Origin: Nanobdellota archaeon
Lineage (GTDB): Archaea > Nanobdellota > Nanobdellia > Pacearchaeales > GW2011-AR1
Direction of reading: 5' to 3'
DNA length: 64,000 nucleotides
NCBI GenBank assembly: GCA_024654505.1
Contig: JANLHN010000003.1
Span: 167,037-231,036, forward strand
Shown piece after piece: positions 1-64,000 of the stretch; the stretch's first letter is position 1; the number at the start of each line of letters is the position of its first letter. A model generated the notes under the pieces. The model searched no databases. It was given only the letters and a program-made list of their open reading frames with translations, and was not told where the DNA came from. The position numbers and the translations under genes were made by a program.

Positions 1-1
1 A

Positions 2-145
2 TTAAAATCCGAAGTTGAAGATTTAGAAGGAGAAAAGGAAAAGACAAGGGGGCGTTTGGTAAAAATAGAAGAAACCAGAGATGATTTGTTAAAAGAGATT
101 GGTGAAATGGTAAAAAATCTTGAGGGGAAGATTAAATGGGAATAA
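2..145 (+). CDS. 3' end of a coiled-coil protein (partial; N-terminus lies outside the window)
   Basis: Frame 2 is open from the window edge to TAA at 143-145 and translates to ...LKSEVEDLEGEKEKTRGRLVKIEETRDDLLKEIGEMVKNLEGKIKWE. The ORF track does not list it because it has no start codon inside the window. Confidence 0.3.
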   Translation, partial: LKSEVEDLEGEKEKTRGRLVKIEETRDDLLKEIGEMVKNLEGKIKWE

Positions 146-605
146 TTCTTTCTGGCCAAATCTCGGTTAACTCTTGACCGTTTAGTTCAAAAGTATTTAG
201 TTTTCCAAAGACTTCCACTTTTCTTCCAACGTAACTACTAAGGTCTAAATTTCCTAAATAAACTTTTGTTCCATCAATATCATAAGGTAGACATCTCATC
301 AAGGTGGAATAAGATTTATTAGATAGTTCACAAGAGTTGTAATTTAAGATTCCTTTGAAAGATTCTTCTACTAAGAGAAGAGTTTCATATGAATTTCTAT
401 AACCCTCATCTAGAGAGGTTATATAGAGCCATTCATAAATAATGCCTGTGTAATTTGAACTATTTATTTGGGGAGGAATTGTTTTTAGAATTTTTTCGTC
501 CGTTCCATTATTATTTTTCTCTTTTGTTAAACTTCCCAAAGATATAATCAAAGTTATTAGGAGGATTATAGATATTAAGAGAATATAGTTATCTTTATTT
601 TTCAT
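132..605 (-). CDS. Hypothetical secreted or membrane-anchored protein (N-terminal signal/TM segment)
   Basis: 157 aa ORF. The N-terminus is a hydrophobic stretch (ILLISIILLITLIISLGS). No recognisable catalytic motifs. Confidence 0.45.
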   Translation of the reverse strand: MKNKDNYILLISIILLITLIISLGSLTKEKNNNGTDEKILKTIPPQINSSNYTGIIYEWLYITSLDEGYRNSYETLLLVEESFKGILNYNSCELSNKSYSTLMRCLPYDIDGTKVYLGNLDLSSYVGRKVEVFGKLNTFELNGQELTEIWPERIIPI

Positions 606-673
606 AGTTACTTTTTCAAAAGGAAATATTTAAACTTTAGGGTTTTTTGTTAGTTTATTCTCCCTAATTGTTC

Positions 674-895
674 TTATTGGAAAATCCTCCGAACCATATT
701 CTCTAGTCTTTTGGGTGGTCTTTTTTTACTTTCTCTTGTAGGTGGTCTTTCTAATTCTCCTAAAACCTTATTAGCCCTACAAATTAGGTAAGTAGATGCC
801 TCGGAAGGGCTATAGCCAATTCTCCTCCTCTCATGATACAACTTCACATATTCTCTTACTCCAAAAACCATTAGAGGGTTGGCTCTTCCTTCCAT
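674..895 (-). CDS. Small basic hypothetical protein, translationally coupled to the upstream nuclease gene
   Basis: 73 aa with a basic C-terminus (RPPTRESKKRPPKRLEN). Its start codon lies 2 nt beyond the stop of the 897..1670 ORF. Confidence 0.35.
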   Translation of the reverse strand: MEGRANPLMVFGVREYVKLYHERRRIGYSPSEASTYLICRANKVLGELERPPTRESKKRPPKRLENMVRRIFQ

Positions 896-896
896 T

Positions 897-1670
897 TTAT
901 CTGTTTCCTTTAACTTTTTGAAAATAGGGACAGATGTTTTGATAGCCGCAGTAATTACATAGTTGGCTAATGCATGCAGGAAATTCTGTTGCGTTCTCTA
1001 TTCTCGCGATTTTAATCATAACTTCTTCTTGCAATTTGTGGAGCTTTTCTTCCGTTGGTTCAGCAATCACTTGTTGGTTGTGAGCCAGCATATTCCAAAC
1101 GAGTTTTATAGAATTGGCTTCTGGAAAATTATTCCTTGCCCAGATAGAATACATTGCAAGTTGTTTGTCATTTTCAATTTCCCATTGTTCTTTCATTTGG
1201 GAACTTGTTTTATGATCTATAATATAATAATTACCTTCAGAATCTTTAGCAAAAAGATCAATCCGAACATGCCATTCATTGCCATCTGGAAGAGTCATCA
1301 TGTCTCTAGTCTCTAGTCCAATAATTTTTAACTTGTCAAATGGTGTGTGTTTGTCATAATAATCTAATAAGAATTTTTCTCCTTTTTTTCTATAATCGTC
1401 TGGAGTCATATATTCTTTTACAATTAAAATGTCGTCGTTGTATTCATTATCCCATAAGTTATTGTAAAATCTTATAGTTTCTTCTTTAGATAGTTTAAAT
1501 AAAGTTTCAATGGTTTTGTAGAGTTTTTCTAGTGTTTGATGAACTAAATTTCCCATAAATCCTTCAATTGTTGTAGGGAAATCTGGTTTTAGCCAGTCTA
1601 TATACTTCAACTTATATTGATATGGGCACTGTTCAAAAGTGCTTATTTTAGAATGGGAATATCTCGCCAT
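897..1670 (-). CDS. PD-(D/E)XK nuclease with C-terminal Fe-S cysteine cluster (Cas4-like / RecB-family exonuclease)
   Basis: N-terminal SKISTFEQCPYQYKLKY carries the first Cys and the RecB-type motif. A QxxxY motif is present (DKQLAMYSIW). IIDHKTS is a D-x-K-like core. The C-terminus has three Cys (C-x5-C-x2-C: CISQLCNYCGYQNICPY). Together with the N-terminal Cys this is the 4-Cys pattern of Cas4/AddB nucleases. Confidence 0.6.
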   Translation of the reverse strand: MARYSHSKISTFEQCPYQYKLKYIDWLKPDFPTTIEGFMGNLVHQTLEKLYKTIETLFKLSKEETIRFYNNLWDNEYNDDILIVKEYMTPDDYRKKGEKFLLDYYDKHTPFDKLKIIGLETRDMMTLPDGNEWHVRIDLFAKDSEGNYYIIDHKTSSQMKEQWEIENDKQLAMYSIWARNNFPEANSIKLVWNMLAHNQQVIAEPTEEKLHKLQEEVMIKIARIENATEFPACISQLCNYCGYQNICPYFQKVKGNR

Positions 1671-1752
1671 GATTGTGAAAAAATCTAACCAGTATAAAAA
1701 GGTTTAGTGACCTATTTATAAAAAATAAAAAAATAAAAAAATAAAATTTTGT

Positions 1753-1989
1753 TTAGTTATGAGCTGTGCAGCATCCGTACCCTCTGTGCTTGCTCATCCT
1801 TCCGAAACCGAACAATAGTAGACCAATCAAATAGTACAATAATGCACCCCAGTTCCAAAAAAGGACCATACTTGCTAACTGGACTTGAAAACCTGCTACT
1901 AAAAAGTAGATTCCAGCTGTCATAAGGATTATCCCCAATAATCCGGCACCGTGGTTACATGAACATTCTTCTTTTTTTGCCATCTTCAC
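1753..1989 (-). CDS. Small membrane protein (two predicted TM helices)
   Basis: 78 aa with hydrophobic segments GLLGIILMTAGIYFLVAGF and LLYYLIGLLLFGFG. Confidence 0.4.
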   Translation of the reverse strand: MKMAKKEECSCNHGAGLLGIILMTAGIYFLVAGFQVQLASMVLFWNWGALLYYLIGLLLFGFGRMSKHRGYGCCTAHN

Positions 1990-2046
1990 CTCCTGATAAA
2001 ATTAGAATAATTAACTTTATATATATTCTGATTTGATAAGATTCAT

Positions 2047-2164
2047 GCGTGGGTAGTATAAAGTAACAAACAAGTTGCTTCGAGAATACAACCCACAAAT
2101 AAATCGCGTGGGTAGTATAAAGTAACGGCATAGCCGTTTCGAGAATACAACCCCCAAATAAATC
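2047..2164 (+). repeat. Two tandem 59-nt units (2047-2105, 2106-2164). Each unit is a copy of the first 14 nt of tRNA-Gly followed by a hairpin module
   Basis: GCGTGGGTAGTATA occurs at 2047, 2106 and 2165, where 2165 is the real tRNA 5' end. Unit 1 hairpin is AAGTAAC-AAACAA-GTTGCTT. Unit 2 hairpin is AAGTAACGGC-ATA-GCCGTTTC. Both units then share CGAGAATACAACCC(A/C)CAAATAAATC. Confidence 0.8.
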
Positions 2165-2236
2165 GCGTGGGTAGTATAGTGGTTATTATTCGACGTTGCC
2201 AACGTTGGGGCCCGGGTTCGATTCCCGGCCCGCGCA
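2165..2236 (+). tRNA. tRNA-Gly (anticodon GCC)
   Basis: Manual fold. Acceptor GCGTGGG/CCCGCGC (one GU pair), discriminator A. Anticodon stem CGACG/CGTTG, loop TTGCCAA. T-arm CCGGG-TTCGATT-CCCGG. 72 nt with no encoded CCA. Confidence 0.8.
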
Positions 2237-2309
2237 TATTGGGGAATCGAACCCTGTGAGAGATTGGCCTCTGAGAGGTCTGCAACTTGTTGCCGAGGCC
2301 CGCGCATAT
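2227..2309 (+). repeat. Direct repeat of the tRNA-Gly 3' end (GGCCCGCGCATAT at 2227-2239 and 2297-2309), flanking a 57-nt segment that contains an inverted T-loop fragment
   Basis: Exact 13-nt duplication spaced 70 nt. The intervening GGGGAATCGAACCC is the reverse complement of a T-arm. Confidence 0.7.
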
Positions 2310-2363
2310 CTATTTTTTATATGAAATCATTACATTTTTAAAGTTCTTTTATTTAGTTATTCA

Positions 2364-3089
2364 ATGAAAGGTGATGTTTTTTCAAAGAATAGTATTTTTT
2401 TATTAATGTTTATTCTTTTTGCTGCTGGTTATGTCATCGGAGGCCAAGTAGTTATAACAAAAGTTCCTGTTACTACTAATACACCTTTTCATAATTTAGT
2501 TAGTATCGCTGATTCTAGTGGTTTTTCTGTAGATAGTAATGCTGATAATAAAATTGATGCGGCGAATAATGCCGATTGGGCTACCAACGCTAGTAATGCT
2601 GAGAGTCTCGGTGGTGTAGTTGCTGCCAAATATGTTCGACGTGATTGTGTTTACTTAAAAGATAATACTGGAGGTAATGCTGGCACCAATATATACAATT
2701 CAGGTAATGCCCATATTGTACCTGTCAATATTCCCTCAGGTGTTTGTGGAAATGGTTATGGTGCTCCGACCAAGTGTACTATTGTTATGCTTACATCTAA
2801 TTATGGTGGGAGTTCTGATACTGCCGTAGCAGAGTATTTCCAAAATGATGGTCTCGGTACGTGGGGAGCTATTGTGGGTGGTACGATTCGTGGTAGTGTT
2901 GCAGCTACAGGCAATTCAGGTAATAATGGCGATGGGATCAGAGATGTTATTATGAGAGATTCTCAATCTACAAAGAAGATTTTCTTGTATGATGACGATT
3001 CTTCTGAGACGAGCACCAATACCCAATGGGTTTTATCTGATAGTGATGATAACTGGGCTGTGAGTTGGGTTATGTTATGTAACTATTAG
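2364..3089 (+). CDS. Secreted/surface Gly/Asn/Ser-rich protein with an N-terminal TM anchor and a possible phage tail-fibre-like motif
   Basis: N-terminal hydrophobic segment IFLLMFILFAAGYVIGG. G/N/S-rich sequence. The segment NADWATNASNAESLGGVVAAKYVRRD resembles the NA(D/E)xLxGxxAxx(F/Y) motif of tail-fibre proteins. Confidence 0.45.
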   Translation: MKGDVFSKNSIFLLMFILFAAGYVIGGQVVITKVPVTTNTPFHNLVSIADSSGFSVDSNADNKIDAANNADWATNASNAESLGGVVAAKYVRRDCVYLKDNTGGNAGTNIYNSGNAHIVPVNIPSGVCGNGYGAPTKCTIVMLTSNYGGSSDTAVAEYFQNDGLGTWGAIVGGTIRGSVAATGNSGNNGDGIRDVIMRDSQSTKKIFLYDDDSSETSTNTQWVLSDSDDNWAVSWVMLCNY

Positions 3090-3164
3090 TTGGGGCAGCC
3101 TTGTCTAAATGGCTTTGAAATTTACCACAATAATCCTTAATAACCTCTTATTTTTGTCTATTTT

Positions 3165-3830
3165 ATGATAGATGCTTTGATTCTCGCTGGAGAAAGAGCC
3201 ATGTTCAGGCGGGCCCAGGTTCCAAAAGCCTTGATGAGAGTTAATGGAAAAGAACTAATTGCTCATCAAATTGATTATTTAAAAGACAAGGTTTCTAGGA
3301 TAATTGTTTCAACAGGTATTGGAGATTCTGCTAAGGAAATTGAAGATTTTGTTTATGAGTCTTATCCCGAATTAGCTATTATTTGTGTCCCGGAAAATCA
3401 GCCTTTGGGGACTGCCGGAGCAATAAAAAACTGTGTGGGTGTAGTAGAAACTGATAGAGTCTTAGTTGTGAACTGTGATGATATTTGTGATATTGATTTG
3501 GTTGAACTTGACAAACTTTTTGGAGATATTATATGTGTCCGTTCACCCCAATTACAATTTGGAATTATTAAACAAAACTTCCCTGATGAAGAAAAGGTTC
3601 TTGGGAGATACTCTTTTGTGGAAAAGCCCATTCTTAAGGGATTATGGACTAGTTGTGGTTGGTATCTTTTGAAGAAAAAGACTATCAGGCAATTTCCAGT
3701 TAAGGGGAGTATAGAGTATAATGTATTTCCCAAACTTAATTTTAATGTTTACAAACACTTGGGAAAGTGGCACACATTTAATACGCAGAAAGATGTTGAG
3801 GTTTTTGAAATGAATGGTGGGAAGATTTAA
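3165..3830 (+). CDS. Sugar-phosphate nucleotidyltransferase-family protein (degenerate G-loop)
   Basis: N-terminal [12 protein letters not shown]...[12 protein letters not shown] matches the LxxAGGxGxRL NTP-transferase signature in degenerate form. The gene is thermosome-adjacent. Confidence 0.5.
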
Positions 3831-5416
3831 TCATACCCAGACATATTGCTGAGGGTGCCAGGTCTTCCTTGAGATTTTCTTGCTGCAATAACATCATCGA
3901 TTCGGAGAATCATTATTGCGACTTCGCTTGCAGAAGCTATTGCTTGTGTTTTGACTTTTAACGGCTCGATGATTCCTTTCATCATAGTATCTTCAATCTT
4001 CCCTGTGAAGAGGTTTAATCCTGCATTTCGATTATTTGCGTCATGACTTGCCCTTAGTTCTGTTAAAACGTCAATAGGGTCCATTCCTGCGTTTTCTGCA
4101 AGGGTTCTTGGGATAAACTCCATAGCCGAAGCAAATTCTTCAACAGCCAATCTTTCTCTTCCCCTGAGGGTATTTGCAAATTCTTTTAGTCTTTTACATA
4201 ATTCTATTTCAACCGCCCCCCCACCAGCAACAACTTTTGAATCTTCCATTGTAGATGCAACATCTCCCAAGGCATCACGAATGGCTCTTTCTACTTCGTC
4301 AATAACGTGGTCTGTTCCCCCACGGATTAGAATTGTTAGTGCTTTTGGATTTTTACAACCCATAATATATGTCATTCCCTCTCCACCCTCTTTTCTTTCC
4401 TCAACATATGCGGCAAACCCTAAATCTTCCTCCCTTAGTTCAGTTAATTTAGAAACCACTCTAGCTCCTGTGGCTTTTGAAAGGCTTTGCATATCTTTTT
4501 TTGAAACCCTTCTAACTACATAAATTCCTGCCCTTGCTAGATAAAATTGAACCAGCTCATCAATCCCTTTTTGAACAATTAGAACGTTTGCTCCAGAATT
4601 TTTTATTTTTTCTACTTTAGATTTAAGGAGGGAGTCTTCTTGATTCATGAAACTTTGTAATTGTTCTGGTGTGGAAATTGAGAGTCTTGTCTCTGTCTCG
4701 AGCCCTTTTATTTCTAGGGCCTCTTCTACAAGAGCAATTTTGGCATTTTCAACCCTTTTTGGCATTTCGAGATTAACTCTCTCGTTATCTAGAACAATTC
4801 CTTTTATTAATTCGGTATCTTCTAGAGATTTCCCTTTTTGTTTCTCAATCCTTATATCTTCTAAATCTACTTTCCCCTTTTCAGAGACCATCTTTACTGC
4901 TTCAACGATTATCTCGCTGAATTTTTCTCTTAAATACTCTGCCCCCTTTCCTGTCATTGCAGTTTGGGCGATTTTCATTAGTTCTTCTTCAGAATCTATC
5001 TCAACAGACAGCTCTTTTAGGATTATTTGTGCCTTTTCTTCAGCCCACCTATAGCCTCTAGTGATTATTGTAGGATGTATTCCTTGGTCAAGCAATTTTT
5101 CTGCATTCTCAAGGAACTTTCCTGCTAACATTACAGCGGTTGTTGTTCCATCCCCCACCTCTAAATCTTGGGTCTTTGCAATATCTACAATCATTTTTGC
5201 TGCAGGATGTTCAATATCCATCTCTTTGAGAATAGTTACCCCATCATTTGTGATTATAATGTTTCCCACCTTGTCAACCAACATTTTATCCATTCCTTTT
5301 GGACCCAAAGTTGTTTTTACTGTTTCAGCGACGACTCTTGCAGCCAGAATATTGTTCCTTTGTGCATCTCTGCCTAGTATCCGACTACCTTCATTAGAAG
5401 TTATGTTCTCGACCAT
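3827..5416 (-). CDS. ths: Thermosome subunit (group II chaperonin)
   Basis: [33 protein letters not shown] and [13 protein letters not shown] are canonical group II chaperonin motifs. The start was trimmed from 5524 to the MVENITS methionine. A TTATAAA box lies ~25 nt upstream of that ATG, consistent with a leaderless transcript. Confidence 0.9.
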
Positions 5417-5442
5417 ATTTGAGGGAGAGTTGGTTTGTTTAT

Positions 5443-5573
5443 AAGAATTATTGTGGTGGGATTGGAGATTGGTTTGGGTAATTCTTTCCTTTGGAACTAC
5501 ATGCCGGAGGCATGAGTTAAGCACGTTCTCGCTATGCTCGCTTTCGCACTTAAAGAATTATTGTGGTGGGATT
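5443..5573. promoter_or_regulatory. 21-nt direct repeat AAGAATTATTGTGGTGGGATT (5443-5463 and 5553-5573) in the divergent thermosome/CBS promoter region
   Basis: Exact duplication spaced 110 nt. The first copy overlaps the BRE/TATA region of the thermosome promoter. A CATGCC-GGA-GGCATG hairpin and a GC-rich palindrome GCACGTTCTCGCTATGCTCGCTTTCGCAC lie between the copies. Confidence 0.5.
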
Positions 5574-5627
5574 TGTCACATTTGTGCAGTAAAAAAGATA
5601 TTTAAAGATGTTTTACCTTGTTTAAAT

Positions 5628-6185
5628 ATGGAATCTGGTGTTAAAGTGGGAGATATTATGACTCGAAATTTTGTTCATGTTACTCCTGAGACTGACCTCT
5701 TGAGTTGTGCAAGAACCATGATTAAAAAGAGGGTTGGAAGCTTAATCATCAAAGAAGGAGATAAATTAAAAGGAATTTTGACTGAAAAGGATATTATCTG
5801 GGCAATTGTTAAAAAGTCTAAGAGTGATTTAAAAGGGATTTTTGCAAAAGATTTAATGAAGAGGAAGGTGGTGACCATAAAACCTTCTGCTGATTTGGCC
5901 GAGGCAATGAGACGTCTTAGAAAGAAGAAAGTTCGAAGATTGCCAGTCGTTGAAAATGGATTGGTTATTGGGATGTTAACATATAAAGACATTCTTAGAA
6001 TTGATCCAGGGCTATATGACTTGATTTCTCAGAATTTTAGCATACGTGAGGAAGCTAAAAAACTAAAGAGGAGGTTTATGGCAATTTCTCGAGGCCATGG
6101 TACCTGTGAAGAATGTGGAGAGCATGGGGTTCTATTTAAAACAGATATGCAAAGCTTATGTGAAAGTTGTTATAATAACCGGTAA
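5628..6185 (+). CDS. CBS-domain pair protein with C-terminal zinc ribbon
   Basis: Two CBS-like segments (VKVGDIMTRNFVHVTPETDLL...; LMKRKVVTIKPSADLAEAMRRL...RLPVVENGLVIGMLTYKDIL). C-terminal CEECGEHG...CESC. The start was moved to the MESGVKVG methionine at 5628, with TATTTAAAG ~25 nt upstream. Confidence 0.7.
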   Translation: MESGVKVGDIMTRNFVHVTPETDLLSCARTMIKKRVGSLIIKEGDKLKGILTEKDIIWAIVKKSKSDLKGIFAKDLMKRKVVTIKPSADLAEAMRRLRKKKVRRLPVVENGLVIGMLTYKDILRIDPGLYDLISQNFSIREEAKKLKRRFMAISRGHGTCEECGEHGVLFKTDMQSLCESCYNNR

Positions 6186-6237
6186 TCTTGCTCTCCAAAA
6201 ACATTTATATACGCTTTTGTTCTTTTAAAAGACGAAG

Positions 6238-6732
6238 ATGGTACAGATAAAGAATGTATTGAAGCAAAATGTTAAACAGAAGGGTCATTGGAATTTTGTT
6301 GATTTGTATAATCTTGGTTTTGAATGGTTTAAGGATAATAGTTACCATTTAATGGAGAAAGAATACACAGAGAAAATATCTGCTCTTGGGAAGGAGATTG
6401 TGCTTATATGGGAAGCTGAAAAAAAGGTAACTGACTATTTTAAATATAAAATTAGTATAAAATGGCATATTCTTGGGATGAAGGATGTGGAAGCTGAAAA
6501 AGATGGACAGAAAATTGAGACTAATAAGGGAGATGTCAAAATGATATTTACGGCAGACCTTATTAAGGATTATGAGAAAAGGTGGGAAGATAAGCCCCTT
6601 TGGAAGTTCCTGAGAGGAACGTATGACCAGTATATTATTCGGACAACAGCCGAACAACATGAAAAGAAGCTAGAAGAGGATGCTCTAGAGCTCATATCCC
6701 AGGTAAAGGCGTTTTTGATGATGGGAAAATAG
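6238..6732 (+). CDS. Hypothetical protein
   Basis: 164 aa ORF in a coding-dense region, with no recognisable motif. Confidence 0.4.
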   Translation: MVQIKNVLKQNVKQKGHWNFVDLYNLGFEWFKDNSYHLMEKEYTEKISALGKEIVLIWEAEKKVTDYFKYKISIKWHILGMKDVEAEKDGQKIETNKGDVKMIFTADLIKDYEKRWEDKPLWKFLRGTYDQYIIRTTAEQHEKKLEEDALELISQVKAFLMMGK

Positions 6733-6741
6733 AAACAGGCG

Positions 6742-8145
6742 TTGAATCACAATAATCTTTATAAAATAATCTTGGCGTGTTTTCCTATGAGTAAATTGAT
6801 GTTTTTAGTTGTGATGATGTTTTGTTTGGGAACTGTTTCTGCATTGGAAATTTCAGCTACTTCTGACACAAATGTAATAGTTAAGGATGTTGGAAGTGTA
6901 ATAAAATTAACTCTTAAAATAAGTAACGCTACAAATGGGAGTTATAATGTATACACCCTCTCAGATATCGCATTGACTCCTTCAGAAGTTTTTGAAATTC
7001 CAGAAGGGTTTATTACCAAAGAGTTTATTTTGACTCCTTTAGACAATCTTGATGTAGAGGGGCCTTATACTTTTACCTATACTTTAAATCATCGTGATGT
7101 TGAAAAAATTGATAAAAAATTTACGGCCAATCTATTAAATCTTGAGGATGTAATTGAAATTGGTAGCGAGGAAATTAATTCTAGTTCTAATGAAATTTCT
7201 TTTTATGTAAAAAATAAAGAAGATGTGTATCTAAAAGGTTTATCTGCGAAATTTAGTTCTCTTCTCTTTGATGTTGAGAAAACATTTGATTTAGAGCCAT
7301 TCGAGAAAAAGATTATTAAAGTTGTTGTTGATGGTTTTAAATTGAAAAAAACAAAGGCAGGAGTATATATTATCTCGGGGGTATTTGATACTAACAAGGG
7401 TGGGAAAGAAATCAAAGGGAACCTTTATTTGGGAGAGAAAAAAGGTATTGTGGTTACGGAGGATTCTTCCGGTTTTTTAATTAAGACTTATACCATTAGT
7501 AAAATAAATACTGGAAATGTTTTTGAATCTGTGGAGATTGATATAGAAAAGAATATTATCTCGAGGCTATTTACTAATTTTAATATAGAACCAACTTTCA
7601 CTGAAAGATCTGGGTTTATTGTAAAATATGTTTGGACAAGGGATAGGCTTGGACCAACAGAGGTTTTGACAGTGAAATCTGAGACAAATTATATCCTCCC
7701 ATTATTCTTTATTATTGTTCTCTTAATTGTAATCTTTGGTTTTAAGAGGTTCAGAGAATCAAAATTGGTCTTAAATAAATCTGTGAAATATGTTAAAACT
7801 AAAGGAGGAGAATTTGCATTGAAAGTTACATTGTCATTAAAAGCTTCTAAGGCTATAAGTAATGTAACTTTAATTGATAAGATTCCAATTGCTGTTAAGG
7901 TTTATGAAAAGTTTGGGATGGTTAAACCTGACAAAATTGATCCAGAAAGTAGAAGATTACACTGGCATATTGGGAATTTAAATGCTGGAGAAGAAAGAAT
8001 ATTTAACTATATTGTCTATTCAAAAGTAGGTTTTGTTGGGAAGTTTGCTCTTCCAGAAGCCGTTGCCGTCTTTGAGAAAGAGGACAAAATCCATGAAGTT
8101 AATTCTAATCAGGTTTTCTTTATGAGTGACCAGGTTTCTGAATGA
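6742..8145 (+). CDS. Hypothetical surface/envelope protein (signal peptide, C-terminal TM anchor)
   Basis: N-terminal hydrophobic LMFLVVMMFCLGTVSA. C-proximal TM segment YILPLFFIIVLLIVIFGF. Beta-rich repetitive extracellular portion. Confidence 0.5.
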   Translation: MNHNNLYKIILACFPMSKLMFLVVMMFCLGTVSALEISATSDTNVIVKDVGSVIKLTLKISNATNGSYNVYTLSDIALTPSEVFEIPEGFITKEFILTPLDNLDVEGPYTFTYTLNHRDVEKIDKKFTANLLNLEDVIEIGSEEINSSSNEISFYVKNKEDVYLKGLSAKFSSLLFDVEKTFDLEPFEKKIIKVVVDGFKLKKTKAGVYIISGVFDTNKGGKEIKGNLYLGEKKGIVVTEDSSGFLIKTYTISKINTGNVFESVEIDIEKNIISRLFTNFNIEPTFTERSGFIVKYVWTRDRLGPTEVLTVKSETNYILPLFFIIVLLIVIFGFKRFRESKLVLNKSVKYVKTKGGEFALKVTLSLKASKAISNVTLIDKIPIAVKVYEKFGMVKPDKIDPESRRLHWHIGNLNAGEERIFNYIVYSKVGFVGKFALPEAVAVFEKEDKIHEVNSNQVFFMSDQVSE

Positions 8146-8182
8146 TTGTAATGTTTTTATACCCTATACATATCGATTTACT

Positions 8183-9340
8183 ATGGAAGAGAAGATTCAT
8201 GGAAAGCTGAAGTATCGGGTTGGAGATTTCATCGTTGAAGAAATTGGAGACAACTGGGTTTGTAAAGTAGGGGGAGAATCTAATTTAGTAGATAATTTAG
8301 AGGAAGAAAGAGATTTTCTTTGGTGTGAAATGGAAAAAGAGGATATAGATTTTTTTCAAGCAATTAAAGAACTTTCGCAAAAAATTGGTAAAGATATAAG
8401 GGATATTGGCTATGCTGGGACTAAAGATAAAAGAGCTTTGACTTCTCAAAGAATTTCAATATTTAAACCAGACTTAGAAAAAATCAAAAACTTTAAACAT
8501 CCGAATATCACTTTGAAAAATTTTCGATGGAATAAGAGGAAAATTAAACTGGGTTATCTTGAAGGAAACCATTTTAAGATTGTTATTCGGGATGTGGATA
8601 AAAAAGATGCAATGGTTGTTGGGAAGAAAATAAAGGGAATGGGTTGGTTTCCAAATTATTTTGGAGCACAGAGATTCGGTTCTCTTCGTGGAAATAATGT
8701 CCATATTGGAAAGTTAATATTAAAAAGAGATTTTGAGAAAGCTGTTTGGGCTATTTTAACAGATATTTCTGAAAATGAGAGGTCTGAAAGTAGATTTGCT
8801 CGAGAAAAATTGAAGAAAGAGAAGGATTTTTATTCTGCCGCAAGATATTTCCCACATCATTTGAGATTGGAAAAACAAATTTTGTTTTGTTTGTCTAAAA
8901 ATCCTGATGATTTTGTTGGAGCAATAAAAAGGGCAGATAGAAAAAATATGTTAATGTTTGTCAATGCTGTTCAAAGTAAGGTTTTTAATGAAATTTTAGA
9001 GAGAGCTTTAGAGAGAGGACTTGATTTTACTCAAAAAGGTCAGCAAAGTTGTCTTTTGCCAGGGTATAAAACAAGATTTTATGAGGGCCCACTTGGGGAA
9101 ATTGAAAAAGAAGTCTTGGCAGAGAATAATTTGGAGTTAAGTGATTTTGATGTTAGAGAGATTCCTTATTTAAGAATTAAAGGTTCTTTTAGGAAGGCGA
9201 TTACAGAGATTAAAGATTTAGTTGTTTCCGTCGAAGATGATAAGGATTTTCCAGGTTCAAAAAAGATTCTATTAGAGTTTAGCTTACCTTCAGGAGTTTA
9301 TGCTACAACTTTCTTAGATAATTTTTTTAAATTTGATTAA
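8183..9340 (+). CDS. truD: tRNA pseudouridine synthase TruD/Pus10-unrelated Pus7 family (tRNA Psi13 synthase)
   Basis: The conserved TruD motif YAGTKDKRALTSQ (GTKDKRA, containing the catalytic Asp) is present. The start was trimmed to MEEKIHGK at 8183. Confidence 0.7.
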   Translation: MEEKIHGKLKYRVGDFIVEEIGDNWVCKVGGESNLVDNLEEERDFLWCEMEKEDIDFFQAIKELSQKIGKDIRDIGYAGTKDKRALTSQRISIFKPDLEKIKNFKHPNITLKNFRWNKRKIKLGYLEGNHFKIVIRDVDKKDAMVVGKKIKGMGWFPNYFGAQRFGSLRGNNVHIGKLILKRDFEKAVWAILTDISENERSESRFAREKLKKEKDFYSAARYFPHHLRLEKQILFCLSKNPDDFVGAIKRADRKNMLMFVNAVQSKVFNEILERALERGLDFTQKGQQSCLLPGYKTRFYEGPLGEIEKEVLAENNLELSDFDVREIPYLRIKGSFRKAITEIKDLVVSVEDDKDFPGSKKILLEFSLPSGVYATTFLDNFFKFD

Positions 9341-9370
9341 TTTTATAAACTATGATTCCTTTTTTAGTTC

Positions 9371-9847
9371 ATGAAAGATTCTGTAAAGGTGGGACTAGGC
9401 TTTGGTTTGACCTCAGGTATTATTACAACACTTGGTGTGATGATTGGTCTTGATGTTGGGACTGGACTCAAACTAGCTGTTATTGGGGGTATTCTGACCG
9501 TCGCTATTGCGGATGCTTTCTCGGATGCTTTGGGGATTCATATCTCTGAAGAATCCAATAAGAAAAATAGTCACAAGGCAATTTGGGAATCTACTATTGC
9601 CACATTTTTTACGAAGTTAATTGTTGCTTTGACGTTTGTTATTCCAATCCTTTTCTTTAATTTGAAAAGTGCGATAGTTATTAATCTTGTTTGGGGATCT
9701 CTTCTTTTGATTGTTTTTAATTATTTTCTTGCTAAACAGCGAGGAGAAAGCCCTATGAAGATTATTATTTCTCATTTAGGAATTGCGATAGTAGTAATAA
9801 TTTCAACGTATTTTGTGGGTAGATTGATTGCAACATATTTTGGATGA
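9371..9847 (+). CDS. Integral membrane protein (possibly VIT1/CCC1-like C-terminal domain)
   Basis: 158 aa with 4-5 hydrophobic helices. GLTSGIITTLGVMIGL...AVIGGILTVAIADAFSDALG resembles VIT-family repeats. Followed by a GC hairpin CCGCGTC-CGAA-GACGCGG at 9870-9887. Confidence 0.45.
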   Translation: MKDSVKVGLGFGLTSGIITTLGVMIGLDVGTGLKLAVIGGILTVAIADAFSDALGIHISEESNKKNSHKAIWESTIATFFTKLIVALTFVIPILFFNLKSAIVINLVWGSLLLIVFNYFLAKQRGESPMKIIISHLGIAIVVIISTYFVGRLIATYFG

Positions 9848-10009
9848 TATTATAAAAAGGGATCGAACCGCGTCCGAAGACGCGGCCTGATACTCTTAAA
9901 AAATATAATGTGTTTTTAAACCTTGTGTTGAGAAAGATTAACCTAAAGATGTGAGGTGACGCACAAAAATAAAACGCCCCTCTAAAAGTTAAAATAATTT
10001 AAAGAAAAT

Positions 10010-10072
10010 TTACTTCTTTTTCTTCTTCACTACTTTTTTCTTTTTTACTGCTTTTTTCTTTTTTGCTGCCAT
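10010..10072 (-). CDS. Micro-ORF encoding a 20-aa lysine-rich peptide (MAAKKKKAVKKKKVVKKKKK)
   Basis: ATG is preceded by GGAGGTTGAAAA, a strong SD at ideal spacing. A second, similar micro-ORF lies 500 bp away. Confidence 0.25.
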   Translation of the reverse strand: MAAKKKKAVKKKKVVKKKKK

Positions 10073-10254
10073 TTTTCAACCTCCTTTTGTTTTAATTATT
10101 AGAATAATTATCACTTGTAATCAATGTATCTTTAATTTATAAACTTTGTTAAAAAAATAATTTAGAAAATATTTTATAAATAATGCAAAAAATTAATCTC
10201 CGTCGGTGAATTCTTAATTATCAAATTTGCCTAAATTATACACTAAATATTTTT

Positions 10255-10413
10255 TTATTTTTTTATTTTTCCTCTCCAAATTAAAAAAATTGTTGCAATT
10301 AAAAAAATTCCTGATCTAATAAACCAGAGAGAATTTGTTGTTAAAAATCCTATAACGGCAAAGATTAGTGAAATAATCATAAAGGCAATTGAAAGTCCCA
10401 TTTCTCTTTCCAT
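10255..10413 (-). CDS. Small membrane protein (52 aa, two hydrophobic segments)
   Basis: Hand-translated sequence MEREMGLSIAFMIISLIFAVIGFLTTNSLWFIRSGIFLIATIFLIWRGKIKK. It falls below the 60-aa cutoff of the ORF track. Confidence 0.3.
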   Translation of the reverse strand: MEREMGLSIAFMIISLIFAVIGFLTTNSLWFIRSGIFLIATIFLIWRGKIKK

Positions 10414-10534
10414 ATTTTTCTTAATGTGATTGATTATAAAAATTTAATGTTTTTAGATTAAATTGTGGAGAAGCGATAATAAATAAAAAATAAATGGTTC
10501 AAGGATGAGCTTGATAAGGTGGTAACAAGAGAGA

Positions 10535-10573
10535 TTACTTCTTCTTTTTCTTGGCCTTCTTTTTTGCTGGCAT
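10535..10573 (-). CDS. Micro-ORF encoding a 12-aa lysine-rich peptide (MPAKKKAKKKKK)
   Basis: ATG is preceded by GGAGGTGTTTAAA. It is paralogous in style to the 10010..10072 micro-ORF. Confidence 0.2.
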   Translation of the reverse strand: MPAKKKAKKKKK

Positions 10574-10743
10574 TTTAAACACCTCCAAAGTTTTTAAATA
10601 GGGTCGCAAAACCTTTATCATTTTAAGTATTAAAAGATTATAAATGTATGTTTTATTTTGGTGTTTGGAAAATTTGGATTGGTTTGGGTTATTACATACA
10701 TTTCAAGACAGCGACGGAGAATTTGTTTTTTTGTTTTTTGGAT

Positions 10744-10829
10744 AAATCCCCGGCCGGCTCACAATTGGTGTACTTCTGCTGAAGCAAATCGAAAGTTCGA
10801 TTCCGATATATTAGAATCCCCCCGGCCAG
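10744..10829. repeat. Imperfect direct repeat of the tRNA-Tyr 3' end region (AATCCCCGGCCGG at 10744 and AATCCCCCCGGCCAG at 10814), with an inverted T-loop-like fragment (AAGTTCGATTCCG) between the copies
   Basis: Same architecture as downstream of tRNA-Gly and tRNA-Val. Confidence 0.5.
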
Positions 10830-10887
10830 AATCGAACTGGCACATATCGGGCTACAGCCGAATGTTCTACCATTGAACTACGGAGGG
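10817..10887 (-). tRNA. tRNA-Tyr (anticodon GTA)
   Basis: Reverse-complement fold. Acceptor CCCTCCG/CGGGGGG (one GU pair), discriminator A. D-stem GTTC/GAAC. Anticodon loop CTGTAGC. T-arm GCCAG-TTCGATT-CTGGC. 71 nt. Confidence 0.75.
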
Positions 10888-10945
10888 TTTGTCACCTACG
10901 GAATTCTCATGAAACGGCTATGCCGTTACTTTGAACTACGAAGGG
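10888..10945 (-). repeat. 58-nt unit upstream of tRNA-Tyr. It consists of a copy of the tRNA 5' 15 nt (one mismatch) plus the conserved hairpin module
   Basis: On the minus strand the unit reads CCCTTCGTAGTTCAA + AGTAACGGC-ATA-GCCGTTTC + ATGAGAATTCCGTAGGTGACAAA, then the real tRNA 5' end CCCTCCGTAGTTCAA. The 22-nt core GAAACGGCTATGCCGTTACTT is identical to the one in Gly unit 2. Confidence 0.8.
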
Positions 10946-11021
10946 TTATAATTTAACCTAGAATAGGGGATTTTTAAGGGTTGTGGGTTAGATTATTAAA
11001 CCTACTTCTTCTTTCCTAATT

Positions 11022-11864
11022 ATGGTAAGAGTACGTTATAGCTTCGGTTCGAGACACACCGGACATATGGAGAATATTCAGAAGCAGAGGGTAAAATATC
11101 CTCGAGTGATGAAAGAAGTTATTGACATCTCGGAGATTGTTCTAGAGATTCTTGATGCACGTTATATAGATGAGACTAGGAATATTGATATTGAAGAAGA
11201 TTTGATTAAAAAGGGAAAGAAAATTATTTTTGTTTTAAATAAAGCAGATTTAGTTGATGTAAAAAAAATTGAAGCAGAACTTCCAAAAGATTTGAAGCCA
11301 TATGTTTTTGTTTCGGCTAAGACTAAACAAGGTTCTAGAGATTTAAGGGAGAGAATTAGAATTGAAGCTAAACGTGTTGAGTTGCCCGAGAACATGAAAA
11401 GGGTTCATGTAGGGATTATAGGCTACCCAAATGCTGGAAAGAGTTCTATAATTAACTTAGTTACTCGAAGGAGTGTTACTGGAATCTCTAAACAGGCGGG
11501 ATATACTAGAGGGATGCAAAAGGTTAGGATGACAGATAAGATATTAATATTAGACACTCCAGGAGTTATTCCGGACTCAAAATATTCTTCCTCGGCAAAG
11601 GCTGCTTCTTCTCAAGATGCAAAGGTTGGAGCAAGAACCTATAGTCATGTTAAAGATCCTGAAGATGTTATTAATTACTTAATGAAAGATTATAGCAAGA
11701 CAATTGAAAAATTTTATAAAATTGATGCTGAGGGTGATGTCGAGATTTTAATTGAAAAGTTGGGAAAGAAAATGAATTATCTAAAGAAAGGCGGACAGAT
11801 TGATTCGGATAGAACTGCTAGATTAATTTTGAAGGATTGGCAGGAAGGCAAAATAAGAATTTAG
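11022..11864 (+). CDS. Circularly permuted GTPase of the YlqF/RbgA (MMR1/HSR1) family, ribosome-biogenesis GTPase
   Basis: G4 (FVLNKADL) precedes G1 (GYPNAGKSSIIN), then G3 (DTPG), which is the permuted order. The N-terminal HTGHM...LDARYI matches the RbgA PGHM...DAR motif. Confidence 0.8.
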   Translation: MVRVRYSFGSRHTGHMENIQKQRVKYPRVMKEVIDISEIVLEILDARYIDETRNIDIEEDLIKKGKKIIFVLNKADLVDVKKIEAELPKDLKPYVFVSAKTKQGSRDLRERIRIEAKRVELPENMKRVHVGIIGYPNAGKSSIINLVTRRSVTGISKQAGYTRGMQKVRMTDKILILDTPGVIPDSKYSSSAKAASSQDAKVGARTYSHVKDPEDVINYLMKDYSKTIEKFYKIDAEGDVEILIEKLGKKMNYLKKGGQIDSDRTARLILKDWQEGKIRI

Positions 11865-11902
11865 TGGGCCTTCCTAATTGACCTCTAAGAAGTTGTTTTA
11901 AA

Positions 11903-12046
11903 TCATCTCCTAGCAATCCAACCCCCACCATGAGCTTCCCAATCGGCTCCACCCATAACAGCATCTACCGCCCTTACTACTTCATCTCCGGTTCGTCTCC
12001 CCGAAGTGCTCATGTCGTCATATAACACCTCTATTTTTACTATCAT
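11903..12046 (-). CDS. Small GC-rich ORF (47 aa) with strong SD
   Basis: GGAGGTAAAA lies upstream of ATG. Hand translation gives MIVKIEVLYDDMSTSGRRTGDEVVRAVDAVMGGADWEAHGGGWIARR. GC is ~47% against a ~33% background. Not in the ORF track because it is under 60 aa. Confidence 0.3.
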   Translation of the reverse strand: MIVKIEVLYDDMSTSGRRTGDEVVRAVDAVMGGADWEAHGGGWIARR

Positions 12047-12193
12047 TTTTACCTCCTTAACGATGGGAAGTCTTTTTTCTTTATATAGAATCGTAGATTT
12101 GAAAGTATATTTGAGAGGATAATTTCCTTTATATAGCGATTTACTTTCAAGGAGTACAGAGTTATTTGAAAGTGGTAAATGGATTATTTGGAC

Positions 12194-13006
12194 TTATTTG
12201 AAGCTCTTGCTTATCCCTTCTTTCCAGAAACTTGGGAGAGGATTAGAAATAAATCCCCTGAATTCTCCCGAATAAATGTAGGCAAGACCCCTGTCGGGGT
12301 TATATTTTTCAAACTTTTCTTGAGCATCTGAGTACATTTTCTGTATAATCTTCCTCTCAAACTCTTTTTGGAGAAGGGATGACTTCTTTAGCACTAAAAA
12401 ATCTGCTTGTCTTAAGATATTAACTTCTAAATTTGAAGAATTTTGGGAAATAAAGAGAATGTTGAGATTTTTATGTCGAGATATTAAGATAAGTTGGCTG
12501 AGCATTTTGTTCGCATTACTCATTGAACTTCTTGAATTAAAGGTTATTCCCCCCTCATCAATAAGTACCCAAGAATCATTTTCTAGTTCTGAAATGTCTG
12601 AAACTATTTTTATCCAGGATGGAAATTCTTCTGATTTAAATCCCAGAGCAAAACACTTTTTTTTAGATTTTGTGTAGATATTTTCTAAAAACTTTACTCC
12701 AATTGCTGTTTTTCCAGAGCCCCTGGCCCCCAAGATAAGTCCTATTTGGCTATCTGATTTTGTAATTTTATCAAAGAAAGTTTTGTAATCCCCATCAATA
12801 GTTTCAATAATCTTGAAGGGAGAATATTTATATCCTATAGAATCTCTTTTTCTTTTTATCTCCTTCTCTTGAGAATCTTTTGATTCTTTTTCAATTTGTC
12901 TTATTTTTCCTTTAATAGCATAATAAGGGAGTTTTATAGTAAATAAGGCTCCTTTTCCTAAGTATTTCCAGAATATTGAATGTTTTTTCTTTTTTCTTTT
13001 TTCCAT
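12194..13006 (-). CDS. P-loop NTPase (Walker A GARGSGKT, Walker B LIDEGG), possibly a Zot/packaging-like or KaiC-like ATPase
   Basis: Walker A and Walker B motifs are clearly present. Lys-rich N-terminus. No further family-specific motifs recognised. Confidence 0.5.
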   Translation of the reverse strand: MEKRKKKKHSIFWKYLGKGALFTIKLPYYAIKGKIRQIEKESKDSQEKEIKRKRDSIGYKYSPFKIIETIDGDYKTFFDKITKSDSQIGLILGARGSGKTAIGVKFLENIYTKSKKKCFALGFKSEEFPSWIKIVSDISELENDSWVLIDEGGITFNSRSSMSNANKMLSQLILISRHKNLNILFISQNSSNLEVNILRQADFLVLKKSSLLQKEFERKIIQKMYSDAQEKFEKYNPDRGLAYIYSGEFRGFISNPLPSFWKEGISKSFK

Positions 13007-13028
13007 GGTTTTGGTAGAAGATTATTTG

Positions 13029-13955
13029 CTAGGATTTATTCTGAATATATTGGTAGGCAAAGTAAGATGCGGTGACACCTTCGGCTACGCCAGTTATTGC
13101 TTGTTTGAATTCTGTGTCTATAACATCTCCGGCGGCGAAGAATCCAAGAATATTTGTTTCAGAGTTTCTATTAACTTTAACCTCTCCTTTCTCGTTTAAG
13201 TTTACCTTGAGTTGTTTTGCCAAATCACTAAGGGGGATGTGACCAATTTCAATGAAAACCCCATCAAGCTTAAACTCTTTACTTCCATTATAGGGTTTAT
13301 CCAGAACAACATGGTCGAGTTTTCCCTCTCCAACTATTTTTACAATGTTGGTGTTGTTTATAATTTTAATATTTTTAGATTCCTTAATTTTCTTTCCATT
13401 TACTGGTTCTGGTCGAATTGATTCTCCTCGATAGATTATATAGACTTTTTCTGCATGTCTTGAGAGAAGGAGTGCCTCTTTTGCTGCGCTGTCACTTCCC
13501 CCAACAACACCGAGGATTTTATTTTTATAGAAAGGAGCATCACAAAGAGCACAAGTATGGACTCCCCTCCCCATCAATTCTTTTTCTCCTGGAACTCCAA
13601 GTTCTTTTGCCTTTGTTCCTGTTGTGAGGATAACTGTTTTTGCTTCAAAGATAGATGTTGATGATTCTGCTTTGAAAACCTCTCCTTCTTTAGAGATTCT
13701 ATCAATAAATTCTCCTAAAATTGTTATGTCATACTCCATGGCGTGTTCTTTGATTTTGTTTGCCAATTCCGTCCCAGTTAGATTCTTGAATCCAGGATAG
13801 TTTGAGACCTCATCTGTTTGAGTTATTGTTCCTCCCTCTAAATCACCGACGACAATTGTCTTTAGATTGAATCTTGCAGAATACATCGCTGTTGCTAATC
13901 CCGTCACCCCAGTCCCAATGATTAAGACATCACAGGAATAATTTTTCTTTGCCAT
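13029..13955 (-). CDS. trxB: Thioredoxin-disulfide reductase
   Basis: FAD-binding N-terminus CDVLIIGTGVTGLATA. Redox-active CALCDAPF (CxxC). NAD(P)-binding GVVGGSDSAAKEAL. Confidence 0.85.
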   Translation of the reverse strand: MAKKNYSCDVLIIGTGVTGLATAMYSARFNLKTIVVGDLEGGTITQTDEVSNYPGFKNLTGTELANKIKEHAMEYDITILGEFIDRISKEGEVFKAESSTSIFEAKTVILTTGTKAKELGVPGEKELMGRGVHTCALCDAPFYKNKILGVVGGSDSAAKEALLLSRHAEKVYIIYRGESIRPEPVNGKKIKESKNIKIINNTNIVKIVGEGKLDHVVLDKPYNGSKEFKLDGVFIEIGHIPLSDLAKQLKVNLNEKGEVKVNRNSETNILGFFAAGDVIDTEFKQAITGVAEGVTASYFAYQYIQNKS

Positions 13956-14014
13956 TTTTTCTTTGAAGTTAGGTAATTCGCTAGATTTATAAGTTTTAGT
14001 GTATCTTGTGAACT

Positions 14015-14770
14015 ATGGGATTTTGGCCAGTTGTTCTAAATGTTCTTAGGAACTCAGATGTTGTGCTTTTATTAGTGGATGCTAGGATGCCAGAGCTAAC
14101 AAGGAATTCTGAGATAATCAAGAAGGTTGAAGCGATGAAGGGAAAACGATTGGTTTTGGTTTTTAATAAGTGTGATTTGGCTAGTAAAAAAGATTTAGAT
14201 AAATTGAGGGAAGATTATCATGGGGCCTTTTTTATTTCTTGTACTAAGAAGAAAAATGTAAAAGAATTAGGGGATTATTTAAGGAATTTGGCAGATAACT
14301 GGAATAGTTTAAGTCTTCGTGTTGGTCTTGTTGGTTATCCCAATGTTGGGAAGTCCGCTTTGATAAATATCTTGGCCCCTATGGCAAAAGCAAAGGTTTC
14401 TCCTGTTTCTGGAACGACAAAGAAGACACAATGGGCTCGAAATGGAAACATTAGGATAATGGATTCTCCGGGAGTTATTCCCTTTGGAGATAGGAAGGTT
14501 CAAGTTGGAATGTCCTCGGCGAAGGACCCTCATAGAATTAGAAACCCTGAAAAAGTTGCATTGAGAGTGGTTGAGTTTTTAGACGAAAGAAATGACGGAA
14601 CCCTTGGGAGATTTTATGGCGTTGATAAAAAGTTAAAAGGTTATGATTTATTTTTGGCTATTGGAAAGAAGATGGGGTACTTGGTTAAGGGTGGAGAAAT
14701 TGATGAACATCGAACAGCTATTAAGATTTTGATTGACTGGCAACAAGGGAAGATTAGTTTGAGGGGTTAG
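14015..14770 (+). CDS. Second circularly permuted GTPase (YlqF/RbgA family paralogue)
   Basis: G4 (VFNKCDL) then G1 (GYPNVGKSALIN) then G3 (DSPG). The C-terminus GGEIDEHRTAIKILIDWQQGKI parallels GGQIDSDRTARLILKDWQEGKI of the 11022 paralogue. Confidence 0.75.
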   Translation: MGFWPVVLNVLRNSDVVLLLVDARMPELTRNSEIIKKVEAMKGKRLVLVFNKCDLASKKDLDKLREDYHGAFFISCTKKKNVKELGDYLRNLADNWNSLSLRVGLVGYPNVGKSALINILAPMAKAKVSPVSGTTKKTQWARNGNIRIMDSPGVIPFGDRKVQVGMSSAKDPHRIRNPEKVALRVVEFLDERNDGTLGRFYGVDKKLKGYDLFLAIGKKMGYLVKGGEIDEHRTAIKILIDWQQGKISLRG

Positions 14771-14814
14771 TTTACTATATAAATAGATTTAAACCCTTTT
14801 TATTTTTAGATTTT

Positions 14815-15591
14815 ATGAATTTTAGTCTAATAGATTTGTCCCATATTCCTGGAAGGGAAGATTCCTTAAAAAGTATTCAGAGATATATGCACCACATCAC
14901 CCCTGTGATGTATTATAGGACCAATCTTCTAACCCACTCAAGGAGGGTTTCTGGACATCTTGAGGAGGCAGTAGAGGATATCCTTTCTGTCCATCCAGGA
15001 TTTGATGTGGAACTTGCTAGAACTTTGGCCCTTGTTCATGATGATGCAGAAATAATAACGGGAGATGTTCAACTTATTGATAAGGAGGGAATGACTAAAG
15101 AACAAAAAAGAGAACTCTGGGTGGCAGAAGAAGCGGCGGCGGCAGAATTGGTTAAAAGATATGGTCCTAAGATAAATGGGTTAGATTATGCTAAATTATT
15201 AGAGTTGGTTGGAACTAAAGAAGTTATAGAAGCTCAATTCGTTTCTTTTTTTGATAAATTCGATGGTGGGGGAGAGGCGTGGCATGAAGTTTGGGCTGGA
15301 AATGAAAGGTTCTTGCTTCCCGCCGGAGGACATCATGGGAGAAGTGGAGGATACGTCAGAAGATTAAACGCTTTTTTAGAGACATATCCGGCGATGAGAG
15401 CTTTTTTTAAAGAATTTCCAGGGTATCTCCCCGAACCTTTTGATTTTAAGTCTGCCGCAAAAACTGGGAAGCCACACACAGTTGATTCTTTAAAAGAAGA
15501 TAGTGGTTTTCCTCCTTATGAAAGATGGAAGAAAAGTGTTATCAAAAAAGAAGGAACTTCGAATCTTACAACCCGAGTAGAGTTTCCTTAA
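14815..15591 (+). CDS. HD-domain phosphohydrolase (YfbR-like 5'-deoxynucleotidase family)
   Basis: THSRRVSGHL ... LALVHDDAEIITGD matches the H...HD...D metal-binding pattern of YfbR. The gene is GC-richer than its neighbours. Confidence 0.6.
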   Translation: MNFSLIDLSHIPGREDSLKSIQRYMHHITPVMYYRTNLLTHSRRVSGHLEEAVEDILSVHPGFDVELARTLALVHDDAEIITGDVQLIDKEGMTKEQKRELWVAEEAAAAELVKRYGPKINGLDYAKLLELVGTKEVIEAQFVSFFDKFDGGGEAWHEVWAGNERFLLPAGGHHGRSGGYVRRLNAFLETYPAMRAFFKEFPGYLPEPFDFKSAAKTGKPHTVDSLKEDSGFPPYERWKKSVIKKEGTSNLTTRVEFP

Positions 15592-16967
15592 CGTCTTCCT
15601 CTTCTGTTAGAAGTGTTTCTTCCACCACCCCTGAATCCTGTTCTTGGTTTTGAATCTCTATTTCTATTATGACTTGGTCTTCGATTATCCGAGTCTGAGC
15701 TTCTTCTTGGAGGACCTCTTGGTCCTCTGCCATCTTGTGTAGGTCTTCTTGGGGGGCCTCTACTTCCTCCAGATCTTGGTGGTCCTCGAGATCCGCCCCT
15801 TCCACCCCTCATAGGTCTTCCCCTTTCTCTTGGGGCTTCCCATTTGACAAAGATTCTTGGAAATTGTGGAGTCATTTCTCTCTTGATTATAACTTCTGGA
15901 TTATGTCTTTGAAAATTTGCAAAGTTATCATAGTCTCTACTAGTAATTATGTTAATAGCTATCCCTTCTTTTCCTGCCCTTGCTGTCCTACCTATTCTGT
16001 GGATATAATCTTTTGAGTCTGATGGAATGTCATAATTATATATATGTGAAACTCCTTCAATATCTAAACCTCTTGCGGCAACATCTGTACAAACCAAAAT
16101 ATTTACTTTAGAACTATCAAATCCTTTCATAACCCTATTCCTTTTTGATTGTTCCATCCCTCCATGAATTACTTGTGCACTTATTCCATTATCGTTGAGA
16201 TTCTTTGCAACAAAATCCGCATTTCTCCTAGTGTTACAGAAAATCATAACTAGGTGTGCTTTTTCATGGTTTAGTAAATGAACTAAAAGAGAGAATTTTT
16301 CGTTGTCTCGAGCATCATAATAAATTTGTTTTAATTTTGTTGCATCAACATAATGTTTTACTGCTACTTCTGTGGGAGATTTCATATATTTTGAGGAGAA
16401 ATCTGCTAACTCTGAAGATATAGTCGCTGAAAAAAGCATTGTTTGTCTTTTTACTGGGCAGGCCTTTACTATTTTCCCCACATCATCTTTGAAACCCATA
16501 TCCCACATCCTATCTGCCTCATCCAAAACAAGGAAATCTACGTGGCTGAGGTCAATTGACTTCTGACTCATATGGTCTAAAAGTCTTCCTGGTGTGGCCA
16601 CAACGACTTCGGCAGTAGTCAACCGTTTTATTTGATGGTTTATTGAAACTCCACCATACACTGGAAGAACTTCTAATCCCTTATGGTAAGCAAATTCTTC
16701 AATTGCCTGAGCTACTTGTTCTGCTAATTCTCTTGTAGGTGTTAAAATTAATGCTTGGACTCCTTTTCCTTTCTGAACGTTTTTGATTATTCCAACAGCG
16801 AAAGCAAGAGTTTTTCCAGAACCCGTTGCCGAACCGGCTATAATATCTTTTCCCTCTAAAATTATTGGAATTGCTCTCTCTTGAATCTCGCTTGGCTTCT
16901 CAAATTTCTTCGCAGAGATTACTCTAATAATATCTTCGCTTATTCCTAACTTCTTGAAACTTTCCAT
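15588..16967 (-). CDS. DEAD-box ATP-dependent RNA helicase with C-terminal RGG/RG-rich tail
   Basis: Q-motif region, AGSATGSGKT (motif I), PTRELA, LDEADRM (DEAD), SAT, ARGLD and HRIGRTAR are all present. The C-terminus is RGRPMRGGRGGSRGPPRSGGSRGPPRR. Confidence 0.9.
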   Translation of the reverse strand: MESFKKLGISEDIIRVISAKKFEKPSEIQERAIPIILEGKDIIAGSATGSGKTLAFAVGIIKNVQKGKGVQALILTPTRELAEQVAQAIEEFAYHKGLEVLPVYGGVSINHQIKRLTTAEVVVATPGRLLDHMSQKSIDLSHVDFLVLDEADRMWDMGFKDDVGKIVKACPVKRQTMLFSATISSELADFSSKYMKSPTEVAVKHYVDATKLKQIYYDARDNEKFSLLVHLLNHEKAHLVMIFCNTRRNADFVAKNLNDNGISAQVIHGGMEQSKRNRVMKGFDSSKVNILVCTDVAARGLDIEGVSHIYNYDIPSDSKDYIHRIGRTARAGKEGIAINIITSRDYDNFANFQRHNPEVIIKREMTPQFPRIFVKWEAPRERGRPMRGGRGGSRGPPRSGGSRGPPRRPTQDGRGPRGPPRRSSDSDNRRPSHNRNRDSKPRTGFRGGGRNTSNRRGRR

Positions 16968-17080
16968 TTTATTATTCTAGAAAAATCTTGAACGCGAATC
17001 CTCACGACTTACGTCCAAGGACTCTGACCGATTTATCTATCTGTATATAATTCATCCTAGAAGTGGCTTTATAAAACCTC

Positions 17081-18076
17081 CTAATCTTCTTTTAGAGATT
17101 CTGATTCGTCTTCTTTTTTATCTTCTGCTTGTTCCTTTAGAAATTTAAGTTCTTCTTCTTTTTTATCTAATTTTGCTTTTGCTTCTTCATGATTCTCTAC
17201 ACTCTTTAGGGCTTTTAGTTCTTTTTCTTCCTCGGCTAATTTTGCTTTTGCTTTTCTTACTTCTTCTTCTTGTTTATCGTCTCCCCTTAGAGTTCTTAGT
17301 TCTTTTTCTTCCTCGGCTAATTTTGCTTTTGCTTTTCTTACTTCTTCTATTTGTTTCTTCCCTTCTTTTATAATCTTTATTTCAAGTTCTTTTTTTCTTA
17401 TTTGTTCTTGAATCTTTTTTAATTCTCTGTTGCTTGCAGGAGTTGCTACATCTATAACACTTGAACCTTTGTAAAACATCTTTACTAAAAGGAAAACAAA
17501 AACAAGTGCAAAGATTATGCCTATAAACCAGATATATCCCTTTAGTGAACCATCATTATTTGTAAAAATTGCTTTGCCAGTTATTGGGAGAATCTCTTCT
17601 TCAACTACATCTGCTGGAACATCAGTGGTATTTTCTACAACAGATTCTTCCTCGGTTATGTTCTCTGGAACCTCGGTGACCTCTTCGACAATTGGTTTTT
17701 CCGCCACTTTTTTTGCTAACTCTTCCATTGCTATAGCATCAATATTCATAATACACTCTCCATTGGAAACACACTCAAAGAGTAATGGATTGGCAGTGCT
17801 TCCCTCAAGGCTTGCATCATTTACCTTACTGGTTCCCTTCCAGATTCTTATTTTATACTTGACATCTGGTTCATTCAAGGAAAAGAATGTTTTTGATATA
17901 CGCCCCTCTCCATCTGCAGTGCCCCTTAACTCATTTAAATAGGTCCCTCCATCAGAAGAGAATATTTCAAAGACAACATAATTGCTTGGTTCTGTTATTA
18001 TGGTTATTGGACCATTCATGGCAAAGACGCTGCTAAAAAACATTAGGAAGAGGAATGCTATCAACAGCTTTTTCAT
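17081..18076 (-). CDS. Secreted/membrane-anchored coiled-coil protein with internal 27-aa tandem repeat
   Basis: Signal peptide LLIAFLFLMFFSSVFA. Mid-protein TM segment IWFIGIIFALVFVFLLV. C-terminal EEVRKAKAKLAEEEKEL repeated. Confidence 0.5.
   Translation of the reverse strand: MKKLLIAFLFLMFFSSVFAMNGPITIITEPSNYVVFEIFSSDGGTYLNELRGTADGEGRISKTFFSLNEPDVKYKIRIWKGTSKVNDASLEGSTANPLLFECVSNGECIMNIDAIAMEELAKKVAEKPIVEEVTEVPENITEEESVVENTTDVPADVVEEEILPITGKAIFTNNDGSLKGYIWFIGIIFALVFVFLLVKMFYKGSSVIDVATPASNRELKKIQEQIRKKELEIKIIKEGKKQIEEVRKAKAKLAEEEKELRTLRGDDKQEEEVRKAKAKLAEEEKELKALKSVENHEEAKAKLDKKEEELKFLKEQAEDKKEDESESLKED
17217..17378. repeat. Two copies of an 81-bp in-frame tandem repeat inside the 17081..18076 gene
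   Basis: AGTTCTTTTTCTTCCTCGGCTAATTTTGCTTTTGCTTTTCTTACTTCTTC recurs at 17217 and 17298. Confidence 0.7.
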
Positions 18077-18152
18077 GTTTGGGAGAGGCTTTTGTTATTT
18101 AAAAAGATTTCGTGAGTGGAAAGTATAAAAAGAAGGCTAGATTTGATGAAAA

Positions 18153-18290
18153 ATGAAAAAATGTCCAGTGTGTAATTCATCTCGATATGAGGTTGTTGAA
18201 GGTAATCATTGTTGTGCGAGGTGTGGTTATGTTAATAAGTCTGTGAAGAATGTTAATAAGGAACTTAAAGAAAAAGATTATCCATCCTGA
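18153..18290 (+). CDS. Small zinc-ribbon protein (45 aa)
   Basis: Hand translation MKKCPVCNSSRYEVVEGNHCCARCGYVNKSV... with CPxC ... CxxC. Below the ORF-track cutoff. Overlaps the 3' end of the convergent 18278..18907 gene by 13 nt. Confidence 0.35.
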   Translation: MKKCPVCNSSRYEVVEGNHCCARCGYVNKSVKNVNKELKEKDYPS

Positions 18291-18907
18291 AGGTTAAATA
18301 GGGCCTCGTGGGCCCGCACTAAATCTATTTTATTTATATAGACTACAAACTCTGGAGGAGATACTACGATTTCCTCGATGTTCACATCACAAAGACTTAT
18401 TTCCCCAGAGATTCTTGCGAGAACACCTTTTGTTTTTATGGCTTTTGGATCAAGAATTAAACTTATTTCTGAAAGCCCATCCCTAAAGGAAATAATGTGT
18501 TTTTTACTAAAGAAATTCTTGGCCAAGTCTATTAGAGAATTATATAAAATAATCTTTGTGGAATTCTCCCCTGTAATGACTTTTAGCTCGTGTGTCTTAA
18601 CTTCTGGAAGAGAATACCATTCAAAGAGCGGAGCAGATTTTTTTAGAACAATACAGGCAATATTACTTCTTGTCTTTATCATCCCTGCTTTAAAAATTTC
18701 CCTTAGGTTTTTCTCTTTTAGAGATTTTTCAGATTCAGAGTCGTACCTTCTTATGGCGCTGAGAACAGAATCAAGGGATGTCTTAAGATTGTATTTTTTT
18801 ATTAAATATACGGCGAGAGCTCTTGAATTGAGAACCCCCCTCAAGATATTTTTTTGTATGCTTAAGTCTTTGTCTATAATATTTTGAACTAGTTGATTCA
18901 TATTCAT
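18278..18907 (-). CDS. Hypothetical protein (possible ACT-like regulatory fold)
   Basis: 209 aa ORF with no diagnostic motif. Call is based on coding density. Confidence 0.4.
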   Translation of the reverse strand: MNMNQLVQNIIDKDLSIQKNILRGVLNSRALAVYLIKKYNLKTSLDSVLSAIRRYDSESEKSLKEKNLREIFKAGMIKTRSNIACIVLKKSAPLFEWYSLPEVKTHELKVITGENSTKIILYNSLIDLAKNFFSKKHIISFRDGLSEISLILDPKAIKTKGVLARISGEISLCDVNIEEIVVSPPEFVVYINKIDLVRAHEALFNLQDG

Positions 18908-19043
18908 AGTTAATTAAAGTAGAAGAACTATATAAATCTTCTGAAATATGTCAAGATTATAGTTTTTTGGTCAAAATAGGTATTTTTTTGTTATTTAGGT
19001 CAATAAGTATTTAATACTCTTTGTATTAATATTATAGAATAAC

Positions 19044-19415
19044 ATGGAAGAAACAACAGACTTAAGGGTTGCGGGGCCCCAACTTACTCGGGAGAGTGTT
19101 CCCCTTAGAAAACTTGAGGGTTTAGCAGGTTCTGATGATGACGGAGCTCTTGATAAATTTGCAAGAAGAATAGTTAATGATGGAGGGATTCATTGTGATG
19201 GTTGTGGAGGGCGTACGAGGAAGGTAGATATGACAATGGTCTACGCTGGAATAGTTGTTGTTGCCTTTGAAGATTGTGTACATATTAGAGAATATGTTGT
19301 TCCTGGTTCAGAAGTTAGAAATAATGTTCATTTTGTCCGAGTCCCGGGAGGGTTTAGAGCCGTTTATGGAGAGAAACCTAAAGAAAAGTTACCCCCTTAT
19401 ATGACTCGGGGATGA
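19044..19415 (+). CDS. GC-rich hypothetical protein (compositional outlier) adjacent to tRNA-Val repeat scars
   Basis: 123 aa. GC is ~50% against a ~33% background. Contains HCDGCGG. No family recognised. Confidence 0.3.
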   Translation: MEETTDLRVAGPQLTRESVPLRKLEGLAGSDDDGALDKFARRIVNDGGIHCDGCGGRTRKVDMTMVYAGIVVVAFEDCVHIREYVVPGSEVRNNVHFVRVPGGFRAVYGEKPKEKLPPYMTRG

Positions 19416-19431
19416 TTATTTTATTTGGATA

Positions 19432-19556
19432 GAGAATGGCCCCACCAAGAATCTTCTCACAAAATGCATTTCACAATTAATATTTTTCTGTTTGATTGTT
19501 CAAAGCGTTTTGTTCGCCTTGGGCACCCAAGTTCGAGAATGGCCCCACCAAGAATC
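19432..19556. repeat. 22-nt direct repeat GAGAATGGCCCCACCAAGAATC (19432-19453 and 19535-19556). It comprises the last 17 nt of tRNA-Val plus 5 flanking nt, duplicated 103 nt downstream
   Basis: Exact match. The intervening segment carries an inverted copy of the tRNA T-arm 5' side (TCGAACTTGGG) inside the hairpin CTTGGGTGCCCAAG. Confidence 0.75.
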
Positions 19557-19614
19557 GAACTTGGGCATTCTCGGTGTAAACGAGATGTTCTGCCATTAGA
19601 CTATGGGGCCATAG
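19544..19614 (-). tRNA. tRNA-Val (anticodon TAC)
   Basis: Reverse-complement fold. Acceptor GGCCCCA/TGGGGCC, discriminator A. Anticodon stem TCTCG/CGAGA, loop TTTACAC. T-arm CCAAG-TTCGATT-CTTGG. 71 nt. Confidence 0.75.
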
Positions 19615-19664
19615 CTCCGTTGTCTTCATGAAACATCTATGATGTTCCTTTAGACTATGGGGCC
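19615..19664 (-). repeat. 50-nt unit upstream of tRNA-Val: a copy of the tRNA 5' 15 nt plus a variant of the conserved hairpin module
   Basis: The minus strand reads GGCCCCATAGTCTAA + AGGAACATC-ATA-GATGTTTCATGAAGACAACGGAGCTAT, then the real tRNA. Here the hairpin stem is AACATC/GATGTT, replacing AACGGC/GCCGTT while keeping pairing. Confidence 0.8.
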
Positions 19665-19734
19665 GTTTAGAGGAGAACAAATTCTTTGCTTTTAAAACTT
19701 ATGATTGGGGAATAGTGATAACATTTAAATAAGA

Positions 19735-21615
19735 TTGATTCAAAATATAGATATGGACAAAAGCCATAAGAAATTATCTGAGAGTGGTTCTGTAGAGCAA
19801 AATTTGGCTAAAGATTATGTTCCCAAATCTAAACTTGGAAGTCTTCCAATGTCTGAGAGTATTGATGAAACATTAAAAAAGAAAATGGATGCTACCCAGA
19901 AAGGAATTATAAAATTTAAGGATGAGCTCACAAAAAAATACAAATTTATTGAAGTGGTTGGAATAATTCCTGCTCAGGCTGCTCAAAAGATAGAAGAGGA
20001 GTATGAAATTTCTGAAGCAGATACTAAAAGGGGCCTTATCCACTTATTGATTGTAATCCCTGAAAAACATTTTAAGAACATTGGGAAAATTCGGCTTGAT
20101 GCTATTGATATGGCTAAGAAGATTAACGATAAGTTTTGGGCCCATATAATGACCCCTGTTGATATTTGGAATTTAGGTCTTGACTCTAAATTTGATGTTA
20201 TGGAAGCTATTTCTATGTCTTATCCTGTTTTAGATAAGAATGGATTACTTGGTTCACTTAGAGTTACACAAATCCATAAATCTTTGGTATTAAGGAAATT
20301 TGAAAAGTATGTAACAAGTTATGTTATTGGGGGTTCAATTGTCCGTGGAGAAACTACAAAAACTTCGGATGTGGATGTGTTTGTTATAATTGATGACACG
20401 GATGTTAAACGAATGCCTCGACTCGAATTAAAAGAGAAGCTTAGGGGGATAATTTATTCTTATATCCAAGAAGCAGAAACAATGTCTGGGGTGAAAAATA
20501 AACTGTCTCCTCAAATTTATTTGATGACTGATTTTTGGGATGCTGTAAAAGATGCTCACCCAGTTATGTTTACTTTTATCAGGGACGGGATTCCATTATA
20601 TGACCGGGGGGCATTTTTGCCTTGGAAATCTCTCCTTAGAATGGGAAAGATTAGACCTTCTCCCGAAGCAATGGATATGTTTATGTCCTCAGGAGATAAG
20701 TTAAAAGAAACTGTTGAACGAAGAGTCTTTGATATTGCAACATTAGATTTATTCTATGGAATTTTTACACCAACCCAAGGCCTTTTGATGCTTTATGGAC
20801 AAGCACCCAAAAACCATAGAGAAACTGTTAAGGCATTTAGAGAAACTTTTGTAGATAAAGAAAAAATGATAGAGAAGCGATATGCAGATATTCTTGAAGA
20901 AATTGTAATTGAGTATTTTAAGGGAATGGAACATGGAAAGTTAAAACCGGGAGATGTTAGTGGAGCAAAGTTAGATGAATTGACAAAAAATTCTTTGGAT
21001 TATATAAAAAGACTTAAGGAACTCAGAGAACAAATTGAGAAGAGGGTCCAGGAAAAATCTATTGAGCAAGTCTATGACGATGTTTTTGGAATGCTTGGTG
21101 CGCTTTTAAAGAAGAGTGGAGAGGCTGCAATAATAAAAGCTTTTGATGAAAAACTAGTCAAGGAAGGAAAATTCCCTCCAAAATTCTTGAATAGTTTAAG
21201 GTTGATTTCCCAAACAAAAAAGACAGTGGTTAAAACCTGTGGAGAAACTGGAAAAAAGAAGGATCGTAGTTTAACTGCTAAGCAGAGTCGACATGTAGAT
21301 AATGCAAGAAAGTTAGGATTAGAAATTACAAATGCTTTGGTAGAATATACTCAAAGAAAGGAGATTGCATCTTTTAATAAAGTCCGATTTTTACTGAAAG
21401 GAAGAAATTCTGATGCAGAAATTCTCTTTTTAAAAGAGACTTTTATTACCCAGGGTGGGAAAATTCAAAAGATTTCTAATGGAAATGTGGTTGATTCTAC
21501 TCCAGAAGAGCTTGAAGAACAGATTGATTCTCAAAAGGGAACGGGAGTCAAGATTGATTTTAAGGCAATGGACGTCTTAAAGAAGATGTTTGGGGAATTT
21601 GAGTTGATTCAATAA
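19735..21615 (+). CDS. Large nucleotidyltransferase-domain protein (Pol beta superfamily NTase core with extended helical C-terminus)
   Basis: IGGSIVRGETTKTSDVDVFVIIDD is the GS-x(9-13)-DxD minimal nucleotidyltransferase signature. It is flanked by ~250 aa N-terminal and ~300 aa C-terminal helical regions. Confidence 0.55.
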   Translation: MIQNIDMDKSHKKLSESGSVEQNLAKDYVPKSKLGSLPMSESIDETLKKKMDATQKGIIKFKDELTKKYKFIEVVGIIPAQAAQKIEEEYEISEADTKRGLIHLLIVIPEKHFKNIGKIRLDAIDMAKKINDKFWAHIMTPVDIWNLGLDSKFDVMEAISMSYPVLDKNGLLGSLRVTQIHKSLVLRKFEKYVTSYVIGGSIVRGETTKTSDVDVFVIIDDTDVKRMPRLELKEKLRGIIYSYIQEAETMSGVKNKLSPQIYLMTDFWDAVKDAHPVMFTFIRDGIPLYDRGAFLPWKSLLRMGKIRPSPEAMDMFMSSGDKLKETVERRVFDIATLDLFYGIFTPTQGLLMLYGQAPKNHRETVKAFRETFVDKEKMIEKRYADILEEIVIEYFKGMEHGKLKPGDVSGAKLDELTKNSLDYIKRLKELREQIEKRVQEKSIEQVYDDVFGMLGALLKKSGEAAIIKAFDEKLVKEGKFPPKFLNSLRLISQTKKTVVKTCGETGKKKDRSLTAKQSRHVDNARKLGLEITNALVEYTQRKEIASFNKVRFLLKGRNSDAEILFLKETFITQGGKIQKISNGNVVDSTPEELEEQIDSQKGTGVKIDFKAMDVLKKMFGEFELIQ

Positions 21616-21645
21616 GTTTTTAAATGAATTTCTCACATAATAAAC

Positions 21646-21912
21646 ATGGTCACTGGACGAGTTATACAATTTAGGCGAGGAAGAAAAAATTATACTCCTA
21701 GACATTTCCTCATAGAAGTTGAGGGAACAGATACTCGGGAGAAGGCGGCAAAGTTCGTCGGAAAATCTGTTTCTTGGAAGAGTCCGGGAAAAGAACCAAA
21801 AGTGATTAATGGGAAGGTTTCTTCAGCTCATGGAGGGAATGGGGTTATTCGTGCAATTTTTGAAAGAGGTTTACCTGGTCAAGCAATTGGAACGGAGGTT
21901 GTGATTAATTAA
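21646..21912 (+). CDS. rpl35ae: Ribosomal protein L35Ae
   Basis: GRVIQFRRGRKNYTPRHFLIEVEG...GKSV.W....K.I.GKV...HGGNGVIRAIFERGLPGQAIGTEV matches the conserved L35Ae pattern. Typical length of 88 aa. Confidence 0.8.
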   Translation: MVTGRVIQFRRGRKNYTPRHFLIEVEGTDTREKAAKFVGKSVSWKSPGKEPKVINGKVSSAHGGNGVIRAIFERGLPGQAIGTEVVIN

Positions 21913-21913
21913 T

Positions 21914-22453
21914 ATGGCATTAAGAAAGGCTTCTGCTTATAGTAAAAATTATGCTTTGCCTTATACTCGTAAGTCTAAAACAAAGTCGAAATCATATATT
22001 AAGACTATCCCAAACTCTAAGATTGTGAGATTTAAAATGGGAGATATAATTGGTTTTGATGGGGGGAAGTATTCTACCATAATTAAGATTAAATCTAAAG
22101 AGAGATGCCAGATTAGAGATAATTCAATTGAGGCTGTTCGACAGTATTTGAATAGATTTCTCCAAACAAAGATGGGTAAGGACTTTTATTTAGAAGTAAA
22201 AATTTATCCACACCATGTTTTAAGGGAAAATAAAATGATTACTGGTGCAGGTGCTGACCGTATGCAGACAGGTATGGCTCGTTCTTTTGGTAAGACTGTA
22301 GGGAGAGCTGCTTTAGTTGTTCCCGAACAAGTATTATTTATTGTTGGAGTGAAGCTCCTAAAGCATGAAATTGAAGCAAGAAAACTCATTAGTGCAATCA
22401 AAGCCCGATTGCCTTGTAAAGTTGGAACTGAGACTTTTCGAGCTAAACCTTAA
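21914..22453 (+). CDS. rpl10e: Ribosomal protein L10e (uL16)
   Basis: ENKMITGAGADRMQTGMARSFGKTVGRAALV is the conserved L10e core. N-terminal YSKNYALPYTRKSK. 179 aa. Confidence 0.8.
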   Translation: MALRKASAYSKNYALPYTRKSKTKSKSYIKTIPNSKIVRFKMGDIIGFDGGKYSTIIKIKSKERCQIRDNSIEAVRQYLNRFLQTKMGKDFYLEVKIYPHHVLRENKMITGAGADRMQTGMARSFGKTVGRAALVVPEQVLFIVGVKLLKHEIEARKLISAIKARLPCKVGTETFRAKP

Positions 22454-22477
22454 AAACTTCTAATCTTAGTTATTTTT

Positions 22478-23557
22478 ATGAAAAAATTCTTTGTTTTGGG
22501 TCGTAATCCTACACTCTCGCGTTTGGAAGTTTTATCTTTTTTGGAAGCTAGGAAGAGGGAGTATAAAGAAATTTTATTCGATGAGAATCTTTTGGTCTTG
22601 GAATTTCCTGGTGAGGAGAAGGTGAATGTTCAGGAGTTTGGAGGTGTTTTAAAAATTGGAGATATATTATTTGAGGGTGAAGAGAAAGATTTTAGAAATT
22701 ATTTAGATGGTGAAGAGATTATACCTTCAGATAAATTTTCTTATTCTATTTTTGGGAATGGAGACGAAGATTTAATTAAACAGAAGTTTAAATCTGAAAA
22801 GAAAAAGGCTGTATTAAGGCGTGGCCGTAATCGTATGAAAATGCAAGAGGGTTCTTTTTTGAATGTGGGAAATGCTGATTTTTCTTTGTTTTACTATAAA
22901 AAAAATGATATGGTCCTATTTGGTTTAGTTAATCAAGACTATAATTACGAGCCCGTTAAGGACCGTGATATGAACAAACCCGTTCGAAGAGAGGAATTGG
23001 CTATTTCCCCAAGATTGGCTAAAATTCTAATTAATCTTGCAGGTTCTAAACCAGGTTCTTTGCTTTTAGACCCCTTTTGTGGGATTGGAGGGATATTGCA
23101 GGAATCTTTAGTTAAGGGCATTAAGTGTTATGGTATAGACCACAATCAGGAGGCAATAAAGGATGCCGAGAAGAATCTTAAATGGTTATGTGGAAAGTAT
23201 AATATTAGGGGAGATTACCGGCTAGAAAATATTGATTCTCGTAAGGCCCCCGATCTACAGTTTGGTTCTATTGCAACAGAGACCCCCTTAGGGGTTGTTT
23301 TACGTAAGAAACCTAATGATAACCATGCCAAGAAGATAATCCTTGATTTTGAGGCTTTAATGATACCTATCCTTTTGAGACTTAAGAAAGTTAAGAAGCC
23401 GGGTGCTAAAATATCAATTACTTTTCCTGTGGTTAGGGGTTTCCATGTTAATGCCGGGAAGGTTGCCGGGAAGGTTGGATTAAGGATACTTAACGGACCT
23501 ATTTTAGAATCTCGTGAGGACCAGTTCATTTCTAGAGATATTGTAGTTTTTGTTTAG
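22478..23557 (+). CDS. SAM-dependent RNA methyltransferase (Trm11/Trm14/UPF0020-like, putative tRNA guanine-N2 methyltransferase)
   Basis: Motif I LLLDPFCGIGGILQES and downstream YGIDHNQEAIKDA (motif II region) match the UPF0020/Trm11 class. The N-terminal ~150 aa could be a THUMP-like domain. Confidence 0.55.
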   Translation: MKKFFVLGRNPTLSRLEVLSFLEARKREYKEILFDENLLVLEFPGEEKVNVQEFGGVLKIGDILFEGEEKDFRNYLDGEEIIPSDKFSYSIFGNGDEDLIKQKFKSEKKKAVLRRGRNRMKMQEGSFLNVGNADFSLFYYKKNDMVLFGLVNQDYNYEPVKDRDMNKPVRREELAISPRLAKILINLAGSKPGSLLLDPFCGIGGILQESLVKGIKCYGIDHNQEAIKDAEKNLKWLCGKYNIRGDYRLENIDSRKAPDLQFGSIATETPLGVVLRKKPNDNHAKKIILDFEALMIPILLRLKKVKKPGAKISITFPVVRGFHVNAGKVAGKVGLRILNGPILESREDQFISRDIVVFV

Positions 23558-23604
23558 ATTATTAAAAGCGAAACCTTTATATACTTATTTCTCCAAGGTA
23601 TTTC

Positions 23605-24021
23605 ATGGAAAAAACACCTATTTCACAAGGAAATACCTGGAATACCTCAGGAGATATTGAAGCTATGGGGACTGGAGGAGTAGACTCTCTTAAAGAAGCT
23701 ATTGAGGAGGTAGATGAGTTAATTAGAAAGAGAGAAATTCTAAGTCAGAGGTTTCTTGCTGAGGGAGAAAAAATGAAGACAAAGATTAATAATTTCTTGT
23801 CTGAAAGTGCTCCTAAGGGAGATGATGATTCTGAATTTGCTCGTGAACGGGCAGAGCTTAGAAAAAAACAGATTGAAATTTCTGAGATGCAATTGAATGA
23901 AACTGTTGGTGCCTGGAGAGATATCGCCCTTTTGAAAAAGGAATTAAGAGATAGAACCAAGGAATTACATGAAAAAACTAGTAGGGCTGAAGCTCTTGGA
24001 AGGATTATGGAGGGAGAATGA
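23605..24021 (+). CDS. Coiled-coil hypothetical protein, translationally coupled (ATGA overlap) to the downstream ATPase
   Basis: 138 aa, highly charged and helical. Its stop overlaps the start of the 24018 ORF by 4 nt. Confidence 0.45.
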   Translation: MEKTPISQGNTWNTSGDIEAMGTGGVDSLKEAIEEVDELIRKREILSQRFLAEGEKMKTKINNFLSESAPKGDDDSEFARERAELRKKQIEISEMQLNETVGAWRDIALLKKELRDRTKELHEKTSRAEALGRIMEGE

Positions 24022-25925
24022 CATTTCAACACCCATTAACTGTTGAAGAAATTTGTAATAAACTTCGTCCTGTTTATGGAGATAAAGTAGATAAGATTTA
24101 TTTTCAGTATACCGTAGCAGAAAGTAAAGAAGAAAAGGAAGAAATATTCCATTTTTTGAATGCATTATATCAAAAGAACCTAAGTAAACTTCTTGACACT
24201 GGTGTTTTGTTAGAACCTCCTAGAGAAGAGATGATTGATGGAACTTATGAACTAGGGACGGTAAGTTATGCTAATAGGAGACTTTTTCCATTTAAATTGA
24301 GGGAAAAAGATTGGCCTAGGCATGTTTGTATTACTGGGATGTCGGGTTCTGGAAAAACGACTTTGGCTTTTAGTATTGTAGATGCTCTAAAGAAAAATGG
24401 TAAGCCTTTTTTGATTTTTGACTGGAAAAAATCTTTTAGGCCGTTGTTAAAAGAAGACCATTCTTTATTATGTTTTACTGTTGGAAATGATTTAGTTAGT
24501 AACTTGTTTAAAACAAATATAAATCAGCCACCAAGAGGGGTTGCTCCAAAAGAGTGGATTAATGTTTTGGCGGATTTATTGACTGAATGTTTCTACGCAT
24601 CTTTTGGTGTTCATAAAGTTATTTTGGAAACTCTTGATGAGGCATTTAAGGAATGGGGAATTTATAATGGATCTCTTAATTATCCTACCTGGAATCATAT
24701 TAAGTGGAGGTTAGAAGAAAAACTAAAGAAACAGACGGGTAGAGAAGGTGGTTGGTTAGAGTCTGCCCTAAGAATTGCTACAGTACTAACTTTCGGAGAA
24801 TTTGGAAAGACGGTTAATTATAAGGGAGAGAATAGTGTTTCCGTAGAGGACCTATTGAACCAAAGAGTAATTTTAGAACTTAATTCGTTAGGGAATATTG
24901 AAAAAACTTTCTTTTGTGATTTTGTTTTAATGTATATTTACAAATTGAAAAAAGTTACACAAACAGAAGTTAATCACAGTTTTGATCATGCAATTATTGT
25001 TGATGAGGCCCATAATATCTTTCTTAAAAGAGAGACTAATTTTGCTAATGAATCTGTAACTGATATGATTTATAGGGAAATGAGAGAGTATGGGACAAGT
25101 CTTATTTGTTTAGACCAACATATTTCTAAAATATCGGATACAGTTAAGGGAAATAGTGCTTGCCATATGGCTTTTCAACAGCAATTACCTGCAGATGTTT
25201 CAGACATTAGTGATTTGATGCAACTTTGGGAGAAAAAACATTACTTCTCTCAGCTACCTGTTGGAAGTGCGATTGTAAAACTTTCTGAAAGATATACAAA
25301 ACCCTTCTTAGTAGAGGTTCCATTGGCAAATGTTAGGAATTTTGATGTAAATGATGTAGAAGTAAGGAGTAGAATGAATGCAATGAGTTTGACTAAAGAT
25401 TTCGAGAAGAATATCGACGAGGAATTTAATGAAGAAATAATTCAACCAAGGCCTGTCTTTGAAGAATCTGAAAAAGTTATTAGTGATGAAGAAACAAAAC
25501 CAAGAAATATTGGAGATATTTTATATAATTTTGTTATTGGTTACTTAAATAAAGGTGTTGAACTCCATGAAGTTGAGAAGATTTTAGAAGAAAGTAAGTC
25601 TCAAGGTGGGTATACTTCTGAAGATATAATTAAGGTCATCAATCGTGTCTTTGAGGAACAAGGAAAAGTAAAGTTTAAAAAAGAGGAGTCCCCTAATAAT
25701 CTTGGCGATGGATTAAATCAAAATCCCGATAGGCAAGAATTCCTTGAATTTTTGCAAAAGAACCCGAACCATAATTTTAGTACAGTTGAACTGTACAAAC
25801 AAATTGGTCTTTCCCCTAGGAAAGGCACTAAAATAAAAAAGGAGCTCGAAGCCGAAGAGCTCATTCGGGTTGAAGAAGAAAAGAATGAGAAAGGTTGGAA
25901 GAAATATATCCGCCTCGCTCGTTAA
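24018..25925 (+). CDS. HerA/FtsK-superfamily P-loop ATPase (DUF87 'AAA-like' domain) with C-terminal winged-helix domain
   Basis: Walker A CITGMSGSGKTTLA. Walker B AIIVDEAHNIF. Domain order and length are typical of HerA/VirB4/TraC-like DUF87 ATPases. The C-terminus ELYKQIGLSPRKGTKIKKELEAEELI is HTH-like. Confidence 0.65.
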   Translation: MTFQHPLTVEEICNKLRPVYGDKVDKIYFQYTVAESKEEKEEIFHFLNALYQKNLSKLLDTGVLLEPPREEMIDGTYELGTVSYANRRLFPFKLREKDWPRHVCITGMSGSGKTTLAFSIVDALKKNGKPFLIFDWKKSFRPLLKEDHSLLCFTVGNDLVSNLFKTNINQPPRGVAPKEWINVLADLLTECFYASFGVHKVILETLDEAFKEWGIYNGSLNYPTWNHIKWRLEEKLKKQTGREGGWLESALRIATVLTFGEFGKTVNYKGENSVSVEDLLNQRVILELNSLGNIEKTFFCDFVLMYIYKLKKVTQTEVNHSFDHAIIVDEAHNIFLKRETNFANESVTDMIYREMREYGTSLICLDQHISKISDTVKGNSACHMAFQQQLPADVSDISDLMQLWEKKHYFSQLPVGSAIVKLSERYTKPFLVEVPLANVRNFDVNDVEVRSRMNAMSLTKDFEKNIDEEFNEEIIQPRPVFEESEKVISDEETKPRNIGDILYNFVIGYLNKGVELHEVEKILEESKSQGGYTSEDIIKVINRVFEEQGKVKFKKEESPNNLGDGLNQNPDRQEFLEFLQKNPNHNFSTVELYKQIGLSPRKGTKIKKELEAEELIRVEEEKNEKGWKKYIRLAR

Positions 25926-27200
25926 TCATACTTTCACACATCACGACATCCACACACAAAACCAGTAACGACATGAGCTTTACCGCCCATCTCAACACTC
26001 CAGAAACTCGTGGATAAGCAAGATACTTTCAAATGGAAACTTTTGAGAGAATCTATGTGCTAGTCGTGACTGTGTTTCTGAAACAAATGCGTCGGAATAT
26101 CTTAGAAATAAGTGTCTGACGTATGCTCTGATGGTGAAATACGTGTCTTAAGTCACTTAGCTTATACAAAGCGCTGGATGTCTCCTTGAGGGAGGGCTTC
26201 CAGAGAAACGGGGTGTTCCTGTAGTGGCTGTTTTTTGTCGCCCTGATGGTCGGGGTGATTCTTTTTATCGGCTGAGACGAAGGCGTCTCGGGAAGGAGTT
26301 CGCGTGATTAGGATGGGCAACGGACATAGGAGTTCGGAGAAGAAGGAGGGGAAGGTGAAGATAGTGAGGACACCTGCTCCCCCTTCTGATGAGGCACTGC
26401 TTCAGGAGCGGCTGCGCCAGATGGATGTGGCTTCCGGGAAGCTGCCCAGGATGGGGCGGAAGAAGGGGAACAACGGCTTCAACGGGGAGTCGAACGGCCA
26501 GCAGCTAGATGACCCGCTCCGTTCGATGATCCTCCCCAACCACCTCTAGAAGGGAGGGGTGATGGGACGGAAGAAGCAGTGCTATGGGAGAGAGGGAGTC
26601 TGTTTGACTCCTAATTGTCCCTACGCCCTGGGTTGTATCCAGATCTGGGGCAGAGACCGACTCCTTAAGAAGAGGGGAGTTGGGGTAGAACAAAGCGTGC
26701 CGAGGGGCTCGGTGCGTTCCAAGGGCCCGCAGGGCAAAGTGTCCCGGGAAAGAAGAATTGGAGGGAGGATAGTAAGTGAGCAGACCGATTTTCTCAACAC
26801 CATCTCAGATGATGGTGGGACTCCCAGAAGTTAGTGGGGGGAGGAAGGTCTCGGTGGACCGCGCCCTGGAAGTCCTGGGGTTGACGGCATCCACCTTCAG
26901 AGACAAGATACAGAGGGAGGAAGGTTTCGACATGGATAACCTCGTTGCTGGGGGGAAGAAGTTCTCTGCGAAGGGGGCGCCTCTGGCTGGGGGGGAATTC
27001 CTCCTCCGGGTCTTCATCGGAGGAAACATCGAGGCCAGAGTTCTCCTGGACCCTGAACGACAGAGGGTACTCTCAACTCAGGAAGTCCAGATGACTAGAG
27101 AGGGGGTAGTGGCCCTGTAAGAGGTCATGGGCTCCTAGACGGGACGATGCTGGGGGTGTGGGCTAGGGAGGAAGTTCTGCCTACACCCCCAGACAGGCTG
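25926..27200. other. GC-rich (~55%) compositional island with sharp boundaries. It contains 3 short overlapping ORFs in different frames and ends in a hairpin GGGGGTGTGGGC...GCCTACACCCCC
   Basis: Visible base-composition shift relative to the ~33% GC flanks. Candidate ORFs are 26304..26549, 26559..26834 and 26776..27120. Confidence 0.6.
26776..27120 (+). CDS. Possible excisionase/MerR-type HTH DNA-binding protein inside the GC-rich island
   Basis: VSVDRALEVLGLTASTFRDKIQREEGF resembles the excisionase-family helix-turn-helix. The reading frame overlaps the upstream ORF, which suggests possible frameshift decay. Confidence 0.3.
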   Translation: MSRPIFSTPSQMMVGLPEVSGGRKVSVDRALEVLGLTASTFRDKIQREEGFDMDNLVAGGKKFSAKGAPLAGGEFLLRVFIGGNIEARVLLDPERQRVLSTQEVQMTREGVVAL

Positions 27201-27446
27201 ATTTTTTTAGTAATAGGGTCAAGAAAGAAAGGAGAATCTCATGAGTAACAATCTTTGGACCACGTTTGTTTTTTTGTTTTTTTGTTTTTTTTTGCCTTTA
27301 TCTATATACTTTAATATATATGTTGAAGAATATAGGTTGAAAATTGTTTTTTGTTTGAGTTTTTGGGGCTGGCCGCCCCGAATAAAGAATTTGAAGTTTG
27401 TTGGAACCACAACAAACTTTATATAATCCTTGAGATAATCTTTGTT

Positions 27447-29897
27447 ATGGGTGATAAATATGTTCGGTGGTTGTCTTCTCTTTCTAAAAAAGACTTAAAC
27501 CTTGCTGGAGGAAAGGGTGCAAACTTGGGAGAGATGTATAATAATAAATTTCCTGTTCCACAAGCATTTGTTGTGACGACTGATGCCTTTTTTTATTTTC
27601 TTAAGGAAACAAAAATCAAGGATGAAATAAGGGCGTTGTTAAACCGAATTGATGTAGATGATTCGGATAAATTGGCAAAGATAGCTGAAGAAATTCGAGA
27701 AACTATCACTAATGCTAAAATGCCAGAAGTTTTAGAAAGAGAAATTATTGAAGCATATGACCATTTTAATGTTGATTTGGATGGTTTAAAGAGTTCTCCA
27801 GGGGCGCTTTCTATTTTGAGGTCTTCGAGAGAACCTGTTTTTGTTTCTGTGAGGTCTTCGGCAACAGCAGAGGATTTGGAGGGAGCAAGTTTTGCAGGAC
27901 AGCAAGAGAGTTTTATTAATGTTCGAGGAAATAAAGAATTAATTGAAAAGGTAAAACGTTGTCTCGCATCTATATTTACTGCTCGGTCTCTATTTTATCG
28001 TAAGAAGAAGGGCTTTGAAGATTTTGTAGGGATTGCAGCTGTCGTTCAGCGAATGGTTAACTCTGAAAAATCTGGTGTTATGTTTTCTAGACATCCTGTA
28101 AAAAATAATGACGAAATTTTAATTGAGGCTGTTTTTGGTCAGGGAGAGGGAATTGTTTCTGGACAAATTAAACCAGACCAACACACAGTTAGTAGGGATT
28201 TTAAGATTCTTGATGAAAAAATATCTGATAAAAAAATTGAAATTATCCGAACCTCTGGAGGACAAACAAAAACTAAAGAGTTAGGACCAGAGAAATCTAA
28301 GGGCCGTGTTTTGAAAACTTATGAGATTAAACAATTAGCAGAGTTTGCAATTAAACTTGAGAACCATTATAAGAAGCCGCAAGATATTGAGTTTGCTATT
28401 GAAAATGGAGAAATATATATTTTACAAACTCGCCCAATGACTGCACTGAAAAAAGATTATAAGGAAATGGAAGAACTTGAAGGTCATCTTTTAACGAGTG
28501 GTTTGGCTGCATCTCCAGGGGTTGCTTCTGGTCCTGTGAGAATTGTTAATTCTATGGAGGATTTGGGAAAGGTTCGTGATGGAGATATTCTAGTTACTAC
28601 AATGACTAATCCTGATATGGTTGTTACTATGCAAAAGGCTGCTGCGATTGTAACTAGTGAGGGAGGTGTTACTGCCCACGCCGCGATTGTGTCAAGAGAA
28701 ATGGGAATTCCTGCCGTCGTCGGAACAAGTGATGCGATGGATGTTTTGACTGATGGAATGGAAGTAACAGTTGATGGTTTTAATGGAAGAGTTTTTGCTG
28801 GAAAAGCTGAAAATAAAAGTGTGAAGATTCTTCCAATAGTGCATACAAAAACCAAAATTAAAGTTTTGGTCGATTTACCTCAATTTGCAGAGAGGGCAGC
28901 AAAGACCGAAGCTGATGGTGTTGGTTTGGTGAGGCTTGAAGGCTTAATTGCTAGCTCAGGTAAACATCCCTTGGCCTATGAAGGAGAAAACAAATTAGAA
29001 GAATATCAGGAAATGTTGAAAAAAGGGCTTCTTAAAATTGCAGAGGTCTTTATCGGAAAACCTATTTGGGTTAGAACATCAGATATACGAAGTGATGAGT
29101 ACTCAAATCTTGAAGGAGCACCTAAAGAAATTGAAAAAAATCCTATGCTTGGAGATCATGGAATTCATTTTTCGTTGAAACATCCAGAAATTTTAAAAGC
29201 CGAACTTAAGGCAATTAATGAACTTACGAAAAAAGGACATAAATTTGGTGTAATGTTTCCTCAGATAATCTCTGTCGAGGAAGTGAGGGCGGCACGAAAA
29301 ATATTTAATGAAGTTGGAATGGATAAAGTGGCTTTTGGTTTGATGATTGAAACTCCCGCTGCAACAATTTTAATTAAAGACCTTTGTGAAGAAGGAATTG
29401 ATTTTATTTCTTTTGGAACAAATGACTTGACGCAATATACTCTTGCTATTGATAGGGGAAATGAACATGTTCAAGATATTTATAATGAAATGAATTGGGC
29501 TGTTTTAAAACAAATTGCTAGGGTAATTAGAGAATGTAAAAAACAAAAGGTTGAAACTTCTATCTGTGGGCAAGCCGGTTCAAATAAGGAGATGGTTGAA
29601 TTTTTAGTTAAGCAGGGGATTGATTCCATTTCTGTTAATGCAGATGTTGCGAGAGAAATTTCTGAATTAGTTAGAGATTTAGAGGGTGGGACAAAGGTTG
29701 AAGAAAAAGTTGTTGAGAAGAGTGAAGAAAAAAAGGTTGAAGAAAAGAATATTCTTGATGAAGAAATTGTTGGTGAAAGAGAGATTGAGGAAAAAAATGA
29801 TTTAGGAACCGAAGAGGAATTAGTTGAGGCTGAGGAAGTTGAGCATCACCAAGGGCATTCAGATATTCATGTTGCTAAAGAAGACATTTTTGATTAA
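27447..29897 (+). CDS. ppsA: Phosphoenolpyruvate synthase (pyruvate, water dikinase)
   Basis: N-terminal KYVRWLSSLSKKDLNLAGGKGANLGEM. Phospho-His domain GGVTAHAAIVSREMGIPAVVG. PEP-utilising C-terminal TIM barrel including NDLTQYTLAIDRGN. The start was trimmed to MGDKYV at 27447. The C-terminus has an acidic low-complexity extension. Confidence 0.9.
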   Translation: MGDKYVRWLSSLSKKDLNLAGGKGANLGEMYNNKFPVPQAFVVTTDAFFYFLKETKIKDEIRALLNRIDVDDSDKLAKIAEEIRETITNAKMPEVLEREIIEAYDHFNVDLDGLKSSPGALSILRSSREPVFVSVRSSATAEDLEGASFAGQQESFINVRGNKELIEKVKRCLASIFTARSLFYRKKKGFEDFVGIAAVVQRMVNSEKSGVMFSRHPVKNNDEILIEAVFGQGEGIVSGQIKPDQHTVSRDFKILDEKISDKKIEIIRTSGGQTKTKELGPEKSKGRVLKTYEIKQLAEFAIKLENHYKKPQDIEFAIENGEIYILQTRPMTALKKDYKEMEELEGHLLTSGLAASPGVASGPVRIVNSMEDLGKVRDGDILVTTMTNPDMVVTMQKAAAIVTSEGGVTAHAAIVSREMGIPAVVGTSDAMDVLTDGMEVTVDGFNGRVFAGKAENKSVKILPIVHTKTKIKVLVDLPQFAERAAKTEADGVGLVRLEGLIASSGKHPLAYEGENKLEEYQEMLKKGLLKIAEVFIGKPIWVRTSDIRSDEYSNLEGAPKEIEKNPMLGDHGIHFSLKHPEILKAELKAINELTKKGHKFGVMFPQIISVEEVRAARKIFNEVGMDKVAFGLMIETPAATILIKDLCEEGIDFISFGTNDLTQYTLAIDRGNEHVQDIYNEMNWAVLKQIARVIRECKKQKVETSICGQAGSNKEMVEFLVKQGIDSISVNADVAREISELVRDLEGGTKVEEKVVEKSEEKKVEEKNILDEEIVGEREIEEKNDLGTEEELVEAEEVEHHQGHSDIHVAKEDIFD

Positions 29898-29898
29898 A

Positions 29899-30744
29899 TT
29901 ACTTTTTTTCTGTTATTTCGTCGACTAAACGAGCCATTTCTCCCAGAAATTTATCGGCTTTCACAAACCAATCATCAATTTGTTTTCCTTCAATAGAAGT
30001 CAATTCTCCATGAATCACCCTCTTTGCTGCATTATGAATCTCAACATAACTATCTACATATTTTTTGTCTAACCTTTTTGTAGAAACAAATTGTTCTAAT
30101 AAATCTTCAGGTACTTTTTCTGGAGATGCTGGAGTAGTTCCTGAAGAGATTAAAGCTGCGTGTGCAGAATCTACCATAGTCCAATAAAGACCATCAACTA
30201 CAGAGAGCATTGCTTGTTTTGCTCTAGTCATATGGTGTGGGGCCCTTTGCAAAAGTGTATAAATTGATTCTGGGGTTGCCTTTATCTTTCCTTCTTTTAA
30301 AAGAACCCTTAAAGGATTAAAAAATCCCCCAATGTCTATTAGAGAGTCACCATATCTTAATACATTCATGACAACTGGGTCTCCTCTTAGTAAATCCTCC
30401 CACCAAGTAGAAAGTTTTACGGTATTTACATGAAGAGGTTTTACGTAAGGATTTATTTGTATAATGTTTCCTAGTTCCTCTCTATACCATGAGATAAGCT
30501 CTTGGTCCCATTTAACAGAAACATCATCTATAATAATCACAATATCAATATCTGATTTTGGAGTGGATGTTTTTTTTGCAGAGGAGCCGAATAGCACTAT
30601 AGATTTTATTAATTGGTCAAATTCTTTGTACACTTTTGTAGCGAAATCTGATGCAATGTCTCTCTCCCTTGCAATAAGAAGAGTTTTGGGTTTCTCTAAA
30701 CTTATGGACTTTCCTCTTTTAGGTTTATCTTTTTTCTTCACCAT
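29899..30744 (-). CDS. Nucleotidyltransferase-domain protein (Pol beta superfamily, kanamycin-NTase-like with helical C-terminal domain)
   Basis: LFGSSAKKTSTPKSDIDIVIIIDD carries the GS...DxD NTase motif. It is a second, shorter paralogue of the 19735 family. Confidence 0.55.
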   Translation of the reverse strand: MVKKKDKPKRGKSISLEKPKTLLIARERDIASDFATKVYKEFDQLIKSIVLFGSSAKKTSTPKSDIDIVIIIDDVSVKWDQELISWYREELGNIIQINPYVKPLHVNTVKLSTWWEDLLRGDPVVMNVLRYGDSLIDIGGFFNPLRVLLKEGKIKATPESIYTLLQRAPHHMTRAKQAMLSVVDGLYWTMVDSAHAALISSGTTPASPEKVPEDLLEQFVSTKRLDKKYVDSYVEIHNAAKRVIHGELTSIEGKQIDDWFVKADKFLGEMARLVDEITEKK

Positions 30745-30784
30745 CTTTTCATTAGTAGTTAGTAATTATATTTTATAAAGGTTG

Positions 30785-32671
30785 TTAGGACATTGGGGCT
30801 CCTCCAAAACGGGACCTACCCCCAGGCATTTGTCCACCAAGGTCAATTGGCATTGTGGTAAATCCTGCACCATATATAGAGTGGTGTAGTTCTGGATTGA
30901 TTGTCCCATATCCTCCGAAATAACTTCCTTGACCACCTTGGATTTGAGACCAGGCAGGGCCAGCCTTCATTCCATAAATACCACTCCCCATAATCCCAAG
31001 ATTGTGGTGCATAGGGTTACTTTTAAATTGGGCAATGTACCTCCCTCCCCCTTCAATAATTTTCCTCATCTCCTTTAGTCTTCCAGTCTTTTCAAGTTCC
31101 TTTAACATTTCTTTTATAGGTGCTGTTCCCATCCCTGGTGGAAGCTCTGAATCCGAATACCCAAAATTATCTGACAGATGAACATGCTTGACCATGCTCT
31201 TATCTTTAGTCATCACTTTTGTTTGTTCAATTATATCCTTTTCAGAATAACCATGTTTTCTCAAAGTGTTAATATGTCCTACATCCCATGTTGCCCCAAT
31301 ATGTTTTTCAGCTATCTTTATTGCCGCACCCTTACTCATCTTTTTTCCGTTTACCATGTTTTCAACAAAGACTTTTCTTGATTCATTAATCAAATCCCTC
31401 AAACCTTCAGCATCGCTGAAAGCCATGTGTTCTGGAAGATTTTCTATTGTTATAACTGGCGCATTTTTCCCATAATTTTTATAGGCACTAGTAGCCATGT
31501 TCCCAAAAGTTTCTGCAGCTTTTTTTGTTGCATAACTTTGAGCATCAACAAAGATTTTTGGAGCTTCTCCTTTTCTAGTTATATTGTTTAATTTTTCTAT
31601 TGCTCTTTCATGAATTTCTTTTTTTGCAAGAGTATTTGCAACATAGACTCCTCCATTTACATCATGGACATTTTTCATTTGGTTGGAATACTCTATTGAG
31701 AGATTTTTCAATTCTTTTTGTTGTTCTGGAGTTCCATATTTATATGCCTTATCAAAGGCTCCTACAAAATTTAATCTTATATTGTCTAGAAAGATGTCTG
31801 CTTTTTTCAGTTTATTTGCTGCAGCCATTTTATTTTCATCAAAATTTTCGATTGGTTTGTTATTCCTTACATCAAAAACTTTTCCATCACTTCTTATAAA
31901 TGCATTTTCAGATCCCCTTAGGTCTTCTCTAGCCGTTCCTATGACCTCCCCAATTTGTTTGTCTACACTAGCTAATTCTGTCATTTTAGATTCCCAATTT
32001 GTTACATTAACAGCATCTAATTGGTCCTTTGCATAATAGGGTTTTCCTCCCTTGTCTAAAAGGTCTGGGCGTTCTGGTCTAAATTTATTTTCTGTTTCAA
32101 GGGCTGTTGCCTGACCTGTTTCAAGATTTATTGCAGTAGACTTTTCTAGGATTTTGATTCTATTCCCTTTCTCGTCTTCCCTAAATCCATATCTTCTTCC
32201 AGGAACAGAACTAGATGCATGAAATACTACTGGAGTATTTCCTTTAGGGTCTAAATCATGAGCTTTCTCGATAGACTGAAACATTCTTCTCTCATTTGAT
32301 TTTCTTTCAGATTCTCCTCCAGTCCAGCCTGCCTGCCCAAAGCCGGAAGGGTCTACCATAATATTACCATGAACAGAAGGTTTGACTCCAGACAATCTCA
32401 TTAAAGCACGCATTTCAGCAAAATGTTGTTTTGGGATAGATTGGTCCAAGTCATTCATCCCAAGAATACTAACCTCAAAAGTTTTTGTTCCTGATTTTAT
32501 GGCATTAACTGTGTCCATAAGCTGATTTGCAGTTTGTGCCGAACCTGGAAAACCAACATTGACTGGAGAGATTCCATATCCTTCACTTTGTTCTCCGAAT
32601 CCCCCAAAATAAGAGGGGTTAAATGAAGACCCACCCCCACCATAAAACGACTCGTAACTTTCTTTTCCCAT
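30785..32671 (-). CDS. Xylose-isomerase-like TIM-barrel (AP-endonuclease-2 / sugar-phosphate isomerase-epimerase fold) protein. It has a ~250-aa central insertion and Gly/Tyr-rich low-complexity termini
   Basis: N-proximal FEVSILGMNDLD...VVFHAS and C-proximal WDVGHINTL...VKHVHLSDNFGYSDSELPPGMGTAPIKEMLKELEKTG match the conserved first and last strands of the AP_endonuc_2 barrel. Termini are SFYGGGGSSFNPSYFGGFG and GSYFGGYG...GGRSRFGGAPMS. Confidence 0.5.
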   Translation of the reverse strand: MGKESYESFYGGGGSSFNPSYFGGFGEQSEGYGISPVNVGFPGSAQTANQLMDTVNAIKSGTKTFEVSILGMNDLDQSIPKQHFAEMRALMRLSGVKPSVHGNIMVDPSGFGQAGWTGGESERKSNERRMFQSIEKAHDLDPKGNTPVVFHASSSVPGRRYGFREDEKGNRIKILEKSTAINLETGQATALETENKFRPERPDLLDKGGKPYYAKDQLDAVNVTNWESKMTELASVDKQIGEVIGTAREDLRGSENAFIRSDGKVFDVRNNKPIENFDENKMAAANKLKKADIFLDNIRLNFVGAFDKAYKYGTPEQQKELKNLSIEYSNQMKNVHDVNGGVYVANTLAKKEIHERAIEKLNNITRKGEAPKIFVDAQSYATKKAAETFGNMATSAYKNYGKNAPVITIENLPEHMAFSDAEGLRDLINESRKVFVENMVNGKKMSKGAAIKIAEKHIGATWDVGHINTLRKHGYSEKDIIEQTKVMTKDKSMVKHVHLSDNFGYSDSELPPGMGTAPIKEMLKELEKTGRLKEMRKIIEGGGRYIAQFKSNPMHHNLGIMGSGIYGMKAGPAWSQIQGGQGSYFGGYGTINPELHHSIYGAGFTTMPIDLGGQMPGGRSRFGGAPMS

Positions 32672-32716
32672 ATATCACCTGTTAAATTGAAGAGAGAAGA
32701 TTATATAAAACTAGTG

Positions 32717-33379
32717 TTAAACTGTTCTCTCCCCAGAATATTTATTATCAAATTCACTCTCAGAAGAGATTTTAAGAGATTTTGCGGACCGTAACCCCTT
32801 AACCTCTAAACTAGAATGTCTTTTAGACATGATAAAATCATTCTCTAGAGGATTGGGTTGATTTAATTTCGGAACATAAAAATCGCTCCCTATCTTAGGA
32901 CCACTATAAACGTCTTGTCCATCTCCTTGACCAGAGTTATATTGATTTGTTTTTCCATCCCGCTTATTAGGCGTAGCCCCATAAGAAGAATCCCTTTGAT
33001 TGGAGGAATTTGAATAAAAATCTGTGGGGTCTCTTTTTCCTGAGTAGAAGTCTCTACCTCCTTGCCCCCCATTTTCTACTAATCTCTCAAATGAATCGTA
33101 GGGTTGTTCCTCTTTTTCTTTTTCTTCCTCTTCTTCTTGTGGCCCTTCTTTTATTATTTCTTCTACAATAACTTCTTCAAGATTCTTTAGTTTTGGCCCT
33201 TTATAATTGGGGATTACTGAAAGTATTGAATCGCTAAAAGAAAAATCTTTTTCTTGCGAAGAATCTTCTTGTTTTTTTTGTTCTTTTGGTGGTTCTTTTT
33301 GTTTTTCTTGTTTTTTTTCTTTATCCTTTTCGTTCTTCTTTTTAACAATTATTTTGTCCTTCTTATTTGCATTCTTCAT
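32717..33379 (-). CDS. Low-complexity protein. The N-terminal half is KE-rich and the C-terminal half carries G/S/D-rich DFYS repeats
   Basis: KKDKIIVKKKNEKDKEKKQEKQKEPPKEQKKQED followed by GGQGGRDFYSGKRDPTDFYSNSS...GQGDGQDVYSGPKIGSDFYV. Confidence 0.4.
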   Translation of the reverse strand: MKNANKKDKIIVKKKNEKDKEKKQEKQKEPPKEQKKQEDSSQEKDFSFSDSILSVIPNYKGPKLKNLEEVIVEEIIKEGPQEEEEEKEKEEQPYDSFERLVENGGQGGRDFYSGKRDPTDFYSNSSNQRDSSYGATPNKRDGKTNQYNSGQGDGQDVYSGPKIGSDFYVPKLNQPNPLENDFIMSKRHSSLEVKGLRSAKSLKISSESEFDNKYSGERTV

Positions 33380-33452
33380 GAAGATTAAATAGAACTATAG
33401 TTTATCTATTTTATTATTCAAGGATTAACCTTTCTTTCAATGGACAGAGAGA

Positions 33453-35012
33453 TTATACGTTCGGTTCTTTGGTTTTCTCTTCATCCGCATTTTCAAATGG
33501 TTCTGCAGAAGATGCCATCCCATGGGCTTTTTTATAGATATCATAAACATTGTATAACCAATCTGATGCGGCTAGTGCTGCATCTGCACGAACCGATTTT
33601 TCTACAAAATTATCTTTTTTCACATTCTTTATATCTATAATGTTTTTCTTCTTTCCATCACTCTTTTTTTCTTTTTTCTTGAATAACCCAAACAAAGCAG
33701 TGAAAGGATTGATATCATCTTCGGCTTTTTTCTTTTCTTCTTTGTCTTCCTTTTTTTCTAAGAAATGTTCAAGGTCTTCTCTTAGTTCCTCTAGAGCCTC
33801 TGCTGCAACATCTCCAGAAAACTTTAAACTATCTAAGGCGTCTTGGTTCTTTAGTTTGTCCATAATTATCTTAACTTCTTCTTCATTGAGAGAATAAGCA
33901 TCAAAGTCCATATCTACTCTCCCACCCATAGCAAAACCATAATCTCCCTTTTGGGTTACTCTTTGAGAAACATGACCTCTATATTTAAGGTTTATAACAA
34001 TACATTGATAGTACTTCCTCTTCAATTTATAATCTCCAAATTTTGGGTCTGGCTTTACTTCTTTCTTTCCAAAAAGGGTTAACTCAAACATAGAAGTACT
34101 GAATGCATTTACCAGGGCGGCATTTCCATCAAATCCTTTCTGTCTTAGTTCTTCTGCGGCCTTAAGGTAAGGCTTCATCCAAGATGAATAAAGTTTTATT
34201 GTTTCTATTTGGCTTTTTAAATAACTCTTTTCTATACTAAATCTTTTTCTCATTTCTTTTTCAGAATAGTCCATCCATTTGAGAAATTCACTTAAACGAG
34301 GAACTAAAATTCTGTATACTTGGTCATTAATTACTGCTCCCCCCTTTTCGCTTTTCATGTTCTCTAAATCTTTCTGATTGTTTGCAACCATGAATGCTTC
34401 TCTTAGAGTTGTGTAACCCATTTCCATAGTGGCTAATTGATGTATTGCTCCACGTCCCCTTTTCATATCAACGTTATCAAGCCAAATTTGTTTTAATGCC
34501 AATATTCCTGACTCTCTTTTCTTTGGGTCTTTGGATTTGGCGTCGTCATAATGTTCTAACCTTATCTCAAATTCTTTTAAGTCATATATTAGGTTTAAGA
34601 CAGATTTTATTACAGTATTCACATCTGCCAAAATTTTTATTCCTTTGTCTTGCATGAGAGCTACTTTTTGGCCCATCTCAGAAAAATGTCCGGAACCGGG
34701 ACTAGAAACAAAATTATCTGTTAGTTTTTCCATAGTCCAACCAGCATCTTGAACAAAATCTAGGAGCCAATAGTAAATAGGTTCTAGTTGGGATTGTTGA
34801 GAATCAAAATGAATCTTGTAATTCGCGATGGAGTTTGCTGGAAATGTATATCCCCCGTCTTTTTGTTTGTCTTCTTTATATTTTTTTAAAATACCTTCTA
34901 CACCCTCAGAATCTACAAGTTTTTTGAATTTTGATAAATCACTCCCCCCTTTACTGTAGTACATTTCGGGATTAACTGCTGTTATTGCGACTTTTACCTC
35001 TTCTGCGCTCAT
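33453..35012 (-). CDS. Hypothetical protein (519 aa) with acidic/Lys-rich C-terminal tail
   Basis: The start was trimmed to MSAEEVKV at 35012. The upstream part of the tracked ORF reads through the promoter, and TTTATATAT lies 22-30 nt upstream of this ATG. No recognisable family. Confidence 0.5.
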   Translation of the reverse strand: MSAEEVKVAITAVNPEMYYSKGGSDLSKFKKLVDSEGVEGILKKYKEDKQKDGGYTFPANSIANYKIHFDSQQSQLEPIYYWLLDFVQDAGWTMEKLTDNFVSSPGSGHFSEMGQKVALMQDKGIKILADVNTVIKSVLNLIYDLKEFEIRLEHYDDAKSKDPKKRESGILALKQIWLDNVDMKRGRGAIHQLATMEMGYTTLREAFMVANNQKDLENMKSEKGGAVINDQVYRILVPRLSEFLKWMDYSEKEMRKRFSIEKSYLKSQIETIKLYSSWMKPYLKAAEELRQKGFDGNAALVNAFSTSMFELTLFGKKEVKPDPKFGDYKLKRKYYQCIVINLKYRGHVSQRVTQKGDYGFAMGGRVDMDFDAYSLNEEEVKIIMDKLKNQDALDSLKFSGDVAAEALEELREDLEHFLEKKEDKEEKKKAEDDINPFTALFGLFKKKEKKSDGKKKNIIDIKNVKKDNFVEKSVRADAALAASDWLYNVYDIYKKAHGMASSAEPFENADEEKTKEPNV

Positions 35013-35033
35013 AATCAATAAGAGAATAACGAA

Positions 35034-35042
35034 TATATAAAC
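35034..35042 (-). promoter_or_regulatory. TATA box (TTTATATAT on the minus strand) for the 33453..35012 gene, leaderless spacing
   Basis: Centred ~26 nt upstream of the ATG at 35012. Confidence 0.5.
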
Positions 35043-35108
35043 GTTTTTAACAAACTTTAAATAAACCCTTTGCGTTTTTGTTTTATGATATTCGGGAAGA
35101 AAAAACGA

Positions 35109-35480
35109 ATGATTGATGTTAGAGAACTCCAGAGAAGAGGAGTTGTACATATTCCAAAAGAGGAAATTGTAATCCCTACAGATAAGGAGGGTTTTGTTGA
35201 ATTTGGGAGAGGAAGTAAGGCACAAATAGCAAGCCCATCAAAACAGAGTTCTTCTAGTTCGGGGAATTTTTTTGGGTTTATGGATTCTTCCTCTTCGAGT
35301 AGTTCTTCTTCAAATTCCTTTGGAACCGAAGCAGAGGGCTATAATAAAAGGGAGGTTGATTCTAAGATAATTGGGTTAGACAATAAGATTTACAAACTTG
35401 AACAGAGGATTGAGCTACTTGAGAGAAAACTAGATGTTAACCGTCCAACGGACTCTAATACAGGTGTTATGGGGTGGTAG
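35109..35480 (+). CDS. Hypothetical protein with Ser-rich linker and C-terminal coiled coil
   Basis: The tracked ORF begins at a TTG (35070). ATG candidates are at 35085 and 35109 (MIDVRELQRRGVVHIPKEE). Contains SSSSSGNFFGFMDSSSSSSSSSNSFG, then KIYKLEQRIELLERKL. Confidence 0.4.
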   Translation: MIDVRELQRRGVVHIPKEEIVIPTDKEGFVEFGRGSKAQIASPSKQSSSSSGNFFGFMDSSSSSSSSSNSFGTEAEGYNKREVDSKIIGLDNKIYKLEQRIELLERKLDVNRPTDSNTGVMGW

Positions 35481-35518
35481 TCCAACACATTTAAAATATA
35501 CTATATCTTAACTAAAAT

Positions 35519-37207
35519 ATGGTCGAAATATCAAAAGAAGTAATCAAGGCTTATGCCTTAGAAAATGCTTTGAAGTATGGGGGGAAGGCAAGCCAGGGAG
35601 CAGTTCTTTCTTGTTTGTTTGCTGAAGGCTTAGAAAAATCAGAGATTAAAGACCATATCCCAAAAATTCAAGAAGTTTTGAATGAAATTGGTTCTATGTC
35701 TTTTCTTGAGCAAAAAAAGGCATTTGAGCCATTGGAAGAGTTAGTTTCTAAAAGGGAACTTCGTGAAGGTTTACTTGAATTACCAAATGCTGAGAAGGGG
35801 AAGGTAGTTATGAGGCTTGCTCCGTTTCCTTCTGGACCCCTACATATCGGAAATGCTCGGGGTTTAATCTTGAATGATGAATATGTAAAAATGTATAAGG
35901 GAAAATTAATTTTGGTGATGGATGATACGATTGGGAGTGTAGATAAACCTATAGAAAAAGACGCTTACAAAATGATTGAAGAGGGTGTTAAGTGGTTGGG
36001 AGTAGATTATGATAAAAAGATTATTTACAAGTCAGATCGTATTGAGAAATATTATGCCTATGCTGAAGAGATGATTAAAAAGGGATATATTTATGTTTGT
36101 AATTGTTCTTCAGAAGAAATCCAGAATTTGAGGGCTAAGGGTATTGCCTGTTCTTGTCGACAATTTTCAAATGAAGAACAGGTTAAAAGATGGAAACAGA
36201 TGTTTACTGCTGAAGAGGGGTCTACATGTGCCCGTTTGAAGACTAATATGGATGACCCCGACCCTGCGTTTAGAGATAGGGTGATGTTTAGGATTAGTGA
36301 TAGGCCACATGCTAGAACTGGAAAAAAATATAGAGTTTATCCGCTTCTTGATTTTGCTTTTGCTATTGATGACCATTTACTTGGAGTTACTCATATTCTT
36401 AGGGGTATGGACCTTGTTATGGAGACACGTGTTGAAAAATTTATTTGGGATATTTTTAAGTGGAAACATCCTGAGGTGATTTACCATGGACATTTTGCAA
36501 TTAAGGGGGTTAAACTTTCAAAATCAAAAGGTGCACAGGAAGTTAAATCTGGGATTTATAATGGATGGAATGACCCGCGAACCTGGTCCCTACAATCCCT
36601 TAGGGACAGGGGAATTTCCCCCGAGGCAATAAGAGAGTTTATTTTAGGTATGGGAATTAAAAAAACAAAAATTGTTGTTCCTGTTGATGTAATCTACTCT
36701 CTTGATAGAAAAAGATTGGAAAATTCAAAAAGATATTTCTTCGTCGAAAATCCTGAAGGAATTCGAATAGGAGGTTGTCCTGAAATAAACGCTAAATTGC
36801 CTCTTCACCCAAGTGGGGAACAGGGATTCAGAGAGTATCTCACTACCCAAGAGTTTTATATTAGTAGAAGGGATTTTGAATCTATGGTAGAGGGGAACTA
36901 TAGACTCATGCATCTATTAAATTTTAAAGTAGACCACATCATAAAACTCAAACCAAAGACTTTTTCATTTATTTCTGAAAATCCTGAAAAAGAATTGAAA
37001 GCAAAATATATTCAATGGTTACCTGTAAATGTTGAGAACGTTGATGTAGAGGTTGTCATGCCGGATGGGAGTGTTGTTCGTGGTCTTGGAGAGCCAGAAC
37101 TCTCTAAATTAATTATTGGGACGGTTGTCCAATTTGAGAGGTTTGGTTTTGTTAGGTTACATAAAAAGGATGGAGATTGGCTAGAGTTTAGGTTTGCTCA
37201 TACTTAG
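35519..37207 (+). CDS. gltX: Glutamyl-tRNA synthetase, archaeal/eukaryotic type
   Basis: HIGH motif PSGPLHIGNARG. KMSKS-like VKLSKSKG. Overall layout of class I GluRS from archaea. Confidence 0.9.
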   Translation: MVEISKEVIKAYALENALKYGGKASQGAVLSCLFAEGLEKSEIKDHIPKIQEVLNEIGSMSFLEQKKAFEPLEELVSKRELREGLLELPNAEKGKVVMRLAPFPSGPLHIGNARGLILNDEYVKMYKGKLILVMDDTIGSVDKPIEKDAYKMIEEGVKWLGVDYDKKIIYKSDRIEKYYAYAEEMIKKGYIYVCNCSSEEIQNLRAKGIACSCRQFSNEEQVKRWKQMFTAEEGSTCARLKTNMDDPDPAFRDRVMFRISDRPHARTGKKYRVYPLLDFAFAIDDHLLGVTHILRGMDLVMETRVEKFIWDIFKWKHPEVIYHGHFAIKGVKLSKSKGAQEVKSGIYNGWNDPRTWSLQSLRDRGISPEAIREFILGMGIKKTKIVVPVDVIYSLDRKRLENSKRYFFVENPEGIRIGGCPEINAKLPLHPSGEQGFREYLTTQEFYISRRDFESMVEGNYRLMHLLNFKVDHIIKLKPKTFSFISENPEKELKAKYIQWLPVNVENVDVEVVMPDGSVVRGLGEPELSKLIIGTVVQFERFGFVRLHKKDGDWLEFRFAHT

Positions 37208-37208
37208 G

Positions 37209-37580
37209 ATGAAAGCACTTTCTTTAAAACAACCATTTGCCGAACTTATTCTTTCAGGCAAGAAAACTATCGAATTGAGAAATTGGAATACTAAATTTCG
37301 TGGGAATTTCTTAATCCATTCCTCAAGAGTTTCGGATAAGAAAGCTATGAAAAAATTTGGGTTTGATATTTTGCCTGTTGGAAAAATTCTAGGCATTGCA
37401 AACCTTGTAGATGTTAGAGAGTACAAAAATGATATTGAGCATGAAAAAGATAAGAAAAAACATCTAGCAGACACCTCTTGGGGGAATTTTGGTTTTGTTT
37501 TAGAAGATGTAACAAGAATTAAACCACTTGATGCTAAAGGAATGTTGGGCTTCTGGGAATTCGAATACCCTCCTGTTTAA
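37209..37580 (+). CDS. ASCH-domain protein
   Basis: MKALSLKQPFAELILSGKKTIELR matches the ASCH N-terminal beta-barrel signature. The start was trimmed to 37209. The stop overlaps the next gene (TAATG). Confidence 0.55.
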   Translation: MKALSLKQPFAELILSGKKTIELRNWNTKFRGNFLIHSSRVSDKKAMKKFGFDILPVGKILGIANLVDVREYKNDIEHEKDKKKHLADTSWGNFGFVLEDVTRIKPLDAKGMLGFWEFEYPPV

Positions 37581-38013
37581 AATGAATACAACTTTGATTT
37601 TTGTTTGGATTTGGGCTGCGATGATTGCAATGTCTTTTTGGGAAGCTTATGTGGAGGGTAGAAATGCTTGGGACAAGAAGAAGTATGGTTGGAAGTTTAA
37701 AATTGGGAAGTTTGTTTTTACAGGATATCATTTTTTTGTCTTTTGGGTTATGTTTCCTTTGTTATTAACGTTGCCTTTTGTTATGTTTGGTTGGAATGCC
37801 CACCTATTCTGGATGGTTGTTGCGGCTTTTATCTCTGGAATGATAATTGAGGATTTCTTTTGGTATATTGTTAATCCAGAAGTTAAGTTGAGAGAATTTT
37901 GGTCCTCATTTAGTGATTATTATCCTTGGATAAAGATTAATGGTAAAAAAATTATCCCGATAGGTTATGTTCTTGGAGTGATACTAACAATCCTTATAGT
38001 AATATATTTTTAG
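37580..38013 (+). CDS. Integral membrane protein (4 TM)
   Basis: The start was trimmed to MNTTLIFVWIW. Multiple aromatic-rich hydrophobic helices. Confidence 0.5.
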
Positions 38014-38369
38014 TCTTCTTTCTTCTGTTTTTTTTGACCAAACCTTTCCTCGTTGCTTTTGAGTCCTTTTCCTTTTAGGACCATTGCTTCTCTCACTGCA
38101 AGAATTGCTTCGTCTACATTAAGATTTAATGGACAGATATTTTTGCATGAGCCATCCATTGTTGATTTAAAGAAAGCCTCGTCGAGAACTTTGGCTTTTA
38201 AGAGTGCTGCGTAACCGCGGGGAGTTAAAGATTCTTCTTTAGTTACATTAAATGTAGCACAATCCGCCCGACAAATCCCACAACTTATACAGGGGGCCAT
38301 GATTTCACTTGCTTTTTCAATCAGATTGTTTGCTTCTATCTTGTCTTGTTCGGATATTTTGTGTTTCAT
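38010..38369 (-). CDS. Ferredoxin-like Fe-S subunit (GlcF/HdrC-like N-terminal half) of an FAD-linked oxidase complex
   Basis: CISCGICRADC (CxxCxxC) and a second cluster CKNICP. Confidence 0.6.
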   Translation of the reverse strand: MKHKISEQDKIEANNLIEKASEIMAPCISCGICRADCATFNVTKEESLTPRGYAALLKAKVLDEAFFKSTMDGSCKNICPLNLNVDEAILAVREAMVLKGKGLKSNEERFGQKKQKKED

Positions 38370-39484
38370 ATTATTTTGCCAACATTGAATTTATTTGAAG
38401 AGTCTGTACGCTTTTTTATGTTGTTTATTATTTTTTGGTCTATAGGGTCTACAAATTCTTTTTTTCTAATTCCAATTCCATATTTTCCAGAAATTTGTCC
38501 TCCCAATTTTTTTATTAAGTGAATCATCTCAGGAATATGTTTTTCTTGTGATTGATTAAAACAAGGATGGATTAATCCAACAGCAAGATGACCAAAATAA
38601 GGTATTTCTCTTTTTTCTAACCATGTGACAAGTTGGGGGAATCTATCAATGAGGATTTTGGGATCCTCAATTCTCGTATATCCTTTATTAAATAATGAGA
38701 GATATATTTTGTCTATCATTTCTATTTGTTTTTCATATTCTTGTCCTTTTAAAATTCCGGAATCGCTTTCATATTCTACTATTAAATGATAATTTGATGG
38801 AAGGCCCATTATTTCACTTAATCTTTTGTCTAAAAACTCTACTATTGAAACTGCGCTGTTCCGCCTAAGCCTTCTTGTTGCCTCAATTACTCCATCAATA
38901 GTCTCAAGTTTTATGAGGGAAGCTGTTCTTGCCTTTAGAGGGGTTAGTTTTAAGCAGGCTTTAACAATCACTCCAGTAATACCTTCTAGCCCGGCATAAT
39001 CTGTTAGCTCCGTTGCTCCTTTCCTATGGAGTGCCCCCATATCATCTACAACTTCAACCCAAGTTATCCAATTTGCCGTTTGTTTATATCTGAATGTTCT
39101 ACTTCCAAAAGCATTTGTTGCAATCATTCCTCCAATTGTTGCTATTTTTTTACTTGGGATATCTATAGGGAATTCTAGTCTATGTGGTTCAAGGAATTCT
39201 TGCAAATCTTCTAAAATTACTCCTGCCTCTACCTCTATAGTTCTTCTCTCTTTATCTAAGGTGCCAATAGCATTTAATTTGGATAAGTCAATCACGGTAT
39301 CTTTCCCTCCTTGTGGAATACACCCTCCTGCAAATCCAGTTCCTGCCCCCCTTGGAACAACCCTTGTCGCCCTTGAAACTATGTTCTTTACCTCCATAAT
39401 TGTTTTTGGGTGGAAGACTTCCAAGGCCTTTCCCCTTAGTTGAGAGGCATCTACCTCATAGGGTTTCATATTTTCTTCTTTCAT
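38366..39484 (-). CDS. FAD-binding oxidoreductase (PCMH-type; GlcD / D-lactate dehydrogenase-like)
   Basis: VVPRGAGTGFAGGCIP is the FAD-binding 4 signature. Length and layout are typical of FAD-linked oxidases. Confidence 0.8.
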   Translation of the reverse strand: MKEENMKPYEVDASQLRGKALEVFHPKTIMEVKNIVSRATRVVPRGAGTGFAGGCIPQGGKDTVIDLSKLNAIGTLDKERRTIEVEAGVILEDLQEFLEPHRLEFPIDIPSKKIATIGGMIATNAFGSRTFRYKQTANWITWVEVVDDMGALHRKGATELTDYAGLEGITGVIVKACLKLTPLKARTASLIKLETIDGVIEATRRLRRNSAVSIVEFLDKRLSEIMGLPSNYHLIVEYESDSGILKGQEYEKQIEMIDKIYLSLFNKGYTRIEDPKILIDRFPQLVTWLEKREIPYFGHLAVGLIHPCFNQSQEKHIPEMIHLIKKLGGQISGKYGIGIRKKEFVDPIDQKIINNIKKRTDSSNKFNVGKII

Positions 39485-40221
39485 ATTTTTAAATCATTCA
39501 ATTTATTTAAAACAAATGTTGAAAATTCTGTGCTTCTTTCGGTTACTTCCTTAAGATTTAAGTAACAGATGTCTGAGGGGATAATAATTTTTGCTTCTGC
39601 GGGGAATTGGGTTACTCTTTTTTCTGCCATCTTCTTTGCAAGTTTTGGGAAATTGTGATAAACTCCTCCGCAGGCCCCACAACAAATAGAACTTTCACGG
39701 TTTAGTTTTGGTTCCTTTATCTTCCCACCAAGAATTTGTATTGCTTCTCTTGGTTCTTCATAAATTCCTGAATGCCTCCCTAAGTAGCAAGGGTCTTGAT
39801 AAGTTACTTCTTCTCCTTCTGCCTCGTCTAACCAACCTTTTCTGATTCCTTTTTTCTTTAGTGCGTTTAAGATTGTAACGGTTACATGTTCTACCCCAAT
39901 ATCCCACTCAGGGATTAGTGTTGGGTAAATCTCCTTGAACATATAATAAGATTCTGGAGAATTGGTGATGATTTTATCTATAGAGTTATCTTTGAAAAGT
40001 TTGAAGTTCTTCTTTGCGATTTTCCTAGCTTCTTTTTTGTAACCCGCAATTAATTCGTCCATTCCACAACCAGTATCCTCTTTGGGTAATAATACAAAAT
40101 TAATATCTAATTTGTTAAAAATCTCTTTATAATTTTCAAATATCTGTGGTAACTCTTCTTTTGTCAATTTCCCTGGAAAATAGAGTGTTTTTCCCCCTTT
40201 TAGCCAATCTAACATACCCAT
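39481..40221 (-). CDS. CCG-domain cysteine-rich protein (GlcF/HdrD/LutA-like C-terminal half)
   Basis: YQDPCYLGRH ... SSICCGACGG is the CCG-domain motif (CX31-39CCX35-36CXXC class). Confidence 0.7.
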   Translation of the reverse strand: MGMLDWLKGGKTLYFPGKLTKEELPQIFENYKEIFNKLDINFVLLPKEDTGCGMDELIAGYKKEARKIAKKNFKLFKDNSIDKIITNSPESYYMFKEIYPTLIPEWDIGVEHVTVTILNALKKKGIRKGWLDEAEGEEVTYQDPCYLGRHSGIYEEPREAIQILGGKIKEPKLNRESSICCGACGGVYHNFPKLAKKMAEKRVTQFPAEAKIIIPSDICYLNLKEVTERSTEFSTFVLNKLNDLKI

Positions 40222-40305
40222 CTTAATAGGACTTAAGAAGGGGGATTTAAAATGATTATTGTGATGGAATTTAAGTTAAGGGGAGATATTTAATGTTTAA
40301 TGCTT

Positions 40306-40326
40306 TTTCTAAAAAGCCTTAAAAAC
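40306..40326 (+). promoter_or_regulatory. Promoter motif TTCTAAAAAGCCTTAAAAAC ~20 nt upstream of the aIF5B ATG. It is shared with the aIF2-gamma gene
   Basis: An identical 17-mer CTAAAAAGCCTTAAAAAC is at 43700-43720 at the same distance from the start codon. It contains a TATA-like CTTAAAAA. Confidence 0.5.
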
Positions 40327-40346
40327 ACATTTTCTGTCTGTTTAAT

Positions 40347-42077
40347 ATGAAACAAATAAGGCAACCAATCGTAACGGTCTGCGGACATGTGGACCATGGG
40401 AAGACGTCCATTCTAGATAGGATTAGGGACACCTCTGTCCAAGAGGGGGAGGAGGGGGGAATAACTCAGAAAATTTCCTTTACTTTAATGGATTCTGCAA
40501 CTATTAAGAAAAGGTCTTCTGTAACTCTTGAGAGATTTAAGATTCCTTTAGATATTCCGGGGATTCTGTTCATAGATACCCCTGGGCATGCAGCGTTTAC
40601 TAATCTTAGGAAACGTGGAGGGAGTTTGGCCGATATTGCAGTTCTTGTTATTGATATTAATGATGGGATAAAACCCCAGACTGCAGAGGTTCTTCAGATT
40701 TTAAAGGCAAATAAAACCCCATTTATTATTGCCTTGAATAAAATTGATAATATTTCTGGTTGGAAGTCAGCCGAGTCTTTATTGTCTATTGATTCTGTTG
40801 ATAAACAGGCTTCTAATGTTAAGATGAATTATGAAGAAAAGTTTTATACAATAATTGGGGCGCTTAATTCATACGGGATAAATGCTGAGATGTATTCTAA
40901 GATTGATGATTTTACTAAAAATGTTGCGATTGTACCCTGCTCTGCAAGAACTGGGGAGGGAATAACTGAAATTCTTGCAATGATTACTGCACTTTCACAA
41001 AAGTTTTTGAAAGAAAGGATTGAAGTTCGTGAAGAAGGAAAGGGGGTTATATTGGAAGTTAAGAAAGAAAAGGCAGGAAATTATTTAGAATGTATTCTTT
41101 ATGATGGGAGGTTGAATGTTAAAGATGAAATTGTGATTGCTTCTTTTGATGAACCAATTGTTACAAAGATTAGGAATATTAGTGAGGCTAAACAATTGAA
41201 TAATGGTTTTGAAACTAAAGAAGAAGTGAAAGCCGCAACGGGTGTTCGGTTGAGTATAATCTCTAAAGAAGAAGTTTTACCTGGGATGCCATTTAAGGTT
41301 GTTAAAAATAATCTTGAAGAGATAAAAACCGAGTTTAGGAAAGAACTTTCTGAGGAGATTGTAACTGATGATTTTGGAATAGTTGTTAAGGCGGATTCTC
41401 TAGGAAGTCTAGAGGCTTTGTTAGTTTTGTTAAAACAAAAACAAATTAGTGTTCTAAAGGCGGGAATTGGACCTATTACTAAGAAAGACGTTTATACAGC
41501 GAATACTCTACCTGTAGAAGAAAGAGTTATTCTTGGTTTTAATATTGGGCTCTCTGCTGATGCAGATGTTGAAGAATTAAAGGAAGTCAAAGTTATAACA
41601 GACCCTGTGGTTTACAAATTGATTGAAAATTTTGAAAAGTGGAAAGAAGAGAAAATCAGGGGAATTGAAAGAGAGAAGTTAGACTCTTTACCCTCAATTT
41701 GTAAGATTACTATACTTGATTTTGTATTTAGGAATTCTAATCCTGCTGTTTTTGGGGTTAGGATTGATGGAGGGAAATTGAAAAAAGGTGAGAGGTTTAT
41801 TAATAATCTTGATGAAAAGGTTGGGCAGATAAAAGAAATTCAACATGATAAGAATGGTGTTCAAGAAGCAACGAAGGGACAAGAGGTTGCGATTTCCGTT
41901 CCAGGTGTTAATTTTGAAAGGCAATTAGACGTTGGACAGGCACTCTACACAAATCTTTCAGAGACAGAATTTAGGAAGTTTAAAGAGAGTAAAGATTTAT
42001 TGACTCCTGAAGAGAAAAGCGTGTTGCAAGAAATTGCCCAAGTCAAGCGGAGAGATAATGCAACTTGGGGAGTATGA
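40347..42077 (+). CDS. infB: Translation initiation factor aIF5B (IF-2 homologue)
   Basis: G1 CGHVDHGKTS. DTPGH. NKID. Domain layout with C-terminal beta-barrels. 576 aa. Confidence 0.9.
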   Translation: MKQIRQPIVTVCGHVDHGKTSILDRIRDTSVQEGEEGGITQKISFTLMDSATIKKRSSVTLERFKIPLDIPGILFIDTPGHAAFTNLRKRGGSLADIAVLVIDINDGIKPQTAEVLQILKANKTPFIIALNKIDNISGWKSAESLLSIDSVDKQASNVKMNYEEKFYTIIGALNSYGINAEMYSKIDDFTKNVAIVPCSARTGEGITEILAMITALSQKFLKERIEVREEGKGVILEVKKEKAGNYLECILYDGRLNVKDEIVIASFDEPIVTKIRNISEAKQLNNGFETKEEVKAATGVRLSIISKEEVLPGMPFKVVKNNLEEIKTEFRKELSEEIVTDDFGIVVKADSLGSLEALLVLLKQKQISVLKAGIGPITKKDVYTANTLPVEERVILGFNIGLSADADVEELKEVKVITDPVVYKLIENFEKWKEEKIRGIEREKLDSLPSICKITILDFVFRNSNPAVFGVRIDGGKLKKGERFINNLDEKVGQIKEIQHDKNGVQEATKGQEVAISVPGVNFERQLDVGQALYTNLSETEFRKFKESKDLLTPEEKSVLQEIAQVKRRDNATWGV

Positions 42078-42282
42078 TTTTTGGCGACTTTGTCGCAGAT
42101 AATTTTTGATTTCGCCTTCGGCGATTTGGTAATGGGATACAGTTTTTTGTTAATCAAGTATAATTGTAATTATATTTCTGAGTTTAAAGTATTACTAAAT
42201 ATTCTCTAAAAGCGAGCGCCCTGCCTTGGGCGGGTGCGAGTGGTGAATCAAAACTCTTTTAGGGGAAGTTCGAAGAAATTTC

Positions 42283-42313
42283 ACTAAAAACTTTTCTTCA
42301 ATAAGTTTTTAAA
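42283..42313. repeat. Intergenic hairpin repeat CACTAAAAACTTTTCTTCAATAAGTTTTTAAACC. Copies 2 and 3 are at 63466 and 63518
   Basis: Inverted repeat AAAAACTT / AAGTTTTT with a 7-8 nt loop. Three near-identical copies, all downstream of genes. Confidence 0.6.
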
Positions 42314-42409
42314 CCCCTCCAATCTTCTTAATTTAGAATTAAGCTGCGGGGAGTCATCGAATTGGTCGTTGAACAAAGATCCACGGAAAATTATTAACAC
42401 AAACAAAAC

Positions 42410-42838
42410 ATGGCGTTTAAAATAAATGTTTCGCATAAGGGGAAGACCTTCAAAGTTGAGACTGAAGATGAAAAGTTGGTTGGGAGTTCTATTGGAGATA
42501 AAATTAAAGGAGAAGAGATTTCTGAAGATTTGAAGGGTTATGAGCTTGAGATTACTGGCACTTCGGATAAGGCCGGTTTTGCAGGTTTCTTAAACATTAA
42601 TGGTCCAACTTTGAAGAAGGTTTTGCTTGACTATGGAAAAGGAATGCATAAAAAGCCGAAAGGTCTTAGAAAAAAAACGGGAATTAGAAGACCAAAAGGA
42701 CTTCGACTTCGAAAGACTGTTAGGGGAAAAGAAATATCTTTAGACACTGTTCAGATTAATACTATGGTCTTGAAGGAAGGCGGAAAGAAGTTTGAGGGGT
42801 TGTTTGTTAAGCCTGTTGAAGAAGAGAAGAAGGAATAA
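42410..42838 (+). CDS. rps6e: Ribosomal protein S6e
   Basis: KINVSHKGKTFKVE...LKGYELEITGTSDKAGFAG matches the S6e conserved core. Basic C-terminus. Confidence 0.8.
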   Translation: MAFKINVSHKGKTFKVETEDEKLVGSSIGDKIKGEEISEDLKGYELEITGTSDKAGFAGFLNINGPTLKKVLLDYGKGMHKKPKGLRKKTGIRRPKGLRLRKTVRGKEISLDTVQINTMVLKEGGKKFEGLFVKPVEEEKKE

Positions 42839-42998
42839 TTTTATCTCTTGAAGAGTTAATCACTCGCATCTTGCTTCACTGAGATGCTCGCTTTTGGGGA
42901 ATATTTGTAAATTCGGTGATTCTTTGACACGATTTGTTCAACTTAATTAATAGAACTCTGATAAATAATTTTATATACCTCCCTGTCTTTGGCTAAAC

Positions 42999-43652
42999 AT
43001 GGCAGGAGAGGTTGTAGACATTTTAGATAGGTTGCCAGCGATATTCTCTGGTGAAGCTAGTCTGACGATTACTTTGCTTTTCTTTACTGCAGTTATTGTG
43101 ATTTATTCTGTTTTTATTTATTATTTTTATACTTTTTTGGCCAAAAGGAACATTATTGAATTTAATTTGAAACAATATAATCTTTATGAAAACCCTATTT
43201 TAGTGAAATTTTTTGCTGTGGTTTTTTATATTATTGAATATATTGTCCTATTACCAATAATGACTTTCTTTTGGTTTGCTGTTTTAGCGATTTTAATTTT
43301 ACTCTTAGCTGATGGTCTCGACGCCGGAACAATTCTTTTAATTTCTGCTGCCCTAGTTGCTTCTGTAAGGGTTGCATCTTATGTAAGTGAAATTCTATCA
43401 AAAGATTTGGCTAAAATGATTCCGTTTACTTTGCTTGCAATAGCAATAACAAAACATGGATTTTTTGACGTAAGTGCTCTTTTATCAAGAATTGGAGAAA
43501 TTCCTTTACTGTTCTCTAATCTCCCATATTATCTTTTATTTATTGTTGCGGTTGAGATGATTATGAGGTTCTTTGAAATTATAAGTGAAGTTTTCAATTT
43601 AAGGAAGAAGAAAATATTGAAAGATGATGACGATGAAGAGGAAGAGGAATAA
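42999..43652 (+). CDS. Integral membrane protein with C-terminal acidic tail (KDDDDEEEEE)
   Basis: 5-6 hydrophobic helices. No family motif. Confidence 0.45.
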   Translation: MAGEVVDILDRLPAIFSGEASLTITLLFFTAVIVIYSVFIYYFYTFLAKRNIIEFNLKQYNLYENPILVKFFAVVFYIIEYIVLLPIMTFFWFAVLAILILLLADGLDAGTILLISAALVASVRVASYVSEILSKDLAKMIPFTLLAIAITKHGFFDVSALLSRIGEIPLLFSNLPYYLLFIVAVEMIMRFFEIISEVFNLRKKKILKDDDDEEEEE

Positions 43653-43699
43653 ACAAACCTTTTAAAGTAACATCAAAGATGTTTCATGTTTAAGGTTTT

Positions 43700-43720
43700 C
43701 CTAAAAAGCCTTAAAAACCC
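43700..43720 (+). promoter_or_regulatory. Promoter motif CCTAAAAAGCCTTAAAAACCC upstream of aIF2-gamma (second copy of the 40306 motif)
   Basis: See the 40306..40326 feature. ATG is at 43738. Confidence 0.5.
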
Positions 43721-43737
43721 ACACTCCAACTAATTCT

Positions 43738-44943
43738 ATGGAAGGAATAGATATCTCAAAAATTGACACAATAAATGTAGGAATAGTTGGGCATATTGAC
43801 CATGGAAAAACAACACTTCTGCAGAGACTTTCAGGAAAATGGGCAGATACACATTCTGAAGAATTAAAGAGAGGAATAACTATTAAGCTAGGTTATGCTG
43901 ATGCAATTGTGCGAGAAGAAGGGGGGAAATTGACAATAGACCCAAAATCTGAAGGAAAAATAGTTCGTTATATTACTTTTGTTGATGCTCCCGGTCATGA
44001 AATGCTTATGGCAACAATGCTTTCCGGAGCCGCAATTATAGACGCGGCTATTTTAGTTATTGCTGCAAATGAGGGAATTAAACCCCAGACACAAGAACAT
44101 CTTGTTGCTTTGAAGGCTAAAGGAATAAAAAATGTGATTATTGTCCAAAACAAGATTGATTTGGTTAACAGGGAAGGTGCAATTGCCAATTATGAGGAAA
44201 TAAAAAAATTTGTCAGGGGAACGGTTGCAGAGAATGCCCCAATAATCCCCATTTCTGCTCAGCAGAATGTTAACTTAGATATGATTGTTAAGGAACTATG
44301 TAATATTAAAATTGTTAAACCTTCTGTTGATGAAAAGCCAATTTTCTTAGTAGCCCGTAGTTTTGATATTAACAAACCCGGGACAAAAATTTCTGAACTT
44401 CATGGAGGTGTTCTTGGAGGAGCTTTAAAAAAGGGGCGGTTAAAGGTCGGAGATATTATTGAAATAAAACCTGGGTATTCTTTCAAAAAACATGACCAAT
44501 ATTTTTATACTCCCGTTAGGTCTAAAATTGTTTCAATGCAAAAGGGAGATTATCCAATAACAGAGGCTTTTCCTGGAGGAAGTTTAGCAATTGAAACCGA
44601 ACTGGACCCATCACTAACCAAAGCCGATGCACTTTCTGGGGGTGTTGTTTCTCTTGAAGGTGTTCTTCCAGAAATCACAGAGAAAATTGGTCTTAGATAT
44701 AATTTGTTTAAAGAAGTTTTTGGGACTGGGAAACATGAGATTGTTGGAGGATTAAAGGTAAATGAGATGTTGATGCTTAGTCTAAATACTTCTATAACTG
44801 TTGGAACAATTACTAAGATTTCAAAAGATTTTGCCGAACTAATATTAAAGATACCTGTAGTCCCATTAAAGGGAGAATCTGTGGGGATTGCAAGGAATCT
44901 TAATGGCCACTGGAGACTGATTGGTTTTGGGACTATCGAGTAA
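43738..44943 (+). CDS. eif2g: Translation initiation factor aIF2 gamma subunit
   Basis: GIVGHIDHGKTTL...HSEELKRGITIKLGYADA, DAPGHE, NKIDL. EF-Tu-like three-domain length of 401 aa. Confidence 0.85.
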   Translation: MEGIDISKIDTINVGIVGHIDHGKTTLLQRLSGKWADTHSEELKRGITIKLGYADAIVREEGGKLTIDPKSEGKIVRYITFVDAPGHEMLMATMLSGAAIIDAAILVIAANEGIKPQTQEHLVALKAKGIKNVIIVQNKIDLVNREGAIANYEEIKKFVRGTVAENAPIIPISAQQNVNLDMIVKELCNIKIVKPSVDEKPIFLVARSFDINKPGTKISELHGGVLGGALKKGRLKVGDIIEIKPGYSFKKHDQYFYTPVRSKIVSMQKGDYPITEAFPGGSLAIETELDPSLTKADALSGGVVSLEGVLPEITEKIGLRYNLFKEVFGTGKHEIVGGLKVNEMLMLSLNTSITVGTITKISKDFAELILKIPVVPLKGESVGIARNLNGHWRLIGFGTIE

Positions 44944-44973
44944 GTTTATAAAAACCAAATTCTTATACTAACT

Positions 44974-45441
44974 ATGGCAAATGTAAAAGATAATGGGGTG
45001 GAATACGCCCTTGCTGAGAAGAAATCTATTCTTCAAGGTCTGAGAGATTCTTTACCTGAAGGAGCCCATCCAACAAAAAGAACGGGATATATTCTATCAA
45101 TAATATTTGGATTAGTAGTTCTTATCGGTGCTCTTAATTTTCCCTTCTTCTCAGTTTTTAGCGGTAATACTAATATTGAAATAAATATTGGCTGGCCTTT
45201 AATTTTTCTTAATTTTCAATTAAACAATATTGATAGTTCTCCTATAAAGGTTGGGAATCTTATTGTGGATATTCTACTCTGGGTCTTCCTAGCTTATGCA
45301 ATAGATATCTTAATTAATATAATCATGAGTACTAAATTTACTAAGACTGAGGAAGAGAAAAAAGCAATTCCCCATATTTATGAAGATAAAAAATCCAAGA
45401 GTATTGCTGATAGGGTAACTAAGAAAGTTTTTAGTAAATAA
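44974..45441 (+). CDS. Membrane protein, hypothetical
   Basis: Hydrophobic segments ILSIIFGLVVLIGALNFPFF and LIVDILLWVFLAYAIDILINIIM. Confidence 0.4.
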   Translation: MANVKDNGVEYALAEKKSILQGLRDSLPEGAHPTKRTGYILSIIFGLVVLIGALNFPFFSVFSGNTNIEINIGWPLIFLNFQLNNIDSSPIKVGNLIVDILLWVFLAYAIDILINIIMSTKFTKTEEEKKAIPHIYEDKKSKSIADRVTKKVFSK

Positions 45442-45443
45442 TT

Positions 45444-48017
45444 TCATTCGCTCTCTTTGATTTCTTCTACAATATCTTCCTCTGTTGGAACTCTTGTTAA
45501 GTCGCTTACAGAATCTTTATCTTTGAGTTTGATTACTCTAACTCCTTGCGTTGCTCTCCCCATAATTCTTAAAGATTCTACAGGTGTTCTTATTACGATT
45601 CCCTTAACTGTTGAAACAATTATGTTGTCTTCATTCCTCACAGATTTTGATGTAACAATATCTCCAGTTTTATCAGTTACTTTCATATTAATAACTCCTT
45701 TTCCTGCCCGACCAGTTAGTCTATAATCTTCTATCTCGCTTCTTTTACCATAACCTTTTTTTGTTATTGTTAAAATTGAAAACTTTTGTCTTTCTTCTGT
45801 AGGAATTATTTCTAAAGATACTACACTGTCCCCTTTTCCGAGTTTTATTCCTGTTACACCATAAGAAGACCGCCCCATAGACCTTATGTCTTTGCTATTA
45901 AACCTAATTGCTTGGCCTTTTTTTGTTACTAGAAGTATCTCTTGTCCGTCGGTTAATGGTTTTACTTCTATTAGAGTGTCTTGAGTTTCCATAACTTTTA
46001 TTGCTTTAATTCCCCCCTTTCGAGGATTATTAAATTGGCTTAGCTCAATCTTTTTGACTATTCCTTTTTCAGTTGCCATCATGAGATAATCATCAAATTT
46101 CTTTACTGCTAAAACAGAAGTTACTTTTTCATCCTTTAATTCTAATAAATTGACCACTGCTTTCCCTTTGCTGCTCTTTGCAGAAGATGGGATTTTATAG
46201 GCCTTTAACCAATGAACTTTTCCCTTGTCAGTAAAGAAAAGCATGTAGTCGTGAGTATTACAAGTTAATAATTCTTTGACGAAATCGTCTTCGGTTAAAT
46301 CCGAACCAATCACTCCCTTTCCACCTCTCTTCTGTTCTTTGTACTGTTGCAAATCTATTCTTTTGATATATCCTTTATCGGTTATTGTTACTATAACATC
46401 TTTTTTATCAACCAAATCTTTTTCTTCTAGCTCCTTAACCACTCCAATAATCTTTGTTTTTCTATTATCCCCGTAGGTGCTTTTAAGTTCTTCTAATTCT
46501 TTCTTAATAATCTTAAGAATCTCTTTTTCGTCTCCAAGAATTTTCTTCAGTTTCATAATTAAATCTCTTAAATCTTTTTCTTCTTTCTTTAGTTTATCAA
46601 ATTCTAGAGAAGTTATTTGGTGTAACTTCATTTCTAAGATTGCTTCTGTTTGCTTGTCTGAGAGGTTATATTTTGCTTTAAGGCTTTGTGCTGCTTCTAT
46701 CTTTCCTTTTGCTGCCCTAATTAATTTAACAACGGCATCAATATTACTTTGGGCAATGAGGAGGCCTTCGACAATGTGTAATCTCTTTTCTGCCTTATCT
46801 AAATCAAATTCCTTTGTCTTTCTGACAACAACCCTTCGGTGATTCACATAAACTTTTGCGTATTCTCTAAGTGTGAGGAGCTTGGGGATTCCACCAACTA
46901 AAGCTAACATGTTTGCATTGAAGGTCGTTCTGAGGTTAGTGTATTTGTAGATTCTATTTAGGGTGAATTTTGGTTCTGCATCTTTTCTTAGTTCAATAAC
47001 TATTCTAACTTTCCCTTTAGAAGATTCGTCTCTTAAATCTGATAAGTCTGGTAACTTTTTATCCCTTGCCAAAAGGGCAATTTGTTCAACGAGATTTGCT
47101 TTATTTACTTGGTAAGGGATTTCGGTGATTATTATTTTTGTTTTGTCTGCTTTTCTTTTTGGTTCTTCTATTACTGTTTTTCCATCAATTACTAATCTAG
47201 CCCTTCCTTCTGTATAAAGATTTTTTATTTCTCCACTTACTGTTCCCCCGGTAGGAAAATCAGGCGCCTTAATTGCTTCAATAAGTTCTTTATCTTCACA
47301 TTCTGGGTTATCTATGTAAGTTAAAATAGCGTCGCATGTATTGTTTAAATTATGAGGTGGGATGTTTGTTGCCATTCCTACTGCAATACCACTTGCACCA
47401 TTGAGGAATAAATTTGGAAGCTTTCCAGGCATTACTGTTGGTTCAAGTAAAGTATTGTCATAATTTTGAATCATTGGGACGGTTTTTTTATCAATATCTT
47501 CTAAGATTGCATCACTAATCTTTTCCATCTTTGCCTCTGTATATCTTGAGGCTGCTGCAGAATCTCCATCCATAGAGCCAAAGTTTCCCTGACCAATGAC
47601 TAAAGGGTACCTTAAAGAGAAATCCTGGGCCATACGGACCATAGCATCATAGATTGCCATATCTCCATGGGGATGATATTTACCCATAGTGTCTCCAACA
47701 ATTCTACCAGATTTTTTTGTCTGTTTGTTGTGTTGAAGACCCATCTCATTCATTGCCCAAAGGATTCTTCGATGAACTGGCTTCAAACCATCTTCAGCTG
47801 CAGGAAGTGCTCTTGCAACAATAACCGACATGGCATAATTCAGATATGCTTCCCTCATTTCTGTAGAAATCTCTGCATCAATTAGTTCCTTGGCTTGAAC
47901 ATTCTTTTTCATCTCTTCCCTTCTACTTTCAAATTCTTCAGATTCTTTTACTGCATTATCCATTCCGTCTATTTCTTTGACGTTTTCATCTTCATCTATA
48001 TAGTCTGCTGCGTTCAT
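45444..48017 (-). CDS. gyrA: DNA gyrase subunit A
   Basis: N-terminal [29 protein letters not shown]. Active-site region [11 protein letters not shown]-terminal beta-pinwheel repeats. 857 aa. Confidence 0.95.
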
Positions 48018-48247
48018 TTTTTCTTCCTCGCTTTATTTTTGGCCTTCATTTGTTTGACCTTCTTTTTTAGCTCGCTTTCAGTTACTTCAAGTATGGGGAA
48101 GGCCATTGCCACCAGATTACAATCTAGGCATTGTTGTCTTGGAATTATTCCAAATATGTTCCCCAATCCATGGACATATTTCACATTAAAAGATTGGCAT
48201 TTAGGACAGAACATTACTCTAATCTTTTTGTCTTTTTTGTTTGCCAT
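48014..48247 (-). CDS. Small zinc-ribbon protein with Lys-rich tail
   Basis: CPKCQSF...CLDCN, C-terminus [17 protein letters not shown]. Overlaps the gyrA start by 4 nt. Confidence 0.45.
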
Positions 48248-48504
48248 TATATTCTCTTAAACCTTTTAACTTTAATTCCTGGAATAATCTCTTTATCTCC
48301 ACAAAAGTCATCCAAGGATCTTGTCCAAATAGTCCCTTCTGGAAAATCTACCGTAGGGTAAAGTTGTTTGTAAACCACTATTCTTTGGGTTGGATTGTCA
48401 CAATCTCTAGCCATAGCAACTACTTCATAAATTCTTTTACTACCTCTAAAGTGAACATATTTTTCTCCTGCCATTGGTTCTTCCATTATAACTCCACCCC
48501 CCAT
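48247..48504 (-). CDS. DUF1653-like small protein
   Basis: KYVHFRGSKRIYEVV...RIVVYKQLY...PEGTIWTRSLDDF resembles the DUF1653 pattern. Confidence 0.4.
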   Translation of the reverse strand: MGGGVIMEEPMAGEKYVHFRGSKRIYEVVAMARDCDNPTQRIVVYKQLYPTVDFPEGTIWTRSLDDFCGDKEIIPGIKVKRFKRI

Positions 48505-48835
48505 TCTTCTTTATCAAAATTGAAAACATAGTTTTCTTTTGAGCAGTTATATTCTGAACATCCTCTTGAAGGATTGGTATAACCACCCTTACTAATACAA
48601 ATTCCATCACTTAATTTAAAGTTGTCATTTGGACAATATAGTCTTTCTCTTTCAACACATTCACAATTATCAGACAACCAGCTTTCTAATTTTTCTTGTT
48701 CGGATAATTCCTTTGGTTTTGTTATGGGGGAATCTTTTGGAAGAATGCTGATTATAACAATTCCTAGAATAATCAAAATTCCTATTATTAAAATGATGTT
48801 GTTGTTTTTCTTTTTGTTCTTATTTTTCTTTGCCA

Positions 48836-48836
<1 letters not shown>
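48486..48836 (-). CDS. Membrane-anchored Cys-rich small protein
   Basis: Lys/Asn-rich N-terminus, then TM segment IILIIGILIILGIVIISIL, then a Cys-rich ectodomain (8 Cys). Confidence 0.4.
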
Positions 48837-50743
<1,907 letters not shown>

Positions 50744-50909
50744 TCAATTTATGAAAGGAATTGAAAACATGAAAGTTGTTCTCAACTTGCTTTTTCTACT
50801 CCAAAAAGCATATTGTCCTTTATAAAGGTTTGGTCGGCAAATGTATGTTTTGTCGTCGGTAAAATGAAAATTAAGAAAATTCTTTCTTAGAACGGTTTTG
50901 ATTAAAATA

Positions 50910-51140
50910 TCACTTCTTCTTGGCTTCTTGTTGAGTCTTATATGTTGCTTCTTTTTTTTCTTTTTCTGCCTTCATTACATCTGATTTTTTAATCCACTTA
51001 ACTTTTTTTGACCTTCTTCCCATTTCCGAATTCTTTCTGCATTTAGATGAGCAAAAATATTTCACAGAGGCATCTTTTTGAACAACAGTTGTTCCCCTTG
51101 GGAATTCATACTGGTTTTTACAAAATGAACAGGCCGGCAT
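50910..51140 (-). CDS. rpl24e: Ribosomal protein L24e
   Basis: CSFCKNQYEFPRGTTVVQKDASVKYFCSSKC is the L24e zinc-binding signature. Confidence 0.8.
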   Translation of the reverse strand: MPACSFCKNQYEFPRGTTVVQKDASVKYFCSSKCRKNSEMGRRSKKVKWIKKSDVMKAEKEKKEATYKTQQEAKKK

Positions 51141-51141
51141 T

Positions 51142-51444
51142 TTAATCCTTGCTCCCTCGATTTATACTTTTCATAACTCTTCTCGCCTCAATTTCAGTTT
51201 CTCTGAGCATTAAAATATCTCTTTTTTTTATTGGACCCCTTACGTTCCTTCTCATTGACTTTCCCCTATTTTTTCCTTGAAGAATTTTACATTTTACTTG
51301 AGTGATTTCTCCTCTTGTTCCTGTTCTTACCAATACTGCTTCAACAATTGCTGGAACTGCTCCCTCTTCTGTAAGTTTTTCGGAGCCTTTGCTTCCTCCA
51401 GATTTCTTTTCTTGCTTAGTTGGTTTGATTTCTTTTTTGGCCAT
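51142..51444 (-). CDS. rps28e: Ribosomal protein S28e
   Basis: AEVIEI..RTGMTGEVTQV-like core. Here it reads AIVEAVLVRTGTRGEITQVKCKILQG...RNVRGPIKKRDILMLRETEIEARR. Confidence 0.8.
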   Translation of the reverse strand: MAKKEIKPTKQEKKSGGSKGSEKLTEEGAVPAIVEAVLVRTGTRGEITQVKCKILQGKNRGKSMRRNVRGPIKKRDILMLRETEIEARRVMKSINRGSKD

Positions 51445-51458
51445 TTTATTGAATGGGT

Positions 51459-51755
51459 TTATTTAAGAGAGTCAAGTTTGGCTTCGCCTGCTTCTAAAAT
51501 TGCAACTGCTGCTGTTGGTCTATTAATTCCAACAGAGATTCCCAATTTCTCTTTTGAATCTACTTCTACAAATTTTATACCCTTTTCTTTTGCAAGAATT
51601 GGCAGGTGTTGTGTTAATTCTTTTGGATCGACGTCAGTTGCTACAATTACTAGCTTTGCGACTCCTCGCTCTATAGCTTTTGTAACTTCGTTGACTCCTT
51701 TATCGACCTTTCCAGTTTTAGCCGCTTTATCTACAATGTCGTATGCTGATACCAT
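51459..51755 (-). CDS. rpl7ae: Ribosomal protein L7Ae (K-turn binding; L7Ae/L30e family)
   Basis: KGVNEVTKAIERGVAKLVIVATDVDPKELTQHLPILAKEKGI matches L7Ae. It sits in the conserved archaeal L7Ae-S28e-L24e order. Confidence 0.85.
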   Translation of the reverse strand: MVSAYDIVDKAAKTGKVDKGVNEVTKAIERGVAKLVIVATDVDPKELTQHLPILAKEKGIKFVEVDSKEKLGISVGINRPTAAVAILEAGEAKLDSLK

Positions 51756-51913
51756 GTTTTTGTTTTTGTTTAGTTACCAAGAAAGCTTAACCCTCCGGCA
51801 ACGCCTTCATTGGTACAATTTAAGTGAGATTTTGGTTTATAAATCTTTCCGATGAAAGTTTATCTGTGTAACATCTTAGATGTTACCCTATAAATGTTTG
51901 AGGAACTAATTTT

Positions 51914-52207
51914 TTAATAAATGAATTCATGCATCCATGAAGGACCTAAACATATGTCTGGTCCGGGACCAAGAGTCATTTCATAAGCCTGACCGTCTTT
52001 TTCATAGACTCCCGGATTAAAACGAGGACGAGGAAGAGAGGTATTATTTAAATCTCTAACAGCCACCTCCAATTTTAAACGAAGTGTTTCTATTTGTTCT
52101 TTAGTTAATGTGGTTATATCTTCTGATTCACTTTCCCTTTGTTCACCCATAAATTCTCTAAGAATAAACATTATTAATATATTTCTACTTCCACTTAACT
52201 TCAACAT
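51914..52207 (-). CDS. Hypothetical small protein
   Basis: 97 aa with no motif. Low confidence in the true start. Confidence 0.3.
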   Translation of the reverse strand: MLKLSGSRNILIMFILREFMGEQRESESEDITTLTKEQIETLRLKLEVAVRDLNNTSLPRPRFNPGVYEKDGQAYEMTLGPGPDICLGPSWMHEFIY

Positions 52208-52243
52208 TGTCCTTTAGATTACACCTTGCGTGCACGGGGTAAC

Positions 52244-53227
52244 CTATTTCCAGGTTACTGTTACCTCGTCAGTTCTTTCTCTTGGCTTAATGTCTATAGA
52301 ATCTAAATCTTTTGTTCCAAGCCCTGCCTTATACATTTTAAGTCCCAGATATCCAATCATCGCAGCGTTGTCAACTAGAAGAGAATTTGGGGGACAGAAG
52401 AACTTGGCTCCCCTTTCTTCACACATTATTTTGCACATCTCTTGGAGGCGTTTGTTACAGGCTACGCCTCCCCCTAGCAAGAGTTCTTTTTTTCCTGTGT
52501 GTGCGAGTGCTCTTTCTGCAACTTCTACCAACATTGCGAAAACTGTTTCTTGCATTGAGAAAGAGAGGTCTTCTATCTTTTCTCCATTATCTAAAAGTTG
52601 TTTAAGTTTTGTTTGAAGTCCTGAGAATGCTACATCCATTCCTTTTACTGAATAAGGGAGTTCTATTAGGTTATTTGATTGTTCTGCCAGTTTCATTATT
52701 TTTGGTCCTCCAGGAAATCCAAGGCCAGCATATCTTGCGAAAGTGTCAATAAAATTCCCAACTCCCAAGTCTAGGGTTTCTCCAAAAACCCTATATTTTC
52801 CGGCTTCGTAAGCGATTACCTGTGTATTTGCTCCAGAAGCATAGAGAAGGACGGGATCTTTTGCTCCGGTTGTTTCTCCGATTTCTAAGTGTGCGATGCA
52901 GTGGTTAATTGGGATAATTGGAAGGTTAAGTCTTTTGGCGGTTTTTTTTACAAATTCCATTCCTTCTAGGAGACATGGGGCTAATCCTGGAGCGTTTGAG
53001 AAGGCGATTGCTTCAATTTGGTCTTCTTTGATTCCCGCTTCATCCAGAGCTTTTTGATAAACTTCTGGAGCGACTTTTTTATGGTGTTTTCTAACTTCTA
53101 GGGGGATCATTCCGCCAGATTCGGTTGTGTAACTATCTGTGATGTTTGATAGGATTTTACCATTAAAATCCAATACCGCCGCCCCAAATGTGTGTGCGGT
53201 GGTTTCTATTGCTAGGAGGTATTTCAT
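52244..53227 (-). CDS. kae1: tRNA N6-adenosine threonylcarbamoyltransferase Kae1 (KEOPS catalytic subunit)
   Basis: N-terminal LAIETTAHTFGAAV, HCIAHLEIG (metal-binding His pair region), GGGVACNKRLQEM. 327 aa. Confidence 0.9.
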   Translation of the reverse strand: MKYLLAIETTAHTFGAAVLDFNGKILSNITDSYTTESGGMIPLEVRKHHKKVAPEVYQKALDEAGIKEDQIEAIAFSNAPGLAPCLLEGMEFVKKTAKRLNLPIIPINHCIAHLEIGETTGAKDPVLLYASGANTQVIAYEAGKYRVFGETLDLGVGNFIDTFARYAGLGFPGGPKIMKLAEQSNNLIELPYSVKGMDVAFSGLQTKLKQLLDNGEKIEDLSFSMQETVFAMLVEVAERALAHTGKKELLLGGGVACNKRLQEMCKIMCEERGAKFFCPPNSLLVDNAAMIGYLGLKMYKAGLGTKDLDSIDIKPRERTDEVTVTWK

Positions 53228-53470
53228 GAAAGATTGAAGAAGGGGGGATTTTTAAGGATTGGCTAATGCCTTCGGCACCTTTGGCGACTTCTTCGCTTAA
53301 TCTAAGAGTCGCCTAGCGACTCCTGACTAATAAGTAACTTCTAAGATAAATATGACTTGCTCAACTCCAAATAAAAAATCCAACCAACACATCAAAGAGT
53401 TTGTAGCATTCACTAATGCCTCTTTGGAGCGAGCATCTTCGACTTGTCCAGATGCGAGCGATGAAAACTT

Positions 53471-53498
53471 AAGTTTGTGGTTAAGAGACCACAAACTT
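53471..53498 (+). promoter_or_regulatory. Perfect 11-bp inverted repeat AAGTTTGTGGT-TAAGAG-ACCACAAACTT abutting the TTATAAAT box of the dacZ promoter
   Basis: The palindrome ends at 53498. The TATA-like element is at 53497-53504 and the dacZ ATG at 53527. Confidence 0.5.
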
Positions 53499-53526
53499 AT
53501 AAATACCAGTTCATCTTTTTTTTATT

Positions 53527-54570
53527 ATGGTGACAGAAAAAGAGAAAACACTTCTTGATTTTATCAAATTGGTGTCTCCAGGAAAACCTTTGAGAGATGT
53601 TATTGATGATCTAATTCGATCCGGTCTTGGAGCGATGATAATTTTTGATGCTCCTACACTCCATAGCGAGAATATTTTAGAGGGTGGTTTTAGAATTAAT
53701 AGTAGATTTACTTCCCAAAAACTTTTTGAATTATGTAAGATGGATGGTGCAATAATTGTTTCGCCGGATTTGAAAAGAATTCTTTTTGCAAACGCCTTAA
53801 TGAACCCAAATGCTTCACTTTATACTGCTGAAACTGGGACGAGGCATAAGGCTGCTGAGAGGACGGCAAAACAGGCAAATACATTTGTTATTGCGGTCTC
53901 TGAAAGAAAGAAAAAAGTTACACTTTATCATGGAGAATCGAGATATTTTCTTAAAGAAACAGAAGAAATTTTGAGAGATTTAAGTTCTACTCTTCAGGTT
54001 CTTGAGAAACAGAGAGAGCTTCTTGATGCAAATATCACAGACCTTAATGTTTTGGAAATGTCTGATTTAGTTTCGGTTAGTGATGTTTGTAAGGTGATTC
54101 AAAGAGCAGAAATGATTCTCAAAATATCTGATTCTGTGAAGATAAATTTTACTGAACTTGGACGGGAAGGGAATGTTATGTATATGAGGTATAAAGAACT
54201 ATTAAAAGGAGTCTGGGATATTGAAAAAGAAATTCTTCGTGATTATGCTCACATCTCATTAAAGAAGTCTAGGACTATCCTAGCCAACCTAACTTTAGAA
54301 GGGTTATTAGATACTGACTCTATTGCCAGATTAATAATAGAAAAATCTCCAGAGAGCAGTCTTTCTCCTAGAGGTTTTAGGTTTTTATCCCACCTCTCCC
54401 TTTCAGAAAAAGAAGTTTCCCCAATAGTAAAGAAATTTGGAAATTTGAAAGCTCTTTTTGATAGCGACTCTGTTGGTCTTGAACCAATCCTAAAAAATAG
54501 GGCGAGTACAACTTATGAGGAGATTAGAAGTCTTCGAGAGCAAGTTTTAAGCGGGAAGGTTGTTAGTTAA
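53527..54570 (+). CDS. dacZ: Diadenylate cyclase (c-di-AMP synthase), archaeal DacZ-type
   Basis: DAC-domain motifs MDGAIIVS (DGA) and ETGTRHKAAERTA (GTRHRAA). N-terminal DAC domain plus a C-terminal helical extension. 347 aa. Confidence 0.8.
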   Translation: MVTEKEKTLLDFIKLVSPGKPLRDVIDDLIRSGLGAMIIFDAPTLHSENILEGGFRINSRFTSQKLFELCKMDGAIIVSPDLKRILFANALMNPNASLYTAETGTRHKAAERTAKQANTFVIAVSERKKKVTLYHGESRYFLKETEEILRDLSSTLQVLEKQRELLDANITDLNVLEMSDLVSVSDVCKVIQRAEMILKISDSVKINFTELGREGNVMYMRYKELLKGVWDIEKEILRDYAHISLKKSRTILANLTLEGLLDTDSIARLIIEKSPESSLSPRGFRFLSHLSLSEKEVSPIVKKFGNLKALFDSDSVGLEPILKNRASTTYEEIRSLREQVLSGKVVS

Positions 54571-54803
54571 AGGGTGAGCGAAGCGAAAACGTTTTTCTGT
54601 TTAATCTGCTGTTCCCAGACCCGAAGGGCAAGAGCTGAAACAAAAAGTTTCCTCGTGAGTTTAAAATTTCATTTTAGGGTGGGGGTGGAGGATGGTTGTT
54701 TCCGACGACTAAAAAATTAGAGAAAAAAGCCTGCCCTTTTTTGCTTCTTTTTTTCTAAAAAGAAAATGAGGGGTTCTTATTTTGGTTGTTTTGAGAAAAG
54801 AAG

Positions 54804-55109
54804 TCAGTTTGACAAATAAAAGAATATTTGTAATGTAAATCCAATAATGAGCAATATTAATCCAAAAAATTCCAATTTATATTTTGGAGGAATTATCCCT
54901 TCAACAACAGGTTTATGCTTCCACATAAAAACCCATTTTTTAGTTTGAGTATTTTTATAAAAAGGTCTCCATCCATTCCACCAATATCTTCTCTTATCCC
55001 ACCACTTCACATCTTCTCTCCTACCATGAAAAGGATTTATAATTTCAGTAAAAGTAATAATAAGAACTCCAACAATATCAAAAATTAATCCTAAAATTCC
55101 GAGATTCAT
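54804..55109 (-). CDS. Small membrane protein
   Basis: Two TM segments (ILGLIFDIVGVLIITF; LEFFGLILLIIGFTLQIFF). Confidence 0.4.
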   Translation of the reverse strand: MNLGILGLIFDIVGVLIITFTEIINPFHGRREDVKWWDKRRYWWNGWRPFYKNTQTKKWVFMWKHKPVVEGIIPPKYKLEFFGLILLIIGFTLQIFFYLSN

Positions 55110-55345
55110 TTTTCTTTGAGTTTTTTGTTAATGTTACTCCAAGTCCAAAGACCAAAAACTAAACCTGCAATTCCCCAAATGACTATATTAAGTCCAACAT
55201 AAAATTCTTCTTCAAGAATAAACTTTGTAAAAAACCAAAAGAGCAGAAACATACCAAGACCATACATACTTCCCTTTGATAAAACATAATTCCATTTTCC
55301 ACCATCAACAATTTCCTTGAGTTTTGCTTTTTGTGTTTTATCCAT
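55106..55345 (-). CDS. Small membrane protein (coupled to the 54804 gene)
   Basis: Two TM segments. 4-nt overlap with the downstream gene. Confidence 0.4.
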   Translation of the reverse strand: MDKTQKAKLKEIVDGGKWNYVLSKGSMYGLGMFLLFWFFTKFILEEEFYVGLNIVIWGIAGLVFGLWTWSNINKKLKEK

Positions 55346-55836
55346 TATGAGAAAACAATGAAAATATAGTTTATAACCATTTCGGCGTGAGCCGACTATT
55401 TGTCCGAAGGACTAAGAACCCCCTAAAATAAATAGAAAAATTTGAGTGTAACGAAGTGAAACCTTTTACCCTTTGTTAGAAAAAGTGCGAAGCATTTTTT
55501 GAGTTTTCGTTGGTCGGATAAAAGAAGTTTTTCTGCCTCGCTGAAAGCGAGAGTAAATGTGCGAAGCACCAAGGCGGCTCACTTTGTATTTACAACAATT
55601 TCTACATTTTAGGGGCGGGTGGTCGGGGGTTTTAAAGTGTCCTCTTTACTAACTTTTACATTTTAGTTTTGGCTCACGATTGAGTTGAACATCGCGATTA
55701 AAAAAAGTTCGCGAAGCGAATTTGGGAAAAATCTGCAAGATTTTTCTTTTTAATCGCTGTTCATTTTCCCGAGCGTAATGAAATGGAGCGAGAGCCTGCA
55801 AGGCGTGGCACGAGCGAAGCGAAGGAGTAGCGATTG

Positions 55837-56517
55837 CTATTTAGGGGTGGGAAAAGACGTGCGTTTCTTGTTTCTGTTTTCTAAAAGGAAAGCGAGCAAT
55901 ATCCACAATAAAATAAATGAAATCATAATATAAGGACTTTCAATCGCCGTTCTCAAGGGCTCTTTTATTGAATAGAAAAGATAACCTAAAGCGAGACCAT
56001 AGGGAATCATGATTAAAGGAACTAAGAGAACTTTCAAGAAATTCTGCTTTTTTATTCCGGAATTAAAAAAATAAAAGGCAAGAGCATTGGGGTGGAGAAA
56101 AGAAGCAAAAAAACCTTTAGAAAATACCGGCTTACTTTCTGCTAACAATTCTTTATTTAATTTGTTCGCCAGTATTTTCCTACCTAAAGTATAATTGATT
56201 AAAGAGGTTATGGTTAATGCGATTGCCACAACTAAACTAATAGAAAAAAGCGACTTGAAAGTTCCATCAGAAAGAATGACTGCAAGAGCGACAATAAAAG
56301 AGCCCGGGAAATATAAACCAAAATATACAATTCCTTCTAAAAATGAGGCGATGAAAAGTCCAGTTAATCCATAAGAAGTATAAAGATTTTCTAAAAATAA
56401 AAGGATATTGCTCGGACTTGGAATATATCCAAACCTCCATAAGATAACAACACTAACATAAAATATTAATGCAGATAAAGGAAGTTTGGGAATCTTTTGA
56501 AAAAATTGTTTTAACAT
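55837..56517 (-). CDS. DedA/TVP38-family membrane protein
   Basis: FIASFLEGIVYFGLYFPGSFIVALAVIL matches the DedA F/YxxxR...G...PG core. About 6 TM segments. Confidence 0.6.
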   Translation of the reverse strand: MLKQFFQKIPKLPLSALIFYVSVVILWRFGYIPSPSNILLFLENLYTSYGLTGLFIASFLEGIVYFGLYFPGSFIVALAVILSDGTFKSLFSISLVVAIALTITSLINYTLGRKILANKLNKELLAESKPVFSKGFFASFLHPNALAFYFFNSGIKKQNFLKVLLVPLIMIPYGLALGYLFYSIKEPLRTAIESPYIMISFILLWILLAFLLENRNKKRTSFPTPK

Positions 56518-56625
56518 TTTTGCCTCTTTTAGAAAACAAGAGATATTGATTTATTAAATTATCTATGTGAGCACGTCTTGGGAGGCATCCATTAAAAATA
56601 TAAAGTCTCCATTGGACATGTTGTA

Positions 56626-57663
56626 ATGATAAGTCTTACCGAATTACGTGAAATCAGGGTGTTATTAGAGAATTCTCAGAATCCCTTGTTCTTTTTTGAT
56701 AATGATGTTGATGGGCTTTGTGCCTTTCTTATTCTGCGACGGGCGATTGGTCGCGGTCGTGGGATTGCCATTAAATCTTTTCCAGATTTGAGGGAACAAT
56801 ATTTGAAGAAGATTGATGAATTAAATCCTGATGCGATTTTTGTTTTAGACAAAGCAGAAGTTAGTGAGGCTTTTCTTGAGGGTGTTATTGAGCGAAACCT
56901 TCCCATTACTTGGATTGACCATCATGAATCGAAGACCGAAGATATTTTGAGGGAGAAAACCAATTATTTTAACTCGATGCCTTCCGCTGAACCTACGACC
57001 TTCATTGCCCATAATGTTTTCAATCGAAAAGAAGACATGTGGCTGGCGATGATTGGCTGTATTGGAGATTCTTACATGCCAGACTTTGCTGAAGATTTTG
57101 AGAAGACGGCCCCAGAACTTTTTAATTCAAAAGTTTCTTCTTTGGAAGCGCTTCATTCTACAGAAATTGGTAAGATGGTTAGAATGTTAAATTTTGGATT
57201 AATGGATACTACAACCAATGTGGTTAGTTTAATAAAATTTTTATTCAAAGCAAATAATTCTTATGACCTCCTTGAGGAAAATCGTTCCACAAAACAATTT
57301 CATCAAAGGTATGCCGAACTTAATGAGATTTTTATAAAACAGGTTAATAAAGCTGAAGAAGACTATGATGGGAAATCGGGAGTCTTGTTTCATTCTTATT
57401 CAGGTAATGTTAGTATGTCTTCGGAAATTGCTAATAGACTTTATTTTAATCACCAAGATAAATTGGTTGTTGTTGTATTTAAGCGGCCCGAGAAGATTAA
57501 TGTCTCTCTTCGAGGGAAAAATGCTTTAAAGATCACTTTGAGAGTAACTAAGGAAATTGAAGGGGCTACTGGTGGGGGGCACGAAGTTGCTACTGGAGCC
57601 ATGATTCCTATTGATGAGTTTGAGAATTTTAAGAAAAAGATTTTGGAGGCTGTTAATGGTTAA
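56626..57663 (+). CDS. DHH-family phosphoesterase (RecJ-like / NrnA-like)
   Basis: Motif I FDNDVDGLCA. Motif III ITWIDHHE (DHH). Glycine-rich motif near the C-terminus GATGGGHEVATGA (DHHA1-like GGGH). Confidence 0.7.
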   Translation: MISLTELREIRVLLENSQNPLFFFDNDVDGLCAFLILRRAIGRGRGIAIKSFPDLREQYLKKIDELNPDAIFVLDKAEVSEAFLEGVIERNLPITWIDHHESKTEDILREKTNYFNSMPSAEPTTFIAHNVFNRKEDMWLAMIGCIGDSYMPDFAEDFEKTAPELFNSKVSSLEALHSTEIGKMVRMLNFGLMDTTTNVVSLIKFLFKANNSYDLLEENRSTKQFHQRYAELNEIFIKQVNKAEEDYDGKSGVLFHSYSGNVSMSSEIANRLYFNHQDKLVVVVFKRPEKINVSLRGKNALKITLRVTKEIEGATGGGHEVATGAMIPIDEFENFKKKILEAVNG

Positions 57664-58360
57664 AATAATCAAGGTTCCGGCAATAAATGGTCTTGGGATG
57701 ACTGAGGGGACAGAATTGGGTCCTGATAGGATTTCTGAAGAAGGAGAAGTCTTGAAAGTTGATAGGGGTAATGTTCATGAGCAAGAAAAAATAATTTATG
57801 AAAAAGCTAAGAGTTTAAACGAGAAAGTTATTTTTATTGGAGGAGACCACTCTATTAGCTATCCAATAACAAGGGCTTTTTTTGAAAAAAACCCTGCTTT
57901 GAAAATTATTGTTCTTGATGCTCATCCAGATTTGATGCCTCCCATGAAAAATCCAACGCATGAAGAGTGGTTGAGTGCTCTAATTGCGAAGGGGTTTAAG
58001 GCAGAAAATGTTCTGTTAATTGGAGCCAGGAATATTGATCCTAAAGAAAAGGATTATTCTGTTGAAACAATTGTAATTGAAGATATTGGGTTTTGCGATA
58101 AAAAGATTAATGATTTTGTTGGGAATGGTCCGATTTATTTATCTATAGATATTGATTTTTTTGATGCAGAGGTTGCTCCGGCAACTGGATATCCTGAGAA
58201 GAATGGTGCTGAAAGGGGAGAGGGGTTGAGTTTAATTAAGGAAATTGTTAGCTCGGGAAATATTATTGGAGCAGATATTGTAGAGGTTAATCCTACTAAG
58301 CGGGGAGCTGAAAAGACTATTGGATTGGCTAGGGAGATTATAGAAATACTTAAAAAGTGA
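57656..58360 (+). CDS. speB: Agmatinase / arginase-family ureohydrolase
   Basis: IGGDHSISY, VLDAHPDL and LSIDIDFFD are the three metal-binding signatures of the arginase fold. The start was trimmed to MVKIIKV. Confidence 0.8.
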   Translation: MVKIIKVPAINGLGMTEGTELGPDRISEEGEVLKVDRGNVHEQEKIIYEKAKSLNEKVIFIGGDHSISYPITRAFFEKNPALKIIVLDAHPDLMPPMKNPTHEEWLSALIAKGFKAENVLLIGARNIDPKEKDYSVETIVIEDIGFCDKKINDFVGNGPIYLSIDIDFFDAEVAPATGYPEKNGAERGEGLSLIKEIVSSGNIIGADIVEVNPTKRGAEKTIGLAREIIEILKK

Positions 58361-58444
58361 CTTTTGTCTTTTATCTTCATGAGTATGACACTGGCAATTC
58401 CGATTCCAATTTTTGATTAAATTAGTCTTTACTCTTTATATCTT

Positions 58445-59380
58445 ATGAAAAAAGTTAAGGATTTTTTGTGGCAGCCTAACATGACTGTTAGCGAAATGGT
58501 GAACTCTTTTGGTAGTCTTGGCTATCAATCTATTGAACTTCATGAAGCTATGAATGTTGTTCTCAAAATGAAGCGTTCAAATTCTAAAATTTTTTTGACT
58601 TTTACTTCGAACATGGTTACCTCTGGTCTTCGTGGTTTTTTTGCTCAGTTGTGTAAGATGAAGGTCCCGAATATTTTGGTTACCACTTCTGGTTCTATTG
58701 AAGAAGATTTGATGAAATCTTTGGGTGAAGAGTTTGAGTTGTCCAATTTTCATGCTGATGATACTGCCCTTCATGAGCGTGGGGAAAATCGTGTGGGTAA
58801 CCTTGTTATTCATAATGAATCATATATGAAATTTGAAGATAAGATGTCTGATTTATTATTAAAAGTTTATGAAAAGAAAAAAAGGATTTCTTCTTCGGAA
58901 CTTTTGAGAGAGATTGGTTTGATGTTGGATGATGAGAGTTCTATTTTGTACCAGGCTGCAAGGAATGATATTCCAATTTACTGCCCGGGTATTGCTGATT
59001 CTTCTTTTGGTTTTCAGTTGTTTATGTTTCAACAAAAGAATCCAGATTTTATTGTAGATACAATTTTAGATATGGGCCGTGTTGTTACTGATTTATCTTT
59101 TGATGATAAGAAAGGTTTAATTTCCTTGGGGGGGAGTATTTCAAAACACTATGCAATTTTTTCTGCTTTGTTATCTGGTGGTTTCGATTATGCGGTCTAT
59201 ATGACTACTTCTCATTCCACTTCTGGTTCTCTTTCGGGGGCCACAACTCAAGAGGCTAAGTCTTGGGGAAAATTGAAAGATGATTCCGAGGCTGCCACTG
59301 TTAATGGTGATGTTTCCATAACTTTTCCCTTAATGATGTCTGCTGCACTTGATCAAATGTCTAAGGAAGGTCTTGTTTAA
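58445..59380 (+). CDS. dys: Deoxyhypusine synthase
   Basis: FTSNMVTSGLRG and LVTTSGSIEEDLMK match the DHS NAD/spermidine-binding core. About 310 aa. Confidence 0.7.
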   Translation: MKKVKDFLWQPNMTVSEMVNSFGSLGYQSIELHEAMNVVLKMKRSNSKIFLTFTSNMVTSGLRGFFAQLCKMKVPNILVTTSGSIEEDLMKSLGEEFELSNFHADDTALHERGENRVGNLVIHNESYMKFEDKMSDLLLKVYEKKKRISSSELLREIGLMLDDESSILYQAARNDIPIYCPGIADSSFGFQLFMFQQKNPDFIVDTILDMGRVVTDLSFDDKKGLISLGGSISKHYAIFSALLSGGFDYAVYMTTSHSTSGSLSGATTQEAKSWGKLKDDSEAATVNGDVSITFPLMMSAALDQMSKEGLV

Positions 59381-60411
59381 TGGCGACCCCCCAGTTTGTT
59401 CTTTATAAATCAAAACTACTGAATCAAATTAAGATATTGGAAGATTTGGGTCTTAAAATAACTTATTCTTACAAAACAAATAGAGAAGTTGGGAAACTTA
59501 TACAAGATCTTTTTCCAAAAGTGAATTTTTCTATTCATTCTAGGGGAGAGATTAAGGAAATAAAAGATAAATCAAAAATAAGCTTTTTCACACAAGCGGA
59601 ATCTGTAGAAGAATTAAAAGAACTTTTGTTTCTTGGTGTAAAAGATTTTGTTGTAGATAATGAAATAGATTTACAAAGAATTCTTGGAGCAATACAAGAA
59701 ACGAAGATAAAAATCTCTTTATCTCTTAGAATGAAGTTTAAAGAACACCGGATTGGAAGTGGAAAATATTTTATTTACGGTCTTAGTTCAAAAAAAGTAA
59801 ATGAGTTGCTTTTGAATTTGAAAAAAAATGGATTTATTGAAAGGTTGGGGGTGCATACCCATCGAAAATCGCAAAATACAAGTGAGTGGGAAATTGTAGA
59901 AGAGTTGGATGATTCTCTAACCTCCGAATCTTTAGATGTTTTGGACTTTGTTAATTTGGGTGGGGGCCTTCCAGTGGAATATAGAGCCTACACTCCAAAA
60001 ATATTCCCCTATATATTCAATAAACTTAAATCTGCAAAAGAATTCTTAGAAAAGAGAAATATTTCTGTGATTATCGAGCCAGGGAGATTCTTAGCAGCTC
60101 CTTGTATTAATTTAGAGATGAGTATTATCCAAATCTATGGGAGAAATCTTATTGTGGATACCACAATTTATAATTGTGCTTTAGATACTATTCTTACGGG
60201 GACTAAAATGTTAGTTGAAGGAGAGTTAGAAAATGGGAACGATTATTTAATCAAAGGGAATTCTCCAACCAGAGATGATATTTTTCGTTATAATGTTAAA
60301 CTTGACAATCCACAAGTTGGAGATAAGATTATTTTTTTGAATGCTGGTGCTTATAACTACACTACAGATTTTTTTGGTTATACGAAGATTCCTACCTTGA
60401 TCACCAACTAA
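59380..60411 (+). CDS. PLP-dependent group IV decarboxylase (Orn/Arg/DAP decarboxylase family). It is a probable arginine or ornithine decarboxylase in a polyamine cluster
   Basis: YSYKTN (PLP-Lys motif like YAVKAN), GGG, EPGR (IIEPGRFLAAPC). Follows agmatinase and DHS. Confidence 0.7.
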   Translation: MATPQFVLYKSKLLNQIKILEDLGLKITYSYKTNREVGKLIQDLFPKVNFSIHSRGEIKEIKDKSKISFFTQAESVEELKELLFLGVKDFVVDNEIDLQRILGAIQETKIKISLSLRMKFKEHRIGSGKYFIYGLSSKKVNELLLNLKKNGFIERLGVHTHRKSQNTSEWEIVEELDDSLTSESLDVLDFVNLGGGLPVEYRAYTPKIFPYIFNKLKSAKEFLEKRNISVIIEPGRFLAAPCINLEMSIIQIYGRNLIVDTTIYNCALDTILTGTKMLVEGELENGNDYLIKGNSPTRDDIFRYNVKLDNPQVGDKIIFLNAGAYNYTTDFFGYTKIPTLITN

Positions 60412-60679
60412 TGGTCTTTGGTTCCCTTCTTGTATATTGGATTTCACCTTCCAATTCATAGACTTCTATACTAGTTTCAACTTGGTCGTCAAAATATCTT
60501 ATCTGGTATTCTCTATCGTTTTCTGGATTGAAGATTTCTATTATCATTTCATTGGTGTCTTTATGTGCTTGGAATAAGTAATGTTTGTCTACTTTCATTT
60601 CTTTCCCATTTATGAAAACCTTGTCTCCTTCCTTAATCTTCGCGATAGGCTTGGATTGTTTTTCAATTTTGATATCCAT
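60401..60679 (-). CDS. Hypothetical small protein
   Basis: 92 aa with no motif. Confidence 0.35.
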   Translation of the reverse strand: MDIKIEKQSKPIAKIKEGDKVFINGKEMKVDKHYLFQAHKDTNEMIIEIFNPENDREYQIRYFDDQVETSIEVYELEGEIQYTRREPKTISW

Positions 60680-60711
60680 GTTTTTAGAAGATGATTTTGG
60701 TTTTTAAAGAT

Positions 60712-62163
60712 TTAGTAACTCTTTCCAGCATAAACAACTGCTGTGGCTTTCTTCCCGCAGAAGGGGCATTTATCTTTTGGTTTTTCACTTTTATCTGCTC
60801 TTGTCCCCATAACTCTGGCCATTAATTCTTTTTCAATATAAGCTGCGCATTTTTCTCCGGCCTTGTCCGCGGAGCAAAAATCAAATCTGGCGATGTTTCC
60901 AGAATCTAGAGCTTTCTTTATGCTTAATTTATCAGAGCAATTTGCAATTCTCTTCTTAAAAAATTCATCTGCCTTTGCAATTAATCTTGCATCAAATTCT
61001 GCTCCCAAGTCTTTTATTTCTTCAATTAAGTCTTTTAGGTTCACTGAAACTTTCTGTTTTGTGTCCCTAATAAAAATTGTAGCCTTTCCAGATTTCATTT
61101 CATTTTCTCCTAGTTCAATTCTAAATGGAACACCCTTCATCTCCCAATGAAAGAATTTTTCTCCAGGTCTCTTATCTGAATCATCAACTTCTGCGTCGAT
61201 GTTTTCTAAGAAAAGTGTATTCTTTATTCTCCTTGCCTCATCGTTTATCTCGTCTTTGTTCTTAGCAGAATGAAATGGTATAATAACTACTTGGATAGGA
61301 GATAAAGTGTAAGGTAATATTAATCCATTATCATCTCCGTGAAGAGAAATTACTGAAGCCATAATTCTTGAAATTGCAGGTCCATAACATGTTTGCCAGA
61401 CGTATTGTTCTTTTTCTTTCTTGTCTATATATTTAACATTGAATGCTTTTGCGAATGATTGATTTAGCAAATGAGTTGAGGGTTGTTGGATTATCTTTCC
61501 ATCAGGTAACATTGAATCGCTCGCAACAGTATACTCTGCTCCTGGAAATTTATCCCATTCGGGTCTTCTCATTGGAAGGAAAGGGACTCCAAAAATTTTA
61601 TGCATAACTGCCTCAGTCATATCAATATCATCTTGAACTTGTGTTTCTGCTTCTTTTCTAGTTGCAAAACAATCATGTGCTTCAATCCAATAGAATTCTC
61701 TCGCCCTTATGAGGGGCCTTGTTGCCTTTGTTTCATATCTAAAAACATTCGCCCTTTGGTATATTTTCAATGGTAAATCTCTGTGACTTCTAATCCACAT
61801 AGAGTACATTTGATACATTGATGTTTCGCTAGTTGGTCTAAGTGCCACCCTCTCTTCTCCTTGTTTACTTTCTAACCAGAAAACATCTGGACTAAATCCT
61901 TCTACATGACTGGCTTCTTTCTTGAAATTCTCTTCGGGAATTACCACTGGGAAAAAAGTAGGGTCATGGCCCGTTGCTCTTAATGCCGATTCGTATATCT
62001 TGTACATCTTCTCGATAATTTTTGCACCCCACGGCCTTATTACAACAAATCCTTTCACACCATATCTCATGTCAGTGACTTCTGCCTTGTTTAGGATTTC
62101 GGTGTACCAATTAGAGAAATCTTTTTCCTTAGATATATTGAAGGTTGTTTTCTCCTTTGCCAT
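60712..62163 (-). CDS. proS: Prolyl-tRNA synthetase, archaeal/eukaryotic type
   Basis: Class II motifs: FVVIRPWG, motif 2 region RPTSETSMY...FRYE, motif 3 region, and a C-terminal Zn-binding domain ending ...CPFCGKKATAVVYAGKSY. Confidence 0.9.
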   Translation of the reverse strand: MAKEKTTFNISKEKDFSNWYTEILNKAEVTDMRYGVKGFVVIRPWGAKIIEKMYKIYESALRATGHDPTFFPVVIPEENFKKEASHVEGFSPDVFWLESKQGEERVALRPTSETSMYQMYSMWIRSHRDLPLKIYQRANVFRYETKATRPLIRAREFYWIEAHDCFATRKEAETQVQDDIDMTEAVMHKIFGVPFLPMRRPEWDKFPGAEYTVASDSMLPDGKIIQQPSTHLLNQSFAKAFNVKYIDKKEKEQYVWQTCYGPAISRIMASVISLHGDDNGLILPYTLSPIQVVIIPFHSAKNKDEINDEARRIKNTLFLENIDAEVDDSDKRPGEKFFHWEMKGVPFRIELGENEMKSGKATIFIRDTKQKVSVNLKDLIEEIKDLGAEFDARLIAKADEFFKKRIANCSDKLSIKKALDSGNIARFDFCSADKAGEKCAAYIEKELMARVMGTRADKSEKPKDKCPFCGKKATAVVYAGKSY

Positions 62164-62235
62164 GTTAGATACAGAGGATTAGTGTATATAAAATTAATGA
62201 AAAGGTTAAAAAACCTAGTCTTGGTTTGTAAAATA

Positions 62236-62307
62236 AGGACCCGTAGTTTAATGGATAGAATACCAGGTTTCGGCCCTGTTGATGGAGGTTCGATTCCTCC
62301 CGGGTTC
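62236..62307 (+). tRNA. tRNA-Arg (anticodon TCG)
   Basis: Acceptor GGACCCG/CGGGTTC (one GU pair), discriminator G. Anticodon stem CCAGG/CCTG(T), loop TTTCGGC. T-arm GGAGG-TTCGATT-CCTCC. It lacks the flanking repeat units present at the other three tRNAs. Confidence 0.75.
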
Positions 62308-62357
62308 GTCGAAAAACATATATAAAGTAAAAAAGATAAGTTATTCTTGAGGAGATT

Positions 62358-63467
62358 ATGGATAAAAAATTCTTGGCTACGGCAGCAACATTGGCAGGAA
62401 CCATTATTGGTGCGGGAATTCTTGGACTGCCTTATGTTTTTGCTCAATCTGGATTTCTTATTGGACTTTTCTGGTTGATCTGTCTTGGAGCAATTATGCT
62501 TTTTGTTAATTTGTGTTTAGGAGAAGTTACTCTTCGAACAAGAGGGAAACATCAACTTCCTGGTTATGCAGAGAAATATCTTGGAAAGTTCGCCAAAAAA
62601 GTGATGTTCTTTGCCCTAATCTTTGGTATATATTCTGCTCTTCTCGCTTATTTAGTTGGTGAAGGACAAAGTCTTTCTCAACTTCTTCCAGGGAATATAA
62701 ATCCCTTGTTCCTTGGTTTTGGTTTTTGGTTGGTTATGACTTTGTTGCTTCGGGAAGGATTAAAAGGTCTTAAAAAAGTTGAAACTTATGGTGTTCTTGC
62801 AATTATTTTAATTATTGTGGGGGCTTTTGTTTATTTCTTTTCGCAAATAATTCCCTCTAACCTCCTTGTGGTCAATTTTCCTGATTTTGCCGCACCATTT
62901 GGAATACTTTTATTTGCCCTTATGGGATTTACTTCTATTCCAGAATTAAGAAAGGAAATTTATGGAGAAGAGAAACTTTTTAAGAAAGCAATAATTTTGG
63001 GTAGTCTAATTCCTATTATTCTTTATGTTCTATTTGTGATTACATTCATGGGGGTTCTGGGGAATAGTGTAGAAGAGGTTTCCACCCTTTCTTTTGGTCC
63101 TTTAATGGTTATTTTGGGAGTGTTTACTATGTTCACTTCCTATTTCGTCCTGTCTTACTCTTTGAGGGATACTTTCAAATATGATATTAAATTATCTAAG
63201 AGGGTGAGATTTTTTTTAATTTCTATTGTCCCTTTGATATTATATTTTCTTGTCAATTATTTTCAGATTGTGGGTTTTTCCAAGATTTTAGGTATTGGAG
63301 GTGTAGTTTCTGGGGGTTTAATGGGAATTTTGATTTTATTAATCAATAAAAAGTCTAAAAAGATGGGGAAAAGAAAGCCCGAGATTAAAATTCCCCTTAA
63401 TTGGTTATCTATAATTCTTCTTATTATTGTGTTTACTGCAGGAGTCTTTTTAGAGTTTTTTCACTAA
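62358..63467 (+). CDS. Amino-acid permease (aromatic amino acid / HAAAP-like transporter family)
   Basis: N-terminal ATLAGTIIGAGILGLPYVFAQSGF is typical of Tyr/Trp-specific permease-family transporters. About 11 TM segments. Confidence 0.65.
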   Translation: MDKKFLATAATLAGTIIGAGILGLPYVFAQSGFLIGLFWLICLGAIMLFVNLCLGEVTLRTRGKHQLPGYAEKYLGKFAKKVMFFALIFGIYSALLAYLVGEGQSLSQLLPGNINPLFLGFGFWLVMTLLLREGLKGLKKVETYGVLAIILIIVGAFVYFFSQIIPSNLLVVNFPDFAAPFGILLFALMGFTSIPELRKEIYGEEKLFKKAIILGSLIPIILYVLFVITFMGVLGNSVEEVSTLSFGPLMVILGVFTMFTSYFVLSYSLRDTFKYDIKLSKRVRFFLISIVPLILYFLVNYFQIVGFSKILGIGGVVSGGLMGILILLINKKSKKMGKRKPEIKIPLNWLSIILLIIVFTAGVFLEFFH

Positions 63468-63548
63468 AAACTTCTTTCAATAAGTTTTTAAAGTAAGTTC
63501 AAAGAACTTTCATAGAAAAACTTCTTTCAATAAGTTTTTAAACCCATT
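63466..63548. repeat. Two tandem copies of the AAAAACTTCTTTCAATAAGTTTTTAAA hairpin repeat downstream of the permease gene
   Basis: Copies start at 63466 and 63518. Same family as 42283. Confidence 0.6.
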
Positions 63549-63628
63549 TTTCCCTGTTAAATTAAGGTAAGCCCAAGCATGAAAGAATTCTATTCAAAAT
63601 TATTAAATACGTCAGGAGGAAAGAAAGA

Positions 63629-63988
63629 ATGAAGTTATATGTAGGAAATCTACCATGGAGTATTGATGATGCTGGTTTGAAGGAACTTTTTGCGGCTTAT
63701 GGAGTCGAAGAAGCAAATCTTATCACAGATAAGTACTCTCACAGGTCTAAAGGTTTTGGTTTTGTAACAATTGCAGATGACGCAGAAGCTAAGAAGGCTA
63801 TGTCTGAAATGCATGAGAAAGAAGTTGAAGGTCGAAAATTGACAGTCAGTGAAGCTAAACCAATGGTTGCACGAGACTCACCAAGAGGAAATTTTAATAG
63901 ATCTGATTCTGGTTCAAACAAAGCACCTATTGCAAATTCGGAAGAGATTGAAGAAGATTTCGAAGATTCAATGGATGACGAAGATTAA
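63629..63988 (+). CDS. RRM-domain RNA-binding protein with acidic C-terminal tail
   Basis: RNP2 LYVGNL. RNP1 KGFGFVTI. Spacing is typical of a canonical RRM. C-terminus EEIEEDFEDSMDDED. Confidence 0.75.
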   Translation: MKLYVGNLPWSIDDAGLKELFAAYGVEEANLITDKYSHRSKGFGFVTIADDAEAKKAMSEMHEKEVEGRKLTVSEAKPMVARDSPRGNFNRSDSGSNKAPIANSEEIEEDFEDSMDDED

Positions 63989-64000
63989 ATAGACCACTAA

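Follow-up and report, generated by a model that had tools for sequence, protein, structure and literature searches.

Three tRNA genes in the 64-kb stretch of archaeal DNA analysed here (the window), those of tRNA-Gly, tRNA-Tyr and tRNA-Val, are preceded by units of 54–59 nt, one unit each for tRNA-Tyr and tRNA-Val and two in tandem for tRNA-Gly, that open with a copy of the 5' end of the tRNA they precede. With moderate confidence, and on the basis of comparisons between related sequences, these units are interpreted here as having arisen by insertion of a miniature palindromic DNA element that belongs to DPANN archaea of the Woese-, Pace- and Nanoarchaeota type. Judged from the alignment of orthologous sites, the element evidently arrives as a discrete insertion accompanied by a duplication of its target, and it can afterwards decay or be lost. 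In the tRNA genes, the first copy of the tRNA 5' end retains after the insertion the normal distance of 23–24 nt to the promoter.

Organization of the units in the window

All units have the same order of components: X, a copy of nucleotides 1–13 of the tRNA; the core, AAAG-KAAC-NNN-AWA-NNN'-GTTTC; a 4-nt link with the sequence ATGA or GAGA; X', which is imperfectly complementary to X; and a spacer of 3–10 nt that leads to the intact tRNA. The features of the window are the following.

2016–2023, plus strand: TATA-like box TTTATATA, read from the sequence, 23 nt 5' of the first X of the tRNA-Gly locus
2047–2105, plus strand: Gly unit 1 (59 nt), with X at 2047–2059, a degenerate core at 2060–2081, the link GAGA, X' ATACAACCCAC at 2086–2096 and then the spacer AAATAAATC
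2106–2164, plus strand: Gly unit 2 (59 nt), with X at 2106–2118, the core hairpin at 2119–2140, the link GAGA at 2141–2144, X' ATACAACCCCC at 2145–2155 and the spacer at 2156–2164
2165–2236, plus strand: tRNA-Gly(GCC), detected with ARAGORN and with Rfam (59.2 bits)
2237–2318, plus strand: trailer of tRNA-Gly, with an exact antisense copy of the T-arm at 2242–2254, a copy of the tRNA 3' end, GGCCCGCGCATAT, at 2297–2309, and a T-run at 2313–2318
10817–10887, minus strand: tRNA-Tyr(GTA), detected with ARAGORN and Rfam
10888–10945, minus strand: Tyr unit (58 nt), with X at 10933–10945, the core at 10911–10932, the link ATGA, X' GAATTCCGTAGG at 10895–10906 and the spacer TGACAAA
10971–10978, minus strand: TATA-like box CTTAAAAA, 25 nt 5' of the Tyr unit
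19540–19610, minus strand: tRNA-Val(TAC), detected with ARAGORN and Rfam
19611–19664, minus strand: Val unit (54 nt), with X at 19652–19664, the core (GGAAC variant) at 19630–19651, the link ATGA, X' AGACAACGGAGC at 19614–19625 and the spacer TAT
19690–19697, minus strand: TATA box TTTTAAAA, 25 nt 5' of the Val unit
43664–43685, plus strand: module copy away from the tRNAs, flanked by an unannotated ORF and the gene for aIF2-gamma
62237–62308 (locus 62205–62308), plus strand: tRNA-Arg, the unit-less comparison, with the TATA box GTTAAAAA 24 nt 5' of its mature end
63490–63511 (locus 63466–63542), plus strand: module copy in which a C-G pair is flipped to G-C

An earlier, sequence-only reading of this DNA had described repeats in front of tRNA-Gly, tRNA-Tyr and tRNA-Val, and all of them are present; a degenerate pattern of the module finds four sites in the window versus 0.30 expected, a number reached in none of 100 shuffles. 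It had also correctly stated that tRNA-Arg lacks a unit. On the other hand, the Val unit, for which 50 nt (19615–19664) had been given, actually spans the 54 nt listed above, and the 22-mer said to be shared by Gly unit 2 and the Tyr unit had been written out with 21 letters, although a 22-mer, AAAGTAACGGCATAGCCGTTTC, is indeed identical in both. The tRNA-specific X' that ends each unit, the module copies at 43664–43685 and 63490–63511, and the duplications of the tRNA 3' ends had all passed unremarked.

At the tRNA-Gly locus GCGTGGGTAGTATA occurs three times with a period of 59 nt, and the two units share 85% identity. The core of Gly unit 1 reaches just 13.2 bits with the covariance model of the module, for which reason it is regarded as decayed; the predicted fold of the unit has an energy of -17.9 kcal/mol (z -6.3). 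The corresponding values are 41.4 bits and z -3.45 for Gly unit 2, 43.3 bits and z -2.84 for the Tyr unit, whose X differs from tRNA-Tyr by one mismatch, and 45.3 bits and z -3.82 for the Val unit, so that the z-scores of the four units range from -2.8 to -6.3. The copies away from the tRNAs score 49.3 bits (43664–43685, followed by a second hairpin, TTTAAGG...CCTTAAA) and 41.1 bits (63490–63511), and the latter sits between exact direct duplications of 27 nt (63466–63492 and 63516–63542). An Rfam scan of the window returned the four tRNAs and nothing else. The window matches contigs of the assembly GCA_024653565.1. Extension of the genome sequence beyond the window gave no additional tRNAs.

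The core hairpin and its distribution

The constant part of the module is a hairpin of approx. 22–25 nt, AAAG-KAAC-NNN-AWA-NNN'-GTTTC-AYG, with a conserved U.U mismatch in the lower stem, a loop of 3 nt, and three upper base pairs that are free to vary and always complementary. That this hairpin carries compensatory changes, as the sequence-only reading proposed, is borne out by a larger set of copies: the inner stem is complementary in 45 of 45 archaeal copies and in none of five chance matches from bacteria. In 35 distinct aligned copies all seven pairs are formed (100%) and none is broken, and three pairs are changed on both sides (17 cells), a value not attained in any of 500 shuffles; these counts have to be read bearing in mind that the search pattern fixed most of the columns and that few independent events lie behind them. 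The head, AAAG, is present in all 35 aligned copies. Furthermore, the 22-nt core is identical between very divergent lineages and contexts, and three diverged orthologues of a gene for an NYN-domain protein show zero synonymous change across the eight codons of the core. Given this conservation, the core is probably recognised by a conserved factor, be it the enzyme that mobilises the element or an RNA-binding protein of the host, and the hairpin possibly has a function for the host.

Comparison with the curated covariance models of Rfam, at gathering and at permissive thresholds, gave matches to tRNA and rRNA families only, and no description of an equivalent element was found in the searchable literature or in Rfam 15. 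Several known types of motif were considered and discarded. A K-turn or L7Ae motif does not agree with the alignment, in which position 2b is U or G instead of A, and the 3' strand carries GA in some of the tRNA-type copies only and GU in the mRNA-type copies. The sequences of the internal loop do not fit a box C/D or H/ACA reading either, and the apparent ACA and UGA boxes result from complementarity to nucleotides 8–11 of the tRNA. A double-stranded DNA operator for a dimeric regulator was set aside since the inner three base pairs vary in a strictly complementary manner; mimicry of rRNA, since 16S and 23S rRNA contain no module-like site; and a viral origin, since viral contigs are without matches.

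The distribution of the module was established with a semi-degenerate pattern that was searched over genomes, metagenome contigs and viral contigs. Genomes yielded eight copies in Nanoarchaeota, Woesearchaeota and Pacearchaeota, plus the five chance matches in bacteria, and metagenome contigs yielded 37; the archaeal total is thus 45, all in DPANN-type contexts, and the viral contigs gave 0 copies. Strict matches amount to 1–2 per GTDB representative, so that the copy number in the other genomes looks low, which speaks against a mobile element. Copies occur in the leaders of tRNAs for Tyr, Val, Asp, Gln (two anticodons), Glu, Ser and Gly; in the spacer between the tRNA-Ala and 23S rRNA genes (L049) and 5' of a 23S gene (L034); and, as mRNA-type copies, in the 5' regions of the genes for L6, S17e, aIF2-gamma, SBDS and FtsZ, as well as of two genes which, by eye, we take to be those of S2 and of a class II aminoacyl-tRNA synthetase. 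One copy lies in an unassigned noncoding region of approx. 400 nt, and another is found in antisense orientation within a tRNA intron. Since the majority of the copies reside in the 5' regions of mRNAs, in rRNA spacers or even within coding sequence, the module is not tRNA-specific. This bears on one of the two explanations offered by the sequence-only reading, namely a structured small RNA or processing signal linked to tRNAs: a structured 5' leader is very probable, but the link to tRNAs does not hold, and the wide occurrence of the module without tRNA fragments weakens an RNA function specific to tRNAs.

Evidence for insertion

The general mark of a mobile element, namely orthologous sites that are empty in some lineages and filled in others and have clean boundaries, was found in the gene for the NYN-domain protein. 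This family is well conserved and its members usually start with MVKR(I/V)xVYIDG; a few of them, however, have 15 additional residues, SNIKDVSCFPHSSEK, that are encoded by the module. The intact signature peptide is missing from 117 of the 120 best-scoring protein clusters, and a few have altered N-terminal extensions. Empty sites (L053, L054) read ATGG(G/T)AAAAAGAGTTTC, whereas filled sites (L014, L009, L019) read ATGGTAAAAAG[TAAC...GTTTCATGTTTTCCTCATTCTTCAGAAAAAAG]AGTTTC; the difference between them is a clean in-frame block of 45 nt with a duplication of 8 nt, G(T/A)AAAAAG, and the flanks align closely. In other lineages the copies at this site are decayed (L055, L057) or have been deleted in part (L056). 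Because these copies remain in frame, the block is translated and not spliced out of the RNA, and it is evidently not universally maintained.

A second pair of this kind is provided by tRNA-Val genes with and without a unit, which have the promoter block ATAAGTTTTAAAAGCA in common (unit-less in L015, unit-bearing in the window and in L046). More generally, the same tRNA species has a unit in some lineages and lacks it in others, with the promoter conserved.

The target duplications measure 8 nt in the NYN gene, 13–15 nt in the tRNA units and 27 nt around the 63490 copy. Long direct duplications are a property of the tRNA-type copies and the 63490 locus; among the mRNA-type copies, long duplication is not above background. 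In all of the 13 distinct tRNA-type units available (four from the window and nine from related sequences) the duplication begins exactly at nucleotide 1 of the tRNA. No single known transposase fits duplications of 8, 13–15 and 27 nt, and a start of the duplication exactly at tRNA nucleotide 1 is not accounted for by a staggered cut made purely at the DNA level. In addition, X' cannot simply travel with the element because it is target-specific. Neither the start at nucleotide 1, nor the target-derived X', nor the variable length of the duplication is compatible with a known transposase; template switching seeded by the hairpin, or selection for the basal stem that X' forms with X, may lie behind them.

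Among the ORFs scanned, no transposase, other mobilising gene or autonomous copy was found, nor was a RAYT or TnpA/Y1 transposase present among those of the 64 kb and of fragments of up to 16 kb from the other genomes. Likewise, a Pfam scan of the flanking ORFs revealed no integrase or other mobile-element gene beside the three tRNAs, and there are no distant repeat copies of the tRNA-end duplications within the 64 kb.

Predicted folding and probable transcription of the units

The 13 tRNA-type units are all predicted to fold into the same single long hairpin. It has a basal stem formed by X and X', with a single mismatch opposite A9; above it come a 4-bp stem that includes the D-stem strand, an internal loop, and the core hairpin as the tip. 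The pairing of X with X' is specific for each unit's own tRNA, given that the mean duplex energy is -10.5 kcal/mol with the own partner versus -5.8 kcal/mol with the partners of other units (permutation p<5e-5; p=0.0026 for the acceptor part alone). Positions 10–13 are Watson-Crick pairs in 49 of 52 cells and position 8 in 12 of 13 units, position 9 is an A.A mismatch in nine of 13, and the outer positions decay. X' differs from the tRNA's own 3' strands, since it has A where the tRNA pairs G.U at 4–69. An asymmetry between G.U and A.C pairs was considered as a proof of selection at the RNA level and was dropped: the basal stems contain seven G.U versus 13 A.C pairs, and as G.U is not in excess there is no strand-specific evidence of such selection.

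For the pre-tRNA, thermodynamic folding predicts two nearly iso-energetic states. In one of them X is paired with X' and the cloverleaf is formed; the other has X' bound to the 5' strand of the tRNA itself, while the 3' acceptor strand is taken up by the upstream X. The order of transcription would favour the first state.

In unit-bearing genes a TATA box (YTTTAAAA or TTTATATA) is located 23–24 nt 5' of the first X, and in stand-alone tRNA genes that lack a unit, including that of tRNA-Arg in the window, the same spacing separates the TATA box from the mature 5' end. Of 23 loci, 15 have a TATA-like 7-mer that begins between -33 and -28, and most of the others are covered by near variants. Given that the two spacings are equal, the unit is probably a transcribed, structured 5' leader that begins at the transcription start, and the tRNA genes of this lineage would be of the leaderless type, as in Nanoarchaeum equitans. 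The idea that the module itself is a core promoter, with AAAG as the end of a TATA box, was rejected, since a canonical TATA box already lies 23–24 nt 5' of X and the mRNA-type copies show no fixed distance to a TATA box.

Three observations concern the maturation of the tRNA 5' end. In a relative (L055) the gene of the RNase P subunit p30 (RNase_P_p30) adjoins the NYN gene; in L016 the genes of tRNA-Val and tRNA-Glu are just 2 nt apart; and in L049 tRNA-Ala is placed inside the rRNA spacer. Together they suggest that a 5' endonuclease exists in these lineages, and an absence of RNase P finds no support in them. Separately, it was observed that in L006 Rpp29 is missing from its usual position between the L29 and S17 genes.

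From these data the following course of events is proposed. The tRNA genes would at first have been transcribed without a leader; an insertion behind nucleotide 13 would then have duplicated nucleotides 1–13 and left the promoter and the normal start upstream, with the result that a structured leader of 54–118 nt would come ahead of an intact tRNA. The transcript would open with X, the pairing of X with X' would make a long hairpin with the module as its cap, and the leader would be cut off at the 5' end of the tRNA, presumably by RNase P. Because X' is able to pair with either copy of X, the leader could in principle compete with the folding of the tRNA, a competition that would be neutralised if X and X' paired co-transcriptionally.

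The 3' flanks of the three tRNA genes

In the 3' flanks of tRNA-Gly, tRNA-Tyr and tRNA-Val the T-arm recurs in antisense, and the 3' end of the tRNA is present once more. For tRNA-Tyr this second copy is approximate, at about 10747–10757 and with TTGTGAG just before it, and for tRNA-Val it is an exact copy of 22 nt at 19432–19453. The direct repeats of tRNA ends therefore measure 13–15 nt at the 5' end and 10–22 nt at the 3' end. A self-contained structure in the 3' trailers was considered and dropped, as the trailers alone are not unusually structured (z about 0; -0.2 for the Gly trailer). In two close strains tRNA-Tyr and its unit are identical, yet the 3' flanks are wholly different. The 3' flanks may represent a separate recombination phenomenon or, alternatively, decayed elements.

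Alternative explanations

It is conceivable, although rather unlikely, that the hairpin is a cis-regulatory or processing RNA motif of the host, bound by a conserved protein, and that X/X'/X acts as an alternative-pairing switch. X' would either pair with the upstream X, so that the tRNA folds, or sequester the tRNA's own 5' strand, and the output of tRNA would be coupled to a factor that also acts on rRNA spacers and on the mRNAs of translation genes. Such a function would account for the strict conservation of the core over lineages and contexts with changes that are only compensatory, for the conserved A.A mismatch opposite A9, for the two nearly iso-energetic conformers predicted for the pre-tRNA, and for the enrichment of copies beside tRNAs and the genes of 23S rRNA, L6, S17e, aIF2-gamma, SBDS and FtsZ. 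It would also agree with the presence of the tRNA-Tyr and tRNA-Val units in three lineages each, where X follows the substitutions of the tRNA, and with the mRNA-type copies, in which a following hairpin shares the basal-stem strand (p=0.005 and p<5e-5). In all independent contexts but one the module points the same way as the tRNA or gene that lies downstream of it; nevertheless, this orientation could stem from the direction of replication, and the exception is a copy in antisense. Moreover, the NYN copies are decayed or deleted in some lineages and most orthologues have no copy, the basal stems do not have more G.U than A.C pairs, no candidate binding protein was found, and the motif is neither a K-turn nor a match to any Rfam family. 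Less likely still appears a more elaborate proposal, according to which a conserved protein of these reduced archaea would recognise the hairpin in trans and operate X/anti-X/X as a switch between tRNA folding and trapping of the 5' strand, the whole being a domesticated mobile module that co-regulates tRNA, rRNA and ribosomal-protein transcripts. To our knowledge, no leader-encoded control of tRNA maturation of this protein-switch kind has been described.

The other explanation put forward by the sequence-only reading was that the units are scars of an integrating element, with the hairpin as an arm derived from it. Of this, insertion with target duplication stands; scars left by an integrase do not, in view of inserts of 41–48 nt, the lack of an integrase and the lack of distant repeats, and the hairpin is not the arm of a larger element since it is itself the inserted element. 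In its full form, this explanation holds that the 13–15 nt of the tRNA 5' end and the 3' end served as attachment core and that the integrated DNA was later deleted to a stub. The direct repeats of tRNA ends that accompany the inserts on the 5' and 3' sides are what integration would leave, the wholly different 3' flanks of an identical tRNA-Tyr in two close strains recall an integration hot spot, and in L040 a second copy of X is followed by an insert of 110 nt with its own TATA box; a tRNA fragment and a tRNA gene around an inserted recombinase gene are, in fact, a known pattern (PMC4033280). Even so, we consider it highly improbable, since random decay is not expected to produce the same architecture, with inserts of this small size, in nine tRNA species, and the same hairpin is found in non-tRNA targets with unrelated duplications. 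In addition, the flanks contain no integrase according to the Pfam scan, the 64 kb contain no distant att copies, the viral contigs have no copies of the module, and the distance of 3–11 nt between X' and X is unlike a recombinase core site.

Two further explanations dispense with a mobile element. If the unit were an intervening sequence, the upstream X would be the 5' exon of a leaderless transcript that loses the stretch from the module through X' and the spacer to the end of the downstream X, and a 5' endonuclease would not be required. Judged from the promoter, the start would indeed fall exactly at nucleotide 1 of the upstream X, which equals the tRNA even at nucleotides 1–2 that are unpaired with X', and the lowest-energy structure predicted for several loci joins this X to the 3' acceptor strand of the tRNA. 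However, a canonical bulge-helix-bulge is impossible: the same four nucleotides precede both splice sites, so that a self-complementary 4-mer would be needed, and GTTC, GTCT, GTAT and GCAT are not self-complementary; likewise, the unpaired AAA faces a strand of 3–4 nt, which makes an internal loop and not staggered 3-nt bulges. The NYN copies, which stay in frame through divergence and hence are translated, the p30 gene of RNase P in a relative, and the tandem and rRNA-spacer tRNAs, which already demand 5' cleavage, argue in the same direction and leave this explanation with very little probability. Scarcely more credible is an origin of the unit by tandem duplication of the tRNA gene, the copy having degenerated with loss of nucleotides 26–65 while the acceptor and D stems were kept. 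The unit does look like an acceptor stem plus a D stem, with two unpaired nucleotides opposite U8 and A9, and its spacer is as short as those that separate tandem tRNAs; nonetheless, X' follows the Watson-Crick complement of X and not the real 3' strands of the tRNA. In Gly unit 1 and in the Tyr and Asp units it places an A across from T4, a position at which the tRNA itself forms G.U, and its D-stem 3' strand differs from the real nucleotides 22–25. In addition, an identical deletion together with a foreign hairpin would be needed in nine tRNA species. Split or permuted tRNA genes were also considered and rejected, as every locus has its tRNA intact and colinear.

Significance

The insertion of a miniature palindromic element, if correct, gives the DPANN archaea, whose mobile DNA is little known, a family of insertional palindromes that is both new and very small. 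The family resembles the selfish palindromes of Rickettsia in that its copies are found in RNA genes and spacers and, in frame, within coding sequence. The footprint of the family, a direct and an inverted copy of the flank counted from tRNA nucleotide 1, points to a mechanism outside the known transposases. Leaderless tRNA promoters in the style of Nanoarchaeum would be widespread in Woese- and Pacearchaeota, and some of these genes would have become leader-bearing; such conversions offer a natural test case for 5' processing in these lineages. Regarding annotation, the units yield false signals of partial tRNAs and may be called as extra N-terminal peptides.

Comparison with known systems

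The in-frame palindromes of Rickettsia, which Ogata and colleagues are said to have described in 2000, are the source of the first comparison. Like the family presented here, the Rickettsia palindromic elements (RPE) are short palindromes in the reduced genomes of host-dependent organisms; both enter protein genes in frame, as well as RNA genes and intergenic regions, and are tolerated before they decay. On the other hand, RPE are bacterial, 100–150 bp long and unrelated in sequence, whereas the present core is archaeal and of approx. 22 nt, and for RPE neither a target duplication of 13–27 nt nor an inverted copy of the flank is reported.

The REP and BIME sequences associated with RAYT and the palindromes derived from IS200/IS605 are, as in the present case, imperfect palindromes of 20–40 nt with a conserved mismatch, mainly intergenic, with a strand-specific orientation and able to form single-strand hairpins. 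The REP head is GTAG or CGTC (PMC3733652). The head of the present family is AAAG, in contrast to this REP feature, and REP sequences have no target duplication, are usually species-specific and of high copy number, and are accompanied by a cognate RAYT gene, whereas duplications are present here. Similarly to Correia/NEMIS elements and MITEs, the family consists of non-autonomous mini-insertions with target duplications that are co-transcribed with their neighbours as processing-prone hairpins. A MITE, however, is defined by a duplication of fixed length and by terminal inverted repeats that match a known transposase; the present element has duplications of variable length (8, 13–15 and 27 nt) and is little more than one hairpin.

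The integration sites of archaeal viruses and plasmids in tRNA genes resemble the units in that a direct repeat of the tRNA end lies on either side of the inserted DNA. Such integrations are of kilobase scale, carry an integrase and mostly use the 3' part of the tRNA, whereas here the inserts have 41–48 nt, involve the 5' end and are without integrase; in other words, a direct repeat identical to the tRNA is present and an integrase-bearing body between the repeats is absent.

With regard to transcription, Randau and colleagues reportedly showed in 2008 that tRNAs are transcribed without leaders in Nanoarchaeum equitans, which is said to lack RNase P as well. The present tRNA genes share with those of N. 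equitans a fixed distance to the promoter box and an expected transcription from tRNA nucleotide 1; in contrast, some genes here would have leaders of 54–118 nt, and a gene for an RNase P protein is present in a relative. Taken together, the family shares the behaviour of RPE, REP/RAYT and Correia-type sequences but lacks the defining features of each of them.

The 3′ side of the unit-bearing tRNA genes

All three tRNA genes of the window that carry a unit on their 5′ side (tRNA-Gly, tRNA-Tyr and tRNA-Val) also show anomalies at their 3′ side, in the following regions:

2237-2318, tRNA-Gly
10738-10816, minus strand, tRNA-Tyr
19428-19539, minus strand, tRNA-Val

Directly 3′ of each of these tRNAs the T arm is present as an exact antisense copy, which for tRNA-Gly comprises 13 nt, and 57-81 nt further downstream the tRNA 3′ end occurs again; this repeat is 13 nt long at the Gly locus, 22 nt at the Val locus and approximate at the Tyr locus. 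The motif TTGTGAG lies 5′ of the 3′-end copy at the tRNA-Tyr and tRNA-Val loci, and likewise in the related archaeal sequence L040. Taken alone, each of the three trailers revealed no structure of its own. The Gly trailer contains the small palindrome GCAACTTGTT (2282-2291), followed by CGAG and then by the copy of the tRNA 3′ end; this palindrome is the exact complement of AACAAGTTGC (2069-2078), the degenerate core of the first Gly unit. The Gly trailer may be the site of a decayed element.

tRNA loci of related archaea

Two tRNA loci from the comparison sequences concern the ends of the gene as well. The regions 6877-7334 of L041 and 138-640 of L044 share 137 identical nucleotides that cover a unit and tRNA-Tyr, whereas right from the tRNA 3′ end the two sequences are unrelated and lead into different downstream genes; in this comparison, the tRNA 3′ end has the appearance of a hot spot for recombination. 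The second locus, tRNA-Gln(CTG) of L040 (661-1080), is built of several layers, one of them a module unit. The others are a second, 16-nt copy of the beginning of the tRNA, a 110-nt insert with T-runs whose own TATA box lies 23 nt 5′ of the actual tRNA gene, and approx. 51 nt of duplicated sequence comprising the 3′ end and trailer. These layers appear to be insertions stacked on one tRNA gene.

The module in other contexts

The hairpin module was also seen within a tRNA intron and in a noncoding region:

L026 28-198, tRNA with an antisense module inside its intron
L030 1546-1720, minus-strand tRNA with an antisense module inside its intron
L022 400-1200, conserved noncoding region
L027 1-700, minus strand, conserved noncoding region
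L032, conserved noncoding region

The intron is approx. 95-98 nt long, and the module in it has a 6-bp basal stem of its own. ARAGORN called this tRNA as tRNA-Ser(TGA), an identity that is uncertain because the anticodon region reads CTTATA. In the noncoding region, of approx. 400 nt, the module is followed by the conserved blocks GAGCATTTTGCTCTTGACTAA ... AACAAGAGTRAAGTG; no Rfam family matched it, and it may represent a new noncoding RNA.

Protein genes and assembly

Several protein genes were also recorded:

Window 897-1670, minus strand, PD-(D/E)XK nuclease gene
Window 63632-63988, plus strand, RRM-domain RNA-binding protein gene
L055 66-965, NYN-domain gene and RNase P p30-domain gene
L053 1501-2350, the same gene pair
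L006 686-1030 and 3859-4191, ORFs of the ribosomal-protein operon

The nuclease gene, with weak similarity to Cas4, adjoins the tRNA-Gly locus. The RRM protein, of a family uncommon in archaea, is canonical (RNP-1 motif KGFGFV) and is encoded shortly 3′ of the module copy at 63490. In L055 and L053 the p30-domain gene comes immediately after the conserved NYN-domain (LabA/DUF88) gene, a pairing by which the NYN nuclease may be tied to tRNA processing. The operon of L006, a Nanoarchaeota genome, includes a 114-residue ORF with no family assigned between the L23 and L2 genes, and a candidate SUI1-like ORF, read by eye, between L29 and S17. In many archaea the RNase P subunit Rpp29 is encoded between L29 and S17.

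The window sequence is split between two contigs (JANLIK010000005.1 and JANLIK010000019.1) in GCA_024653565.1; the window therefore derives from a less fragmented assembly, either of that genome or of one nearly identical to it.

Promoters of tRNA genes without units

At the unit-less tRNA genes viewed (window 62205-62308 and loci in L013, L015, L016, L023 and L036), a TATA box is located 23-24 nt 5′ of the mature 5′ end. This spacing suggests that tRNA transcription in Woese-/Pacearchaeota would be leaderless, as in Nanoarchaeum equitans.

Follow-up and report, generated by a model that had tools for sequence, protein, structure and literature searches.

Why should the 3' end of a tRNA recur a short distance behind its own gene? 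The 64-kb stretch of DNA analysed here (the window) contains four tRNA genes, Gly, Tyr, Val and Arg, identified with ARAGORN and Rfam, and behind the first three the tRNA 3' end is repeated 70–103 nt downstream, with 57–85 nt of hairpin-rich DNA enclosed by the two copies. The initial annotation read these repeats as attL/attR scars of integrase-mediated insertion. The explanation that we favor, with a little less than even confidence, is that they are the edges of small hairpin-rich modules that inserted duplicatively at tRNA ends, are co-transcribed with the tRNA, and are removed by RNase Z. Modules of this kind are frequently found at AT-rich archaeal loci similar to the window's, where they measure about 46–160 nt; they are apparently an undescribed family of tRNA-appended inserts and not the debris of a lost virus.

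The window encodes a thermosome, archaeal ribosomal proteins, aIF2-gamma, aminoacyl-tRNA synthetases, Kae1 and deoxyhypusine synthase, its GC content is about 35%, and its GTPase is 60–75% identical to proteins from Pacearchaeota and Nanoarchaeota metagenome-assembled genomes (MAGs). It also has genes for an RRM-domain protein (63629–63988), DNA gyrase A and B (45444–50740) and a DisA-type diadenylate cyclase (53527–54570), all of which are probably uncommon in archaea. A local GC peak of 0.47 (26001–28000; about 0.35 elsewhere in the window) contains an open reading frame without a Pfam match (26776–27120), and no Rfam family reaches its gathering score in this interval. The tRNA-Gly(GCC) gene lies at 2165..2236 on the plus strand (ARAGORN; 59.2 bits in Rfam), tRNA-Tyr(GTA) at 10817..10887 and tRNA-Val(TAC) at 19539..19611, both on the minus strand; these three genes are intact and have extra modules at both ends. 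The fourth gene, tRNA-Arg (62237–62308, plus strand), served as an internal control. About 500 nt from tRNA-Gly there is a gene for a Cas4-like PD-(D/E)XK nuclease (897–1670, minus strand); neither Cas1 nor a CRISPR array was seen within the window.

The direct repeats that had been described behind the three genes were all found, that of Tyr as a gapped copy. At Gly, GGCCCGCGCATAT (13 nt, exact) occurs at 2227–2239 and again at 2297–2309; at Val, an exact repeat of 22 nt occurs at 19432–19453 and 19535–19556 and overshoots the mature 3' end by 5 extra nt; at Tyr, the repeat is about 14 nt long, AATCCCCCCGGCCAG (10815–10829) corresponding to AAATCCCCGGCCGG (10744–10757), and the latter, the outer copy, is short of two C (two G in the tRNA sense). 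The inverted T-loop fragment that had been noticed between the repeats proved to be an exact inversion of each tRNA's own T arm, starting 3–10 nt past the gene: 13 nt at Gly (2214–2226/2242–2254), 10 nt at Tyr (10794–10803/10829–10838) and 11 nt at Val (19526–19536/19555–19565). It is not the whole insert, which also has a direct T-loop copy and hairpins. Significance was judged from 2000 shuffles of each 150-nt flank. The direct repeats of Gly and Val and all three inverted repeats had p<0.0005, and the longest exact direct stretch of Tyr (8 nt) had p = 0.012; the tRNA-Arg flank had neither a direct (p = 1.0) nor an inverted repeat (p = 0.5).

Read in the tRNA sense, the three 3' units of the window share one order: tRNA, 3–10 nt of filler, the inverted T-arm segment (I), a centre of 2–4 nt, a partial direct copy of the T-loop (D2), one or two hairpins (the cargo) and the second 3'-end copy. 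The 3' part of the tRNA is present as direct, inverted and direct copies, and the extra hairpins are lodged in the outer copy, between the T-loop and the 3' strand of the T-stem. In the Gly unit (plus strand) the inner repeat copy comprises the end of the T-stem 3' strand, the acceptor 3' strand, the discriminator and TAT (2227..2239). It is followed by I (GGGAATCGAACCC, 2242..2254), by AGAGATTGG (2259..2267), which is probably a decayed D2 as it aligns with TTCGATTTG of orthologous tRNA-Gly units (alignment A2), by the cargo hairpins P2 (GGCCTC TGA GAGGTC) and P3 (GCAAC TT GTTGC) at 2266..2293 (also alignment A2), and by the outer copy (2297..2309), after which there is a run of six T (2313–2318).

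The Tyr and Val units lie on the minus strand. That of Tyr opens with a palindrome, P1 (10786..10803), made of GAATCGAACT (I, 10794–10803) and TTCGATTT (D2, 10786–10793); I, centre and D2 read GGAATCGAA CT TTCGATT. A short cargo, consisting of the hairpin CTTC AGCA GAAG and a stretch ending in AATTGTGAGCC, and the decayed outer copy complete the unit (10744..10785). A tRNA-Tyr unit from a metagenome (L127) has P1 with the same CT centre, and its TGCGAGCC/GG junction matches the end of the window Tyr cargo, TGTGAGCC/GG. In the Val unit, P1 (19512..19536) consists of TCGAACTTGGG (I, 19526–19536), TG and CCCAAGGCGAAC (D2, 19512–19523), I being an inversion that takes in the 5' strand of the T-stem and half of the T-loop. 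The Val cargo (19454..19511) is a long irregular hairpin (ACAAAACGCTTTGAAC ... TTGTGAAATGCATTTTGTGAGAA) that fits a covarying consensus (alignment A1, see below); the outer copy of the 22-nt repeat occupies 19432..19453. In the minimum-free-energy fold of the whole transcript of the Gly locus, the outermost 5' and 3' copies pair; the corresponding fold for Tyr is not significant (z = −1.7) and we therefore claim no long-range processing stem.

Is this arrangement peculiar to the window? One scan of metagenomes with the pattern GTTCGATTC-N12-32-GAATCGAA-N1-8-TTCGA gave at least 120 matches, a sample which was picked for intact I and D2 and so is no gauge of their conservation. At least 78 of the matches are at tRNA 3' ends and represent at least 58 distinct loci, at least 50 of them with a GC content below 0.46. 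Several loci are archaeal by their Rfam matches (archaeal rRNA, RNase P RNA and SRP RNA), and from their composition and shared motifs all the AT-rich loci probably belong to DPANN archaea. DPANN archaea have tiny genomes. At least 50 AT-rich loci have a common layout: an intact tRNA comes first, then 0–16 nt of A/T filler and I (9–13 nt), usually with D2 as its pairing partner; one or two conserved hairpins lead up to the second copy, which covers the 3' strands of T-stem and acceptor stem and the discriminator and often has a T-run behind it. Among the matches listed there are at least 44 units of 46–160 nt with a repeat of 7 nt or more close by, and at least 10 isotypes (Ala, Cys, Gly, His, Leu, Phe, Ser, Trp, Tyr and Val). 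Repeat length varies from 8 to 22 nt. Some loci have tandem arrays of identical units (L205, L231, L232) or partial second units (L145, L190, L219), and outer copies are found at every stage of decay (for instance in the window Tyr unit and in L159, L208 and L214). In four loci (L132, L178, L203, L236) a tRNA-Ala unit is located within the 16S–23S spacer.

Bystander tRNAs in these loci, which the pattern had not selected, mostly do without the anti-T-arm segment (about 17 of 19); the exceptions are a tRNA-Leu (L164) and a tRNA-Thr (L170), the latter with a unit that lacks D2 and has the loop TTCAAAT and a hairpin capped by UUCG. At L152 (5824–5965) the 3' half of a tRNA-Val, from anticodon loop to 3' end, recurs as a 42-nt copy 53 nt downstream; a 31-nt insertion interrupts the T-loop of this copy and there is no anti-T-arm segment. 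The duplication looks more like a classical att site. The matches also include at least eight that are GC-rich, among them a minimal version without cargo at human-gut tRNA-Phe genes. In five such loci (L129, L130, L153, L206, L212; GC about 0.56) the order is tRNA-Phe, filler, GGAATCGAA-GCAA-TTCGATTCCGAC, a variant acceptor strand and CCA; this direct-inverted-direct version apparently belongs to organisms outside the DPANN.

The cargo hairpins fall into a few families, each of which, with one exception, is common to several genomes and several tRNA species. Family (a) has the form ...ACTTCAAT-(GNRA)-ATTGAAGT, CCGCGGARC-N-GYTCTGCG. Family (b), GAGCAAAACGC...GATGCAAATTGYGAG, is found at Ser, Gly, His, Phe and the window Val, and in shortened form in the window Tyr unit. 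Family (c), GCCC..GGGT AT GCAAAC..GTTTGC CGA, is the exception, being confined to tRNA-Gly(GCC); its members are the window Gly unit and the tRNA-Gly units of L152, L158, L213 and L159. Family (d) reads ACCC..GGGC.. Family (b) forms an irregular hairpin of 16 pairs with a conserved tandem G.A loop (RNAalifold), and 10 of the 16 pairs show compensatory double changes. Paired cells make up 93%, against 77% after shuffling and 27–56% in controls with slid partners; none of 500 shuffles reached the observed covariation score, and there are 9 G.U cells against 3 A.C cells. By these compensatory changes, which exceed both kinds of control, family (b) is a conserved structured RNA, the window Val unit included. 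Support for family (c) is weaker, there being five sequences; all five have an invariant G.U pair in P2, and AU and GC pairs are swapped in P3. For family (a), whose hairpin lengths are too variable to align (MAFFT/RNAalifold), P2 and P3 have the support of single-sequence folds.

Strand asymmetry points the same way. In 44 units among the matches listed the sense fold is stabler than the antisense fold (−23.3 vs −20.7 kcal/mol, p = 0.004), and GNRA tetraloops, again among the matches listed, number eight in the sense and one in the antisense strand, with 1.25 expected from shuffles; UUCG loops and conserved G.U pairs occur as well. Covariation, asymmetry and tetraloop counts together argue for a constraint on the cargo that acts on the sense-strand RNA or, at the least, on a single-strand hairpin. 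It has no Rfam match up to E = 1, and inspection of the unit sequences revealed no C/D or H/ACA boxes. Segment I behaves differently from the cargo. It is complementary to its own tRNA over 9–12 nt in the metagenome units listed and over 10–13 nt in the window, and among the matches listed it enters the tRNA-specific T-stem by at least 3 nt in 14% of units vs 1.6% expected, which argues that its template was the adjacent tRNA and that it is no constant component of the cargo. Runs of four or more T occur between tRNA and unit in 11 of 42 units and follow the outer copy in 22 (among the matches listed), so that most units should be transcribed along with the tRNA.

Loci of relatives, retrieved via homologs of the window GTPase, show how readily units come and go. 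The orthologous tRNA-Val genes of L044 and L045 have no 3' unit, and their 5' unit is decayed in L044 and present in L045; the orthologous tRNA-Tyr of L045 has a unit at neither end. In L041, tRNA-Tyr is followed by a 3' unit built to the same plan (102 nt) and then by a further, decayed 3'-end copy, and a tRNA-Gln (L014) and a tRNA-Asp (L031) have 5' units only. Presence and absence among orthologous tRNAs imply gain and loss on short evolutionary scales, and the relatives with only one of the two units imply that the 3' and 5' ends behave independently. In tRNA-Gly orthologs the outer copy shares the lineage-specific acceptor variant of its gene (GGACC, GGTCC or GGCCC) and the cargo has diverged; this tracking suggests either selection on the outer copy or its repeated re-creation. 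Units on different tRNAs of one genome differ. The same tRNA often has the same cargo family across genomes (family (c) at Gly; the Tyr units of the window and L127), which fits long vertical inheritance better than recent mobility.

The 5' ends of the same three genes carry units of a comparable kind. Two tandem 59-nt units precede tRNA-Gly (2047..2164, plus strand), each made of tRNA positions 1–14, a conserved hairpin, an inverted copy of positions 3–13 and a spacer; single units on the minus strand precede tRNA-Tyr (10888..10948) and tRNA-Val (19612..19665). The general order is tRNA positions 1–14 (14–15 nt), the hairpin AAAG-TAAC-NN-CAWAG-NN-GTTTC, ATGA, inverted positions 3–13, a spacer of 5–13 nt and the tRNA. 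The hairpin of Gly unit B is identical to that of Tyr over 22 nt. In a genome scan with the hairpin pattern (AAAGTAAC-NN-CAWAG-NN-GTTTC), the NN positions were complementary in all 12 archaeal MAG matches, and the bacterial matches were mostly due to chance. Four loci (L154, L118, L150, L162) have 5' units with other cargo on other tRNAs. The hairpin motif also occurs before two protein genes of the window, those for aIF2-gamma (43664–43685) and the RRM protein (63463–63542), and at both promoters it caps a longer palindrome specific to the locus; the hairpin at 63490 is flanked on both sides by a 27-nt directly repeated sequence, TATA box included (63463–63542). That direct-inverted-direct logic is seen at both tRNA ends and at a site outside tRNA genes points to a general process of duplicative insertion. 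A BHB intron was also considered for the 5' units and rejected, since equal sequence before both splice sites requires a palindromic 4-mer, which Tyr and Val do not have.

How could such units arise? In our proposal a structured-RNA gene module would insert duplicatively at a tRNA end, the outer repeat being the target duplication, and the inverted and direct T-loop copies would be templated on the target during insertion or repair. The module could then be inherited with the tRNA, amplified to tandem arrays via slippage between repeats, decayed or lost. It would be transcribed as a 3' trailer, as the position of the putative terminator past the outer repeat suggests, and RNase Z would cut at the inner copy. 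Against insertion stands the variable length of the repeat (8–22 nt), unlike the fixed-length duplications made by transposases; moreover, no enzyme able to move the modules was identified among the roughly 55 window ORFs, and no population was seen to have both an empty and a filled site. Integron attC sites and REP/IS200-IS605-derived elements resemble the units in their size (about 60–140 nt), variable sequence, conserved hairpin, fixed mismatches and many copies per genome. We know of no target duplication or inversion by these elements, nor of any tied to tRNA ends, and the analogy would also call for a cognate recombinase, none of which was found in the window.

We think it somewhat doubtful, though worth stating, that these are undescribed DPANN tRNA-appended RNA modules, combining a T-arm antisense, a spare acceptor strand and hairpins, that serve either as agents of tRNA maturation or quality control or as mobile elements that copy and invert their target. 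A new RNA-structured mobile element would show in concrete terms how tRNA genes may become fragmented (split or intron-bearing): its target-copying insertion would act on essential genes without destroying them, and would leave behind tRNA pieces such as have been postulated at the origin of these genes. Were the modules functional, they would constitute a new cis-element of archaeal tRNA maturation. The design recurs in dozens of relatives that are uncultured, at some loci within rRNA operons. Either way, duplicated tRNA ends can mislead both tRNA annotation and the att-based delimiting of integrated elements.

The main rival to insertion is that the unit is a functional pre-tRNA 3' trailer or tRNA-linked sRNA, its repeats being kept because they must match the tRNA. 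The anti-T-arm segment and spare acceptor strand might act in cis or in trans on the folding or processing of the tRNA; or else RNase Z might release a three-hairpin RNA with a job of its own, as in the dicistronic tRNA-sRNA genes of Nanoarchaeum equitans. In that organism, tRNA-sRNA precursors are cut by RNase Z, and it was argued that the small RNA genes are mobile and take part in gene fragmentation (Randau 2012, PMC3491384). The likeness is considerable: a DPANN-type host and a structured RNA gene directly behind the tRNA, with the RNase Z cut, predicted for the present units, as its 5' end. However, the N. equitans sRNAs have C/D and C'/D' boxes, which are unrecognized in the present units, and a duplicated tRNA 3' end and an anti-T-arm segment are not reported there (PMC3491384).

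RNA-like constraint on the cargo (the covariation, the excess of G.U over A.C, the tandem G.A loop, the GNRA and UUCG loops) favors this rival, as do the perfection of I in the window units next to a D2 that has decayed in Gly and Val, the fidelity with which the outer copy follows acceptor-stem variants in tRNA-Gly orthologs, the apparent position of the unit inside the transcription unit, as T-run placement suggests, and its persistence beside tRNA-Ala in 16S–23S spacers. But the units are dispensable, being absent from orthologous tRNAs of close relatives and, among the matches listed, from most bystander tRNAs; many outer copies are truncated or mutated; the repeat overshoots the mature 3' end, by 5 nt at Val, where pairing has no need of it; tandem copies are identical; and neither recognizable guide-RNA boxes nor an Rfam match was seen. 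Weakened by dispensability, decay and overshoot, and backed by RNA-like constraint and tRNA tracking, a functional trailer seems to us unlikely, although it is the alternative to be taken most seriously.

A second possibility dispenses with any dedicated mobile element: the units would be scars of replication or repair, formed by template switching at the hairpin-prone T arm, with cargo acquired from other units through T-loop microhomology. This would account for the direct-inverted-direct layout at both tRNA ends, for the perfect palindromes with centres of 1–2 nt, which make poor RNA hairpins (GCAAC TT GTTGC; GAATCGAA C TTCGATT), for the cargo-less version behind the GC-rich human-gut tRNA-Phe genes, and for the 3'-half copy behind the L152 tRNA-Val. 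Scars alone leave unexplained the conserved, covarying cargo on unrelated tRNAs in different genomes, as well as the strand asymmetry and the constant position of the cargo, from T-loop nt 59/60 to nt 61 of the outer copy; we regard such an origin as quite improbable.

What, then, of the att scars? According to the initial annotation, an element inserted by an integrase had been lost from between the repeats, and viruses or plasmids that integrated at tRNA 3' ends and were later deleted to less than 100 bp would indeed leave the textbook signature of integration, direct repeats that match the 3' portion of the target tRNA exactly. The repeats do duplicate the tRNA 3' end and do enclose inserted DNA, and this much of the reading holds; the repeat of the L152 tRNA-Val, which extends from the anticodon loop to the 3' end, even resembles a typical att core. 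There is also the tRNA-Thr locus of Caldiarchaeum, where a tRNA fragment adjoins a 1.8-kb insertion that encodes a recombinase and where the tRNA gains BHB introns (Sugahara 2012, PMC3293823). As here, the fragment lies beside an intact copy, and it was read there as a step in tRNA gene disruption; the units analysed here differ in having neither a recombinase nor a BHB motif. Integrase-made att duplications such as that of PYG1 in Pyrococcus yayanosii (PMC9897764) likewise leave an intact tRNA with part of its 3' end repeated downstream in direct orientation, the repeat ending at or just past the tRNA 3' end, and repeated insertion at one site is possible. In Thermococcales, however, 44-bp repeats surround elements of 9–23 kb (PMC9897764), compared with repeats of 8–22 nt and units of about 46–160 nt here, and the present units are non-coding, have no integrase nearby and always combine an inversion of the tRNA's own T arm with conserved covarying hairpins.

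No trace of a lost large element was found. A second tRNA-end copy kilobases away is lacking at the three window units and at 50 AT-rich loci among the matches listed, and no longer element bounded by the same cores turned up at these loci. The recommended search for an integrase gene gave none in the 64-kb window: Pfam scans of its roughly 55 ORFs revealed no integrase, transposase or reverse transcriptase. Among 2.9 million viral contigs there was no match to the Val 22-mer, nor did the 5' hairpin motif match any viral contig; a loose pattern (T-loop followed by inverted T-loop) had 71 matches in the viral contigs, almost all due to chance and in coding DNA. Uniformly small units with a common architecture, common cargo and a target-templated inversion are not expected of independent provirus deletions. 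Two features are not predicted by an att scar: the enclosed DNA belongs to conserved covarying hairpin families common to different genomes and different tRNAs, and the inverted T-arm piece is constant in layout and templated on each tRNA's own T arm. We therefore consider classical att remnants very unlikely; the other option in the initial annotation, a tiny non-autonomous element, is viable.

That the units are non-canonical introns, with the archaeal splicing endonuclease joining the gene body to the outer copy, is extremely improbable and this idea is largely refuted: the anti-T-arm segment could serve as an exon-binding sequence, the YGAR before the outer copy can pair with the T-loop TTCG, and other archaea do have T-loop introns at 59/60, but a strict hBHBh' search that did recover canonical 37/38 introns (L143, L162, L164, L177, L209) found no consistent motif from tRNA to outer copy in 47 units among the matches listed, the best register would give a 6-nt T-loop, and the inner tRNA is already complete. 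Further candidates were rejected. Split or permuted tRNA genes do not agree with intact tRNAs scoring 59–64 bits against the Rfam tRNA model. A box C/D or H/ACA guide sRNA would have boxes and Rfam matches, neither of which was seen, and the anti-T-loop segment has no D box at N+5; the same distance requirement eliminates a C/D guide for Cm56, for which the inverted segment would be the antisense to the T-loop. A MITE or transposase insertion is at odds with a repeat of 8–22 nt that is not fixed and with element ends that are not inverted repeats of each other.

Promoter positions were read from the sequence. A TATA-like box (GGTTAAAAAACC, of the CTTTAAAAAC type) is located 25–26 nt ahead of the +1 of tRNA-Arg (62204–62237). 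At Gly, Tyr and Val, the TATA-like box is about 25 nt before the extra upstream copy of the first 14 nt of the tRNA; the Gly box (about 2014–2028) precedes the first 5' unit by about 26 nt. The spacing at tRNA-Arg suggests that tRNA transcription may be near-leaderless, as in N. equitans, though RNase P RNA is present in related loci. Loss of RNase P, with the outer 5' copy as the mature end, was rejected because RNase P RNA genes adjoin tRNA-Phe in L151 and L210. In both loci the RNase P RNA gene is directly upstream of a unit-bearing tRNA-Phe (2882–3257 in L151, 578–959 in L210), and that of L210 scores best against the bacterial class A model, at a value below the gathering threshold.

Follow-up and report, generated by a model that had tools for sequence, protein, structure and literature searches.

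The ATPase–ppsA locus and its GC-rich core

The locus under study lies on the forward strand of the window (the whole 64-kb stretch of DNA that was analysed), between a gene for a HerA/FtsK-like P-loop ATPase and ppsA, which encodes phosphoenolpyruvate synthase. These two genes anchor what is called here the slot, and Table 1 lists the features in and around it. The ATPase carries a C-terminal winged helix and is matched by the Pfam families DUF87 (9e-9) and Zot (1.5e-7), with weak matches to NCBIfam CedD and PADLOC mad8. Its orthologues, 45–71% identical, were found at 131 DPANN loci. Almost every one of the 51 genome loci encodes the same coiled-coil protein upstream of it, many also encode the same methyltransferase there, and in the window this methyltransferase/coiled-coil/ATPase module adjoins the gene for ribosomal protein L10e. 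On the other side, 13 of the 51 genome loci have a ppsA orthologue (65–77% identity) downstream of the ATPase. A TATA-like box at about 27413–27424 implies that the ppsA mRNA would be leaderless.

Table 1. Features of the slot and of its flanking genes, in window coordinates.
Feature	Coordinates	Strand	Remarks
HerA/FtsK-like P-loop ATPase	24018..25925	+	635 aa; left anchor of the slot, outside the insert
Clade-conserved box CCAGAAACTCGTGGATAA	26000..26017	+	once in window; 0 expected (100 shuffles), in a partly circular test, the pattern having been derived after the match was seen
Nested hairpin	26001..26080	+	-26.1 kcal/mol, z = -3.0; sits where relatives have a conserved hairpin element
GC-rich, G-skewed core	26171..27201	+	presumed foreign segment; maximum-likelihood change points 26171 and 27201
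Terminator-like hairpin GTCGCCCTGATGGTCGGGGTGAT then TCTTTTTATC	26237..26269	+	from terminator scan; near 5' end of core
8-bp GC hairpin CUGAGACG-AAGG-CGUCUCGG	26272..26291	+	directly precedes the SD-like AAGGAG of ORF1
ORF1	26304..26549	+	81 aa from GTG; in GenBank 78 aa from ATG 26313 (MCR4323614 / MCR4284466)
TAG stop	26547..26549	+	parts ORF1 from in-frame ORF2
ORF2	26559..26834	+	91 aa; unannotated in GenBank
ORF3	26776..27120	+	114 aa from GTG; in GenBank 103 aa from ATG 26809 (MCR4323615 / MCR4284467)
Terminal GC hairpin and T7	27148..27208	+	stem 27148-27195, T7 27202-27208; inverted repeat I6
ppsA (phosphoenolpyruvate synthase)	27447..29897	+	right anchor of the slot

A preliminary description of this DNA had reported a GC-rich island starting at the ATPase stop codon (25925) and ending near 27200. 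The island exists: its core (26181–27200) has 57.8% GC, whereas 607 1-kb windows elsewhere average 35.4% (sd 2.2, maximum 42.8), which corresponds to a z of about 10, and this peak is the sole one of its kind in the window. The core also shows a GC skew of +0.14 to +0.34 over its entire length. The right edge agrees with the computed change point. The left edge, however, had been placed too far upstream, since the stretch from 25926 to 26170 has only 40–41% GC and holds the clade-conserved box, and the core sets in about 245 nt past the stop codon. The true left junction presumably lies between about 26085 and 26171. The island has no second copy within the window and contains no G-quadruplex motifs. 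A repeated motif, GGGAGGAAG(G/T)TYTC, occurs in differing reading frames of the island, which marks it as a feature of the nucleotide sequence not accounted for by coding.

Among the loci, only L001, L002 and L014 have a box of the CCAGAAACTCGTGGATAA type, and there a conserved hairpin element lies immediately 3' of it. This hairpin, which borders the slot and is both conserved and covarying, represents an uncatalogued structured element. Searches of the window with nhmmer profiles and the covariance model R1 did not recover it, only the upstream box being kept, and the nested hairpin that occupies its place has no recognisable homology to the relatives' element.

Coding content of the island

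The three short ORFs of the island had been described as overlapping in different frames, like the pieces of a frameshifted foreign gene. In fact, ORF1 and ORF2 share one frame without overlapping, with one TAG plus 9 nt between them, and the only overlapping pair is ORF2 and ORF3, the latter in the +1 frame. Frame-resolved periodicity forms two blocks, with about 230 nt lacking periodicity between them. The notion of a single frameshifted gene is not supported, as the coding signal is confined to ORF1 and ORF3 and no piece matches a known family.

Judged by its sequence, ORF1 is an orphan protein-coding gene. The region 26290–26589 shows period-3 signal with chi-square p values from 4e-4 down to <1e-4, and GC content at the three codon positions of ORF1 is 0.60/0.40/0.78. 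Its product is basic and probably largely disordered, and its only match among 5.8 billion proteins is itself. The same periodicity is found in ORF3 (p = 0.004–0.013 in 180-nt windows over 26830–27129, and 5e-4 in a 300-nt window), whose codon positions have GC contents of 0.63/0.43/0.66. Both ORFs follow the order GC3 > GC1 > GC2. The corresponding values for the host are 0.45/0.30/0.26 for the ATPase and 0.52/0.33/0.24 for ppsA (GC3 of about 0.25). The codon usage of ORF1 and ORF3 is foreign and unameliorated. The pair is represented by two sets of consecutive GenBank accessions, and the sequence is identical in both records.

ORF2 is probably not a gene but a hairpin-rich non-coding spacer or decayed sequence, since it has neither codon periodicity nor a confident AlphaFold model (pLDDT 53, pTM 0.21). 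Its codon positions are flat in GC content (0.53/0.52/0.59), no periodicity was detected between 26590 and 26830, and no homologue was found in the 5.8-billion-protein search. Hairpins lie inside it at 26594–26612 (z = -3.25), 26625–26651, 26694–26718 and 26798–26817. The TAG codon is possibly a nonsense mutation in a formerly longer gene: past it, the periodicity in frame 0 weakens only after about 26650, with p = 0.14 for 26530–26709.

A single-sequence AlphaFold model of ORF3 reached a pLDDT of 67 overall and of 74–78 over residues 31–100, with a pTM of 0.55; three helices followed by a beta-sheet are predicted. A fold search with this model returned no neighbours. Among 5.8 billion proteins, and in an exhaustive HMMER search of 1.84 billion representatives, ORF3 matched only itself, apart from an Ig-repeat protein (HMMER E = 7.8e-4) that was rejected as a homologue, since its score adds up four weak repeats. 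ORF1–3 had no matches in Pfam, PHROGs, NCBIfam and PADLOC, and for ORF3 this extends to E <= 1 in Pfam, NCBIfam and PHROGs. The excisionase-type HTH that had been proposed for ORF3 is consequently unsupported by Pfam, NCBIfam, PHROGs, HMMER or the fold search. Searches of IMG/VR and the JGI metagenomes with ORF1 and ORF3, tblastn searches of plasmids with ORF3 and the ORF1-Q-ORF2 read-through product, and distant-mode blastn searches of phages and plasmids with the island DNA were likewise without a match. As a best guess, made with low confidence, the ORF1 and ORF3 products might serve a mobile element as small proteins that regulate or bind nucleic acids.

Hairpins and putative expression signals

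GGAGG-type motifs are found upstream of each island ORF; host genes are mostly leaderless, with an SD-like 4-mer upstream of 8 of 39. A TATA-like TTATACAA lies at 26162–26169. Near the beginning of the core, the segment 26255–26300 folds at -16.1 kcal/mol (z = -2.2). At the other end, the GC hairpin GGGGGTGTGGGC...GCCTACACCCCC, already pointed out in the preliminary description, was recovered with a free energy of -34.7 kcal/mol (z = -4.9) and is followed by T7. Together, hairpin and T7 fit a bacterial-style intrinsic terminator, which is predicted to mark the right end of the insert.

The island as a whole also folds better than shuffled sequences, with MFE z-scores of -3.66 on the plus strand and -3.41 on the minus strand (20 shuffles each). 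The excess is thus not strand-specific and probably reflects palindromes at the DNA level. A scan of the whole window with Rfam 15 at the gathering threshold returned four tRNAs only, and between 25800 and 27500 nothing relevant appeared at E <= 10, the best matches being far sub-threshold (E >= 0.33). The presence of CsrA in the slot of one relative (L020) had suggested a sponge RNA of the CsrB/RsmZ type. This candidate was rejected, as dinucleotide-preserving shuffles gave z = -0.55 for GGA, 0.13 for AGGA and 0.29 for GGAGG; an apparent enrichment against mononucleotide shuffles is compositional.

The slot in related archaea

Across 131 related Pace-/Woesearchaeota loci, the spacer between ATPase and ppsA ranges from 385 to 4816 nt, and its cargo is unrelated from genome to genome. 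This cargo includes CsrA (PF02599, 4e-23; 55% GC in a 40% GC genome), FliS (PF02561, 1e-31) and three tRNAs. According to the preliminary description, an island shared by every relative at a comparable GC content would speak against a foreign origin; no sequence resembling it occurs at any of the 131 loci. The spacers of L014 and L040, of 385 and 762 nt, both lack an island. In some relatives a small wHTH gene precedes ppsA, and its replacement by the island was considered; the comparison is uninformative, this gene being missing from several lineages.

L005 has its own GC-rich island in the slot, about 1.2 kb long, which agrees with that of the window in position and strand bias and likewise ends in a hairpin, followed by T5 (-32 kcal/mol, z = -5.0); its coding periodicity is weak. 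The insert of L073 resembles that of L005 in being G-rich, hairpin-rich and at the same place. No homology of the window island to either of them was detected by blastn, tblastx, blastp or MAFFT. By ppsA identity, other relatives are closer (76–77%, versus 65% for L005), so the acquisitions of these islands look independent.

Origin of the insert

The reading that we favour, and consider reasonably probable, is that the GC-rich core is unameliorated foreign DNA that arrived by recent horizontal transfer in a slot that is flexible throughout the clade. A recent acquisition or mobile-element fragment had already been put forward, and it is favoured by the foreign codon usage, by the lack of the island in most relatives, and by the foreign CsrA and FliS in the slot. 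As no donor or homologue was found in any collection, the foreign origin is argued from composition and phyletic pattern alone. No convincing direct repeats flank the island, no tRNA lies within 6 kb of it, and no integrase is found beside it, the neighbouring genes being housekeeping ones. A prophage or island anchored on the tRNA-Val at 19.5 kb was also rejected, because the genes from there to the island are housekeeping.

In this reading of recent transfer, the slot is bounded on the left by the methyltransferase, coiled-coil protein and ATPase module plus a short downstream element, and on the right by ppsA. The insert, probably derived from a bacterial-type or mobile-element source of higher GC content, would be arranged like a small operon, with a structured 5' leader containing two hairpins, ORF1, a spacer of about 230 nt, and ORF3, which may encode a foldable alpha/beta protein of 103–114 aa. 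Both ORFs may still be expressed, either from the TATA-like TTATACAA or by read-through from the ATPase gene, by way of the GGAGG-type motifs, and the terminal hairpin with its T7 would end the transcript and insulate the ppsA promoter. The fragment may be what is left of a virus or mobile element and not an adaptive gene set.

A sub-variant of this explanation, differing from it solely in present function, is that the core is decaying junk: one or more pseudogenised foreign genes, unexpressed and functionless, with ORF1-TAG-ORF2 formerly a single gene. The common frame of ORF1 and ORF2 across a single TAG, with a frame-0 periodicity that fades late, the complete loss of periodicity in most of ORF2, and the lack of homologues that could indicate purifying selection all agree with decay. 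Useless DNA should moreover not persist for long in small-genome DPANN lineages, so that a very recent arrival would fit. However, the post-TAG periodicity is statistically weak, ORF1 and ORF3 have intact frames as well as SD-like motifs and a strong terminator, a fold is predicted for ORF3, and the same sequence stands unchanged in two GenBank records, so that this sub-variant seems rather unlikely. We give still less weight to a native structured non-coding RNA of about 1 kb, GC-rich for the sake of helix stability and with incidental ORFs. The GC content of the island (56–58%) is comparable to that of the tRNAs of the same genome (51–60%), the folding excess of the plus strand (z = -3.7) comes with a number of strong local hairpins and an end that resembles a terminator, and stop-free stretches of 80–114 codons are expected by chance at such a composition, as estimated from base frequencies. 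In addition, G-rich, hairpin-rich sequences with weak coding signal occupy the same place in L005 and L073, and the repeated motif disregards reading frame. Against an RNA stands the frame-specific period-3 signal over about two-thirds of the core, with GC3 up to 0.87, which RNA structure would not yield. The minus strand folds equally well (z = -3.4), Rfam gave no match even at E <= 10, and the protein model of ORF3 is fairly confident. Moreover, the islands of the window, L005 and L073 are unalignable, so covariation cannot be shown.

Another explanation would be an assembly chimera, the assembler having joined about 1 kb of DNA from some GC-rich organism into the contig. The compositional edges are indeed very sharp, no homologue exists anywhere in the collections searched, and the source is a metagenome-assembled genome. 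The order and orientation of the ATPase and ppsA genes are nevertheless those of 13 related genomes, and with such syntenic flanks an artefact would need two precise junctions within one intergenic region. Assemblies from other studies have unrelated inserts in this very position that are similar in size and composition (L005/L128 and L073), the ORF1–ORF3 pair has two sets of consecutive accessions, and the island closes on its right with a well-formed terminator, beyond which the AT-rich promoter DNA is of host type. A chimera, which the preliminary description had left as an alternative, is thus very improbable. The same holds, slightly more strongly, for an integron-type cassette or CALIN, that is, small promoterless ORFs with an attC site captured by an integron integrase. 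Such an origin would account for the small orphan ORFs, the terminal imperfect palindrome, the foreign composition and the bacterial cargo in the same slot of relatives. A consensus scan, however, found no GTTRRRY or RYYYAAC box on either strand of 25926–27260, and a scan for R''/R' boxes with complementary arms over 1.52 Mb (all loci plus the window) returned one candidate (in L075) and none in the slots. The 48-nt terminal hairpin with the T7 after it suits a terminator better than an attC site, it is the only one of its kind whereas two or more attC sites are required for a CALIN, and no intI is adjacent, the neighbours being the ATPase and ppsA genes.

Taken alone, the island is most likely one more small horizontally acquired fragment, real but fairly ordinary. 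The slot is of wider use as a concrete, comparable locus for the gain and loss of foreign DNA, including bacterial DNA, in ultra-small host-dependent archaea. A further possibility, to which we assign little credence, is that the conserved module and the covarying hairpin constitute a site-specific platform for the capture of foreign DNA in Pace-/Woesearchaeota, distinct from integrons, with the hairpin acting as a recombination or boundary site. If so, the mini-operon of the window, the L005 island, the bacterial csrA and fliS genes and the tRNA genes would all be captured cargo.

Comparison with known systems

A number of likenesses to genomic islets at conserved hotspots can be noted. Like these, the island shows a sharp composition break, foreign codon usage and a patchy presence in relatives, and the slot is a single inter-gene site with unrelated cargo in each genome, including tRNAs and genes from another domain (CsrA, FliS). 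It differs from typical islets in its very small size (about 1 kb, two ORFs), in lacking an integrase, flanking repeats or a border tRNA, and in a cargo that is wholly orphan, so that no donor can be named.

In AT-rich archaea, ncRNAs can be recognised by their GC-rich composition. The island resembles GC-rich structural RNA genes in its GC content at the level of tRNAs, its surplus of stable hairpins, the G-richness of the transcribed strand and a 3' end that looks like a terminator. It differs from them in being codon-periodic over two-thirds of its core, in a fold excess that is not strand-specific, and in matching no Rfam family.

Integron cassettes are a known route of bacterial genes into archaea (PMC9668308), and archaeal integrons, mostly CALINs, occur in the GTDB Nanoarchaeota (Ghaly et al. 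2022, PMC9668308). Cassettes and CALINs resemble the island in their small ORFan genes, foreign composition and a hairpin-forming site after the genes, and are found in the same phylum; the island, by contrast, lacks the R''/R' boxes of attC, has a single terminator-like hairpin, and no integrase was found.

Finally, defence loci such as MADS, an 8-gene operon (bioRxiv 10.1101/2023.03.30.534895), typically border variable cargo. PADLOC models gave no match to the island ORFs; the neighbours of the slot matched MADS components weakly, the methyltransferase mad2 at 1.6e-12 and the ATPase mad8 at 2.7e-13. Unlike MADS, only three genes are present in the window, and they form a core syntenic module whose coiled-coil/ATPase pair recurs across the clade.

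Composition and borders of the island

The best explanation for the GC-rich island between the HerA/FtsK-like ATPase gene and ppsA is a foreign fragment of about 1.03–1.1 kb, acquired recently and still unameliorated, lodged in a flexible slot (the spacer between these two genes) that is clade-wide. The preliminary description of this island is borne out by its composition: GC content is 57.8% at 26171–27201 against a window average of 35%, and the other 1-kb windows have a mean of 35.4% (sd 2.2, maximum 42.8%), giving the island a z of about 10. The right edge near 27200 and the hairpin that closes it are also as described. By contrast, the ATPase stop codon (25925), given as the point where composition breaks, is not the left edge, as the next 245 nt have a GC content of only 40–41%. 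Moreover, the window retains at 26000–26017 a box, CCAGAAACTCGTGGATAA, which is found just 5' of a conserved hairpin in three related loci (L001, L002, and L014) and whose pattern occurs only once in the window, with 0 occurrences expected. Host-type DNA thus extends past 26017, and the foreign segment starts between about 26085 and 26171 rather than at 25926. The island contains no G-quadruplexes, and no further copies of it lie within the window. Between the island terminator and the promoter of ppsA lies a T-rich tract, GTTTGTTTTTTTGTTTTTTTGTTTTTTTTTGCC, typical of oligo-T termination signals in archaea; it may have been the original terminator of the slot.

Features of the island, its flanks, and the corresponding slots in related loci
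Locus	Feature	Position	Description
Window	Three-gene module	22478-25925	Adjoins ribosomal protein L10e
Window	Methyltransferase	22478-23557
Window	Coiled-coil protein	23605-24021	138 aa
Window	HerA/FtsK-like ATPase	24018-25925
Window	Genes upstream of island		Ribosomal protein L10e, methyltransferase, coiled-coil protein, ATPase
Window	Nested hairpin	26001-26080	-26.1 kcal/mol, z = -3.0
Window	ORF1	26304-26549	Same frame as ORF2; GenBank hypothetical protein
Window	ORF2	26559-26834	One TAG after ORF1, in frame
Window	ORF3	26776-27120	Different frame from ORF1 and ORF2; overlaps ORF2
Window	Terminal hairpin (stem)	27148-27195	-34.7 kcal/mol, z = -4.9 versus shuffles; then T7 at 27202-27208
Window	T-rich tract	27264-27296
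Window	Leaderless example	27413-27449	Before ppsA
Window	Genes downstream of island		ppsA, nucleotidyltransferase, GluRS
L020 (also L058, L059)	CsrA, bacterial-type	9816-10100	PF02599, 4e-23; 55% GC in 40% GC genome
L019	FliS	10139-10462	PF02561, 1e-31; with small ORFs, 46% GC in 38% GC genome
L019	Three tRNAs	10721-10791, 11030-11100, 11435-11504	Alongside FliS
L005	G-rich island	10100-11310	About 1.2 kb, 48-56% GC
L005	Internal hairpin	10415-10483	-44.6 kcal/mol, z = -4.6
L073	G-rich segment	4990-5627	48-55% GC, up to contig end
Relatives	Hairpin element		L001 10056-10121, L002 3843-3908, L003 7808-7873, L005 9981-10045, L006 9981-10047, L009 10043-10109, L014 12862-12928, L019 9959-10023; about 14 more loci

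Coding content

The three short ORFs noted earlier are all present, but they do not all overlap in different frames, only ORF3 departing from the shared frame. ORF1 and ORF3 correspond to the GenBank hypothetical proteins NUV97_00285 and NUV97_00290 of 'MAG: archaeon' (369,652-bp contig). Their GC at codon positions 1/2/3 is 0.60/0.40/0.78 and 0.63/0.43/0.66, respectively, as is universal for coding sequence from a GC-rich donor, and the proposed codon-usage check sets them apart from the flanking host genes, whose GC3 is 0.24–0.26. A frame-resolved scan revealed a periodic block in frame 0 at about 26290–26650 (p 4e-4 to below 1e-4, GC3 up to 0.87) and another in frame 1 at about 26770–27190, with no codon periodicity at 26590–26830, a stretch that makes up most of ORF2 and contains four local hairpins. 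The single-sequence AlphaFold model of ORF3 is fairly confident (pLDDT 74–78 over residues 31–100, pTM 0.55), with a predicted fold of three helices followed by a beta-sheet, and that of ORF2 has a pLDDT of 53 and a pTM of 0.21. On the basis of codon-position GC, periodicity, and these models, ORF1 and ORF3 are protein-coding genes with foreign codon usage, now or until very recently, whereas a gene at ORF2 is improbable. The length of an ORF does not by itself argue for coding, since at the island's composition stops are rare enough for chance ORFs of about 100 codons, as estimated from base frequencies. The fragment has the arrangement of a mini-operon, with two orphan genes, a spacer rich in hairpins, and a terminator of the intrinsic type, the expression and function of its genes being putative.

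No homologues of the three ORFs were found among 5.8 billion proteins apart from GenBank self-entries, none in IMG/VR and JGI metagenomes, and the ORFs had no matches in Pfam, PHROGs, NCBIfam, and PADLOC. An exhaustive HMMER search of 1.84 billion cluster representatives with ORF3 returned itself and one Ig-repeat protein (E = 7.8e-4), rejected as a homologue because this value is made up of four summed weak repeat matches. BLAST of the island, suggested as a check, matched nothing among phages and plasmids (blastn and tblastn), and Foldseek of the ORF3 model against PDB and BFVD gave no significant neighbour and no excisionase among its hits. As protein, profile, and structure searches thus gave nothing, the excisionase-type HTH originally proposed is unsupported beyond a helical N-terminal half.

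Rfam yielded no match to the island, even at E <= 10. Its core is more stable than dinucleotide shuffles on both strands (z = -3.66 on +, -3.41 on -), and this near-equal excess is better explained by local palindromes at the DNA level than by a strand-specific RNA fold. A CsrB-like sponge RNA, an idea raised by the CsrA gene of L020, was rejected, GGA-type motifs showing no enrichment against dinucleotide-preserving shuffles.

A variable slot with a hairpin element at its edge

The island is probably a small horizontally acquired islet of a kind already known. More interesting are the variable slot, with its apparently cross-domain cargo, and the covarying hairpin element at its edge. In related loci with ppsA downstream, spacer length runs from 385 nt in L014 and 762 nt in L040, where a small reverse-strand wHTH gene is the sole content, up to 4816 nt in L019, and the cargo differs in each lineage. 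CsrA and FliS serve the flagellar system of bacteria as regulators or chaperones; their presence in the slot of two different DPANN MAGs, with GC above that of the host, looks like cross-domain transfer. Elsewhere, the slot contains signal-peptide or membrane ORFs, again unrelated.

A G-rich island also occupies exactly the same place in L005, a separately published Pacearchaeota MAG whose contig is also listed as L128; this island closes directly before ppsA with a hairpin (-32 kcal/mol, z = -5.0) and T5. This island is enriched in AAGGA/GAAAGG motifs (14 observed versus 4.4 expected, z = 5.1), has only weak coding periodicity, and may be more RNA-like than that of the window. The metagenome contig L073 likewise carries a G-rich segment 3' of the ATPase, with at least two GC-hairpin-plus-T5 units around 5063–5112 and 5168–5245. 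L005 is not the closest relative, its ppsA being 65% identical to that of the window versus 76–77% for L010, L018, and L019. Neither the L005 island nor the L073 segment could be aligned with that of the window when compared with blastn, tblastx, blastp, and MAFFT. The simplest reading of these sequences is that the islands and cargo would be independent acquisitions into one flexible slot.

An AT-rich nested hairpin of about 60 nt (core AATACCT-CRYGRAAA...TTTCRYG...AGGTATT, + strand) is conserved in about 20 distinct loci, 50–250 nt past the ATPase stop. A covariance model retrieved 22 copies at E < 0.01, all 22 on the + strand. In the alignment, itself fitted to this model, 85.8% of cells pair versus 25–57% with 3' partners slid, both sides have changed in 9 of 15 pairs, and covariation scores 0.263, reached by 0/500 shuffles, versus 0.142 in shuffles and at most 0.083 in slid controls. 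The element, absent from Rfam, shows clear covariation by these measures. The foreign cargo of L005 and L019 begins within about 100 nt 3' of it; in L014, it lies 3' of ppsA and is followed by variable signal-peptide ORFs. Candidate identities are a 3'-UTR structure, an sRNA, and a recombination/boundary site. The window gave no score with the profile or covariance model, and its own nested hairpin differs from the relatives' element.

Alternatives to recent acquisition

The preliminary description left recent acquisition and assembly chimera side by side. Composition and slot favour the former. A chimeric GC-rich fragment is unlikely: with synteny to relatives on both flanks, it would take two junctions within one intergenic region, and unrelated assemblies carry analogous inserts. 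The ORF1–ORF3 pair also appears under two consecutive GenBank accession pairs, although these records are possibly non-independent assemblies. Acquisition as an integron cassette was also considered, as archaeal integrons, mostly CALINs, have been found in GTDB Nanoarchaeota (PMC9668308). The island lacks GTTRRRY or RYYYAAC boxes, which speaks against a cassette or CALIN, and an attC-type scan over 1.52 Mb of loci gave a single candidate, outside the slots.

Flanking genes and host

The island is flanked by housekeeping genes. The ATPase has orthologues (45–71% identity) in 51 genome loci, almost all labelled Pacearchaeota, Woesearchaeota, or Nanoarchaeota, and in 80 metagenome loci. Nearly all genome loci have the coiled-coil protein in front of the ATPase, a pair repeated across related DPANN loci, and many also have the methyltransferase there. 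One locus labelled 'Desulfobulbaceae bacterium' (L007, listed with L065) is probably an archaeal contig that was mis-binned, since it has a DPANN-type module, its ATPase being 67% identical, together with the hairpin element. Genuine ATPase homologues from bacteria (L048–L051) are only 33–37% identical. The module is weakly similar to MADS anti-phage components (methyltransferase to mad2, 1.6e-12; ATPase to mad8, 2.7e-13) and to CedD and large-terminase profiles.

Host genes are mostly leaderless, as indicated by a TATA-box ending about 25 nt 5' of the ATG and the lack of a Shine-Dalgarno motif; an SD-like 4-mer is found upstream of only 8 of 39 long window ORFs. Such motifs are found mostly in front of genes inside operons; the ATPase, for example, has GGAGG 5' of 24018. 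The lowest GC content of the window, 21.6%, is found at 10001–10500, adjoining tRNA-Tyr (10817–10887).
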